Source: Laetmonice hystrix (taxonomy: Eukaryota). From it: a DNA stretch of 64,000 bases. Shown here in pieces: positions 1 through 64,000 of the stretch; the first letter of the stretch is position 1; the number at the start of each line of letters is the position of its first letter. The position numbers were made by a program, and so were the translations under genes. Below the pieces are notes generated by a model. It had not been told where the DNA came from. It saw only the letters and a list, made by a program, of their open reading frames with translations, and searched no databases. The stretch is taken from positions 12,400,001-12,464,000 of the forward strand of contig OZ249445.1 in assembly GCA_965235115.1 (NCBI GenBank). Direction: 5' to 3'.

Positions 1-550
1 GCTTGGTACGAACTTTATTGTGAATCGTTCTAATAAGCGTACAACCAAGTCTCTCAGCAGATTCAACGAAAGGACTGGGCTAGAACAAACCGTCATTCAC
101 GTGTTTAATCCGGACAGTCAAAACGACAACACAGTAAAGCTATTCTGCTATATATATAAGTCGCTGTGTTGCACCGAAAAGATATGAACGCACCTGGATG
201 ACGGCAATAACCATTGATATTGTAATAGGTATAAACCGCTAATATCTATCTTCAACAAAAACACGACCATTATTGTCATGTTCTGTATAATTTTGTCTAA
301 ATAACTCAATAGTATCAAAAGAAAACTTGCTTAACAAACATAATCGAGCCCACAGAAATTTCTTGATTTCAGGCAGGATCGAGGCCTTCGATAGGATAGG
401 TCCTATTCTTACATATAAATATACAACTGAAAGAATGAATTCAAGAATGAATACTGACGAACAAAGTAATTTTTTCAACATTATTAACGACATTCAACAA
501 TATTATTAAACATTGGTGGTTTACTTACTAGTTTCGTTTCTATAATCCTT

Positions 551-3100
551 TTACGAAGGGTAGCTTCGCAGGTATTGCCTGGCTGCCACCTGTCCATGAA
601 GGTAGCACCAGACATCTGTGGTTAGAGTAGGGAGTGGACTCAGCATTTTGGAAGGACATGGTACAGCTTTTGTGTAGCTCTCATACAAAGCAGGAAAAAG
701 TGTGGCATTTCGTGACAGCACTTTGTAAGGATGCACTGCACAGATATCTCAAACCTGGCCATTAGGCTACCTCCACACAATTCCATAATACTCGGAATAC
801 TATCTCAATGTTATGTAGTACATGTATTTGTTACGCTCAACATTAGCGTCACTTAAAGGGTACCTGGAGGAAATTACAGAATCACAGTGTCCAAAGGCAC
901 ATTCAATGTGCCTTTGGTACTGGAACCTTTCTTCAATGGCCTTTCACAAGAAAGATTTTGGAATACATCCAGTAACCTCAACGATAGTCTCAAAGGTTTA
1001 TGTCTCCGACGTTGTACAAGCTCGCAACCAGTGACCTTTCTGGCCCCACCCGTATTTCTGTTCTTGGAACTCGTGTATTCCTTTTTTTCTCTTTCTCTCT
1101 CTTTGAGTGTACTATCTCTGCAAGGATCCGTCCTCAATTCATCGTTTATATCTCATTCTACCGGAATCCGTAGGATCAGTGCTTTCCTTTCCGTCTATGT
1201 ACTGAGTGAACTCAGTAGTGAACAAACTTACAAAACTTTGACGAACCGGAAATTTTACATCAATAATTTCTTTCACTTCTCACGGAATTCATTGGCGTGA
1301 TATGATCTTTCAAAAACAATTCTTTCTTTGGATCAATCATTTTTTATGATGATCACCCTATCTGCATAGAAAGCGTTATTATACGTGTCTACCCACGTGA
1401 CAGTTTGTAATTGTAGGAAGGCCTACGTACTTGTTTTTACTAATGACCGCAAAGATTTCGTTACAGGGCCGTAACGAGTATTGGGGGGGGGGGGGGGGGG
1501 GGGGGGCAAGAGGCCGTTTTTAAACGAGTTGAATGTGAAAGATGGTGCCCTTTTAAAATTGATAGAAACATGTGCCCCTCGGAATTTTGAGCTGCTCTCA
1601 GGTTACCGTCAATATTAAGCTGTCGACGACCGTGACCACAGGCACTTTGAGGGACATCTTATTACTACACATACCTCCCGTATCATTGCCAGTAACTTAT
1701 TGTCGATACTAAGGCTTTACTCCCACTTCAGAGTCGAGCATCTTATTATTCACTTATTTCATATTGCACAACGGACATGATCTTAAACGAGAAAATAAAA
1801 CAAAAAGGCACATGGTAAGAAGAACGAGCTGAAAACAGTCCAACTGTCACAACATCCTTTAATAGTAACGTAACATTCACTGGGAGTAAATCACATCATA
1901 CACTCCAACCTGGACAGGGTTCTGGAGAAACCACACCCCTGGACCGCCTCCTGGCCTGTTCACACTTGCAGAGCAGGACCGTTCCTACAGGGGTGTAAAG
2001 CAGAGGACAGTTGGCCCCTGTAATCCTTGAAAAAGTGCCCTTATAATTAACAGAATAATTCTTAAAGACGTTGGTCTGTGCCGCCCTCCAGCAAACAGTG
2101 GCTACTTATGGCCCTGGAAACCGCCACTCTATATGAACCATCACACCGTATCCCATCTTAACTGTGTCCTCCAAGGGTACACCCGTAGCAAGACACTTTC
2201 ACCCTGTCTGGTCAAAAATTATGTCTTGCTAAACTTCCAGCCACTACCTGGTAAACCTTCTTCTACGGATCCTTGGTTAATTCGTATCGAATAAAAAGTA
2301 AATGAGAGAAAAGAAAAGACTCGTACAACAATAAGACAATGTAAAGCATTTATGTAAAAATTGTATATCAATAAACGAAAGACTCAATTAGGGAGGCCTT
2401 CTTGTAAGCACGACCGGTAGACTTGAGGTTATCTTCTGCACTAGGATGAAATGTACACTAAGAGGTCTTTGACACAACAACAATTAACACTCCTAGTCTT
2501 TCTGGTCTTGAGCACTTCTGTAGCGCAGTGTCTGGTGTATTCGATGCATATTCTTGGGTTCAATATTTATATAAAGGATGACCCAAACACAAATGCATGT
2601 AACATACTGATACAGCTGTATATCACAGGTTGGGAGAGCAAGGTACTAAAAATCATCAACTTCTCATCTCTTAAGTCCCGATCTATCTGTTAAACACAAA
2701 CGTATGAGATATTTAAACACTTATCTTACAATAAAAGTGACTTGGAAGGTCTTCAGCGTTGACCATGTCAGCTTCATTCAATCTGTCTTAGCTTCACAAC
2801 AAAACGATTCAATATAGAAAGTATCCTATCCCTGATCTACGTCTATGGCAAAACTTGGCCAGGATATTCATGATCATCCCGTTGGATAGACTTCAGGTAG
2901 GTTCTGTAAAGTCTGAACGCCACTTATTTTATGACTACGGGGTAATCATATCTGCACCATTGGATTATGAGCATTCATATTTCAAAGCAATCAAGTAATA
3001 TTTGTACTACAGCATCATCCGCCTTCTGTGATATTTCTGAGTTCCCTTATTGCAGACGAGCCGAGCTTGGCAGGTTCTGTGAAAGCTGGCAGGAAATCCT
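551..3100 (-). mobile_element. Decayed LTR retrotransposon (Gypsy-like) remnant: gag-like and integrase-like fragments
   Basis: One minus frame from ~970 to 551 reads VTGCIPKSFL*KAIEERFQYQRHIECAFGHCDSVISSRYPLSDANVERNKYMYYITLR*...HPYKVLSRNATLFP. This resembles rve integrase motifs (G.P..I.SD; YHPQSNG.VER.N; SPY.LL.GR). About 2750-3050 reads ...LKSIQRDDHEY...IRDRILSIL (gag-like). About 1900-2120 has broken zinc-knuckle-like pieces (VCWR..., KGHFFKD). Many stops; no LTRs recognised. Confidence 0.5.
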
Positions 3101-3182
3101 ACCGGTAAAATTAGCTTAAAAATGGCTCTTATCTCTCTACAGGGTGAATATTAAAAACAATTTTATGGGTGAATATTCTTAA

Positions 3183-3381
3183 GCCTGTGTTCCACTAAGC
3201 CATCGGCCATCCGATTTTCTTAACTTCTGAAATTATTGGTAATTTGTGTCATCAAATCATTAAAGGACATTGAATTTGTAAAGATTAGATATATATTTTT
3301 CGTCGGCCGCAAATATCAGATACATTTTATCGTGAATCGGATGGCCGATCGGATGTAAATCGGCTTAGTGGAATCCAACCA
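3183..3381. mobile_element. MITE, PIF/Harbinger (Tourist)-like
   Basis: Inverted repeats TTCCACTAAGCC (3190-3201)/GGCTTAGTGGAA (3362-3373) and ATCGGCCATCCGATT/AATCGGATGGCCGAT; flanked by TAA on both sides. Confidence 0.65.
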
Positions 3382-5253
3382 TAAGTCTATGTGTCCTGCT
3401 AATTGGGGCGTAGTTATCATGTCATTTCCATAAAATAGCAGGTCTAGACCTACAGGTCTGATTGATGGCTATAGGTTATACAACCTCATCATCCAATCTG
3501 TTAAAGTATCCCTGTACGCCGCTGTTATTCATGTACACGAGTTATTGGACAGGGTTTCGAAATTAGAATCTGCAACAAATTCACTATCAAATCAGTAAAG
3601 GCGACACTGTCGTCCGTGAGCCCCAGGCGATAAGTTGAGCCATCTAACGGTGCATGGGCTCGGCAACAAGATAGTTATCAATTACGACACCAGGTGGCTG
3701 GGAGCATATTCTAACAGACGTCAGCCTCGCCTGAAGTCGAATCTACCAATGCCTTTCTACAGGCAGACTAGCTCGGCACACTATGCATCGTTTAGCCACA
3801 CGAAAACATTATGTATATATAACAACCAACAACGCTGTCTTAAAGACTCCAAACTGATTAAGAAAACAAAAGACCACCATATTAGCGGTATTTTTTCAGC
3901 AGTTTGCAGGGAAATTGAGTCGTCAGCAATTTTTCCAGGCATTTACCGGGTAAAATCTATACAACGGTTTTTACTAACTACCACTACACTTATCCCATTT
4001 TTTTTGCTTACAGAACTGTTCATTATCCATCAAGCTGCTCATGCGTTTACATACAAGTGACGCCACATGATATGCAGACACACTCGTTACCTTTGTTAGT
4101 TTATAACCTTACCTGCTCGACTGCACTATTTGCATCTTTTATTCCATTAATCTATGTAAAGTGGTTGTAACAGAGCAGTAGGTCCAGTTATAATATGACT
4201 GAAGTTCACAATGGCATAATCCTAATTCAAATCAGATTCGTGCCTCCTGGTGCACGTTCTGGTGCACTCTGACCATGACAAATAGAATTAAAAAAACATA
4301 ATATAAAAAGTAAAAATAAAATAAATAGAACCAGTAAACCTCCAAAGTTTTATGAACAGCAAAGTTTGTACCCTTAATTCTAAACTACTTACAGATACGT
4401 ACAATTGCTAAGTCCATATGTTACACCTAAGACCACAATTGACATCATTCGTTCCTCCTCGCCTTTTATTTCATTGTTCTGTATATTCTATATCAACAGG
4501 CTCTGAAACATAAACATACTATTAAATCACATAGCATAAAGCTAGCTACGGGAGAGGGCAAGGGGACAGGTCCTCCCAGATTAAATAAAATCAACACAGC
4601 TCAGTACATACGTACCCAACCCAACTCCGTATCATGACGGTCCCCAAAGTCTATTATGGGGATTTCAACGTGGCAGTTCATAATAGACACGTATGTATCA
4701 TACTACCATCATATGGCACACCATCGGGAAGTATATCTACATATATGCCATATAACTCGTATATCATGTATGTAAACACATTTCATGACACATCAATACA
4801 ATAATACATCTAATGGACAGAGTAGGGTACACATTCAGTACTCTATCTAACTAGCGGTAATGATGTCGAGATATAGGTTACAAACTGCCCTACTGGCATG
4901 AGCAATATTCATCACCTGCTTATTTGTGGGTAACATCTTGACTCTTACATTGTAATTTCAATTTTTTCGGCTGTTGATAGGATAAAAAACAAACTGAATT
5001 GATGATCCTTGCCCATGTATCTCAGAATATTCTCTTCGTTGGAACCTTTGTGTACATGTACATGAATCGTTGCATATACCCAGACAGCTCTAAGTATTTT
5101 GTAAACTACAAGCATCTTTTGACCCTTTCATCCTTTTGCAGCAACAACCCAAAGATTCTGTGCTGGCAAAACGTCACTAAGTGTTTACCAAGTGATCTTT
5201 GACAAAATTAACGTTAGCTTATGAAAGAACATGGTAGAACATAAATAAGTTCA

Positions 5254-5376
5254 GCCCATACACAGACTAATTTACGGCCGATTTTGGGATATGGCCGATT
5301 TTTCTCCATAGTTTTGCTATGGAGAAAAATCGGCTGTATCTCAAAATCGGCCGTAAATCGGTCCGTGTATCTGGGC
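5254..5376. mobile_element. Palindromic (fold-back) MITE
   Basis: Two ~58-bp arms are near-perfect reverse complements around a ~5-nt loop (...TTTTTCTCCATAG tttg CTATGGAGAAAAA...); internal GCCGATTTT sub-repeats. Confidence 0.7.
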
Positions 5377-6482
5377 CTTTAGTTGCTACGGTTTGACGCT
5401 ACTATAAGGGTTTGTCTTATAAAATTTTAATTTATCAAGCCTCCTGACCCAGTAACTGCATGGTTAGGTATGTACGAATAAAAAAATGGCGACATGTATG
5501 CACAGGTCTTTGACTGAACGAACCCTTCAACTCTGACTGTGTAAACTTTCCAACCTGTACAAGGTGTAAGGATATTTTAAGTTAATGTTGAGTCCAAGGT
5601 CTGATGGCAAGTAAGAGGGCACTGTCTCGAATTACGTAGTGTTGCCAGCAACAAGTCGAGTCATTACGTCACACATTTTCTAACCAACTAATTCCACAAT
5701 CGTTTGACACACTGCCAATCCCTCTCGCCCTCACCCCTCCTCCATTCCCAGCCCTGACAGCCCCTACATTCTGAGCCCTTTGCTGAATGTATAATTGATA
5801 TGATGATTTGTTGCCTCATTCAATATGTCAGCCCTATTTTCTCAGCACCACCGCTTATAACTGATATGGTGAAAGAAAAAGTTTGTAAAATTCCTTTTGA
5901 TTCAGCACCACCTATTTGGCAACGATCAGGGGTTAAGTAATTTGGTCCTCAATGCCTTCAACACGATACGGTTGACAAATACTGGTAAAAGTTCACCCCA
6001 AATCTGGCTCTACGATTTTGGTTTGGCTATAACTTGTAAAGTTTCCTCATATGAACATAGTAGAGCAGTATACAATATTTTGATAAATTATTACAATTGG
6101 TAAACTGCAGCACTAGTCAAATTATAAATATATGCTTTTATCATAAATGATACATATAATGGTCACTAACTTCATGTTGACATATATCCAGATGATATCC
6201 TGGCTAAGATGACAGGTAACTAACTTCATCTTACTCCTATTTCAATGTTCTGCCTATAAACACTAGATAAGTTTTAATAATTACGTTAACTTTAACACTA
6301 AAAACCTACAGTCAAATTGTCCCCAGGAGTATGACCACATTACAATAACTACCTTACACAACACACTGACACACTTCATTGATGATGACCTAGTGGTCAG
6401 TGGAAGAACCATTCATTTGGCTGACGTTCACACCAGCACCCTCTAGTGGACGGTGGTGACGATAAGACGACCACAGAGTCTC

Positions 6483-9400
6483 TCAAACCCGGTTCATCTC
6501 AGTCTCAGGAATACTGAGCTGTCGGTAGAAGGGATAGTGAGGTGCATACTCAAGACGCCCTCGTGTGTATTCAGAATCGCCCTCTTCAGCAATATTGATT
6601 TTCCGGCGTGCATATTCTTCATATGTAGGGGGTGCTGGAAGGTCAAAATTTAACCTTTTAAATCAGTTAAACATCTAATTAATTCAGAGAAAATTGGTGG
6701 ATGATAAAGTCATCTTCCACTTTTTCTGATAAACTATACGTGGAAAGTATCAGAGAAGGATCACATTATTTCTTACTGACCTACATATTATGAATGCAAA
6801 CAATTTGGAAGAAAACTTAGCCACAGGTTTTTTTGATTTTGAAATTTCTTCTGTCTTACGCAGAGCATATGCAGGTATCTCAGCGTCTGGGGCCCCAGGA
6901 GCCGAGGGTTGGTTTTCAACGACCATCATGGAGCCTGGTGCATACTGGACTCCATAACGTGGACTGAACGCATCTTGTAGAGGGATTGTTCCAATGATAA
7001 CCTCACTCGCCAGCTTGATATCATTGCCGTAATTGACTGATGCATAAAACTATATAAAAAGACATACCCTTATGTACTTGGAGTATCCGCACAAACACAA
7101 CAAGAGAGGTTTGGGTTAATTATTTAAGGGTTAAAAAACCACGATAACAGAATCCTTTGATACTTCCCTCGAAGTGCTCCACAGGTGGGGAATAAAAGTA
7201 CTGTAATATCCAGCTAGACTGGGCAAATAAAAGATTCCTGTCAAGCAGATCTGATCATCGCATCTTCACCTGACAAAATTTATGTTATAACAAGCAACTC
7301 CCCAAGGAAGTATCTAAGAAGTCTGCATGGAATAAAAGTATTATGTGTGGCTGAAACAGGAAATTTTACTGGGAAAACTAAACGATGCTGTGACACAATA
7401 TGGAATAGGAACATACCGGTACGTAACCTAATGCCCTTCTTTGTAGTTCACAATGATCACCCAAGGTTATCTGAAGGATCCGAATAGACTGGGCAATGGT
7501 CGAGTCCCTGCGATGACAACCACACTCACCTTGACAACATACGTACAGTTGATGATGTTACATCCCACCAGTCTTGAGGGAGGCACCGCTGGGATGGCCA
7601 GCGCAACATTATCCCAGATACATGACTGGCCCGCTGCAATCTCACCCCGACAAACCTGACCAACCAGGTCCTTCTCTACTCGACTCTTCAGTTCACCCGA
7701 TGAAAAAACCGAGTCTGATTGTCCCAGGAACTCGGTATACTGTTATAAAAAAAAAATTCTTTTTTCAAATTTGTCAGAGTCTCTCAAGAATTATCTTATA
7801 CCCAATAGATAACTTAAGTTATTTGAAAAATACGAATATCAATAATAAATTTGTATAGATACCAGAGAAAAAATAGCAGCTTTACCTGTTTAATTGCCAC
7901 AGCAGTTGAATTGACAGTAGTATTGCTTTTGTTATGAACCTCCGCATACACAATAATAGGTTCCCCAGGAACAAATCCTCGTTTGTTGATACGAAACATT
8001 GCAGATATGTCCCCAGAATAGCAGCAGCAGCATGACACTTCAGTACTATCTTGGCCCTGCATAGCCGTCTGTGCAATGGAGTAATGGTAATATTGCATGG
8101 ACAATTAAAGAAAAGGTAAAGCAAAGGTAGATGCAAGTCAAGTAAAAAATATGTTACAAAAAATGGGAAAAAAATATTTCAGATCTCGAATATGTTCAAA
8201 GTCTATTCCAATACTATATTTTACAGATTCTACACAATTCAACATAGAGTCAATAATATTTCTGAGTACTGCTTTTCATTCAATAACATGAACTGTCAAT
8301 ACAATTTGTGTGACGACACTAACCCGAAGTGCCTCAGGCTCTCCATTCAGGTCCAATCGACTGAGAACCGTAAACGCAGACTTCACATCATGATCAAACT
8401 TCCAAGGTTTGTCTATTGTTGCTTTGCAGCAGTAGCGGACATAGCCATGCTCGCCTTCAAATGACGATGGCAAGTCCTGAGCCAGAGACACCTCAAAACG
8501 GTACGTGTGGGTTCCTGCTGGATGAAGTTCTCCATCTCCCTCCACTAGAACACAGCAAACCAAATCTAAATCAATAAAATCACAAAGTCAAGTCAAGAAT
8601 AGCTTATCAATATCTGAGCGCCACTCCTGAACAAACACTAGACATCCTTTCACCAAACCCCTTAATGTTCTCATTGTGTCAGAATTCAGAGGCTAACTTC
8701 AATTGGAGGTATAAAAAGGTAAGAGTTTACACAAGTACTTGGCAATACAACATTTCTTATTATCAAGGTAACTATTTTAACAATCTAGTAAAACAGAAAG
8801 ATTTATTTTCAAACAAAACATTCCTTACAACTTATGCAGTAAGATGCATCACCAAACCTGACTTATTGACGATAAACTAACTGGAGTACAAACAAATGAC
8901 AGCACTGAACAGAAAGGTAAATTAAATTATATCAGAAATAACTACTGATTTACAATGTTTTCCTCTTTCTCTTTGGCAACTTTATTGGACACTAAACTTT
9001 CAGATATAATGAAATAGCATCTTAAATTATCTTAACTGAAAACATAAATAACCTGTACAGACAACAAAACTAACTTAATATATTTGAACAAAAGACTACA
9101 GAAAAATGGCATGCAAAGACACTTAATTCTAAATTATTAGCTAACAATTATATACAGTTACAAAACGTTTCCTGTACTTAGGTACAAATATACACTGTAC
9201 TAGTAGGTGTTATTTCGCACGTGAGAAATCCAAAACCGACACACTTGCCTATGAATTATAGTATTACTGATATATATCATTTCTAGCTTAGTCTGGTAGT
9301 TTCCCGTGCATTATTTAACAGTCAACCTGTAAAACCACCATCATTTCTACATGTGGCTAACTGTACGTGATGACTAAACCTCATGTCTCATGTGGTGACT

Positions 9401-12400
9401 ATTACTCCTTTCACATGAAAGTAAATCTGCCTTATGAAATCATGCGACCTGGAACTTAGCCATATACTGAAGTAATTTCCACATGATATAATGGTTGCAG
9501 ACAGCATTTCTGCATTCCGAGTCAATCTCTCTCTTACTGACACCTGGGATAGTTTCACATTTTTTGTCGGGTGAATGGTTATTCACTAATAGTTATGCAA
9601 CACTGTCTGAGGAATAGGCAGACACAAAGCTATGAAGGAAAGCTTTTTTAAAATAGTGTAAGTACGAATATGGGAACGTTCTTCAAAATTAATACACAAT
9701 TCAACTCCCCATATACAAGAAAATCAAATTTGATTTTGCATCCTTTAGTTATAGATCTTAGTGCTTAGTGCTATACTTTTTTCTTTACAGGGCACATCCC
9801 ATACACGCCTTGGCAATCAGTAAAGTGAAGCACTCATATTTGCTGTGTGTTTAAAGATAAAACACATGCCTACAAACTACTATAGTGGAATAAAAAAATG
9901 TTTTAGATGCTTTTGTGATAGTGGATTTTTATCATTTTTATATTCTTTTAAGAAAAAAAAGAATTTCAAAGAAGCAATCTTATTAAAGGGGCGGGGAGCG
10001 AACATGCAATATTACATTACAAATATATTAGAAGTTAGAACAGGACTAGGCAATGTAAGATCTTAATGAAACAAACAACAAAAATTCAACAAATTTGTGC
10101 TTTCTTCAAAAATCCTAGCCAATTGGAAATCTGTAATTATGAAATCTTCATAATTATATTAAAGGACCCGGTCTCGGTACATATTCCAATGGGGGGATCT
10201 CTGCCCAACAGGTGGCGCCACCATGTAACTGTCAACATCCATTAACCTACAGCCTGCAGTGGTTGTGGCCTGGAAACTCATCATGCTTGGTGTCCTATTC
10301 TGACCTGGCACAAAACCTATCCTGCGGCAGCCTTAACCCCTGGGCATCAGGCATCTCCACATGGCCGGCCCTCAGAGCAGTTTCCAATTATGAGCTCGGC
10401 AAATTTCATTTGGCAAGGCCAGCTGGGGTCAGGCGTGACTATATGGATGACCATCTCAGGTCCAGTTGGCAAATGCCAACACGGCAGAGCTGCACTGGAC
10501 GGAGACTGGTGACTCATTGGCTCTACAGCAGTGTGTAGGAAACGGGTAGAGCTGGTACTAATGTTGGGGCTCAGACACTGGGGAGGAACTAATATTAGAG
10601 GCAGTGCTGTAAGCAGACTAATAACTAGCCCCACATTCTACTGTAGCATATCCAGATAGGCGCTGGAACTAAAGTAAAGTCGTGTTTATAGACAGGTGAC
10701 TTCCTGGTACTACATGATAAACTGGGGCTACAAAAGTGTATGCACACTGAGTTCTCAGATTAAAATCTTGGGGTAGAAAGGTGTCTCTGCACCCTGTACA
10801 ATTGTTATCAGTGAGGTGAATGAAACGTGTTTACTCAAGAGAGTGAGACATTTGCTTGAGAATTTTCTAATTACCAGGCCCAGTACTGTTATGAATTGAT
10901 TGTATGATACCAGGGATTGGATACACACTTGGCTGTAGTTGAAAAAATAAGTGGCCCATGTTTTTAAGAGAATCAGCGGGGAAAAACACGATTCATGGCC
11001 TAAAACCTCACTGTGACAGTCTTATCCTTTTTTTCTGGTTTTAAACAGTCAGCCATTGTTTGAGGACCACACTGGGCATTTGTCCAGGTGAAATGACCGA
11101 CCTGCCTGACATTCTGCGTGCCAACTGATGCAGGTACCTTACTCATCAGGTGCCATTCTACCATGGTCACATGACACTCAGCGACAAATTATTTACCACT
11201 TCTTCAGGTATTATATTATGTCAGACTATAAGAATACCCGGTGAACAATGTTCACATGTTTGGTGACTTTACATTAGGTCCATGTGACCCCTGTCTTGGC
11301 AGCTAGTTGACCTAGTTGACCTACAAATTTAAGACTTAAATCTTAAAAAGATAGGGTTGAGTGTCTTTTAGTTTTGATCAATTTTTATACTGTAAAGTAC
11401 CATCATCCCAATTTTCGACATGAATTCACATATCACTGGTACTGCTTCTAACTAAAACTAGAACATTATACAGGGTGCAAAGCAGGCGCTCGCTACTCGC
11501 AAAAAGCGTGTGGCGAGTGCACTGGGCGAGTACCCAAGTCGGTGCACTGGTCCGTACTATCGAGTGCCAAAAAATGGGCAAAAAACGTTAGGTACCCTAA
11601 AAACACCTGGCCTGTCTGAAATCTGCAAGGTATTTCATCTAAACGACAAGTGGGGAGTGGAGGAAGTTCTGTCTATAAGTGAAATAATTAGGCCTACCTC
11701 TATCCGTAAAACCTTTGGGATATTATAATAAAATTCAAATAATTATTTAAATCGGGGGATTTGGCACTATCTAGGTTGGTGTAATTAATAAATCTTAATT
11801 TATGTAAATATATGCGTTTTTTACATTCTCAAAGCCAGATATTGCAACCATACAGACCAGTGTTGACCAGTACGGACCAGTACCTCCCGAAGTGCACTGG
11901 TCCGTAAAAGCAAGTACTACCCTATTCTCCCCTGCAGGTTAATACCAGTTCACATGAAAGGTCAATTCAACTGATTTCTATATTTCTGTAATTTCTACAG
12001 TCCCAGTATTTACTGACTAAGACAAAATGAGCTTAGATCAGCCACTGTCATTTAGTTGTCTGAGGTAGTGGTCCACATGACCAGTAAAAATTAGTTCTCA
12101 ACTTCTGTGTAACTCAACCTGGTAACTTAGTGTTAAGAGGTCAACTAGCCAAGCCACTGGAGGCTTGTAACACAAAGTTAACAACAGTTGGGGGTCTTCT
12201 TGCTTCTTTCATCAAAGTCTTAAATATGTATTACCAAGTCCAAGTCATTGCTTAGATTTGATGATATTAGCCATCTTCTGAAGTTTTGGTCTAGTGATTT
12301 CTGCTGGTCAAGTCCCAGACTTATATTACAGACTTATCTCTGTTCACTGAATTCGCTACTAATACTAACTCAGAGTAACTGTATCCTTTAGAATCTTTAT

Positions 12401-14164
12401 GGAAACTGTGGTGCAGAAAACCAGTGCTTTACAAGAAGACAAGACCACTCAAAGGAGAGCCAGTTCAGACATTAATAACCAGGGCATAGTTCTGCAATTG
12501 TCTGATAATCTCACTTTATTTATTATGATCTTAAAACACTCAAAAATCTGGTTGTCCTTTGGCTTTGGTAGAATCTAAATTCCGATGATGCAAACAAAAG
12601 ATTTAACTAACTGTACATAATTTCACAGTACCAATTCATAGGCATGAAGGCACACAACCAGTGTTACCCAAAGCACAGCCATTGACAGATAATGCCTTTG
12701 AATTATGCCCTGTATTTCTCTGTTCTACCAATTCTTGAAACCTACCTCAACCAAAGTAGCAATGACTGAAATATTGTGCCATAATCTAGAACCTAAAACA
12801 CTGACTGGCTGCATATCATACCACCAGTGTCAAGTCCATCAACTGATATTGGAATATTGTCAAGAATTAAAAGCAAACGAAGGAAAATAAGACAACTAAT
12901 GAATTAGTGTGTCAATTAACCATTCTAGCAGATCCTGGAGCTTTTCTCATGACAGGTTTGGGTGACTTTAGAACCTGTACATTATGTGTGGGAGGGGGCG
13001 ACTTTAGCCATTTGCTTAAAACCTGAAGTAGGGAAATCATCACTTAACGTCTTCCCAAACTTTATCAGTAGAAATACTGGATTCACTGGAAGCAGTCAAA
13101 AATGGTAGTGAAGAAACTTTTTCAGGCCATTGCACAATTCAGGACAAACGGTAACAAAGTCAAGCTGCACTTGCTTACATCATACCAATGGAAAAAATTT
13201 CTGAATGCACTTACAGGAGCAGGAATGCTTGGGCGTTGACTAACCTCTAGATAAATTATGGACATGGGGAATCAAAAAATTGGGGAAAAATTAGGATCAG
13301 TTAACTTCCTTTGACCAAAAACAAAATTAAGAGCTCTTTGGAATTACAAAGCCTTAAAAATACTTTAAAGCCAATATGAATATTTGGTTGATCAGGGCAT
13401 AAAAACACATTTTGCAGTTCTTCAATATCAATGAGCCCTGCTTGCTATTCTTAAAAATGGATGGAAGAAAAAATTCTTTCAACAGAACCTGTACACAAAT
13501 GAACTGATCGCTAGGTTTACATTTTTAAAAAGTTTCAATAAAACGAAATTATACATGGTAATAACATTCATAAAAGGGCTAAAAACTATTAAAATGAAAT
13601 AAACTTGTTCAAACACGACAACTGTCACCTTGCTATGTCTCTAATGTGCACTCTCAGCTTTTGAATTTAAAAAAATCTGACAAAGCTCATAAGAAGTTCT
13701 ACTTACATGAGCCAAATACAATAAATGTTTTGTCGATGTAGACTTCCTCTGATCGGTAGTGAACAGTACGTCTGCTGTTTCCACTTCCTTTGTGCACGTC
13801 CCAGTGCACCTTTGCCCGACCACTGAACCAGATGCGCAAATCTGTAGGACAGAAAATAATCATGACAGACAGACTTTAGTTTAAAAGAGGGATATTAACA
13901 ATTTTCAGATTTTTTTCATGTTCTTACATCAGTCAAAGCCCAGCAGTTTTTAACTTTGGACCCCAGCATAACTTATGCGAAAACTAAAATCATATCTACG
14001 GACTTTAAAATTTTTGTTGACAGTTTTTTTTTATAGAAATACTTACTCCTCATCTTCATTGGTTCACTGAGGGTCATGAGTACTGACCCTTGGACCACTT
14101 CTCCAGCATGGAAAACTCCCAGAGGATGATCATAAATGATGTCAAACTCCTGTAGTTTACCCAT
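6483..14164 (-). CDS. ARRDC: Alpha-arrestin (arrestin domain-containing protein, ARRDC2/3/4-like), ~402 aa, 7 coding exons
   Basis: Exons (minus): 14164-14047, 13841-13707, 8544-8324, 8068-7886, 7739-7530, 7049-6860, 6634-6483. All introns GT-AG, phases 1,1,0,0,0,1, total 1209 nt. Arrestin_N motifs (GEVVQGSV, GRAKVHW, HTYRFEVSLAQDLPSSFEGEHGYVRY, KPWKFD); Arrestin_C motifs (KRGFVPGEPIIVYAEVHNKS, IPAVPPS..GCNIINCTY, VIIGTIPL); C-terminal PPPTYEE (PPxY). Confidence 0.93.
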
Positions 14165-14490
14165 GTTGAAACAATCCTTCCAATCAAATACTGGCAGAAG
14201 ACTTTTGCAAGTTGTTCTTTAAACCTGAAATAGATGACTTCCATTACAAATTCTGTAATTTGTTTATAGGCAAGTACTCTCTACTTGTGAACAGACTTGT
14301 GAACAGGAAAGGTTTAATTAAGCTCTTGGTTGATATTTTTGAGATAAAACTACCAGCTCATTTTTTGATGCTGTTCACTCGTTTTAGTTTTATAAGACAA
14401 ATTCATACATGTGAACCTTTTACCTGCTTGGATCCTTTATTGTCTTTACTATTACATAGTAGCAGGCCTGTAGCCACTCCAAAGGACAGA

Positions 14491-14965
14491 CAGGCACAGA
14501 TCCGGGGGAGGGGGGGGGGGGGTGGGGTTCCAGACTGAGAGTCTGGAACCCCCCCTGCTCAGGACCATCTTAGGTTTTTGCAATGTTATCGGGGAAGGGC
14601 CCCTAGATACGCCTCTGGAAATTGAAAATGTGCGTAACCCATAAATGGGTTCCACAATTTTTTTTTAGGTAACCCATTCATTTTGCGTAACCCATTTACA
14701 AAACTGTTAGGCTATGTGAACTCAGTAAAAGACAGTATTACTTACATGGATATGGATTTCTTTAATATTCAATAAACATAATGTAGCGATATACCGTACT
14801 GAGAAGCATGCCGCAGGAGACATTAAAACTTAAGGTCATCAATTATTGTGTCTATTTCAACAGAACCGGTGAGTTTGCATGCTAGACTGTTGCCCCCTCC
14901 ATCGGTGGCTAGCATCTTTCGCCCCCCCCCCCCCCCCCCTTACAAAAATTCCTGGATCTGCACTG
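14491..14965. mobile_element. Non-autonomous DNA element of the CAG..GCGGATCC-terminus type with poly-G/poly-C subtermini
   Basis: Termini CAGGCACAGATCC / GGATCTGCACTG; G-run just inside the left end and C19 run inside the right end; 5-bp direct repeat ACAGA on both flanks. Confidence 0.6.
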
Positions 14966-15594
14966 ACAGAGCCAGAGGGCCACTTTTTTGTGCAGAGAAG
15001 TCGGCCTACTGCGGTATGCAGACACTCTGACAGCTTTTTTTTTACTTCTCAGTTTTCAGTTAAGGACAAGATCTTCCACTTTTTCAAAGACCTCCACTTT
15101 TATCCAAATTTAACACACCCCTTTGGAAATCCTAGCACCCTCAGCGCTTTCAGAAAATGTATAGTTTGCTGCACTTTTAATGATTTTAAATTTTCGTCCA
15201 ATATCACTACTCAAGGATCACATTCAAGTGAGTGGCATGACAAAAATGCAGCGGATTCGACGCATCACTACCAGTACCATCTTAAAACCTAGTTGTTTTT
15301 TTTTTAAAATAAGATCAGAATTCGATTCTGCATAGTCTCTTCTGTCATTATCTGAAATTCTATGAGTTCTGACAAATATTTCCTCAGAAACAAGTAATTT
15401 GCTGCACAACGATTTCCCAGCTTGACAGATGTGGCCGCCGAACGGCGGACAGTCGTCCAACATCGCTACTAATTACAGGCCTTGTCAGGAGAAGAGCGCT
15501 ATCGCTCTCGCGCTCCTGATTTAGGATTGGGCAGAGTGATAATCGTGATTAGATCTAACTTATTCTAAGTCAAAGTAATCGGTAATACTAGCGA

Positions 15595-15775
15595 GCGCAG
15601 TGACTCACGAAGCGAGCTCTATGACAACACGTGTGAAAGGGTAGCCAAGGTGACACATACCGTCTCACAAAAAAATTTCGTCACGTATAACCGGAAACAG
15701 AAAAACCATGGAGCAAATCCATGGAGGGTCATGTGACCCTTGCAGAGCGTGTGTGATTTGTGACGTCACAGACAC
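15595..15775. promoter_or_regulatory. Candidate promoter/enhancer upstream of the ARRDC gene
   Basis: CpG-rich patch with TGACTCA (15601, AP-1), CACGTG (15628, E-box) and TGACGTCA (15761, CRE). The ARRDC ATG exon is preceded by a splice acceptor, which implies an upstream non-coding exon. Confidence 0.35.
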
Positions 15776-15852
15776 TGTGAACAAACAGTCGCATGAGTGT
15801 TTGTTCACTGTGACGCCAAAATATCCCGACGTCCGTGCTGCTAAGTGACCTG

Positions 15853-15989
15853 GGGCCCGTTTCACTAAACACTCATATTTTACGAGCTCGTATTTTCTAG
15901 AGATCACAAAAGCAAAATGTACAAGTTTTTGCTTCTTTACGAGCTATAAGGCCATATACGAGCTCGTACAGTCTTAGTGAAACGACCCC
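15853..15989. mobile_element. MITE with GGG...GTTTCACTAA TIRs (PHIS/Harbinger-like)
   Basis: TIR GGGCCCGTTTCACTAA / TTAGTGAAACGACCCC; flanks CTG and CAG (CWG). Confidence 0.65.
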
Positions 15990-16074
15990 CAGTCCTGGCA
16001 TTGTACTAGGCCTCCCGTCGCTGCGCTAGCCCTCTAGTCTAGGTAGCACATACATGTACATCATCTTAGCCCTG

Positions 16075-16250
16075 GGCCCGGTTTTTAGTTCGTCATTTTA
16101 CCAATCTTAAGACTGGAATTTTAAGACTGACATGTGTTATGGTCTCTCATTGGCTGACTTCATTTGAAGGACCAATCAGAAGCTCTGAAACAAGAGTTCA
16201 GTCTTAAGATTTGAAACTTAAGACTCGGTTTGCAAACTAAAAACCATGGC
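16075..16250. mobile_element. MITE with CTG target-site duplication
   Basis: TIR GGCCCGGTTTTTAGTT / AACTAAAAACCATGGC; CTG on both flanks (16072-74, 16251-53); internal CTTAAGAC sub-repeats. Confidence 0.65.
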
Positions 16251-19200
16251 CTGGCCTTGTCTATGTATTACAACCATGCCATCCATAGCATCATCAGGCA
16301 TGGCACTAAAAGTAAAAATCTAAATTAAATTATTAATCCATGTCACCATGAATGATCCTGTCAAAGTGTCATGACATCTGATGATCACTTGGAAAAAATT
16401 GCTTATTCATTCGCCTCTTTCAATGATTCATTAAAAAATCTCTCCCAAAATAAGCATGTACAAACCCCGTGTGTAATCATATGACCCGGGCCATCCACCG
16501 AGTTTGACGGGCACAGGTTTGTTGAGGCCAATTAACCGGGCGATAATAGGTGCTTGACACGTCCGTCTGCGATCAGGGAATTCTCATTGTAGAGTCTAGA
16601 CACACTGCCTAGCACTGCCAGAAACAATCAGACTGCACATCGACTAACTGAGACCCATACAACAAAAGGTAAAGTGGTATTACACAGCCACTTCAACAAC
16701 ACTAGGCCATAAATCACCCACCCACTTTCGACCCCGCCTAACTGGAGTGGATGATCGAGACTACCGCGTTCCAGCATGCTAAATAGATTTTTTTCCCGCC
16801 AGGTGGCTCCGTGTTAACATTAAAGGACGTGGTGCCCCCTTATGAGCACATCTGGAACTATATATCCATTTCTGGCCTCCTAAAAGGTGGGATACCCGGC
16901 AAATGATCTAAAATTTGGCAAACTGGACTAGATCAAACATTAACAAGCACTGATCAATGTAAAATATTCTTTTTAACAATTTATACGACATGGCCAACAG
17001 GCATGACAAGCGCAACACTCTTAAAAAAATGCTGGTATCAATATCCTCGTTTTTCTATTTTCTTGTAAGACATTCAGTCTTCAGCTTTATTTCAATCTCA
17101 GTTTTGACATAGATACACACATTCAGGAAGGCATTGTGACATACCACTTTTTCAGGTTCTTCGTTGAAACACACACAAAGTTGACATATAAATCTAAAGG
17201 AACTGTTGCGACCTGGCAAGCTCAAAGTCCCTTTTGAATGTTGTAGGCGCCTAATATAATGATTCAGATGGAAAAAAAAGACATGTATACAACCAGAAAG
17301 ATAATAATTATTTTGCGTCTGGCTCCTTTGATAAACTCGCAGCTATGCATGCCGTACACCTACATTTTTAAATTTCATCATTTCCCCAAAATAATTTCGG
17401 AACCAATAATGGCAATACTGAAAAAAATAGGAAAATTCCCATCTTTGATGTTGGCCTGTCATGTTATGTTCACAATTTTCCACTGAAATCCAACAAATTT
17501 TCGTCCATCAGATCACATTTGATATCCCAGAAACAAAACAAAACCATTATCATTTCATTATTGTTTAAAATGCATATCACACTTTCTCTTAAGCATGATT
17601 TCGTGTGCTCACCTGTTAGACTATTTATTTATCAACACAATGGAAGGCGTACCTACAAGACATGCAGGGACAGAGGGACACACACACACTGACACCTACA
17701 AATCTAACAACGGGGACAGCAACATGGAACTCAACCTTAAAAATACATTCTGCCGACAAGTCCACCACAAATAGATTATGAACTCATCCTCAACAACTAA
17801 TAAGATATGTCTTTAACAATATTGTGTCGGAAAAGTCATTGGAAAATCTTAAGTCAAAACTGTGAAAAAAATACAGATTACATATAGATGTACTTAATGA
17901 TCCAATACATTGCGACAATGATTCCAACTGGACAGATTTTAATCAGATCGTCTTGACACAGATATCATTAATATTTTTATCTATAAATGTCGAGATTCAT
18001 GTTAAATGGCACGTAGTTTGATAAATCTACGATAATTTTGTATGATATGAATGTAAAATGCGTTAACAAGGAAATAACGCAACTGGACGTTTGTCATGTT
18101 AGAAGCTCTACCTTCAACTCAGAAGCAAATGCCTCAGCTTAAGCTGAAAAGTTGCGTCAAATATAAGATTTTACAGGGTAACTTGAATGAAGAAACAAAA
18201 TAAAGCTGCCCTAGTGATAGATGGATTTCACATCTCGATACATTAGGCTTCCAAAGAATGGAATCCAAGTCCTACATTTTGGTACCTCTTTCTGGACCAA
18301 GATTACCGACCGACCATTACCCCAAACATTCTGCTAGGCTCACATTAAAAAGGTGTACCCCAAAATAAAATAAAAATTAAAAAAAACAAAAACACTACAG
18401 ATGCAAAATATTGTTATGGCCTTTTAAAGACAGCTCATTGTATGATGTGTGCCTCATCTGTAACCTGTTGTCATTCAACCATTGCACTGTTCACATCTGT
18501 TAATTTTAACTTGGTGGTTCAAACACAATCAGATGCCCTACCTAGGCACTAAGGGCATTAAAGGTCATAACTGAACCAAGAATTTCACTCAACATATTTA
18601 ATTTTACTGCAACTTGCAGTTGAAAGAAACCACAAACTGTCTCTGCTCTACATCTATCTAATACAATGTACGTATGTGCTAAAATGATTGAAATTAGTTT
18701 CACCTTCAGTAGTCCCTTCAGTCATCACTACTTTATTACAGTTGACATGGCTTACAGGTACAAACTATTTTTCTAAATCTTAATATCTACATATGACTTT
18801 GATTACCGCAAAATTATGTCAAGATCCAGCACCATACTGTCTCACTGTATTAGTCTTACATCGTTACGCGTTAGAACCACGTGATTCAACACGCTCACGA
18901 CATCTTGACTACAAGAGATGTTAACGATTGCATGACAGATGAAAACCCAAAGACACTAATACAAAAACAGTTTTACCGATCCTCTCTCCACTTAATTTCC
19001 ATATATCACATACATTGAAAACTGATGTCATGAGACCTAAGTCCGTTTAGACCCAAGAGAGTCACTAGTCTCCTTGACGTGGGTAACACAGAATGCTATT
19101 TTAAACCATCTAATGTAAGTTCATATCTTAAAGCTTTTTATGAATGTATGTAATATTATATTTCGTTCTGAACACATTTCAACCAGGCATCTTGTTTACA

Positions 19201-20255
19201 AAAAGGTAATTGAGAAAAAAAGGCTGTCATTTCAATATTCTGAGTACAGGCAAAGCCCCCTACTGTCAGTAGATGGCTTTGGTACAGGTAGAAAATATGT
19301 TTCCTTTCAGTTGCTAGATTTCAGGCAAACAATTCCCATCCTTTCTCTGTCGTCATCTACCACCAGTATTTACCATTGTCCTTTCCAGCAACTATGGTAC
19401 AAATTATTGTGTTGTCAATTCTTCTATGAGGAGCCAGTCTGAAAAAGTTCATCAGGTTTGATAACACTGTATCTACCGGGTGTTAATTAAACAAATGCAT
19501 CAATGTATTTCAACTCCCTTATAGGCATTTAAAGGCAATTACACCCCATTCATATACATTTGTAATATATTTCCCAATGTCAATCTCCTTGGCATATTTG
19601 AGATCAGCTCTAGACTTTCGGAATTTATATAGTAATTAAGTGTAGACTCGATGCCCTTTGTGCATAAGAAGGATGTGTGTAAATGTAATCTAGTTATTCC
19701 AGTACGAGTTTCGTTTCAAAACATTTCGATATTATGCCTGATTTAACCCCATTTTTGGGAGGACTAAGATAAGAAAATATATCCCCACGATTATCCAGGC
19801 ATCTAAGTCCATCCACACAAATCTATAACATCCAGCACGATTTTGAAATCCTCTTCACTATATCGTAGCGATATATTGCTAAGACACTATTCATTGCATT
19901 GACAGTGCACGTAATTGCAGTAACAGGCCAAACATTAGATCCAGGCAGACATATGAAAGAATTTTCAAAAGATGGCATATGACACGAAACAGGCCTACTC
20001 GTTTCACACAATATGCTACTGCCTTCAACCAGTTAATATGACTATAGCAAGTCTAGCAACCGAGATACAAAGATTTCTACTTCTGCGTTATAAGTCTCAT
20101 GAAACACACCCAGACTTTACACAAAATCACACAAAGTGTGCGACTTCAAGGATTTCAAATGAGACGATTCAGTTTCCATAAAGCCTGAAGACCCCCAATC
20201 AATATCAACTTGTTACTTGAAGGATTTCTCGGCCTCTTTTTGAATCAAGTTTTAT

Positions 20256-21414
20256 CTGTATTTTTCTTTTGAAATGCACGGGCATCAGGGGTAACCCAAT
20301 TACTTTGACAATGTCCCTAAAGAGAAAAGTTGTATAGTCCTCTACAGGAATCGAACCCAGACCCTAAGATTACTGCACCCATTCGCATAGCATAAGGTGT
20401 CGACATCCATGCCCGCTAGGCCACCGCCACTCCCCTAAAAAAGGAGCTTTGGTGGTCGAGCAGGACAATGGACCCTCCCCCCTACACACATCTTTTTTAA
20501 ATGAGACGGAATCCATATTTTCCTAGTTAGAGCTACACATGATTTCTACCGAACATTGACTGTTAAGGTAATCCTGGCACTGGCGTAGACTGTATTTTTC
20601 TTTTGAAATGCACGGGCATCAGGGGTAACCCAATTACTTTGACAATGTCCCTAAAGAGAAAAGTTGTATAGTCCTCTACAGGAATCGAACCCAGACCCTA
20701 AGATTACTGCACCCATTCGCATAGCATAAGGTGTCGACATCCATGCCCGCTAGGCCACCGCCACTCCCCTAAAAAAGGAGCTTTGGTGGTCGAGCAGGAC
20801 AATGGACCCTCCCCCCTACACACATCTTTTTTAAATGAGACGGAATCCATATTTTCCTAGTTAGAGCTACACATGATTTCTACCGAACATTGACTGTTAA
20901 GGTAATCCTGGCACTGGCGTAGACTGTATTTTTCTTTTGAAATGCACGGGCATCAGGGGTAACCCAATTACTTTGACAATGTCCCTAAAGAGAAAAGTTG
21001 TATAGTCCTCTACAGGAATCGAACCCAGACCCTAAGATTACTGCACCCATTCGCATAGCATAAGGTGTCGACATCCATGCCCGCTAGGCCACCGCCACTC
21101 CCCTAAAAAAGGAGCTTTGGTGGTCGAGCAGGACAATGGACCCTCCCCCCTACACACATCTTTTTTAAATGAGACGGAATCCATATTTTCCTAGTTAGAG
21201 CTACACATGATTTCTACCGAACATTGACTGTTAAGGTAATCCTGGCACTGGCGTAGACTGTATTTTTCTTTTGAAATGCACGGGCATCAGGGGTAACCCA
21301 ATTACTTTGACAATGTCCCTAAAGAGAAAAGTTGTATAGTCCTCTACAGGAATCGAACCCAGACCCTAAGATTACTGCACCCATTCGCATAGCATAAGGT
21401 GTCGACATCCATGC
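20256..21414 (-). repeat. Tandem array of ~3.5 identical 334-bp units, each with a tRNA-derived (SINE-like) Pol III promoter
   Basis: Units start at 20256, 20590, 20924 and 21258 (last truncated at 21414); no differences seen by eye. Minus-strand A box TGGCCTAGCGG (20423-20413) and B box GGTTCGATTCC (20357-20347) with a 55-nt spacer; acceptor stem cannot pair, so not a tRNA. Confidence 0.9.
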
Positions 21415-23537
21415 ATGTATTTGACACACTCTTGCGGGCAGAATAGACAAAAGGAAGAAGACAAAAATGTTACTATGACATGAGTTTTTACGAAGGATAA
21501 GATTATGAAGGATACTTTCTATAAGAAAAGTCCACCATCTTTGGTATTAATTCTGAGCAGTTCGTTCAGCAATTCCTTCAATCTCAAAGAGAGGAGGTCT
21601 TCTCAGACATCAACCTTGAAACCCTTTACTCTGTTTCTAAAAGCTGTTGTAAACTGTAATCTTAGGATACCGAATGCAGCTCTGTTCTTCTGTACACTGC
21701 AAGTCAACACTCAGACAGCATTCTGATCCAAGGTGATACTACACCTAGCCCCCTACCCCAGTGACACAAGCAGCAGTGTAAGAATACTGCTGGTTTAACA
21801 TAAGTCATTACTCTAGTATATCTCACACCTCACCTTGTTCCAGTCAGTGCATTGAGCATTGAAGAAAGAACTGGGGAACAACGACCAACTGCCCTAAATC
21901 TCTTTCTCTAACCACTATGGTTTTCACGCTTGGCCAGGAACTGACCTAATTCTAATGGGTGTCAAGTATCCTACTGTAATATAATGGAGACAGATTACAA
22001 CTTGGTACAGCCACAAACAAACTCAATCACTCCAATTTCTCTATTAGGATGTTGTTTTTGCACTTGCAATATGACTCAGTCATGTTGTCATGACATTTTT
22101 CCTTCAAAAACTCAATACACTCCCAAGTTAACATGGGCTCGATCTGACGGCAATAAACATATTTCATTCAAGTTACATTTTTAAAACCTAAGATTCAACA
22201 GACCAACATCCTTAACATGAGATAGGCATACCTGTAATTAAGCACCCTTACATTAAAGTGAGATTTCTATGATCAGTCATATTAAGTCCCTTCTAAATCA
22301 AAACCGTTTTTTGTCAAGTTCCATCTGGCAGAACACACATAGAACCAATGAAACAGGAAAGGGGGAAAACCTGATCATTTTTGCCCTTATAACAGAGATT
22401 GGACCTTTAAAAAAATCTATCAGCCTACCTGGGAACTCTGAGCAAGCTTTACATTTTGGACCAACGACATAATGTTGATACATATCTCTCTACCATAAGA
22501 TACCAGTCTGCTGAAGGACACAAACAGATGAGTATTGTTTTTATGTAAAGTTTCATAAGTGATAATTTTAGCGTACTGGTACACCAGTTTCACTGATACC
22601 TGTATAAAGAGATGTATACCCTGCTGATTTTCTTCATTTTCAAATTCTAAATTTTGAGTTCAACAAACAATTTAGAACTTCTCACCTTAATCAAAACCAC
22701 TGTAGGAGACAATTGCTAGCCCACAATTTCCCACTGACATGAATCAATCCAGTTCACCTTGATCTGGATCAGAATTGGGTCAAAACAATCAAAACAATCT
22801 GATCAATTTGAGATTACCGGTACAACCTAGGTACCAATGAACCTTGAATTGAATCCAGATGAAAAGTGTTTGGTGTAAATATCTTCAGGTCTAATTACTC
22901 ATCGAATGCTATAAAAATAGTCACCTCGACCCTCAAACTTGTGCATAAGTAACTCTAGTTTCAAAGTTTAAAATTAAAAACCCAACTGTTTTTGGCAAAC
23001 AATTCCTTCTACCTCCAACATGAAAGAAAACCTGCACGGTACAGTCTTGCCCAGTATGCAAATATTGCCAGCTTACCCATACTACTCAAAACTACCGGGT
23101 ACTTCAACTGAAAAGTGACTTTACCTCCTCACTGCAGAGTTCACTAATTTAGTTAAACCTGCCTTTATTGTTAACCATATACATGACATATGTTTCATCC
23201 TGATGAGAAAATCAAGATTTCATAGCCAATACTGCTAGCAAAGAACAGTTTGTAGCATCAATGCAGCTGGAGGTGATCACTTATAAAACAGATAACTAAA
23301 TACAGGGTCAACAGTATTGTGCTTTATAAACCCAAATTTGGGAACCAGTATCATTGAATTACCTCTAAATATATCAACATCATACAATATTTGGAAGCAC
23401 CACTTGAAAAATGTGCTTTAGTTGGAAGGTTATCGACCAGATCAGTCTGAGCTAAGTTCTAGTCTTTGAAACCACTGCACCCACATGCACATGCATCCTG
23501 TATATAGTTCTCCACACATACGTTTTCATATTCCATT

Positions 23538-26500
23538 TCATTCCTTCTTGTCTTTCCGTTTAATAACTTGTGGGACTCTTTTAATAACACCTGTAGTTGT
23601 TGTGACGACAGCCGATGTTGTTGCCACACCTGTGTTGGCTACCCACTTGATTCCTCCAACTCCCATGCCTACTGCACTTGATGCAGTTCCATATATTCCA
23701 CTAGCTGCTCGCCACATCAAACCAGGCTGGGCTTGGGGATCTGCAAAGTGAAAAGTAGGAGTACAACCTTTGATATCTTCTGACAACCTGTGCAAAAAGA
23801 CAATAAGACATGTAAGTTATAACAGGCCTCGAATTACACGACGGCATCGACAGCATTTGCCATCGTGCCTTTTCCTTGCATCGTAAATTTGCTGCCGTGC
23901 CCAGGAAAAATCTGACGTTGATTTTTATGTATCGACAGCAGTTTTTGCCGTGCCCCTTTTGAATTCTAATTCGAGGCCTGTTATAACCATATTACCAGGT
24001 ATTCCTCTATTATCCTGATCTGATGACTAAATTCATGATCTGAAGACTTTCTGCATTGCCTCTTGAAAGGACAGGTACATCTTTTATGTACATGAAAAAC
24101 CTAGGCCTTGCCTACCATAAACCTCATCAGTCTTCTTATTTGAGGGCAACTCTGGCACAGCATTCTCCTTTGACTCATCTCCACTAACTTTGGCTGCTTC
24201 ACTGTTGACTGTGTTTGAATTGGGACTGGCTTTCTCCTTTGTATTACCATTCTGCAGACTTTCTCCAGTGACCTCCTTCAAGTTTTCTTTCTGGAAAAGT
24301 ATAAAGCCCACAACCGCTTTAAAAATACTCAACCATTTGTCATGCACATTATAAGACTTTTTTCACATTGTTTTCAATTTTCATAGAACCCAATATGTTC
24401 CCTGATACTGGAAGTGGAAGATAAGTACTGCTGCGATTTTGCACCAAATGCCAAATGGTTCCGATGATGGTCATTGCCTCCGCAAGGAACGAAAGCACAA
24501 GACTTGCATTGCATATTGTATTCAAATATCATCGTCCTTTTGGGCACGTTTCTCCCATTTTTTTGGAGCAATTTTGTTTTCACTTATGCTATGGGGGTAT
24601 CTAGGGCTGAGAGCATCAATCAATCAATTAATTTTGATGTATGGCTAAAGGCTTTCGCCTGAGAACATAAGCGGGGGGGGGGGGGGGATTATAACAAGTT
24701 AAAGATGACGCTAATACTTTTAATGTTACTTCATCTCACATGGTAGGCCTATGGCTATGCCATGGAGCAGTTCATTGACATTGATTTTCAAAAAACAAAA
24801 TATACGACTCCTAACAGTAACAGTGCACTTGGTCATATTGGTGTTGAAACGAAATACATTAAATACATTAAATGTCTTGGTTGCTGTAAATGAATATCTG
24901 AATGCTGTGCGGTGTGCCTGAAGTTTTAGACCTCTAATATCGGTATCGGGACACTTCGTACCCAAGCCAGGTCGTACCCATGCCACTTCGTACCCAAACC
25001 AAGTCGTACCCGTGCCCATTCGTACCCATGCCATAGCCAGTAATACCTGAATTTGGTGTCTCGTGGGATAAAGACTTAGGGAAATGTGTAATCCTACATA
25101 ATTTTTGTAATGTAAGATAGGGGCCTATAATATGGTATGTTTTGCTAGTCATAGACTTACATAGACATAGACACCCGTGACTGCCGAGTGTTGTGTCATG
25201 GCTCACCAAGTGCTGACACCATCAGTGCTGCCCGCCCGACTGGCAGGGTAGGACGGCAACGGCAAGCCGGGCCACGGTACCCGGGCCACCTGTGAACACC
25301 TGGGGCCGGTTTTTCAATGACAGGGCTGAGCCAATCAGTGTCTCGTCTCGATGGGCCTTAGCGGCAGCGGGGCCTGGGGGGGGGGGGGGCGGGCCAGGAA
25401 ACGGGGGACTGGGCTGAGTGAGGCGGGCCTGTGAACGTTAGGAGCCCGGTAGGGGCCTGCGCGAACCCGCCTACACAGCACCGTCCCCGGCCGGTAGTCA
25501 GAGGCTCGCTACCCGGCCGCCTGGCTGCGGGGCCGTGGAGGTCGGGAGCCCGGTCGGGACAGGAGCTCCCGGCCGGCCCGGTTGCCACAGCACAGCCGGT
25601 AGTTAGCGTCTCGCTCCCGGCCGGCCGGCCGGTCGGACTTGATTGGTTCACAAAACTACCGTACTTGTTTACTGGGCTGGATAGTAGGCCTATCTGAGTA
25701 TCTCTCCTCTCCACCTCTTTTCTATTCTCTCACCTCCATCCCTGACGACTCAATTATTGTAATAGGCCCACTTATACCACTTACGACCTGGCTCAGGGGA
25801 ACACTGTAGAGTACACTGTGGCTCTGCGGTGCGGTCATTCTTTGTTTCTCCTATACCCCGAAAGGGGCCCATTCATGAAAAACAAAACTTTCCAAACTTT
25901 CCAAGCAACAGACCAGTCAACCAGTTAACGAAATATTCCAGGTGGGAGGAAACCTAGTCTGCATGCATGGGGGGGGGGAAGGGGGGGGGGAACGCCCACT
26001 GGGAATAGGCCTATAGTGCGTAGTTTATGCCCATTGAAATTCGTTATAGGCCGTATAGCCTTCCTGAAGATGGCTACGCGTGGTTCTTGTATACTGAAGG
26101 CAATGTTAATTTATCTGGTTGAGGTCAAACATGTCCTAAAGAAGTCTGCTTTGTAAAAAAAGATAGGGAGTGACGTGGTAAGATTTTCAACCCCACCTCC
26201 ACCCCCGCCCGCTGGACTGGGTAGGCAGGCTGCAGCCAGCCGGCTGACCCGTTACCCGGTAGCGACTACATGTGTAACGGGGGTCTAACGGGAGACATCT
26301 ATTGTTCTGGTAGCTTACTCGTGTCAATCACCCTCATTTAACACCGTAACATCGTGCTCACGTGCGGCCGACCGCGACAAGTGTTATTTTTGCTCCAGAC
26401 GGACTCCTGGGGCCGGTTTTTCAATGAAGTTGAGCCAGCTTAGCCAGACGACTTAGGCCCATGAGCGTTTTTCAATGGTCATTTTGAGAGCTGAGTAGGC

Positions 26501-29500
26501 TACTTAAACCTTGGAACTTAAGTCACCCCGGGAGGTGACTTGAGCCACCTGACCATGTCCATGGACAGGGAAATGGCATCTTGGATTTGTTTTTCTATCC
26601 GTTGTGCCTCATGCAGAGGTTAGAGGTTGTGATTTAGTATTTTATTTGAGCAAAGTCAAATAGATTGAGGCCAAAAGCGTGACATTTATCCCAGAAATAC
26701 ATGTCTTCGAATCAGTATGAGATATATATCAGTGTGAAATATATAATATGAACAGGATCAGTCTGTCTGTTTAACCATTTTATTGATAGGTAATTTCAAT
26801 GTTTAACCCTCTATTAACCAGTGTAGCTCACGCGCTACATGAATTAATAGGGCTAATTTGGTGGCCAAGTTATTTCGTGTTTACCTTTATTAACCAACGT
26901 AGTATATGAGCTACTACTACTAAGTCGTTTAATAAACACTAATTGGCAGCACCCTTAATTGATTGCCTATGAGCCGGTAGACAAGATGGCCGCCTCTACC
27001 GGTGGAAACCAGAGTAGATTAAAGGTGGGGGTTCTTTGATAATCTCAGTACCCTACATTATAAATACTTCTGAAATTTTTGTTGTCATTCGATACCTAGA
27101 ACATCTCTAGTTTATGTATGCATACAATACTTTAAAAAAAATGGTCCATCAATTTTGAAGCGGAGCATGCCAAATTCTGTGTAGCACACATGCTACACTG
27201 GTAAATATCCCATGGATCAGTTAGGGTCAGTCAGTGTGAGGGTCATTTGGGGTGTGTGTGTAGGGGTCACTCGGGGGTGTGGGGGTAGTGGCGGTGTGTC
27301 AGGGGTTAAGTTGGGAGTGTGGGGCGAGTCGGGGACTCGGTCAGGGTTCCCCCGATTGACCGCCCCCCTAGTGACCCCCCTTTCAAATCCCCCCACGAGT
27401 CACCGCCACTGACCACCGAACGTGGCTGAGCCCCCCCCCCCCCACACACATCCCGACTGAGCCCTAGACTGACTGCCCCCCGACTGACTGCCCCCCCCCC
27501 CCCTGACATAACCCCTCCCCTGACAGACTCCGCCCAACATAACCCCCTCCCCCTGACAGACCCCCCCCCCCCCCCTTGACTGACCGACACCCGACTGACC
27601 GATCCCCGGCTAACTATCCCTGATTCACCCCATTGACCCCCACCCCTGACTAACTCCACACCCCTACACCCTTTTACACACCCGGAGGGTTAGTGTGGGG
27701 CTCAGTCGGGGTGTGTGTGTTAAAAAGCCCGATACACACGATCCAACAAGTTGGACCCAACACGGTTGGATCCAACTTGTTGGTTGGAGTTGGGTCGTGT
27801 GTGATATCATCAAACAGCCTCTATCCAACAATTTTTTTTGTTGGATGAAGTTGAACTCGTCTCTACTTCATCCAACAAGTTGGATGGTGTCAAATGTCAG
27901 AACACTACAAGAACCAATCAGAAGTTCTCCAGCAAATATGTGACCCCGCGCCACATGGTTTGAGGTCAGCAAAATAGCGTCAGGGAAGCAGACGAGATGT
28001 GCATGGTCTACCGAAATGCTGGTACCTCTTCCGAATAATTAGGGCCATGATAATAATGAATAATTATTATTAATAATAATAATAATAATCCCATGATCCC
28101 CAGTGATGCTATACCTTTATCGTGGCCCGCCTATCTGACTCCATCTTTACAGCATCAGCTAAATAATAGCCTTGGCCTTGTCTGTGATATACTTATAAAT
28201 TTTATAATAGATGTCAAGAAATGGAGGGAAAATCCACTGTGTGTTGGAGGAGGTTGGATAGAAAAGTGTGATCGTGTGTGTGGCTCAAGTTGGATCCTAC
28301 TTTTCATCAGATTTGTTGGGTCCAACAAAAAGTTGGATCGTGTGTATCAGGCTTTAGGGGAGGAAGGTCATCCGGGGGGGGGGGGCGGAGTCAGTAAGGG
28401 GGTGAGTCGGGGCGGGGGTAAGTCGGGGGTCAAAGTCAGGGCTCCCCCGATTGACCTCTGACCCCTCCCTACTACCCCCCCCCCCCCCAGTCACTCCCAC
28501 TAATCCAGCCCAACCCCCTACTGACCCCCTCCCTCCCCACACACACACCGATTGAGCCCCTGTGACTGCCCCCCCCCCCCCGCCTAACTGAATCCCTCCC
28601 CCCGACTGACTACTGACCTCCAACTGACTGACCCCAACTGACTGACCCCATCTGACTGACCCCACTACCTACCCCCTCTGAGCCCCACCCCTACTGAACC
28701 CCGACCCTCCCCTACAGATATGCACCCCAACTACCCCCTATCAACTGACTGCTCCCCCGACTGACTGCTCCCCGACTGACTGAGCCCCAGTCTGACTTGC
28801 TGTACATATTTACCAGTGTAGCTCACGTGCAACATTTTCTGACCTTCTCCCACCCTGCCCTGACTGAGCCCCCGACTGACAGACCCCCATACTTACCTCC
28901 TCTGAGCCCCCACCCCAGACTGACCCCACCCCCACAGATAGGCACCCCGACTGCCCCCACCTCCTTGACTGACTGCTCCCCGACTGACTGAGCCCCAGTT
29001 CCACTGGCTATTTACCAGTGTACATGGTATAGATCACCGACCATGCAGTCGTGAGTTAGGAATAGGCCGTTCTGTATCGAATACCCGTTCCGTTTTTACG
29101 CACATCTTCACGAAATGGACGCGTTGTGCATTGTGTGCAGCCCAACCCTGCATGTAACTTGACCACAAGTCAATGTTACATACACCAGTGTTAAATTACA
29201 ATCACCAGATGGTAAAAGAGCAGTATTAGAATGCCTTGTAGTGAAGGATGTTACCAATTTTGGCATAAGAAGGCAATGTATGACAAAATTTGCTTGACAA
29301 TAATAAACGGCACTGTATTCAACAATTTTAACTTTTTTAAAAAGAAATGTCAATGTTACACAACCTTCAGGCGGATAACTATAAAATGAGGAAGTGTTGC
29401 AAGACTTTATTTATGTTAAAAATTATTCTGGCCCACAAACTTCAATTACATGTTCAAGTGGTCATGGTAAACTACTCCATGGTCGGAGTTAGGAGTGCCC

Positions 29501-30205
29501 AAGCCAAAGGGGCAGGGCCCCTCCACCAGGCTCCTGCAACCCCCACCCCACCAACATGTAGGCCATCCTAGGCCTAGCCCTGCCATGGCTGCCATGACCA
29601 TGACAGCTGGCCACCTGTCCCATCCCACCGGCCTAGCTGTCCAAACTCGTGCCCTGGCCGGCCCACCCGCCCACCCTCCCGCTCTGCTAGCCGGGCCAGG
29701 CAGGGACTCGGAGGCAGCAGCCCGCCGCTCGCACTAGTACTAGTAGTAGTACGACAACACTCAACGTCAACAGTCAAAGATATGCATGCATCTACATCTG
29801 TGACTTGAAAAACATGAATATATTATCATTATGAAAGTCTTTATCCCATTAGTCTGATTAGACATTAAATTCCGACAGCCTGCACACAATGGGTACGAAG
29901 TGGCATGGGTACGACTTGGATTGGGTACGAAGTGACATGGGTACGACCTGGTTTAGGTACGACCTGTCCCGAACTCCTAATATCTCTAGATCTATACAGA
30001 AAAAAAAAGAATAAATAATCGAATGTTCTAGAATATCAGGTGGCAAGTGAATAGACTGTTGTAAGCCTATGTGGCTGAGTGCCCCCATAAAACTTGCCTG
30101 ATCTGCGGCCGACTTGTCAGACACCTCCTCGGGCTTGGGCGGGCTCGCCTCTGACTTTCTCCCGAACGGAAGATAGGACGTGACACTCTGGTAAATACGA
30201 GACAT
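23538..30205 (-). CDS. TMEM263: Transmembrane protein 263-like (UPF0444/C12orf23 family), ~161 aa, 3 coding exons
   Basis: Last exon 23740-23538 encodes DPQAQPGLMWRAASGIYGTASSAVGMGVGGIKWVANTG...RVPQVIKRKDKKE*, matching the recalled TMEM263 QQPG..R..GG...GA.GA..GG.AW core and KKDK end. Middle exon 24290-24116 (phase 0-1). First exon 30205-30098 ends at CAG|GCAAGT (GC donor, phase 0). The last exon is the most secure; exons 1-2 are inferred. Confidence 0.75.
23823..23980. mobile_element. MITE in the last TMEM263 intron
   Basis: Perfect TIR CAGGCCTCGAATTA / TAATTCGAGGCCTG; flanked by TTATAA on both sides. Confidence 0.8.
24947..25033. repeat. Left terminus with five 16-bp subterminal repeats (fold-back/MULE-like end)
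   Basis: CGGGACA followed by 5 x (c/g/a)(t/g)TCGTACCC(A/G)NGCCA-like units; its reverse complement is at 29890-29971. Confidence 0.75.
27180..29022. repeat. G-rich/C-rich low-complexity fold-back block bounded by a 17-bp inverted repeat
   Basis: GCTACACTGGTAAATAT (27192-27208) vs ATATTTACCAGTGTAGC (28806-28822), with a second right copy at 29009-29022. Interior alternates GGGTCAGTCAG-rich and CCCCGACTGACTG-rich tracts; the motif CAGGG(T/C)TCCCCCGATTGACC occurs twice. Confidence 0.75.
27727..28352. mobile_element. MITE nested in the G/C-rich block
   Basis: 21-bp TIR GCCCGATACACACGATCCAAC / GTTGGATCGTGTGTATCAGGC (1 mismatch); internal GTTGGA/TCCAAC sub-repeats and a (TAA)n tract near 28060-28090. 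Confidence 0.75.
29890..29971. repeat. Right terminus with 16-bp subterminal repeats, inverse of 24947-25033
   Basis: TGGGTACGA(A/C)-based 16-bp units ending in TGTCCCG; aligns unit by unit with the reverse complement of the left array. Confidence 0.75.
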
Positions 30206-30599
30206 TTCTTCACCTAATCTTCACCCAGCTATCTGACTAGTCGTGCGTGCGTCCCTCCTCCAGCGACGCTTCCAATCGGCGGAGGACCACCAACGGCTCT
30301 CACCAGAATGGTCGTAGAAATGGATGCTCTGCACCCGATCTCAGCTGGCAGTCAGTGCCAACGGGGCAGCCTCGCTCGAAACCCGTTCAATCTAGTCCAC
30401 GCTGGCCCAGTTTCGCTCACGTAAACAATCCGACTTTACCACGGATCTAGGCCGATGCCCTTGCCTTGGTTTGGGGCTTTGTTTGAGTCAAGATTTCTTT
30501 GTTGACGAAAGATATGGCTCTACCATTACTGCACCACACTTAAGATCTGTGATCAAATGCTTGTCGTGTCTGTAATTTTCAACCCGACAATACTACTGT

Positions 30600-30880
30600 G
30601 ACTGGCATTCACGGATCTCTGCAACATCAACTCTGCATCGCTGTTTGTAAACGCGACATCCTCCATCAGCAACCTGCCCTATTTTATGTGTGTCGCCATC
30701 TGGTGTTAAAAAGCGGAAGTACTGAACAGCGAGAACGAGATTTCATCGAGAAGGTAGTTTGCGCGTGCGCTAAATATTTTTGACGAAGGGGTGAACGAAC
30801 TGGAAGAATTTATGATGTTGTTTCGCCAATATTATCTGCAACAATGGATCTAGATGCATCTGACTAACCGTAGGAGGTAA
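30600..30880. promoter_or_regulatory. CpG-rich promoter region upstream of TMEM263, possibly bidirectional
   Basis: GCGGAAGT (ETS-type, 30713), CGCCATCTGGTG (CTCF/YY1-like, ~30694) and a strong plus-strand donor GAG|GTAAGT at 30877. Confidence 0.4.
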
Positions 30881-31296
30881 GTAGTTATAAAATGGGGGGA
30901 ACCAGACAACCAACATGCGAAATATATTATTGATATTTGAGAGTATGACGTTTCAAAGATCAACCTGTCAAAATGCTTCCCGGCTGCTCAGGCACTGACT
31001 GTCAACAACAACAACACTGTCGGTGGCAACTGTCAGTCAGTCACTCAGTCAGTCAGTGTGCCCGTCGCTCCATAGGACGAGTCAGTCATTGCTTTTCGAG
31101 ACTCTTTGAACAACTGCATGAATATGTGATAATCTCGTAAGCTAGTTCTACCATGTCTACTGCCTGAACCTAATATGAAATGTCGGGGACATAGGCCTAT
31201 ACTGGCTATAGCCTATAGGGAGCGCGCAGCGTGTGGTAGCACTAGTGCTGTGGTAAGTGGATGTTAAAGTCTAACGACTACGACTACGGCGAGGTA

Positions 31297-32183
31297 CAGT
31301 CTTTTAGGCAGTTCCGAGAATTAGGTAGTTGCGAGAAATGTGAGATTCGCTCAGGCGTAGTTTTGAAAGATTTCATTCTGACACATATTTGATGTCAGGG
31401 TAGTAAAGCCTTACATATTTTCTGGCTCTGATAAAAAAATCGCGATATTTTGGCCATCCGTGTTCGCGTGACACAGCGGGTTACATCCAGTTGCGGACGG
31501 CACACATTAGCGGGCGCTGACGCAAAACGGGAGCTTCGAACATTGGAGCACCGTTTCTCCAAAACCAAACTGAGCTCAACCTTCTTTTTTGCTAAGGTGA
31601 AGTGACAATACCACTACAATAAACTGGCAAAGTTGTATGATGTTTACACGTAGTGCCAGAATATTAGCAGCATAAATGCTCGTGTGGCAATTCAGGTAGT
31701 TGCGATAAGTCATGCCTAGATGGCGTGTAGGACCGTAGATCTACACGCCATCTAGTGACATGCAAAGTAACATGCAAAGATGGATGCCCACATCCACAGC
31801 GCTTGTAGGTGTACTCGTACTCGTCTGTCTTACTATGAAAAATCAAAAGTTTGACAAAGAAAAGCTCATTTACCATAATGTAGTGGTTTATTAGGCCCAT
31901 AATATGGCACGATAACATCTTGAAACGGGCCCTCATCGCCGGCATCTTTTCACGAGATGGCGTTTCTTGCAACTACCGGAAGTGTATCGGAACTGGCCAA
32001 AATCCGACCAGTAAACTTTGGCACATCACAAACAAATGAATTGACATCGAGTTCTAAGCTTTATATGGATAAAACACGGATGATTGCTCGACAGATCGAC
32101 CATCCTTTTACATATCCAGGATATGCCTGAAGATTGTCAGTAGCGGATATCAAAAGCGCTTCTCGGAACTGCCTAAAAGACTG
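31297..32183. mobile_element. Non-autonomous Tc1/mariner(pogo)-type DNA transposon, 887 bp
   Basis: Perfect 24-bp TIR CAGTCTTTTAGGCAGTTCCGAGAA / TTCTCGGAACTGCCTAAAAGACTG; TA on both flanks; no transposase ORF recognised. Confidence 0.85.
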
Positions 32184-34323
32184 TACTGCGGCCTAACGAT
32201 CACAGGTAGACTAGTATGAATATCTATTCATCAGGTACTCCAACAAGTCAGAGTCCTAGTCCTTACGTCCATACGGACTCTGACCGTCAAGTACAAATGC
32301 GCCAGCGACTGCTATGCTGCCGGGGTTCTATCTCGGTCCTATCGCGCATCATCGCCTCAAGGTCATGTTTCAGACCACTTTTGGCACTGAAACTTCCTGA
32401 GAGTACACAAAAGAGGTTACTTCAACAGATACGTAAATGTATTTTGTTGGATGTTATCTTAGTAGGTGAAATTCTCAGTTTGTTTGGTCAAATACAGCGC
32501 AGTGCTGGTGACGAGCGGTGACCCAGTTTATCGGGTGTGCGTATTTTCTATCTCTACAGTGGATCCGGAACGGACCGCATAAGTAGGTCGCGCTCTGTTC
32601 AAGCAGACGCTGACGGCACAGAGTGAAGCTACCCGTTTCGGGTACCAGTAGCGATCTAACTTTTATCAGTTCCCGGTCACTCGGTGCACCGCAGATGGCT
32701 GACGGAGCTACGGACCCGACTTGCTCGTAAACAACCGGACCGTGTGGACGTTATATTTGTCCAATAATTATAATCAAGGTCGGAATAGAAATTTCAATAC
32801 CGTGGCTCTCTATAAAAATCGATTTCATACTCCGTGGATGAAGTTTAGTACCAAAACAAAGGCCGCGAAGTTGCGATAACGGACCTCTTCGCAGAGCGTC
32901 CGAGAGTCGCTAGGCCAGCGTCACTCGACAACTAAACGGTGTTCTGGAAGACACCGTTTAGAAACTGAACTATTCATCAGGCAGAAATGATTGAGAGCTA
33001 ACCCTAACCTTAACTAATCCTAACTGTATCTATAGCCCAATCGAGCCCGACGATCATACTCGGAAACAAAGCGGCGGTGTGTCGTACTGGATGTTGACAC
33101 CGGAAGTCGCAGTCGGCGGAAGTGGGCTTTCAGCGCTGGCGGCGCATAGCGGGATTTGAGGGAACTAGTTTTGAGAATCGCACAAGCCAAAGTAGTTTAC
33201 AGACAGCGATCGGCTGGTGAAAGTATAGATCCCATATTTCTCCTTCAGTCATTGGAGCCATAATTTAATTAGGCTATAGCTGGAATATTTTTGTATTCTT
33301 TACGAGTTTCTCATTAATTGACATTTTTTCGACCAATCACAATCGAGAAAATCCCGCAACTCGGACATTCAAGATGGCGCCGTGCATGGACTGCGGTCCG
33401 GTTACCATCCGGTTTAAGTTGTTGGCTTGGTTGATCGGGCAGAGGTTGAGAAGATCTACGTACGTTGCCATAACAGCGCTTCGGCGGCGCGCGCTGCGCG
33501 CTATTACCTAGTCTAGTGAAAAGGCGGTGTCTGGACGTTTCGCCGACCATTTCGAGCGCCGACACCGACCACTTCGAGCGCGACTATTTCACAACTCGGC
33601 CTGTATTTCACAACTTCTGTTCTCAGAAGTCGGCAAGAATTGCATCCCTATCTTTCGTAAGATGATACTAGGCTATTATTCATATTGCGACATTGACAGG
33701 GCCCTCCCTAAGCACGCTCGAACGTGGCCGCGCTCAACTGTCTCGATCGAAATCTACCCCCGATCGAAATCGGCCGCGGACGAGAGGGCGTAGAATGCGG
33801 GCGGCTCCACCGGCGGAGCACCGCTCAACTCGTTGCCGCTCGAACTCAATCGCGCTAGAGTCCAGTAGAGAATAAATAATTCTTTCCTTTCTAGATCTGT
33901 GTGGTTATGCAGGTGACGTATTTTGGAGGGACAAAAAACTGAGGTGTACATTTATAAATAGGCCCTGGACAAAGAAGCCAATGAATCGTGACCCGACTCT
34001 GCCAATGCCCAACATAAACATAAACATAACCATGCTGTTTCCCTCCAAAATACCAAATGACATCACTGAATAGCAAATAAATAGGGCGCGTGACACCTTA
34101 ACAAGTCTAAAGTCTGCATAATTACAGGTATAGTATTGCTTAATGGCAAAAATGCTGCAGCAACAGCCAGGCTCATATCAAGGCAGGGATTTTGATGGTT
34201 TTACGCCAGTTTTACTGACTGTGGCAAAAAAAACACTCATTTACAGCGATTTTACTTACAGAGCCAAAATTTTACTGATGCTCACAAATAAGGCAAAATT
34301 TTACTGACAACTGACAAAACAAT

Positions 34324-34841
34324 AGTCGAATTTACACCGCACTTCTGGGCCAGGCACGGAACGGTACGGCAGGCCCAAAATCTGGTGTAAATTCGACCAT
34401 TTGAGTGGATCGTGCCGTTCCGTGCCTGGCCCAGGGGGCCCAGTAGATTAGGTGTGCTCGGCACGGAACGGCACGGAACGGCACGGAACGGCACGGAACG
34501 GCACGGCCCAGTAGGCGGTGTAAACGCAACCGTGCTCTTCCGTACCGTGCCAAAGCCGTACTACAAATGATATAGTGATGTAACAATTGTCTTCATGGCT
34601 ATCTCCATAATAATCAGCGACGTCAGGAACAATGCACAATAGTGCTACGTCACAATGGGATGTGATCATAACGGGTCCTAAGTTAGCACGGAACAGAAGC
34701 AGTGTAAATGCAAGCAGGCCAGGCCCAGTTTATTATGCTTTCAGCTAAATTCAGGTGATGTGCGGTGTAAACGAAAAACGGGCCAGGTCCGGGCCAAATC
34801 TGACAGTGGGCCTGGCCCAGAAGTGCGGTGTAAATTCGACT
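34324..34841. mobile_element. MITE with 32-bp perfect TIR and AAT target-site duplication
   Basis: TIR AGTCGAATTTACACCGCACTTCTGGGCCAGGC; AAT at 34321-23 and 34842-44; internal (GGCACGGAAC)4-5 tandem at ~34459-34506. Confidence 0.88.
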
Positions 34842-35790
34842 AATGACCCCCTTAAAACCCTCCTATAATCACAGTATCATGACAGTAATCATTCAGTATA
34901 TATCCAACCTTATAACTAGTTCTCACCTCACCACAGCATAGGTGTAGCCCTGCCCCGAGCCTGGCCCTGGCCAAGGCTCGGCACTAGGCATAGCCCTAGG
35001 CATAGCCAATAATAATGACTTTAGTTTAGGTGGTACCCAGAGGTGATCGCAGTTTTATCTGTGGGCTAATTATTAGATTCTATGGATTCAGCTTGACAAT
35101 AATCATTGATAATGATATGTGTCTGGCCAAAGAATAAGTATTGGAGGAAACGTGAGATAGCGCCACCAGAGGTGGAGAAACCTGTGGTGGTGAGATCGGG
35201 TTCTAAAACAAACTATGGTCTCGCAGGCTGTTTTTTTTTACCATTTTTGCTCTGACACAAGCAGCCGTAAACGACACTGATTGGCTGTAAACGTTTCAGA
35301 CAGGCAATTTCACTCAGGACTGTATACAATGATTCGGATTTGGGGGATTATGCCCGAGGAGTTCTGTAGTTTGTGGTAAACAGAATTTAAATTTTTTATA
35401 GCAGGAGTGCTGCTCATCTCTCGCTGGAAGGCTGAGAGATGAATGTTTTGTCTAAACAGGGTCCAAGATCTATGTTTGGTATCGCATAGCAATTTGCAAT
35501 GTAAAACTATGACTTGTGCGATGCATTTTTACCCTGGTGTTGCTGAAAATATGGCTGAGCTACCAAATTCGAATATTTTAATTAGATAGAAAATAGCTAC
35601 TTTTAGCAAAAATTGTGATGCATTTTTTCTCAAACATTTCAGGCCCTGCTAAATATAGGCCTGCTTAAGTTAGCCATAGCCTGGCCCTAACAGTTAGGCC
35701 CTATCCAACTAATTGATATTTAATATTATTACAGACCTACCATTAGAAAGAACCTTGCTTGCAGACTGGTGTGTGAAGAAATCTGACAAA

Positions 35791-38700
35791 ATGGTGAGTG
35801 CAATTTATAGGCCTGCATTCATAATTTTATCCATAACAATAAAGAAAATTTGTTGCAAAGCCAGTTTAGTTTGTGATGCATTATATTGTGATAGTGGTTA
35901 AAAACACTTGAAATAGATCAATTCATTATTCACAATTGCCTGAATAGAGCTTGTTAAAGTCACACAAATGTAGTATAAACAATGAGCCTCTAATAGTTTT
36001 ATGTGCTCTTGGACTTTTCAGCCTCCAAAACCGTCATCAAAGGCAGAAAGTGTGAAGGTGGTGGTGAGATGTAGACCTCTAAACAGCAAGGAAAAGTCTG
36101 ATGGAAGAATACAGTATGTTAATAAATTATTATGGAAAACTCTCTCTGCCTATATAATTGTTGAACATTATGACTAGTCTAATGGGAGTGCTATGTGCTA
36201 AACTGTGTTTTTAGTCAAGGGTTTACATTATATTTGAAATGTCTGCCTCAGTGATATTAAGTATGGTTATCTTTTACAAATTGCATCAGAGATATAAAGT
36301 ATGGTTTCTAAAATTATATTGCCATGATGCTGTACAGTATACCCTTGATATTTCTGAGATTTCTATCATTAAATTTGACTTGTCCTTTCCATTGTTTTCT
36401 CAAAGAATTGTCAAGATGATAACAGACAGGGGAAGGGTGGAGGTGACTAACCCTAAGGCACCTCCTGGAGAGCAGCCAAAGTCATTTACATTTGATGCTG
36501 TCTATGATGCAGAGTAAGTACAGGATAGTAATCATGCATTTGTAGGAGATAAAATAAGATTTTGATTACAACCATATCTGAATAAAAGCATAAAGTTTTT
36601 GACTGTACCTAAGTAAAGGTATATTTGCACCTAGTTTCAGAAATACAAACCCTACCTTGGCCACTATTCCTGTATGTATTTATATTTAATGATAATTGTT
36701 TAAATACTTTTTAATGTTCTTTACAGCTCCAAGCAGAAAGATCTGTATGATGAAACATTCCGAGACCTTGTCCAGTCAGTCCTAGATGGCTTTAATGGAA
36801 CCATTTTTGCATATGGTCAGACAGGCACGGGTAAAACATTCACAATGCAGGGTAGGTTGATAGACATTGATAAAGCACCAGGTTCAGTTTTTCCAAATAG
36901 TTAAATTGTAAGATGAAAGAAAGATCAAGACAAAGTTGTTAGGTAGAAGTGAGATAACGATTTGTGACCATACATTTTATTTTTGCATTTCAGGAGTCAA
37001 GAATGATCCCGAACTCAAGGGTGTTATCCCAAATTCTTTTGAACACATTTTCTCTCACATTGCTCGGACAGAGAATCAGCAGTACCTTGTGCGGGCATCT
37101 TACTTGGAGATTTACATGGTTTGTAGATTTCACTTTAATCATATTTGACAATAAGTTAGGACACCTTGTATAGGAATCAAATATTATATTTTTCATCATA
37201 ATTAAGTTTATCTGTAGCAGTAAGATATGAACAATATGTGTACATGTACATCTAATTTCTCAGGAGGAAATTCGAGATCTTCTGTCAAAAGATCAGACAA
37301 AACGACTTGAACTTAAGGAAAGACCTGACACAGGAGTTTATGTGAAGGTGAGGAATTGAGCTCTGTCATTGCATACCTTTCTGTTTTTATGAAGTCTGAT
37401 ATGTCAGTCATGCTAACAAACATGTTTGGAGTGAAATTGTCCATAGTAGGTGACTCAAAACAAAATGCCTTGAACATTGGTATTTTAGTCCTAAATGATT
37501 CATCACAAAAATTACTTGTATGAATGCAATCAGATATTAATCTGTATTCAGTTCATATTAATTATCCTCTAGCTTAAATGAATTGGATATCTAGCTTCAT
37601 GATGGATTGATGTATTGTATCTTTTTAGGATTTGTCATCATTTGTTACAAAAAGTGGGAAGGAGATAGAACATGTTATGAATGTAGGAAACCAGAACAGA
37701 TCAGTTGGGTAAGTGAAAGACATTTTTTTCTTCAAATGAGATGGAAATACTAAAATGGTATGTGTGGAGTAAAATGTAAACAAAAAAACCTGTATTATTA
37801 CTGCCTCATGATCTAAGCAAATTTAAAGAGTAAAGAATGAAACCAATACATTTGTAGTGCACATGAAGTGATAGGTTACAAGTAAAAGACTATTATTATT
37901 ATTACTTTGCATTGCAGTGCTACAGACATGAATGAACACAGCTCTCGCTCCCATGCCATCTTCATCATTACCATTGAATGCAGTCAGGTGAGGACAATTA
38001 CAGATTTATTCGCGTAAAACCATATTTCGGGTACCATATGTTATGTATAACTTGAAGCATCTTTTCTAACAGGTAAATCGTTGTTTCCGTAGTCATTTTG
38101 TCATCAATTAAGTGTATTAACTAGGCTCGTGAATCAAATCCAAATAGCGATGTAAATTTGTGGTTTCTTAAATGTCTGTAGTACATTTTTAGGAACTAAG
38201 AAAAAGAAATTGATTGGACATGGGCTGGAAAAGCAGGGTTATTTCTAATTTATAATGTATCAATTACAGGATATGAGCACCGCTGAGGCAAGAAATATAG
38301 ATAAATTATTGGATTTGGTGATGATTTAAAAAAAGACGCAATGTTAACACCACTGTCACATGAACTGTAGTATAATATAAACTTGCCTACAAGTTTTTTT
38401 TCCCACAGACTTTCACATTCTGGTGTATAAAGACACTATAGAAATGGCAGGCTTTGAAATGAAGTTTCCTAATAATGTAGTTTCATTACAATATCATATC
38501 TTCAGAGGTAAAGCAGGTTTAACAAAATGGAAGATCTACAAACTTCTTATTTCAAAGCCTGCTGCATCTTTTTATGTAGATTTACTTTGTTGTAGAAATT
38601 GAAACTGTACCATACATGTATCTTATAAGTTATATGTCCAGATCACATGCAAATTTGCCAGAACTTCCCACATTCTTCCCCTATATTTACTTCCATTGCA

Positions 38701-41700
38701 TTTAATAGACTAAGAATATTTGATAATGTTTTTAACAGACGTTCCTCTTTCAAAATGGCTCTTAATGCTTTAAAAGTAAAATAAGTGAGAAAACTTGTGG
38801 GACAATCTGGTGATATGCTCACGATGAAGCAAAATCTTTATTTGGCATACCTTTTGGAAGTTTTGGTGAAGCAAGTGTCATTTATTCACCTTTTACCTTC
38901 CATTTTGGAAGACGGTAAGTGGCTTGGGGCCATTTCAGTGCCAACCTTCACGTGGCTGCCCCAAGGGTTCCAACTTTCTCACGTCCCACACAACTTTAGT
39001 CCTCACGTTTTCACCTGATCCCCAGGAGCCATTAGTTGGTGGCTCAAGTGGGGCGAATTTTTAAGCGATAACTAGGGGCATGGAATGTTGAAGAACAGCC
39101 GTCAAGGCTTGGTTCAGTAGGGAGAATGACGTTAATGAATGAGGATAATATGACCTTTTCATGTGACTTACAAGGCAGAACTACGTCTCTGGGTGTGGTT
39201 GTGTTAGCCCTTTGTTTGCGTGCCTGATCTGTTCTATGCTTGTTTATGATGGGCTTATCAGTAGCCTATATATAGTATATATTGTTTTATTTGCAGAATT
39301 TAGAATTGGCTAAATTTGAAAATCTCGGGACATTTCAATTTACCGGTATCTAACTGATAAAGAGAGTAAGCCTAGGCCATTCTCATTGTTCAGATAAAAC
39401 GTTTTAATTTAAAAAATGTAAAAAAAACCAATACTAATGATTAGCATTCTAACCTTTTCCAGATCACTGATCTATTTGTATTCTAAAACGTGCACATTGA
39501 CATAGCTTTCATTAAGGTTTATTTTGTGTATACTGAAGCAAGTGTTAGAAATTAGTACATGTTGTGTGAATTATTGGGAAATTTTAAATGTATTGAGAGT
39601 ATGAAATTATTTAGTTTGGTGACATTTCAAACGTATAATTTTATCTTGAGAATTTTAAAAGAACTTTCCACTGGTTTTTGCAAAAAGGGTTGATAAATCT
39701 TTGTTGTTTTGTACTTAATATATATTTTATTAATCATCATACATTCATACAACTTTTCACCTGGCTCCCCACAATACCATAATTTGCACAAATTTATGTT
39801 AATATTGATTTTCATGACATTCCCCAGGCTGTCCCTTAATTGGCCAGGCTCCCCTAGTGTCTTTTATATTTCACTGCACTTGATAGTTAAATTGAAAGAA
39901 TAAAGTTGCGCCTGATTATCACCATACCATGACAAGTTTCGTTTGTGTCCAGTTTGTATTGGAAGCATTCAGAAACCATTGGGGCGTTCTTATGGAATGG
40001 GAAAATGGTAGCCATTGTTCTTACTATTGTAAACAGGAGTCATGAAAACCACATAGGATTTTATCTTTGCCTACACTTTCACACATCTGGAACATCTGTT
40101 TTCACCCTCTTTTCATGGCTGCCAGTACTCTGGTCTTTGGTTTGGTCCAGGATTTTTTTGCCTATTTTTGCAATTAATTGTGTTATATTATGGTTGCCCC
40201 AGTGTCTGTTATCTTTAGCTACCCTGTGTGTATGAGGATCATAGTGATATATAGGAACATACATAAAGATTCAAACATTCAATTGTGGTCTAATCCATAA
40301 GTCAAGCCTTAACCATAGAAATACTCTTTAAAGGAAAATGGCCTAAAAATTGATCACATTAAATTTTTTTACATTAACAATAAAGAACGGTAAGTAATAT
40401 TGATTTTAGATAAGGCAGTTGGACAGTTGGTTTAATATTTTGCAACAAAAAATACATTGTAAATGTGCTATTGATTGTGTCATTTAATCCTTTTACTGTA
40501 GTGCATGTGATGGACAAAGACCTGAGTTTGAAGCCTGCAGCTGCTAATGAAAGACAGCCATGTTACATCATTACACTGGAGTGATGTATTTATTGTGATT
40601 AGACCGATAGTACTGACCGGAATGTTTTTTCATTCTTTAGGTTGGAGCAGACAATGAGAACCATATTCGCGTGGGAAAACTGAACCTGGTGGACTTGGCA
40701 GGGAGTGAGCGTCAGGCCAAAACTGGAGCCACTGTACGTGCCATGGATTTACATCTATAGCTTCCGACAAAAATGAAACTAAACTTAGTTGTAATCCGAC
40801 ATAAGCAAGTCTATTTTCCTTCCATTGATTTATAGATAAAATGTTGTGTATCAAATCCACAGGGTGATCGTCTAAAGGAGGCAACAAAAATAAATTTGTC
40901 ACTGTCTGCGCTTGGTAACGTTATCTCAGCGCTCGTTGATGGAAAGAGTGCACATATACCCTACAGGGATGCCAAGCTTACACGTCTTTTACAGGGTGTG
41001 TATCAGCATGAGATATTCTCATTTTCTATCCCTATTATAGAAAACTTTGTAAGTTTGGAATATAATTCGATGATTTGATAACATCAATATTTATGATGCT
41101 CGTATATAAAAGTGAAAGTGTTAAGAAATGACAGACTGAACTTGAAGATGGATTCTATTTTATCATTGTATATTAACTCTTGCAGATTCCCTGGGTGGCA
41201 ATGCTAAGACTGTGATGGTGGCCAATATTGGGCCAGCTGGATGGAACTTTGATGAAACGATCACAACTCTCAGGTTGTTAATGGATTTTAAAAGACACTT
41301 TTTGGATTATGCCCTTCACACTTGTCGAAACCGATTAGATGTATTCTGCCCCTGAGTTTTATTTTTCTTTGCAATGTTTTCACAGGTATGCAAACAGGGC
41401 CAAGAATATCAAGAATAAGCCCAAAATCAACGAGGACCCGAAGGATGCTCTACTGCGGGAGTTCCAGGAGGAAATTGCTCGCCTCAAGAATGCCCTTGAA
41501 AAGAAGGGTGGTCCGAGAACCAATGACAAAAAGAAAAAGAAGCGTCAGCATCGTAATGCAGATGGTGAGTACCCAATCAAATGCCATGGATTCTTGACTA
41601 AAACGTACCTTAAAAGTAAGTTAAGTGCTGATGATATTTTAGCTCCAGAAGTTAAATTCAAAGAAGCAAGTCAAATAAAAATTAGGATTAATGCGTAAGT

Positions 41701-44700
41701 TACCTCTTATTGAATATGACGGTATCTGCAGGTGAACTTGTGGATGACTCAGGGGATGAAGAGGAGGAGGATGGAGGCGACCAGAAATCAGAAGAAGACT
41801 TCATGCGAGAACAGCGGGAGAAACTAGAGACAGAGAAAACTGCCATCCTCAACAATCAGAGCCTCATCGCCGATGTGAGCAGAGGCTTCTCCTAATCTCG
41901 GAACCGGGGAGTCCCTCAAACAAAACCATAGTTCCCTGGAAATTTATAGTCATAGTGTTTGGTCTTTTACTGAAGCTATCTCTAGCATCTTGGCAGTAGC
42001 CCATAGATGAATACTGAAGGGGGTTCAAGTCTATTTTATGGGACTAGTTTCATTTAAGGTAAAAATCCTTTAAAAATTGAAGCCCTGTCAAAGAAAATGT
42101 CCTCTTAACGTGGTTCTCTTAATTATTTCTGAATTTTATTTCAGGAGAGGGAGAAATTGCTGGAGGATCTTTCTATAAAAGCCAAGAAGTTAGCTAAAGA
42201 GCATGAGGCAAAGGAAGCCATGGCAACCAAAATCAAGGTGAGCTGATTACATTATAACCGGCCTTTCATATTGAGACGTGTGTGGTTCACAGCTAGCACA
42301 TATTGTTGGTATACATTACCATACTGAGAAGAACAAACTGCATACTTTTGTTTCAGGCTATGGAGAGCAAGTTGCTGTGTGGCGGGAAAAACATCATAGA
42401 TCACACCAATGAACAGCAGAGAGCTTTGGAACAAAGAAGGAAAGAGATCTCAGAGCAAAAGGTAGGAAGGATTTGACTGAATAAATAGACAGTTAACAGC
42501 TTTACCACAGCAGTGTATTCTGATCAAACAGCCTGTTGTATCCATACACTGTGGGACTGCATCTGGTGTAGACACCAAGGGTGTGTTTCACTAAGCCCGA
42601 AAGACGTCTTTGAAATGGTCACCAAGCCAAAGAGGTCTTTGCAGCGACGGGTGTTTCACTAACCATCTATTAACATTGGCCCCGCAAAGACATCTTTCCA
42701 AAGACGTCTTTGCTAAAGACATCTTTCGTTAGTGAAGCGCACCCCAAACATTCCTCCATACAGTGTGCTGCCTTAATTAACATTATGTAACTTCTCCTTC
42801 CAGCGAGCAGAGCGAGAGCTTCAGCAGAGACTGGAGTCGCAGGAGGAAACTGCAATCAACCTCCATGACACTTACACATCACTCCAGCAGGAGGTAGAGA
42901 TTAAGACCAAAAAGCTGAAGAAACTGTTCTCCAAGCTACAAGCCACCAAACAGGAAATCCAGGACCTCCAGGAGGAACACGTCCGTGAGAGGCAGGAGCT
43001 GGAACAGACACAAAATGAGCTCACTCGTGAGCTCAAGCTGAAGTAAGTCAAGTCTCAGCCTTGAAGGGTAGATTAAAAAGAGGCAGCAATGTGAAAAATA
43101 ACATGTTGAATAAACTACAGTAATAGTAATATATTAGTTGTGTATATGTTTCTTTTAAAACTGATGATTATTACCAGAGGAGAAATATGGACAAACTTGG
43201 AAATTCAGATTGACAAAATCAAGTAGATGTTGGAGGTGATGGATCTTACCAGGAGCAAGAGAATGACAAAGAACGTTAATTGTATTTGTGTACTTTCTAT
43301 TCAGGATGCTCATCATAGAGAACTTCATCCCTCCTGAGGACAAGAACAAGATAATGAACCGGGCACAGTATGATGAGGAGGAAGACACATGGAAACTCAC
43401 GCCTCTCACAAAGGCAGGGTAAGGGGCTTTCTATGAGCTTCTATGAGTGGTCTTGTGCATTTATTTTCTGAACATGCTTCCATCATGGAACTTTCAGATC
43501 TTGGTGAATTGTGAATAGTAAATACGGTTGTTCCAGTAGAATACCTTTTTATATTGCTGAGTGATTTGCTAGACTTGCATGTGATTGACTGTCACTGTAG
43601 GTCTCAGACTATGGCCAAACGACCAATATCAGCCGTGGGTAATAGGAGGCCTGTATCTGAGTACGCCAAGACAGCAGCTGCCATGGGAGGCAACCCACGC
43701 TACAAGGTCAGCATAATAATGACAACAGGACCAATCACGCAATCCTCACGAAAATAATTGACATTTTTCTTTGTTCTAAGATAAGATTGTTTGAACTGAT
43801 TTTTAAAGTTCTACCTGTGTCTTTGTTACATAATCCATATCAGGGGGAGAACATACTGCAGGTAGAGTTGGACATGCCCAACCGTACAACACGTGACTAC
43901 GAGGGGCCAACAGTAGCACCACGTGTCCAGGCAGCACTGGATGCTGCACTCCAGGATGAAGAGGATATCGACATTGATGGAAGGTAGGAAGGCACCCTCA
44001 CCAACCTCCACCTAAATATGACTTGACAGGCAGGGGGATCCCTGTGGAAAAGTGAAGGCAAACTTATTGAAGTTCTCCATATATTTTGGCTGGTAGAATT
44101 TCCCAGGTGTGTGGCAGAGCTAAGATGTATGACATTCACATTTTTTTTCAGTCCTGCAGTGTTCAGCAACAAGCCGAGAACCAAGATAAAGAAGAAAGTT
44201 GGAAGGTACAAATAAAATCTTACTTAACCAAGTATTAAAGTGCTACAGACATCATATAGGCACCTTTACTGATCTAGATAGATCACTAGTTGTAGACGTG
44301 TCCAGGATAGATTTTTCTGATAAATTCTCTCAGAATTTGTAAAAATATTGACAATTTGAATCGCACGCTGCCCGTGATGATGCCCTAGAGGAAAGGCGAC
44401 AGGCAGACGGGTGGCCGGGAGAATTGGTCATTTTGATCACGGATTAGAGACAGTTCACGTTGTTGTACAACTGTTCCTTTACAAGTATTATCGGGATCTG
44501 GTACGAAATTTCATGTTAATTGTGATGTCTGTACCACTGTACCATGTAATAAATGTGCTGAGTATATGTGATGATAGGGACAACACAATTCGAGATGCCC
44601 TTTGATTATTATAATTATAGTATTGTGTTTGTTCTGCCTTGCAGCAGTATGAGCAGCAGCAGACCAAAGACAGCGAGCAGGAAGAATGTCGACTCATCAG

Positions 44701-44738
44701 GAATCTTCCCCACATCACGAGGCCTCGTTCCCAAATAG
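35791..44738 (+). CDS. KIF3B: Kinesin-II motor subunit KIF3B / KRP95, ~755 aa, 21 coding exons
   Basis: Exons: 35791-35793 (ATG only), 36022-36113, 36406-36513, 36727-36851, 36994-37118, 37264-37347, 37629-37708, 37918-37987, 40641-40733, 40863-40995, 41186-41273, 41386-41564, 41732-41874, 42145-42237, 42357-42461, 42804-43042, 43305-43418, 43601-43706, 43844-43983, 44152-44205, 44645-44738. All GT-AG, in frame, 2268 nt. P-loop GQTGTGKT, switch I SSRSH, switch II DLAGSE, KIF3B-type [26 protein letters not shown], neck [20 protein letters not shown], tail [10 protein letters not shown]. Confidence 0.96.
42578..42745. mobile_element. MITE (GGG...TTCACTAA TIR family) in a KIF3B intron
   Basis: GGGTGTGTTTCACTAA / TTAGTGAAGCGCACCCC; internal AAAGAC(G/A)TCTTT palindromic sub-repeats. 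Confidence 0.65.
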
Positions 44739-47077
44739 TCAGCCAGATGTGCAGTATTCTTGGAGGAGGAACCCCTCATCAGCATCTCACATTGTCATCT
44801 AAATTTCAAGAAAGTGGAAGAATTGTTGTTTGAACTCAAAAAGACGTTGATGCCTTTATGATTGACAAACACAAAAATTGAAGTACAAAGCCAGACAAGT
44901 ACATTTGATTATGTGGCCTGACATCTAACATGACAAAACCATTAATATTTAAGGGGCGGGGTCAGTGAGGAGAAAGGTTTGCAAAGAAGTTGGCAGGTAT
45001 TTAGGGGTTCTTTCATGTGCTTCACGAACAACGTTTCTACCTACTTAGGATGTGTGCCATCACATCTGAGTCAAGATCTAAAGTAGTCCAAGACTTGTAT
45101 CAAGTTTGGGAGAAACCTTATTCTACTTCTACAAATCCCAGTCCCTGCCTATGAACAGATCTTTTTCATTCAGTTCATGTTGATTTGTATAGAACCATGA
45201 AAATATGTGAAAGGTTTACCAGACAAAACTTTGCATCTGTATATATTTAGAGGCACTTCGTGACTTAATCAAATTTCCTGTCTAAACTGATTCAAAGTTT
45301 GGGACAAAGATTCACAGTCATCTTTGCCATTGGAACCTTTCTTTTTGGAGATTTTCAAGAGTCTATGATCCATTGAAATTTGCAAGTTTCTCCTTTGCTG
45401 AAGTGATGGAATTAGGTCGGTGACTTTTATGGCAACCTAGAATGGGTCTTCATGAACTGCCTTAAGAATCTTCATCTGTGGATAATACAAGTGAAACATG
45501 CGTTAAGTATTATTATTGGTAGTAATTATGAAATTATGAATATCTGCATCTAAAATTATGTTTACGGAAATCTCTATCTAAAGATTTAGTGTTGCAGAAA
45601 CTGCTTTTCAGGAGACTGGTGCACTGTAAATATAAGGAGGCAAGGCTCAGTATGAGTCTGGTTTATGAACAGACTTCAAAGAATTCTCCATATTGCTTGG
45701 AATTATATAATACTATATACATATTTGTACAGTTACACAGCTAAGTTAAAATGAATGTGTGTTGCCTATTATCGAGGCTGACTCGTAGGCTTCTGTGTGT
45801 TGTATGTGTTGTAGACAGTCTATGATCCAACCCTTGTCTTGCTAAGGTGGTTCTGAGTGACCAAAGTTTCTAGTCTGGAGACTGCAGTTGTTATGTATTG
45901 GCACTGCAGCCATATTATTGACATTGCAGAGACATTGCTGGCAGCGCAAACCTAGAGGCACTGTATCCCACCATATCTAGACAGACCAGTGATATTCATG
46001 TCTTTCCTGACAGATCAGTCCGATCACACAAATAGAACAAACCGGTACTATACACTGCGATATCGACCCCATAAAACAATATCATACAAAGTAAAGAAGC
46101 TTTCCCAAACTTCAAATGCGAATAGGAATGAAAGTATTTTGACAAGCAAAGCCTATAATACCATAATCAATACGGGATTAATATTTACCATGTATCATCC
46201 AATGGTATGACTTCTAAAGAAATATAGAGAAAATATGACTACCAGTGGCTGTCAAAGTCTGGTAGGTAGCGGGCAAATTTAAACTGCCTTTACAAAGGGC
46301 AATACTAGTCGATGGCTTCATCTGTAGTCACAAAATATGTTACCTTTTAACAGGGCCCAAATTCCAAACCTCTCTTAAGTTTAATTAGGGGCTACAGTTC
46401 AATTATAGTTGGGCCATATTTAATTTCCATAACAGTGGGCAAGGGTGTGTGAAGAATGTTCAGTAAGTGCTCCGAGCCTTTACCTCTTTAGTCAATAGTG
46501 TGCCATTAAATCTTAGCACAGATGCAAATATTTTTATAAGTTGTGCATGTGGCAATTGTATCATTTCCTGATGCTGTGATATATTTTTAGTCAGTATATG
46601 AAACGATTGTACTATTTACAACGCCAAAATATTGCATTATCACATGTGTGCAGTCTTCTTCTTTATTTATTTAGATTACGATACGTGTTTTTCCATTTGT
46701 TGCTTTGTTGTGTTTTATTGTTTTGTATATTATAAAATGCTTTTTTTTTTCATAAGTAGCATTATGTATGGTATACGAATACCCCCAGTACATTTAATAT
46801 TGTTTGTATGGACATCAACTAGTGTAGTAGGCAATTAAGTCCCTTGCTACAAGAAACAGCAAAACGTAACCTAGTACAAGACTATAGTGAAGAATAATGC
46901 ATGAGGTAGCGACTCTTGAAGCGTGAAAGGCATCTGACAGAAAAGTTCAAAAGTAGCGACATCTTATGGATATTAAATGGCACTGCCTGTACGTATGTCT
47001 TGGGCTGTCATATGTTTGAGGTTAAATATTTTTGAGAACCACTGTTTCTGGACGATTATTGATATTTTCAGCCTTAA

Positions 47078-47215
47078 GGCAGGTTTATAGTCCGTCGGCC
47101 GACCATCGCTCAACGTTAGGTCAAAGTTCACGTAGACTTAACTTGCGGTGATCGGTCGGCCAACGGCCGGATCACTGCAACTATAAACCGACGACCGACG
47201 GCCTATAAACTGGTC
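47078..47215. mobile_element. CpG-rich MITE
   Basis: Imperfect TIR GGCAGGTTTATAGTCCGTCGG / CCGACGGCCTATAAACTGGTC; TAA/TTT flanks. Confidence 0.55.
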
Positions 47216-50045
47216 TTTACTTAGAACAGGCGACCAACTGGTCTCCGCAAACAACTGTGTAAATCCATGTAATTAGCATGTCTTTTGTAGAGCAGTGTCC
47301 ATCTTTGCTACTGTTAAGGTCCCTAGGAATAGGATTCTTACAATACAGGCAATGTAGCAGACATGTTTATGTCTCAAGCCAATATTGCCAACCAGAAATA
47401 GCCAATTTGTTTCTAACGTAAAATTGCCCTGCATCATTGGTATGTACAATAGTAGTGTAACGTGTTATAAAATGTGAGCTTTCAGTCACTTGTGTGGCTC
47501 TCAAGAATATTGGTGGCAGTAAAAACGGCACATTAGCATTTTTTGCCAAATAGCAAGTTTTGCCAATGTTTGTTTTTGATTGAAGATTATATTATACCCA
47601 GCGATTTTGTCATGGGCATGTACATAGCAGGAAAACGACAGTAATAACCCCAGAGGTAAACATCTCCCACGTATTCTGTCGTAAGTCATGAAACAAATAA
47701 AACAAAATATGAGGAAGAATAACCTCTTAGAGAAACCAGGTGGAATGATCCTATTGAAATGTAAACACTCCTTGCAGTTTACTGTATAATACTAGCAAGG
47801 TCCGCTCCCCACTGTGTCTGGTGGAGTCTGAATTGTCTGTCACTACATGCTGTACATAGGCTACAACACACATTTACTGGGTATATACAGATAAGCTACG
47901 TAAATGGACGTTGTTGGGTGAGCGCCTTATAATTGCCATACTCCTGCATAATGAGGTTTTCCGTTCAGACAAGCCTCAAGTCAGTTTGATGGTCTGTGGA
48001 GGGCAAATAGAGAATTAGTCACAATTTCATTGAATGAATCCTAAACTGGCGTAGGACGACAGAAATGCCCTTCATAACACCCAAGCTGCCTTCCAAGATC
48101 CTTCTCGGACACGAGAGGATTAGGGTAAATATGTGTGGCGAAGGCAGAAAGGAGGTTTTGTTGCTTCTTTGGCCATTTCTATATGTACGAATACTGCCAG
48201 AAAGGGTTATGGCGCGTGATTAGTTAGATAAGCCCCCTCAAACACTTGGTTGTGTTTGAGTTTATTGTGGATCACTGGATTAATTTTAGAATCGTGTGTC
48301 TTGTCTCTGGCCAGGACTGGTTACTAAGAACGTGAATAGGTTCTATGCTGGTTATAAACGACACTTTTACCAAACTTTGCTAGCATGCTTGTTGATAATA
48401 TCAGTAATCCTGTTAACATACCTCGTCAGGAACAGCATGGCTGTTGTTACCAGGAGTGAAAGGCGACCAAGCTTTATAACACTTCTTTCATCCAGGCCAG
48501 GCCAACTGTTTGAGATGCAGTCAAACTTCATATTATTTCCATGGTGTCATGTGTTGCAGTGTTAATCTACACATCTTGGTCCTGTTTAATCCTTGTGCAT
48601 GATCTCAGAGCCTCAATAAAAGTGAGAAATCCTAGTGAATGTAAATCCATATTTAACTGTGTTTCTTTTGTGTCCGGAAAAAAGGCACTGCATAAGTCCC
48701 TTAACCTAATAAATCAAAACTTCAACAATTCTGAACAAGAGATGGCCCTGCCCAAGATCTACAAGGCATAATGCTAATATTGATGTACATTTGTACATTC
48801 ATCAGACATGCAACCGATGAGATTTGAAGGCAGTCAATGTTTGGATTGTGTTTATTTCATATTTCTAGTGGACTGTAGAGACAGAAGAATCCACACCTAT
48901 TTTGTGAGCATAACAGAAGAGAGTGCCAATGTCGATATCAGCTCAACACCAATTTAGATTATCCAGTGGTGTTGTAAGGTAGGAATGCTTCTGATGGTGA
49001 TTGACCCCATCCTCATACTACCTTGACAGATAGGATGACACGCTTAATTTGAAATGCTCTTCTAGAAGACATTTCTATGCCAGGGCAAAATAAATTTATA
49101 TCCCTGGTAACTGTTCAAAAATAAGCAAAACCACAAATGGTTATACCCAAAGTATCCTCAAAGATAACTTTCAGTGTAAATATGTACTACTGTACTCTGG
49201 AAGTATTCCTCGACTACTGGACCCACCAGTAATCGATCCCAATACATTTGTATTAAGAAATTGCATCTGCAGTAGTACCGTAACTACTGGTATGTAGAAT
49301 GTCTTGATTAATGTTGAGAGCTAAGAAGCCTCCAGCCTTCTAGGCAGTACTACTGCTCATATTCTTTCTCCCAATCACAGCCGCTTGTCATCAACGATGG
49401 GTTTCAATATACATGTACTCAGTGTCCCATTTCTCATTTTGCATCATTTGTACCATTGCACAATTTTAATTTCAATATTTTCCCCATTTAAATCAAATAT
49501 AAATTTAGATTAAGGCGAAGTGAATTTTACACCATTATGAAACAATTCCTGTCATGTTAAATTGTTCTGCTTTATAATTGGGAATGTGCCTACACATGTA
49601 TGGTGTACATTAACAGGTGCACCGCCATGAACACCATCATATCAAAAGCATACTTCTAGCAATAAAAAGAAACTTGTAACCCCTGTCCTTTAGACCATTC
49701 ATTTCATGTGAATTATCCTGTTTAAAAGGTTCATTAAATTTGAATCATTTAACTCATTCTGTTACCCAGCTGTATCCAAACAAGTCTTGTGAACACAAAA
49801 AACCAGGTGACAATTTTTAAAAGCCTTCAAAAAATTATCCTCATGTTCCTCGGATTGAAGTTTACAATACACGTACATCTTTAAAATCTAGGTCCAACTA
49901 CTATGGCCACGGCAATGTCTTGATTTCATTATTACAAATAGAATTCAGAAAGAAAGAACAAAAAAGTGACAGCAAGACCCAGTGGCCACACTGCCTGGAA
50001 ATGCATGTTTCCTGGGCTTAGAGCTGGCTTGGTGCCTGTGAAAAG

Positions 50046-53000
50046 TCAACTGTTGGGTGTGTTCTGTCGCAAGTTCCAGACTCGGCTAATCTTGGGTTTC
50101 GCTCCCATACAGACAATACGCTCTGCTGAGACACTGTCATACTCTGAACTCTCACTGCGAATATCAATTCCCATGTAGTAATATCTAAAAAGGTAAAAAG
50201 ATAGTCCTCAGGTATACATGGCGAGGACTAGGGGCAGAACAATTCACTGTAAAATTGGTGCATCGACAATTCAGAGGGCATGATCGTATCCTAAGTATAG
50301 TATCGTAAAAGGTCATTTTGAAGAAACTGATCAAAATACAAGCCAAATTAATGATTCTAGTACATGTTTCCACACAGGTTTCATAGGCTACCCTCCTGCA
50401 TTGAAATGTATTCTGACATTTTGTTTACCGGTAATGTTATTATACATGTGGTTCATGATATATTTTATCTGAGTTCTGCATCACATCTTTGAGTTCATGT
50501 TATTCTTTTTGATAGAGAAGTGTCAACAGAACAATAACTGTAGCTACAATACGAATTTATTTACAGATTATAACATATTTTTAGAAGACATACGGTAAAT
50601 GAACAAATGATACTTTCTTTATGTATGTGTAAAAGAATTATATCGTGAATCGTATCATGACCATGCGCAATACATATTGTTTCACACAAAAATCTATCAT
50701 TCCACCCCTAGAGAGGACATGCTTTGTTTACCTCTCTTAGTCATAATCACATAAGAATTAGAGCAGAATTTTGAATAAAGTGTAATGACCCTATGAAAGA
50801 TGGGTATGCTACGGTATGATACGGTATATCACAATTATGGTAAAATGGAATTTTCAAAATCTATAGATACTTCTCTAACCGTTCAAGGTAACAGGTAAGC
50901 AGGTATGCACAGCAGATTCACATCATTCAGTGAACTGGAGATGGTAGGGATAGTAAAGGTGAAAAGGGTTTATAAAAGGTTTATAAAAGATATACTACTC
51001 ACTTGGATTCTCCCCTTACTCCAAGCCTTCTCATTATCATATGGGAGAACTTCTTGAGTATCATCTGGAAGTCAAAGCATTTGTGCATATGTTCTTTTAC
51101 TAACATTCTTTCAAAGCATGTCACAAACAATTCCTTCCTATAGATAGTCTAATTGTCCTTAATTTAAATACACATAGTTTTATTATACATTTACTCACCT
51201 TGCCAAAAATAGCATGTGTTGCAGGAACAATGGAGCGACGTTTACAGAAACTGATATAATGTGCGTACACTGAGGTCCGTAGGAGGCAGTTAAGGGGCAC
51301 AACTTCATACTCGTTCTCAAGCCTAAACACAAATAAGATGTTGCCATAAATATTACCGGTACCTATCTCTTCAAAAGGGATGCTGCATTGTGACACATTC
51401 ATGATGATTCAAATATACTCCTAACTGCTGGAGTATACTTTCCTTACAAAATTTCTACAAAACTGTAATATGAAGTGCTTATGAGCACAACTAATTATGT
51501 TCCAATCCTAAGAAGGCCTGTGATTTCTTGTTTTACAAACACAAGTTTTCTTCGGCACAATAGATATAAGACATTTCCTCAGGAGCTGATCATACCACTC
51601 AAGGGTGGCTTCCCAGTGAGCTTGTTTCTCTGAGGCTGACAACTTCTTCCAACTTGTTACAACCGGTTGTGTCATTTCCTCCACATCTGATGAACAGTCA
51701 ACAAAGCATGGCCTTTTTGCTGGACTTTCTTCATTCTGAAACAACCAAATATTATGTAAACAAGATAATTAAATTTACCAACCATAAATATACAAAGCCT
51801 GTTTCATAAAAACTATTATCCCAACTACAATAAGTCCTGAAGATATATTTTTCGTGCTCGTCTCCATTTTTTGTACTATTTTATTGTGGTTAGAAAGTCC
51901 AAGGAACATCTTGAAAGAGTTACCTCTACTTTTGTATGGTCCACCCGTCTTCCTTTTGCAACAGTATGATATTCTTCAGAGGAGTCAAGAATGTCAAGAC
52001 CAGCATAGTAGTGGCTGCAAAATCCGAGAACAAATCTCACTTTTAATTTCAGGTCGAGCTGTTAAATGAACACATACATGTAATTGTTTGTATAGAACAT
52101 TAGCAATTGAGGAGCATGGCATTTCCTTATAAATATAACTAAGACCTATTACTTTGTTCTGGCACTGGAAGCTCTTAAACTGTTATGTAATTCTGAGATT
52201 TTTGAAGAAGTTACATCTTTCCAGTGACTTGACCTCTTTAACTAAGACAAAGACTCTGTAAATTTACTGTTAGATAATTCCTCGCCATAACTGAAGATAG
52301 CATTTTTAATACTCACAAGCTCTTTCCACGTTTACGCAGGTTTTTCAGTCTAACATTCGGATACTTTGTCAGAACCATCTGAAGAATTTAGACGGTTTAG
52401 TAAAAGAGGTATACATGGCTTCAAATCAAAATACTTGTTTGCCTCCCATTTGCCTGAATACATGATTCTACCAGTAGTATAGACTAATACTGCATGTACC
52501 TATGTATCAAATCTACTCTTCCATTATTGTATACAATTTTTTTTCTCACAATTACTCAAAAGGCATGCTAGAAACATTAATAATGAATGACCTGAAAACT
52601 TAGCACACAATTTATATCAAAGTACGGTACTATCCTTTTACAGGCAACAGAGGACCAGCAATAATGTGATTAGAATTGTTTTTCTTCTTCTGTGCCAGGT
52701 TTAGTTAACCCTTTGGACCCGATTGGCCAAATTTCCAGCCAAAGTACATAGTACAATACCAATTGGCCAGTTTTCTGGCCAGCTCATTAAGCTTAATTTG
52801 ATGGCCAGAAAAAAAGTCCGGATATATAGTCATTATGATAAATAATGCTTCAGGGTTGAAAGGGTTAAATGATAAAGAGATGAGATTATGATCACAAAAT
52901 TAGTTTACCCTACCTTAGAGAAAGTACAATTAGATGCAGTTATCTTCGAACACTGTGAGGAGTAAAGCACATAGTGTTGATGGACAAGCTCCCGCAACAA

Positions 53001-54439
53001 TGAGACATTCGCTTCTTCCTTATAATTCTCCTCTAACCTACAATACCAAAACATAAAAATACCACAATCCACAGTGAGGGACATTCTTATATTTTAGATT
53101 TCAAACCAAGCCTGTTGCCCACCAACAACTGAGTTGACTTACTTGACCACAAAATATTTATAAATAATTAAAACCTGTGCTTATACTGGCTTATCATCAT
53201 GTATTACAATACCTCAATAGGAAGATAATAAAAATGATGACCGTTTATTACAACAAATCTTACCATTTATTGACTTTTTCAGTGTGTTTCTTCTTTTCAA
53301 TGTTGGTCAGAGACTTCCAATCTTTCGGGAAGCCACTTGATGTATCTTCGTCTGATGACATCTCTGAATTCTAAAAAAAAAGTAGAGATGTAGAGCCAGT
53401 CAATTTCCACGATCACGGAATCGCGGATGGAATCGCGGAAATTACTATCTGAAACAGAATTTTCTATCTGAAAGCCTGGCAGAGTGGGAAGGGAGGGAGG
53501 CCCAGCCGATTAGAGCTCGACCTCGGCCTCATTAAAAGCTGTGACCTGCCCCCTCCTCCCGTGGGCAGCCGTTACGGCCGGCGGCCTATTAATGCACCCA
53601 CTGGAGGAGTGGAGTGGGAGGGTCATGAATATGCTCAAGCTCTTTTTAGAGTGAACAGACTGGACTCGCAAATGTGACAGGTGTGCAGGTATGGTTGTTC
53701 ATTTTTGTGGGACACCCTGTATACTGAGAAAATACTGAAACAAAAAAAAACACGGAATTTTTAAAATTCAAGCAAACAAAAAATGGAATTTTTCATTTTC
53801 AAAACGGAATTTCCTGGCAAGGATCACAGAATTTGACTGGGTCTAGAGATGTTTTGGGCTACTTGAGATCTGCCTTTCTTTAATAAAGAACTTTAAATTT
53901 TAACAGGGATTTCTATTCAGAAACTAATTTGTTATAAACTTACTCCTTAGACTTAGTTAGGACGGGACTATTTATACGGGACTGTTTGGTGTGGATCTCG
54001 TTAACTTGACATGGCCTTGGGCTTGGCCTGCCAACCACAGGCACAGGTCTAACGTTAGTCTTAGACTTACTAAGTCACTTAGTGCCAACCAAGTTTTGAG
54101 GCCATGCGGCCATTCTCTTGTGTACTGGCCTAGACCAAAGCCAGGCTCAGGCCCAGCATGCCCAAGTTGGGACCCCTTCTTTGTTACCAGGCTGGACAGA
54201 CATCAAATCAGAGTAAAGACGAGGGAGAGAGCGGGCGTTTTTTCTTACCGTGGCCGTTGACGCGTGACAACTGACACTGACAGCCGCTCTCACTCCAGTC
54301 ACTGACACCAGACTGTCTCACTCTCAGTCTCACTCAGTCTCAGCGAACCCAGATAATAAATGCTGAGGGAGTCTGACGGTCACAAATCTCCAGACTAAGC
54401 CAGTCTATGATATATTTTTACGATGTCTACAACTGCCAT
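50046..54439 (-). CDS. Protein with two tandem RFX-type winged-helix DNA-binding domains, ~288 aa, 9 coding exons
   Basis: Exons (minus): 54439-54422, 53370-53264, 53037-52914, 52378-52317, 52014-51924, 51735-51596, 51322-51199, 51064-51003, 50184-50046. All GT-AG, in frame, 867 nt. Domain 2: WLENEYEVVPLNCLLRTSVYAHYISFCKRRSIVPATHAIFGK-MILKKFSHMIMRRLGVRGESKYYYMGI, vs recalled RFX consensus WL..NYE..EGVSLPR..LY.HY..HC......P.NAASFGKLIR..F..L.TRRLGTRG.SKYHYYG. Domain 1: WLEENYKEEANVSLLRELVHQHY...TFSK-MVLTKYPNVRLKNLRKRGKSFHYYAGL. The start exon and C-terminus are less certain. Confidence 0.82.
52709..52864. mobile_element. piggyBac-type MITE in an intron of the RFX-domain gene
   Basis: TTAA on both flanks (52705-08, 52865-68); termini CCCTTTGGACCC / GGGTTGAAAGGG. 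Confidence 0.75.
53392..53844. mobile_element. Non-autonomous DNA transposon with target-site duplication (hAT-like if 8 bp)
   Basis: TIR AGAGCCAGTCAATTT / AATTTGACTGGGTCT; AGAGATGT on both flanks (or GAGATG if the ends are taken as TAG..CTA). Contains a mariner-like terminus TTTGTGGGACACCCTGTA near 53703-53720. Confidence 0.8.
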
Positions 54440-54539
54440 TTATCGTCCAGGCGTTTATCTTGGTGGGAAACTGTAAATAAAATAGGGCCTAGGGCCTAAC
54501 AAATATTGGTGGAAAGCAATATTTTGACGGAAGTACAAC

Positions 54540-54730
54540 CTCACCAAAAATGGTAAAAAATGAAGGTGTCTTCCTAGTCTAGTTGAGCAAGAATCCACTA
54601 CGCGGCGCCACCACATGCTTGATAGATTCGTGACGTCACTGTGACGTAGCCTGGAACAAATCCACAGCGAAAGCAGAAGGAAACAAGTGTGTACCATTGA
54701 GCGAGTCTTTATAAACGAAAATCTGTGACC
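54540..54730. promoter_or_regulatory. Bidirectional promoter shared by the RFX-domain gene and TMEM86
   Basis: Divergent ATGs at 54439 (-) and 54731 (+); CpG-rich; perfect CRE TGACGTCA at 54631-54638 plus a TGACGT half-site at ~54642; minus-strand 5' UTR intron 54544-54471 (GTGAGG...TTTACAG). Confidence 0.6.
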
Positions 54731-57700
54731 ATGACGAAACCACTGACGGTTGTAAGTATATTATATAGTTAGGGAATGATTTTGTCTGTTTCTTCGCGTA
54801 TTTCTATTTTTATATGGTTTATTTCCTGTGGTCAGTCGAGGCGTTGACCACGTCCCGACCGACCACATGCTGATGTGATGAAGCGATGATGGTGTGTTGT
54901 CGGTGCAGCACTGCCATGCCCGACGTAAACAACCAGATGCTGAGGCATGGTCTCGTGACTGTGTGTTGGTAGCCACCGTAGCATCCTTAACCGTGATAAG
55001 GTATACTATATAATAAGATTAACGTTAACATTTTTTTAAAGCTGTCATCGGTCACATTTTGTTTGGTGTTTAGTGAAGCCTGATGACAGTGTTACTGTTA
55101 CTTAGTCTTAGTGAATGACATTGACAGTTGATTTGTTGAGTCAGGGATGCGAATGGTTTGTCTGATTTTGCGCGTTAGGCCAGCATCATGAGCCGTATGT
55201 GGGCCCACTGCGGCACTGGCAATGGCCACCATACGCCACGGCACTGGAAGCTGAAGCTGAAGGTCGCTTGAATCAGACTAGTCAGCTCGTGAATAGGGAA
55301 GGGCCAGTGGCAATCAACCTGACTCTCACTAGATCTCGTGACAACTGCTGAATCAGACTCGTAAAACTATTCACTTCGCGAGTGACTAATTACTACTAGT
55401 AGTAGTAGTAGGCCTAATACAAATTAAAATACCGGGTCCGGGGGTAACATTAGGCCTATACTAGCACTAACAGTAACAGACTAGTAATTTACGAGAAGTA
55501 GCAGGGCGGATCTAGGGTCTACATTCAGGGGGGGGGGGGGGTCCGAGGGGAGTCCAGCATAAAAAAGGCAAATCGGGGGGGGGGGGGTCCGTTGTAAAAG
55601 CAATAAGGCATGTTGGTTAAAAAAATTTTTTTTAATTTGGCAAATTTGAAGGGGGGGGGGGGGGTCTGGACGTCGCCGACACCGCCCCGGATCCGCCTAT
55701 GAGTAGAATTATTTGAAGTCCTTAAGCCACCCTGACACTTGCATGATTTTTGTTCCCGCAATGCCACGCACTTCGGTGTGCCAATGATTAAAGTCTTTGG
55801 GAACGAGCATGAGGAGTGTGTGACGGGTGCGTGGGTGCAGGGCATATCGTAGAGAGAATTTCAAAATGTTCAAAAATTTGGCACGCATCAATGTTCGTGC
55901 CATGTGCGTGCCACTTGCATGAACCATACGTGAACACTGCAAAGTTGTGAAATCGGTGTGAACACCATGGTGAACACTGCCGACAGTCTGTCTAGCTACA
56001 CTGAAATGTAGCCCTGTGGACGCACTTCGGTTGAGGGGTAGGTAAGTGAGCCTACCTGTACTAATGACATTGACTTCAACAGTAGTGCCATCTAGGGTAT
56101 CACTGACACTGTAATTTAATTTTTTTCCTGGGGGAGAGCCCCCCCCCCCCCCCATCATGGCTAAGGGGGAAACCCCATTCGACCAAATTCCTGGATCTGC
56201 CTCGGACTGCCAAGCTTGTGCCCCGACACGCAGAAATTTCTAGCTACGGCCTTGTTGATATGTGCATATGCCACTTTTATTTGACTGTTTAGGGCCAGGC
56301 TACTCACTGGGGGGGGGGGGGGGGCATTTGAGAAAGTGCCCTTTTTCCATAGCACCTCCCACCCCCGTCTTGAAAATCCTCGATCCGCCTCTGATGTGCC
56401 GCTGAGCCCACCCAAAGTTTAAATCTGGTTTCTATCTAAGCTGCCAAAGTTAACTGCTGTCTGAAAATGAGTTATTCAGGAATTTAATGCTCGCCCACTC
56501 GCTAATGGCGAGTTAAAGCTCTGTTGGGCGACCATGTCTGACCATTCAGGGCGACCTACTGCGATTTGTCTAAAATGATCACACGAGGGAATTTTTTTTC
56601 CTGCAATCGCCTGCTCCCACAATGGCAGTCATAACGATACTACCGTGTACCGTAATGTATTTGGCAGGTTGGCATTGAGAGGCAAAGACTTAGAATCTTC
56701 AGTAGGTTCTAAGTTCTCCAGTTGCACAATTTGAGAACTTCTACCGCCACAAGACAGCACCTTCTACTGTACCGATTTCTGTGGTTGGAATGGCTAGTAG
56801 GTGATTTTCCCCAATTTCCACCCCTGGTTATTCAAAGCACAATCAGCTAGGTGTTGTGACATGGTCAATGTATAATGTATTGAGTCTATACCCAAACCCA
56901 AACCAGTCCAATTCTTACATTTCCATGAATAAATTATTTGGCTAATTATCCTCAGAATAGGCTGCCAGTTGGCAGAATGAATCAAGAATAGATGGAAAGC
57001 TTATTACGGCTATGAGTATGATGGCAGGTTTGTAGGTATTAATTCTGGTGAGACACTGAAGCCAGATGTGGCATGAAATATTACTTTGAAGTGAATGCTA
57101 TTGAACAACACTTGTTTTAAGTTTGAAAATTATTTTTTGCATGAAGGTGGAAGGTGACTCAGTAGGCTTTGGACTGATTCCTTAAACCAAGGTTTACAGA
57201 TGGTATTGCATACCTGTCAACCATTCCGATTTACTGTACTTGCAATCGTTCCGATTTTCTTGTTTCCAGATATAGCAAAAATCAGAACCTTCAGATTTTC
57301 AGATCGCAAAATATCATCAAATAATGTCAAATTTGATATCAGTTTGACACGTATGGCAACTATACTGCCATTTTATGACCTGATGTGAATAAAATTTGGC
57401 ATAATTAAATTATTTGACATTAAATGTTATTTACGGTTAGATTTGTTTAACCATGTTTCTTATCAGAATGTATATTTTATCTTTTTACAGTTCAAGTCTG
57501 TTGGGCCAAAATTGGTGCCATTCTTCAAGACAGTGACTATCTTCTTTGTGTTGTTTGGAGAGGACTCCAAACTTGACTCACTCATCTACTGTGTCTTCAA
57601 GTGCCTTCCGATAATCTCACTCATGATCTTCGTTCTGCTGCATGGTATGAACTTCTCAGAAGCATACGCATATTCAAGGAAAATCCTGATTGGTCTCGTG

Positions 57701-58186
57701 TTCAGTGCTCTTGGTGATGCCTGCCTCGTCTGGAAGAACAACGGGTACTTCCTGCCTGGAGTGGGAATGTTTGGCATGGCACAGATCATGTATGCATTTG
57801 CATTTGGGTTCACACCACTGAACCCAATTGCTGGAGCTGTCATTTCAATGATTGCTGGCACGATATTCATGGCTATCCTGCCGGGACTGAAAGGCATTAT
57901 GGTCTACGTTGGGTCCCTCTACTGTTTGATGATCTTCATGATGTTGTGGCGCGCTGTTGCTCGGGTTCAGATCTTTAACGATCTCTGGACCTGGACCAAA
58001 CTGTGCAGCTGTGCTGGTGCCATCCTCTTCGTCATCTCAGACTTTTTGATTTCATTTGACAGATTTGTCATGCCAGTACCCTACTCGCATCAACTCATCA
58101 TGGTAACGTACTACGCGGCCCAACTTGGAATCTGCCTGTCGGTCGTAGACAGCCAGGTGGATCATCTCCTCAAGAAGACTCAGTAA
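54731..58186 (+). CDS. TMEM86A: Lysoplasmalogenase-like protein TMEM86A (YhhN family), ~238 aa, 2 coding exons
   Basis: Exon 1 54731-54751 (MTKPLTV|GTAAGT), matching recalled human MVSPVTV. Exon 2 57491-58186 (ttttacag|FKSVGPKLVPFFKT...KCLPIISL...GLVFSALGDACL...GA.LFVISDFLISFD...TYYAAQLGI). Multi-pass hydrophobic. Confidence 0.92.
55502..55701. mobile_element. CAG..GCGGATCC-terminus short element; further fragments to ~56400
   Basis: CAGGGCGGATCTAG / GGATCCGCCTATG with internal G-runs and 5-bp direct repeat AGTAG. Additional ends GGATCTGCC (~56190), CTAGCTACGGCC (~56240) and GATCCGCC (~56382) in TMEM86 intron 1. Confidence 0.6.
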
Positions 58187-60570
58187 TGGACCTGTTACCA
58201 GCACACCAAGAATCATACATTAGAGAAGAGAAGATCCAACAAAATATACTCAAAAGGGAGAAAACTGTATTGATCAAAAGGAATAAATGTGTACAATGCA
58301 GAATCGGTGAAAGTATTGAAAATCAAAAATGGTAATTTGTCAGCACTACATCCAGTGAGGTTATGACGGAAAAATTTATTGCTTTAGGTTGGGCAAACCA
58401 GTCTGGCTCAACCTTGTTATCTGTACTTTTTAATACTTTGAATGACGCAGTTTTCTTGCTGCAGTTGAGAAATCAGCATCCTGATTTTTGAAAGTTAGAT
58501 TGGGCACATGTCTGTTATTGTTAATGGCCAAATATGATGCTGACCTGACCATCGACTGGCGTGAGAAGCATATTGGTGCTCTATCATCGTTTTAAATAAA
58601 ACTCCCACGAGAGCTGTAACCTTTATCATAACTTATGACATTCTAAGCTCTTGTGTGTGCTCAGTCTTCCTTTTAAAAATCAGGGAGAATTGCACTAACT
58701 ATCTGGTCCAATTCGGTGCTGGGACCGTTAGCATAATACTCCACAGGTCCATAAATTGTTGTGACTGTTACTGTTAAGTGCAATAGAATGCCGTTCCAAC
58801 AAAAGGGAATGAGATATCTTCATGATGGGGAACTCCTATCAGTCAACAGTTCATGCCAAATCAGCTAATGCCAAGGGGATGCCAAACATGATAAGTATTG
58901 CTAGAGTCTATACAGGTAACTTGGGGTAATAGTCAAGACCCAGGCGACCAGGGATCGAAATTATCAGAAGCTGTGGAGCAATTTGCTTCCCTATGATCAT
59001 GACTGTTGTACATTGTAAAACCTATTTTCGGAAGCAATTATTTGCTTCTTTGGGAAAATCTTGATCCCAATGACCGCATGTCTGAATCGTTGCTAAGCAA
59101 CCAAGGGCCAAGAGTAACATTGAAAATCAACAAATCAGTTACAAAACTAATTATTATATTGGGAGTTGAGATGATAGTTGTAAAGCAAGTGTGCACTAGA
59201 AAGAAAACATAGCAATGTGTAATGATTGTATCCTAAAACATAATTTGTTTGTTACCTCAAGACTGTATGTGCCCCCTGCCCTGCTTATGACTTGTTCCAC
59301 CCAAGATGCCCTACAGAGGTATAGAAATGTCACTGATATGATATCACTATTTAAAAAATGCTTGAGGTATCAATCTTCAAGTGAAGGGACTTTTTGTGTA
59401 CCGGTATTGATCAGTATTTTTAAAACTTGCCCAGCCATCTCAAAGGCCCACTGGTTCAGGTTTTAGCCAGAATATCGCTTATCTAAATGACTAAGTGTTA
59501 CCGAGCCACTTTCCTTAAATTAAAAACACTTGAGAATTGTAAAGAAAAGCCCAGGCCTCTGTATTGGCATAGAGAAGTATAGAATTTGATCCAGTCTGTA
59601 ACACAACAGTAAAACCAGGAAATGAAGGTATGGTGGTGGTCATGCACGCAGTCTGTGTCATGGTTGGCTTAGGACAAAACCAGTTACAGGGAAGTGTTTC
59701 ACCAAAGCTGCCAGTCCGATTCTAGCCAGGTTCTCACGGTAAAATGTGGGTCATCTTGAGATCATGCCTAACACACGAATTACTAGCACCCATGAACTTG
59801 CCAGAAAATTAGATGAACCCAAACAAAAGTAGTTTAGCCAATGTAGAAAAATCTTGATGTTGTATAAAACTTTTTTTTTTGGTGCATATGCTTTTGCAAG
59901 AGAATCGATGACCGTAAAGCACTCAGAACTTAAGAAGGTTGCTTAATTAAGTTAATAATAGGCCTTAAGTTTTGGAATTTACAAAAGTTTTTGACCGAGT
60001 TTCAGTTTATCACTGAGTGCAGTAAGCTAAACAAACCGATGACAAATGATACTGTAAAAATTCAGAACATTATCATTCTAGACAGTATTTGTATTGATCA
60101 TACATTTAGGACATCTATTTAAAACAGTAAAAAAAAATTGATAAATCAATAAAAACTGATGATAAATGAGTCCAAGCAGGACCAGACTTTGGTAGCTTAG
60201 CTACTTTGGTATCCTCCATATCATCTGGTCACGCATATGGGCACAATGCTCTTGGCAAATTATGGACAAACAGCATGGCACGGCATGACAACATCTGTGC
60301 TTTATATATCTGTGTTATAATTGCACTGACACGCAGCAGGCTCACAAACACATGAGAAGACAAAACATTGTGAGATCAGTTGGTGCACTGTTCCAGGTAC
60401 ACCTGAGCCATGGTTGTTAACAATCCGTGAAATAGAAAGCTGACCCAGCTAGCTGATTCATCTTGACACAGATCGGTTTCCTTTAGAACATGATGAAGGG
60501 CGTGCCTCCAAAACTTGCGGTTGGAGCAAATGCTGCGCCTGAAATCACAAAAATCATCAGAGCGTGGTCC

Positions 60571-60757
60571 AGGGTCAGGCTCAAAAGTCTACACGTTTAT
60601 CATGGCAGCGCATACTTTTTGGTTTTTTTCGATTTGACAATGCCAATGGTAATATGTATCAAAAACTTGGCAAATTCATTGGGATTTAGGGAGGGGGCGG
60701 GGTTGGCTTTCCTAGGTTCTGATACGAATGTGTCCCCCTTTCTTTTAGCCTGACCCT
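60571..60757. mobile_element. MITE
   Basis: TIR AGGGTCAGGCTCAAAAG / CTTTTAGCCTGACCCT (1 indel). Confidence 0.55.
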
Positions 60758-60826
60758 CCAGACGCTTTATGGGTGTGGCGTTTATAGAAGAATAAGTGGG
60801 GTGTGGTCAAAATTCTTAAGGCCCAA

Positions 60827-60949
60827 GGGGCTGTTTCACTAAAGCATATCGGACCGTCCGACTGGCGACGGACAGTCTGTCGCGTTGTTGTAGGGCCTGC
60901 AATGTTTGGTCCATCGCCGGTCAGACGCGCTTAGTGAAAAAAAGCCCCC
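60827..60949. mobile_element. MITE (GGG...TTCACTAA TIR family)
   Basis: GGGGCTGTTTCACTAA / TTAGTGAAAAAAAGCCCC; CpG-rich interior. Confidence 0.6.
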
Positions 60950-61229
60950 AGGTCCTTAGACTTCCTTACAAATTTATTTCAGGGATAGAACAGCATGGTA
61001 GAGCTAATACAAACGCTCTTTCCAGCATTCAATCTTCCATGTGTATGTCTGGCACTACTCTAATCCACATCGTATACCAACAAGGAACACAATATAACAT
61101 GCGAGCCACAAGCTTAGATGTCCGCCATGTACAATGTACAATAAGAATGCCTTTGAGAATGTATGGAGTTGGCACTTTGCCAGTGCAATCATTGCTGCGT
61201 TTGTGGGTCAATTTGTGCCCATGGGTAGA

Positions 61230-63660
61230 ATTACACTAGCACAGGTAACACTTCCTGCTTGGTAGTTATTGTAAGTCAACATTTTATGTTTGTTATTTCT
61301 GGAACTAGTGCGTGCACAACAGGAGAACAGGGAGACTCTACGGGTGAGCAAGAACATCTCATCACTCAACGTTGTAAAGCTTTTTTCCCCATTTGTTGAA
61401 ATGTTGTTCTGTCTGTCTCCCTCTTCTTTTTTTTAGAGAGAGACAGATGACTTTTGTGCGGTTAACACTGTTTTCATACAGTAAGGATATAAATAGGTTG
61501 GGGCAGTGCTGAATGGAGGTATTATTATAGTCACTACACCCAGAATAGATGCTATGATGCGGAAGACCTAGATATCCCTGACACCCATACTTCCCAGATT
61601 GTGGAAGATACCACTCGGTAGACGATATGGGCATGGATTGGTGTTTTTAGATTCAACGCAGCAACATGTTGTTGACATTGTGGCTGATTGTGCGCCTGAT
61701 TATAGATGAAGAGATCTCCAGTTCTGAATGGCATACATGTAGAAAACCTGAATATTGGAATACATCATACAAATAATGTTTACATCAAGATGACAATAAA
61801 CATATCCAGTCCTCTTTCCAACCTCTAACCCCACCCACACACCCCAAAAAAGGGTAAAGGAGATAAATAAGATGTCAACTTGCCCCAAACTTACCTTTAA
61901 ATGTATACTCCCTCATGAACCAGAGGAACCTTAGTTTACAGACCGGCATAGTTAAATTTACAGAAAAAGCATGTACAAAAAATGTATTATATTTGGCGTA
62001 AGGAAACTTGACAGTAAAAATATCCTTACTTAGACTAGTAAGGACACTGTTCTGATACTAAGTGGAGATATTGTTTACTGAGGCCTAAACAATGCAAACC
62101 TTGGGCAGCAGTGCAAAGGGAAGCAAATGTTAAACAGGAGGTGACAGCTCATATATATAAAGATATTATGCTAAAATGAGGTGTAAAATGTCTCATGGTG
62201 GCTATTTCATGCAGCCTTTTTTAAAATTGAGGCATGAGATCATGGACTCAGAGACCGACCACGATAATGTATACTGATACCTATTTATTTATTTATTGTA
62301 TTTTTTTTTGTTTGCGCGTGTAAATTAAGTCAGTGATCGCGATCCTGGTCCGCAGAACCTGCGCATGAAACAAACGCCCTGACTTTAAATCCTGGAAATG
62401 TTAATGATATCGGATAACCAAAAATGCAGTTTTTATTTAATAACGAGTAAGTATGGAGGTCGTTTTTTTTTTCTTTCTTTATGTTACAAGTATCCTATGT
62501 ACATGGGATCTGACTACTAGGCTGGGTTTCTAGTGATACGATAATATCTGCTTTGGTTATGAGGTGTACTTTCAGCACTGCATATCTGTATTTAGTTCAC
62601 ATGCACGGTATTGGTCATACTTTTAAATCAATATTTAAAGTACTTAATGGAAAATTGTTGAAATGAGTAGCGGTTTACTGCAGCATAGAGTGAGGTGAGG
62701 ACTAGTAAATATGTTGCTACGACTATAATATCAGCCCATCCAGATAAAATTTGTGAAAAATTAAACTTGTAGAAATTAGCCCAGGCATTGGAAGTATTGT
62801 GTGTATCCTCTTCAAGTGTTGATATCTTGCTGTTGATAATATTGTGTAAACCAATGTATTTCTTTCAAAGATAGGAATTTGGTGTCAATTTGCAAATTTA
62901 GACCCGCTAATTAGATATGTCATATAGCACCCAGGTGTAAATAGGAATCGTGAGTGATTCCTCACAGTAGGAGATGTAAATAATGATTGTTAACCCAAAG
63001 GGATGGTAATTAGAACACAGCTGCAAATTTGCGATTGCAGAATTGATTTCCTTTGTGCTCTGTTGTGGAAATTCTTTTTCTACTACAGTACTACTTACTG
63101 GTACACAATATGTTACACAAAAGTTGTCGTACATGGAAGTTTCGTCCACTTTGAAGAAATGACCGGGATTTTTTTCCCAGTGATGATCCAAGACACATTC
63201 CTCATTTAACAATAAATTTATAAGTGAAAAAGCAGATCTGAGTTTTTGGATATGACTCTGGGGTACCAGTCTAGTAACTGGTGCTAATTGCTGGAAAGCT
63301 GTTTTGTCAAACCCATCAGGGTGCTGCAATTTCGGTAATAATCATAAAGTACCCGGTGTTGATGATAAAACCTGTGCAGCAGACCGTGTCAGTTATTTGA
63401 TAGATCTAGATATGAACATTTTAGCCTTGGCTGTTTAGTAACCAAAGCTAGTGGCATAATCTGGGCTGATCCCCGCAAACCAGCCAATATTTATTTCTAC
63501 ATCAACTTCAAGAGGCTGCAATAAGAGTAGCTTCAGAAACAGACCAGGGACAACCGATTCTAATTTCCATTCAGTGTCTGTTGTGTTTATTCTGAGTGCA
63601 CAAACAATGCAACGTATCGCAACTTTTTTTTGTACCGGTAATATTACTGTTGTCATTGTA
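61230..63660 (-). pseudogene. Probable decayed single-exon Toll-like receptor (LRR-TM-TIR) pseudogene
   Basis: In order along the minus strand: LRR-like pieces (SVVPGLFLKLLLLQPLEV; STPGTL*LLPKLQHPD; GFDKTAFQQLAPVTRL; SKISTLEEDT), LRR-CT-like IDLKV*PIPCM* (62633-62597), juxtamembrane-like VFYMYAIQNWRSLHL (~61750-61700), TIR box-1-like IHAHIVYRVVSSTIWEVWV (~61640-61585). Many stops and frameshifts. Confidence 0.42.
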
Positions 63661-64000
63661 TGTATATTTATCCAAAGACATTTTATTGTATAGTGCAGTA
63701 TCTATACTGTATAGGATCCTTCTAAATATAAGTGTATTGGGTTTTATTAGTGGTATATTTTCTTGTATTATCTTAGTCACATGATTGAGTCTTAGTGTCG
63801 CACATTGGTGATTGTTACAAAAGTTTATTTTGTATTACAATATAAGGTACCTGTATTAAATATTGATGAATATATATAACTTACCGATATAATATCACCG
63901 AGGTGAACTCCATGTCTGGACATTGTTGGAAAATGTCGGACATGTACAGAAACTTTTAGATAAGCAGACCTACAGAGCATATTCTCTGTTGCCACGAGGA

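What the first reader, a model, noticed from the sequence alone, without database searches (positions are those of the whole stretch)
50046..54439. Hidden gene encoding a small protein with two tandem RFX winged-helix DNA-binding domains
Seen: nine GT-AG exons splice into one open frame of about 288 aa containing two RFX-type DBDs and nothing resembling the B/C/dimerisation regions. The ORF track shows only fragments of it. Established: classical metazoan RFX factors (human RFX1-7, C. elegans DAF-19) carry one DBD and bind X-box palindromes as monomers or dimers. Inference: two covalently linked DBDs could occupy both X-box half-sites as a single chain, or act as a competitive or dominant-negative regulator of RFX/ciliary programs. 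The residues after each DBD (GIDIRSESSEY, GLDILDSSEEY) recall RFX4/RFX6 (GIAVKESSQY/GIGIKESSAY, from memory), suggesting a truncated derivative of that subfamily. I do not know of a described animal family with this architecture but cannot search.
Basis: partly seen in the sequence, partly recalled or inferred. Interest (0 to 1): 0.85.

Follow-up and report, generated by a model that had tools for sequence, protein, structure and literature searches.

The report
Mini-RFX gene with duplicated DNA-binding domain
A small, previously unlisted animal gene carries two copies of the RFX DNA-binding domain and none of the usual RFX partner-binding regions, but the only RNA data available show just its second half being transcribed, so the two-domain protein is plausible and not yet proven.

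Summary
On the minus strand, eight GT-AG coding exons (53361 to 50046) splice into an open 279-aa frame with two RFX-type DNA-binding domains: DBD1 at residues 33-112 and DBD2 at residues 172-251. No B/C/dimerisation region is present.

The locus is an ancient tandem duplicate of a whole ~140-aa DBD-only unit. That unit derives from the RFX4/6-like paralogues of the same genome, which share the same 124-nt and 62-nt exons and intron phases. The two units are joined by a donor inside the old last exon of copy 1.

A cDNA-like contig from the genome's own sample confirms the four 3' introns, including this fusion junction, and runs through the stop codon into the 3' UTR. This rules out a conventional long RFX.

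The same contig starts inside the intron before exon D. Exons A-C, which encode most of DBD1, have no RNA coverage. The two-DBD protein is therefore inferred (about 0.5). A DBD2-only product of 134 aa is the main rival.

DBD2 keeps the DNA-reading wing. DBD1 has lost five invariant wing residues, so symmetric occupation of both X-box half-sites is unlikely. The likeliest role is a DBD-only X-box binder or competitor.

I reached no database relatives and found no description in the literature searched.

The parts
54249..54439 (-).
   Evidence: A GTAAGA donor follows 54249. The exon cannot code, because stops lie in the relevant frames. It has no RNA coverage. Unverified.
53264..53370 (-). Exon A: 9 nt of leader, ATG at 53361, 32 codons plus TG of the Trp codon (phase 2)
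   Evidence: Splice sites and frame. No RNA coverage. One synonymous SNP at 53329.
52914..53037 (-). Exon B, 124 nt: helices 1-3 of DBD1 (LEENY...TFSK)
   Evidence: Pfam RFX_DNA_binding 18.1 bits at profile positions 8-48. Same size and phases as exon F and as paralogues L001-L003. No RNA coverage.
52317..52378 (-). Exon C, 62 nt: altered wing of DBD1 (MVLTKYPNVRLKNLRKRGKS)
   Evidence: Five invariant wing residues are replaced. Synonymous SNP at 52355. No RNA coverage.
52015..52106 (-). Intron sequence that forms the 5' end of the only RNA contig. It may be an alternative first-exon extension or internal start. A TATAAG motif lies at 52131-52126.
   Evidence: The X4 contig ends at 52104 plus 2 further letters. 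The rebuilt isoform 52106..49911 is exactly 783 nt, the contig's length. Sequence.
51924..52014 (-). Exon D, 91 nt: end of DBD1 (FHYYAGLDILDSSEEY...). Its donor lies inside the former last exon of copy 1.
   Evidence: The joint 51735|51924 is present in the RNA contig..
51876..51885 (-). Vestigial end of copy 1: AATAAA at 51885-51880 overlapping the in-frame TAG at 51878-51876. It now lies inside intron D-E.
   Evidence: Sequence. The read-through tail aligns with the tail of exon H.
51596..51735 (-). Exon E, 140 nt: linker plus pre-DBD2 segment. The former start codon of copy 2 is now TGT (51696-51694). The first downstream in-frame ATG is Met146 (51675-51673).
   Evidence: Both flanking joints are in the RNA contig. 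Homology of the exon A and exon E tails.
51199..51322 (-). Exon F, 124 nt: helices 1-3 of DBD2
   Evidence: Pfam 27.9 bits, at or above the 27-bit cut-off. RNA joints. Synonymous SNP at 51277.
51003..51064 (-). Exon G, 62 nt: intact wing of DBD2 (MILKKFSHMIMRRLGVRGES)
   Evidence: Pfam 15.5 bits at profile positions 50-68. RNA joints.
50046..50184 (-). Exon H coding part: end of DBD2, a 30-aa tail, and the TGA stop at 50048-50046
   Evidence: The RNA contig runs unspliced from 50184 through the stop to 49911.
48830..50045 (-). Probable 3' UTR. Minus-strand AATAAA at 48856-48851.
   Evidence: X4 contigs lie on 49911-50184, 49565-49832, 49222-49512 and 49138-49251. A further contig laid from 49000 has about 172 more letters, reaching to about 48828. 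PAS positions. Contigs carry no strand, so assigning them to this gene rather than to the convergent kinesin is tentative.

Best explanation
This is a real, lineage-restricted 'mini-RFX' gene.

Origin (inferred from structure):
- An RFX4/6-type gene was copied on the same chromosome and reduced to a unit of about 140 aa. That unit held a short N-terminal peptide, one winged-helix DBD split over the family's 124-nt and 62-nt exons, and a 30-aa tail.
- The whole unit was then duplicated in tandem long ago; synonymous sites are saturated.
- The second copy lost its ATG (now TGT) and has no promoter of its own.
- It is read by splicing from a donor 15 codons before the old stop of copy 1 into the acceptor of its first exon. 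The junction is in frame.

What is shown and what is inferred:
- Shown: transcription, the four 3' junctions including the fusion junction, and termination at the TGA in exon H.
- Inferred: transcripts that start at the upstream promoter carry exons A-H and give a 279-aa protein with two DBDs joined by a linker of about 60 residues.

Likely function (inferred):
- The protein has no activation, B, C or dimerisation region. It most likely acts by DNA occupancy alone.
- DBD2 keeps the RRLGxRGxSKY wing and the H3 lysine, and should recognise an X-box half-site.
- DBD1 is still very basic but has a rewired wing. It would add non-canonical or non-specific DNA contacts, or a protein contact.
- The net effect would be competition with, or modulation of, the canonical dimeric RFX factors at X-box promoters.
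For: - Gene model with canonical splice sites and an open 279-aa frame.
- Two full-length DBD matches of 82.1 and 45.7 bits, against at most 8.8 bits in 2000 shuffles. Pfam matches exon by exon.
- Exon sizes 124/62 and phases are identical in both repeats and in paralogues L001-L003.
- DBD1 and DBD2 are sisters (96% support) inside the L001-L003 clade (98%). They share three derived changes at positions invariant in the five canonical paralogues (P->L, R->L, H->Y).
- Copy 1 (with its read-through tail) and copy 2 align end to end, 140 versus 141 aa, 46 identical. pS is 0.77 (saturated) and pN is 0.48. Copy 1 has therefore stayed open, with exact exon lengths, over a very long time.
- A cDNA-like contig carries the joints 50184|51003, 51064|51199, 51322|51596 and 51735|51924, all GT..AG on the minus strand. 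None of the three DNA runs shows them.
- There is no BCD_RFX match in the window.
- The visible coding SNPs are three synonymous and one non-synonymous, including synonymous ones in exons A and C.
- Truncated RFX7 forms lose transactivating function and inhibit wild-type RFX7 as dominant negatives (PMC13652738).
- In RFX1 the wing reads the major groove (PMC4333399).
Against: - The single RNA data set has no coverage of exons A, B or C, or of the 5' exon. Its contig passes the exon D acceptor into the intron and ends at about 52106, 25-27 nt after a TATAAG. The major transcript in that sample therefore cannot encode DBD1.
- An in-frame fusion has roughly a 1-in-3 to 1-in-5 chance of arising without selection.
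- Copy 1 still has its own stop and an AATAAA.
- DBD1 alone is below Pfam's cut-off when scored by exon.
- No orthologue could be examined, so conservation of the fused form is untested.
- All functional statements are inference.
Confidence: 0.5

Rival explanations
1. Only single-DBD products are made. An internal promoter in the intron before exon D drives the observed mRNA, whose main ORF starts at Met146 and gives a 134-aa DBD2-only protein. Copy 1 is either silent or makes its own ~140-aa DBD1-only protein ending at its old stop and AATAAA. The two-DBD frame is then an accident of an in-frame junction.
For: - The RNA contig spans exactly 52106..49911, and exons A-C have zero depth.
- A TATAAG lies 25-27 nt upstream of the contig end.
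- Met146 sits 7 codons after the former start codon of copy 2, with a purine at -3.
- Copy 1 keeps TAG at 51878-51876 and AATAAA at 51885-51880.
Against: - The observed leader holds seven upstream ATGs before Met146, which makes it a poor mRNA for that ORF.
- The contig end falls where the DNA-run contigs also break (52078-52140). It may therefore be a break in the assembly graph rather than a true 5' end.
- No unspliced or polyadenylated copy-1 transcript is seen.
- Contigs show presence, not absence, and only one sample is available.
Confidence: 0.33
2. The locus is a decaying relic. It is transcribed and spliced, but neither half makes a working protein.
For: - DBD1 is strongly diverged: it keeps 14 of 33 invariant positions and its branch is about 3 times longer than that of DBD2.
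- Both DBDs have lost an Arg (R->L) in helix 3 that is invariant in the five canonical paralogues.
- The observed RNA has many uATGs.
- No homologue was found in protein libraries.
Against: - There are no stops or frameshifts in 279 codons, although synonymous sites are saturated and pN is below pS.
- Exon lengths are exactly conserved.
- All splice sites are intact, and four are used.
- DBD2 keeps 25 of 33 invariant positions, including the wing.
- The visible coding SNPs are mostly synonymous.
Confidence: 0.12
3. These are the first exons of a conventional long RFX factor whose B/C/dimerisation exons lie further downstream.
For: About 5 kb lie between the stop codon and the last kinesin coding exon.
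Against: - The RNA contig runs unspliced through the TGA for 135 nt, and further contigs continue into a probable 3' UTR.
- No PF25340 match falls anywhere in the window, while five other loci match.
- The next gene is a convergent kinesin.
Confidence: 0.02

Closest known systems
RFX4/RFX6(/RFX8)-type RFX factors. In this genome these are the paralogues at C11:24.02 Mb (L001), C11:8.16 Mb (L002) and C19:4.05 Mb (L003). Naming them after the human genes rests on my memory of the human sequences.
   Same: - The winged-helix RFX DBD.
- The same intron positions and phases: Trp codon split TG|G, a 124-nt exon, a 62-nt exon, and the next exon starting at the Y-x-Y-x-G strand.
- The same 'S/T-S-x-x-Y' motif after the DBD.
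- DBD2 is 41/81 identical to L001. Two of the three paralogues lie on the same chromosome.
   Different: - There is no B, C or dimerisation region, and no long N- or C-terminal regions.
- The DBD is present twice.
- Both DBDs carry P->L, R->L and H->Y at positions that are invariant in the five canonical paralogues of this genome.
- The DBD1 wing is rewired.
Atypical E2F factors E2F7/E2F8 (PMC4686757)
   Same: They belong to a winged-helix family that normally binds DNA as a dimer, in which a tandem duplication put two DBDs in one chain. They act without the usual partner and repress. This is what the present gene may 'work like'.
   Different: It is an unrelated winged-helix family. For E2F8 the two-DBD binding mode is solved and the proteins are conserved and studied. 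Here neither the full-length mRNA nor DNA binding is shown, and DBD1 looks less competent than DBD2.
Truncated RFX forms that act as dominant negatives, such as RFX7 1-688 (PMC13652738)
   Same: They lose transactivating function and inhibit the wild-type factor. The mini-RFX here likewise has a DBD but no recognisable effector region, so it could lower the output of the full-length factors.
   Different: Those are somatic mutants of a long gene. This is a germline gene with an ancient, maintained ORF.
Nuclear receptors with two DBDs (2DBD-NRs) of flatworms and molluscs (PMC10497141)
   Same: A lineage-restricted invertebrate transcription factor in which the DBD was duplicated in tandem within one gene.
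   Different: A different fold (zinc fingers). Those proteins also keep their ligand-binding and dimerisation domain.

Membership tests
RFX family (Pfam PF02257 RFX_DNA_binding), DBD2 | Match to the RFX DBD profile at or above the curated cut-off of 27 bits | tested here: met
   Exon F alone scores 27.9 bits at profile positions 8-48, and exon G adds 15.5 bits at 50-68. The own-genome scan gives 29.8 bits. The local HMM gives 82.1 bits.
RFX family (Pfam PF02257 RFX_DNA_binding), DBD1 | Match to the RFX DBD profile at or above the curated cut-off | tested here: inconclusive
   Exon B scores 18.1 bits (E 0.004); exons C and D give no match on their own. The whole spliced domain could not be given to Pfam because it has no contiguous reference. 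The local HMM of five paralogues gives 45.7 bits over positions 1-80, against at most 8.8 bits in shuffles.
RFX family | Conserved DNA-reading wing (R-R-L-G-x-R-G-x-S-K-Y-x-Y-x-G) and helix-3 Lys | tested here: met
   This holds for DBD2, which reads RRLGVRGESKYYYMG with FGK kept. DBD1 does not meet it: it reads KNLRKRGKSFHYYAG (R->N, G->R, T->K, K->F, Y->H) with FSK. Wing-based recognition is taken from PMC4333399 and PMC2533330. I could not retrieve the exact list of nine contact residues.
RFX1-4/6/8 group (dimerising RFX factors) | B, C and dimerisation region (Pfam PF25340 BCD_RFX) | tested here: not met
   The six-frame scan of the genome finds BCD_RFX at five RFX loci and none in C11:12400001-12464000. 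The transcript ends after exon H.
RFX4/6-type subgroup | Shared intron positions and phases in the DBD, and grouping in a DBD tree | tested here: met
   The 124-nt and 62-nt exons have identical phases in L001-L003 and in both repeats. The clade has 98% support and the nearest member is L001. No human or other reference sequences could be included.
Tandem-DBD 'pseudo-dimer' factors (E2F7/8-like mode of action) | Both DBDs in one expressed polypeptide, both contacting DNA | not testable with these tools
   The D-E fusion junction is expressed, but exons A-C are not covered by the only RNA data. No binding data exist.

The most novel reading that the evidence does not exclude
The locus encodes a natural single-chain two-DBD RFX factor, the RFX counterpart of E2F7/8. 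It would be conserved in a clade of invertebrates, bind composite X-box-like sites without dimerisation, and act as a dedicated repressor or tuner of the ciliogenic RFX regulon. It might also bind X-box-rich repeats such as the foldback element noted elsewhere in this genome.
Probability: 0.2. Interest if true: 0.75.

Novelty: new variant of a known kind. Interest (0 to 1): 0.5.

Why it matters
RFX factors are the master regulators of cilia genes. All described members carry one DBD and, in the RFX1-4/6 groups, depend on a separate dimerisation region.

A maintained DBD-only gene, possibly with two DBDs in one chain, would be a built-in antagonist or specificity variant of that system. It would also be a second case, after E2F7/8, of a winged-helix family replacing dimerisation with domain duplication.

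The locus is also a clean worked example of how a tandem gene duplicate becomes a domain duplicate. The start and stop of the ancestral unit are still recognisable, and the fusion junction is seen in RNA.

If only the DBD2 product exists, the finding shrinks to a lineage-specific mini-RFX. That would be of modest interest.

Tried and rejected
- HMMER search of exon B against 1.84 billion representative proteins. The only match was a spurious repeat protein (P0001). Neither the gene's own product nor canonical RFX proteins reached E 0.001 with a 41-aa query.
- Word-index search of exon F inside its 95-aa open stretch (candidate proteins of 52-166 aa). No candidate was found.
- The search for related loci on metagenome contigs.
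- PDB sequence search with exon F. The only relevant match was 1DP7 (hRFX1 DBD) at E 0.68, useful for numbering only.
- Both sequencing-run searches found a single study. No run is on record as RNA. X4 turned out to be cDNA-like, and X1-X3 are DNA.
- X-box motif scan of the window gave one full match at 5641, no more than the shuffled expectation. I dropped the idea of local X-box enrichment or autoregulation.
- Literature searches for a two-DBD RFX found nothing.
- I tried to name paralogue L001 through a reported 406-aa open frame. No such frame exists in the DNA fetched.
- Steps left out: Pfam on the whole protein, database searches with the full length, and AlphaFold of the spliced protein. 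The spliced sequence has no contiguous reference and I did not type it into those tools.
- I did type the seven 81-aa DBD strings into one script. They should have been rebuilt from coordinates.
- Earlier scan notes near this place: none.
Full report
**What is there**

The feature lies on the minus strand. Three-frame translation and anchoring of splice sites give eight coding exons. Each has an AG acceptor behind a pyrimidine tract and a GT donor:
- A 53370-53264 (ATG at 53361)
- B 53037-52914
- C 52378-52317
- D 52014-51924
- E 51735-51596
- F 51322-51199
- G 51064-51003
- H 50184-50046 (TGA at 50048-50046)

The spliced frame is open for 279 codons. The window has no N.

**Two RFX domains, beyond chance**

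- Pfam RFX_DNA_binding matches single exons at the expected profile positions. Exon F scores 27.9 bits (cut-off 27) at positions 8-48, exon G 15.5 bits at 50-68, and exon B 18.1 bits at 8-48.
- The spliced protein has no contiguous reference, so I scored it locally. I used an HMM built from the five canonical DBDs of the same genome.
- That HMM gives two full-length matches: 82.1 bits for residues 172-251 (DBD2) and 45.7 bits for residues 33-112 (DBD1). The best of 2000 shuffles scores 8.8 bits.

**Not a conventional RFX**

- A six-frame scan of the 627-Mb genome with BCD_RFX (PF25340) finds the B/C/dimerisation region at five other RFX loci. It finds nothing in this window.
- The downstream neighbour is a convergent kinesin whose last coding exon ends near 44735. 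The upstream neighbour is a divergent YhhN-family gene that starts at 54732.

**Origin**

- The genome has about eight RFX DBD loci, and this gene is single-copy.
- Three paralogues (L001 and L002 on the same chromosome, L003 on C19) share its DBD gene structure exactly. The Trp codon is split TG|G, followed by a 124-nt exon and a 62-nt exon. The next exon starts at the Y-H-Y-Y-G strand and is followed by a 'T-S-x-Y-Y' tail. From memory of the human sequences these are RFX6-like (L001, L002) and RFX4-like (L003).
- In a maximum-likelihood tree of 81 DBD positions, DBD1 and DBD2 are sisters (96%). They sit inside this clade (98%), nearest to L001. The DBD1 branch is about three times longer than the DBD2 branch.
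- Both domains share three derived changes at positions invariant in the canonical paralogues: P->L, R->L and H->Y.

The duplication covers more than the domain.
- Copy 1 is exons A-D read on past the exon D donor to an in-frame TAG at 51878-51876, which overlaps an AATAAA. Copy 2 runs from a TGT codon in exon E, at the place of the old ATG, to the TGA in exon H.
- The two copies align end to end: 140 versus 141 residues, three one-residue gaps, 46 identities.
- The ancestor was therefore a complete DBD-only gene of about 140 aa that was duplicated in tandem.
- Synonymous differences are saturated (pS 0.77) and non-synonymous differences are lower (pN 0.48).
- Copy 1 has kept an open frame, exact exon lengths and intact splice sites over that time. 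This argues that it was under selection for most of its history.

**RNA evidence**

- No run is on record as RNA. One small run of the genome's own sample (X4) behaves as cDNA.
- One 783-nt X4 contig carries the joints 50184|51003, 51064|51199, 51322|51596 and 51735|51924. All are GT..AG on the minus strand, and none appears in the three DNA runs.
- These are exactly my introns G-H, F-G, E-F and D-E. D-E is the junction that fuses copy 1 to copy 2.
- The contig continues unspliced through the stop codon to 49911. Further contigs reach to about 48830, just past a minus-strand AATAAA at 48856-48851.

The 5' side is the weak point.
- The contig does not splice at the exon D acceptor. It runs 92 nt into the intron and ends at about 52106. 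My reconstruction 52106..49911 is exactly 783 nt.
- X4 depth is zero over exons C, B and A and over the putative 5' exon.
- A TATAAG lies 25-27 nt upstream of the contig end, which fits an internal start.
- Against that, the DNA contigs also break at 52078-52140, so the end may be an assembly break.
- The resulting leader holds seven upstream ATGs before the first in-frame Met (Met146, a 134-aa DBD2-only ORF).
- Contigs show presence, not absence, and there is only one sample.

**Domain competence**

- Of 33 positions invariant in the five canonical DBDs, DBD2 keeps 25. These include the wing RRLGxRGxSKYxYxG and the helix-3 Lys.
- DBD1 keeps 14. Its wing reads KNLRKRGKSFHYYAG, with R->N, G->R, T->K, K->F and Y->H.
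- In RFX1 the wing reads the major groove and helix 3 touches the minor groove (PMC4333399; nine contact residues are mentioned in PMC2533330, though I could not retrieve the list).
- DBD2 should therefore still recognise an X-box half-site. DBD1 remains very basic but probably does not read the canonical half-site.

**Most likely mechanism**

- The gene makes DBD-only RFX protein(s) that act by occupying X-box-like DNA without activation or dimerisation regions.
- They would compete with, or tune, the canonical factors. Truncated RFX7 does this experimentally (PMC13652738).
- If transcripts from the upstream promoter exist, the efficient D-to-E splice seen in RNA predicts the 279-aa two-DBD product. 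Its architecture parallels E2F7/8 (PMC4686757).
- I put the two-DBD product at about 0.5 and the single-DBD-only alternative at about 0.33. I put a non-functional relic at about 0.12 and a conventional long RFX at about 0.02.

**Novelty**

- Full-text searches found no RFX with two DBDs.
- Protein-library searches with single exons found no relative, and did not find the gene's own product either. These searches are weak, because only 41-aa pieces could be used and no related animal genome was available.
- I file it as a new variant of a known kind: an RFX4/6-derived, BCD-less mini-RFX with a duplicated DBD.

Noticed in passing
window:53380-53975: The first intron of the gene holds a dispersed repeat. 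The own-genome search returned 82 matches at about 80-93% identity from 916 first-look candidates. DNA-run depth is 8000-14000 against about 50 nearby, and the repeat is also present in the cDNA-like run.
   Followed up: partly
window:36000-44735 (+): Multi-exon kinesin gene (motor domain 66.5 bits). By eye it resembles a kinesin-II/KIF3 subunit, which is a ciliary motor. It lies tail to tail with the mini-RFX gene. No X-box was found near it.
   Followed up: partly
window:54450-54760 and 57443-58186 (+): A YhhN-family (TMEM86-like) gene scores 142.5 bits and starts at 54732. It diverges from the mini-RFX gene across a GC-richer stretch of about 300 bp that holds a TGACGTCA palindrome. Its first exon has no coverage in the cDNA-like run.
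   Followed up: partly
L004 (G000:C6:1956631-1956774): A further very divergent RFX-DBD-like exon (30.5 bits, one TAG inside) with no BCD match nearby. It may be another atypical or decayed RFX copy.
   Followed up: no
window:49000-54950: Heterozygosity is high, about 1 SNP per 100 bases plus small indels between the assembly and the contigs of its own sample. One indel is a 38-nt insertion at 51394-51396, in the intron between exons E and F.
   Followed up: no
window:24000-34000: A GC-rich block (GC 0.46-0.51 against about 0.38 elsewhere) has long Gly/Pro-rich open frames on both strands. It looks like low-complexity or repeat sequence.
   Followed up: no
G000:C2:18044648-18045039: A copy of the same dispersed repeat sits inside the RFX1-3-like gene of this genome, among its BCD exons. 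This is probably coincidence.
   Followed up: no
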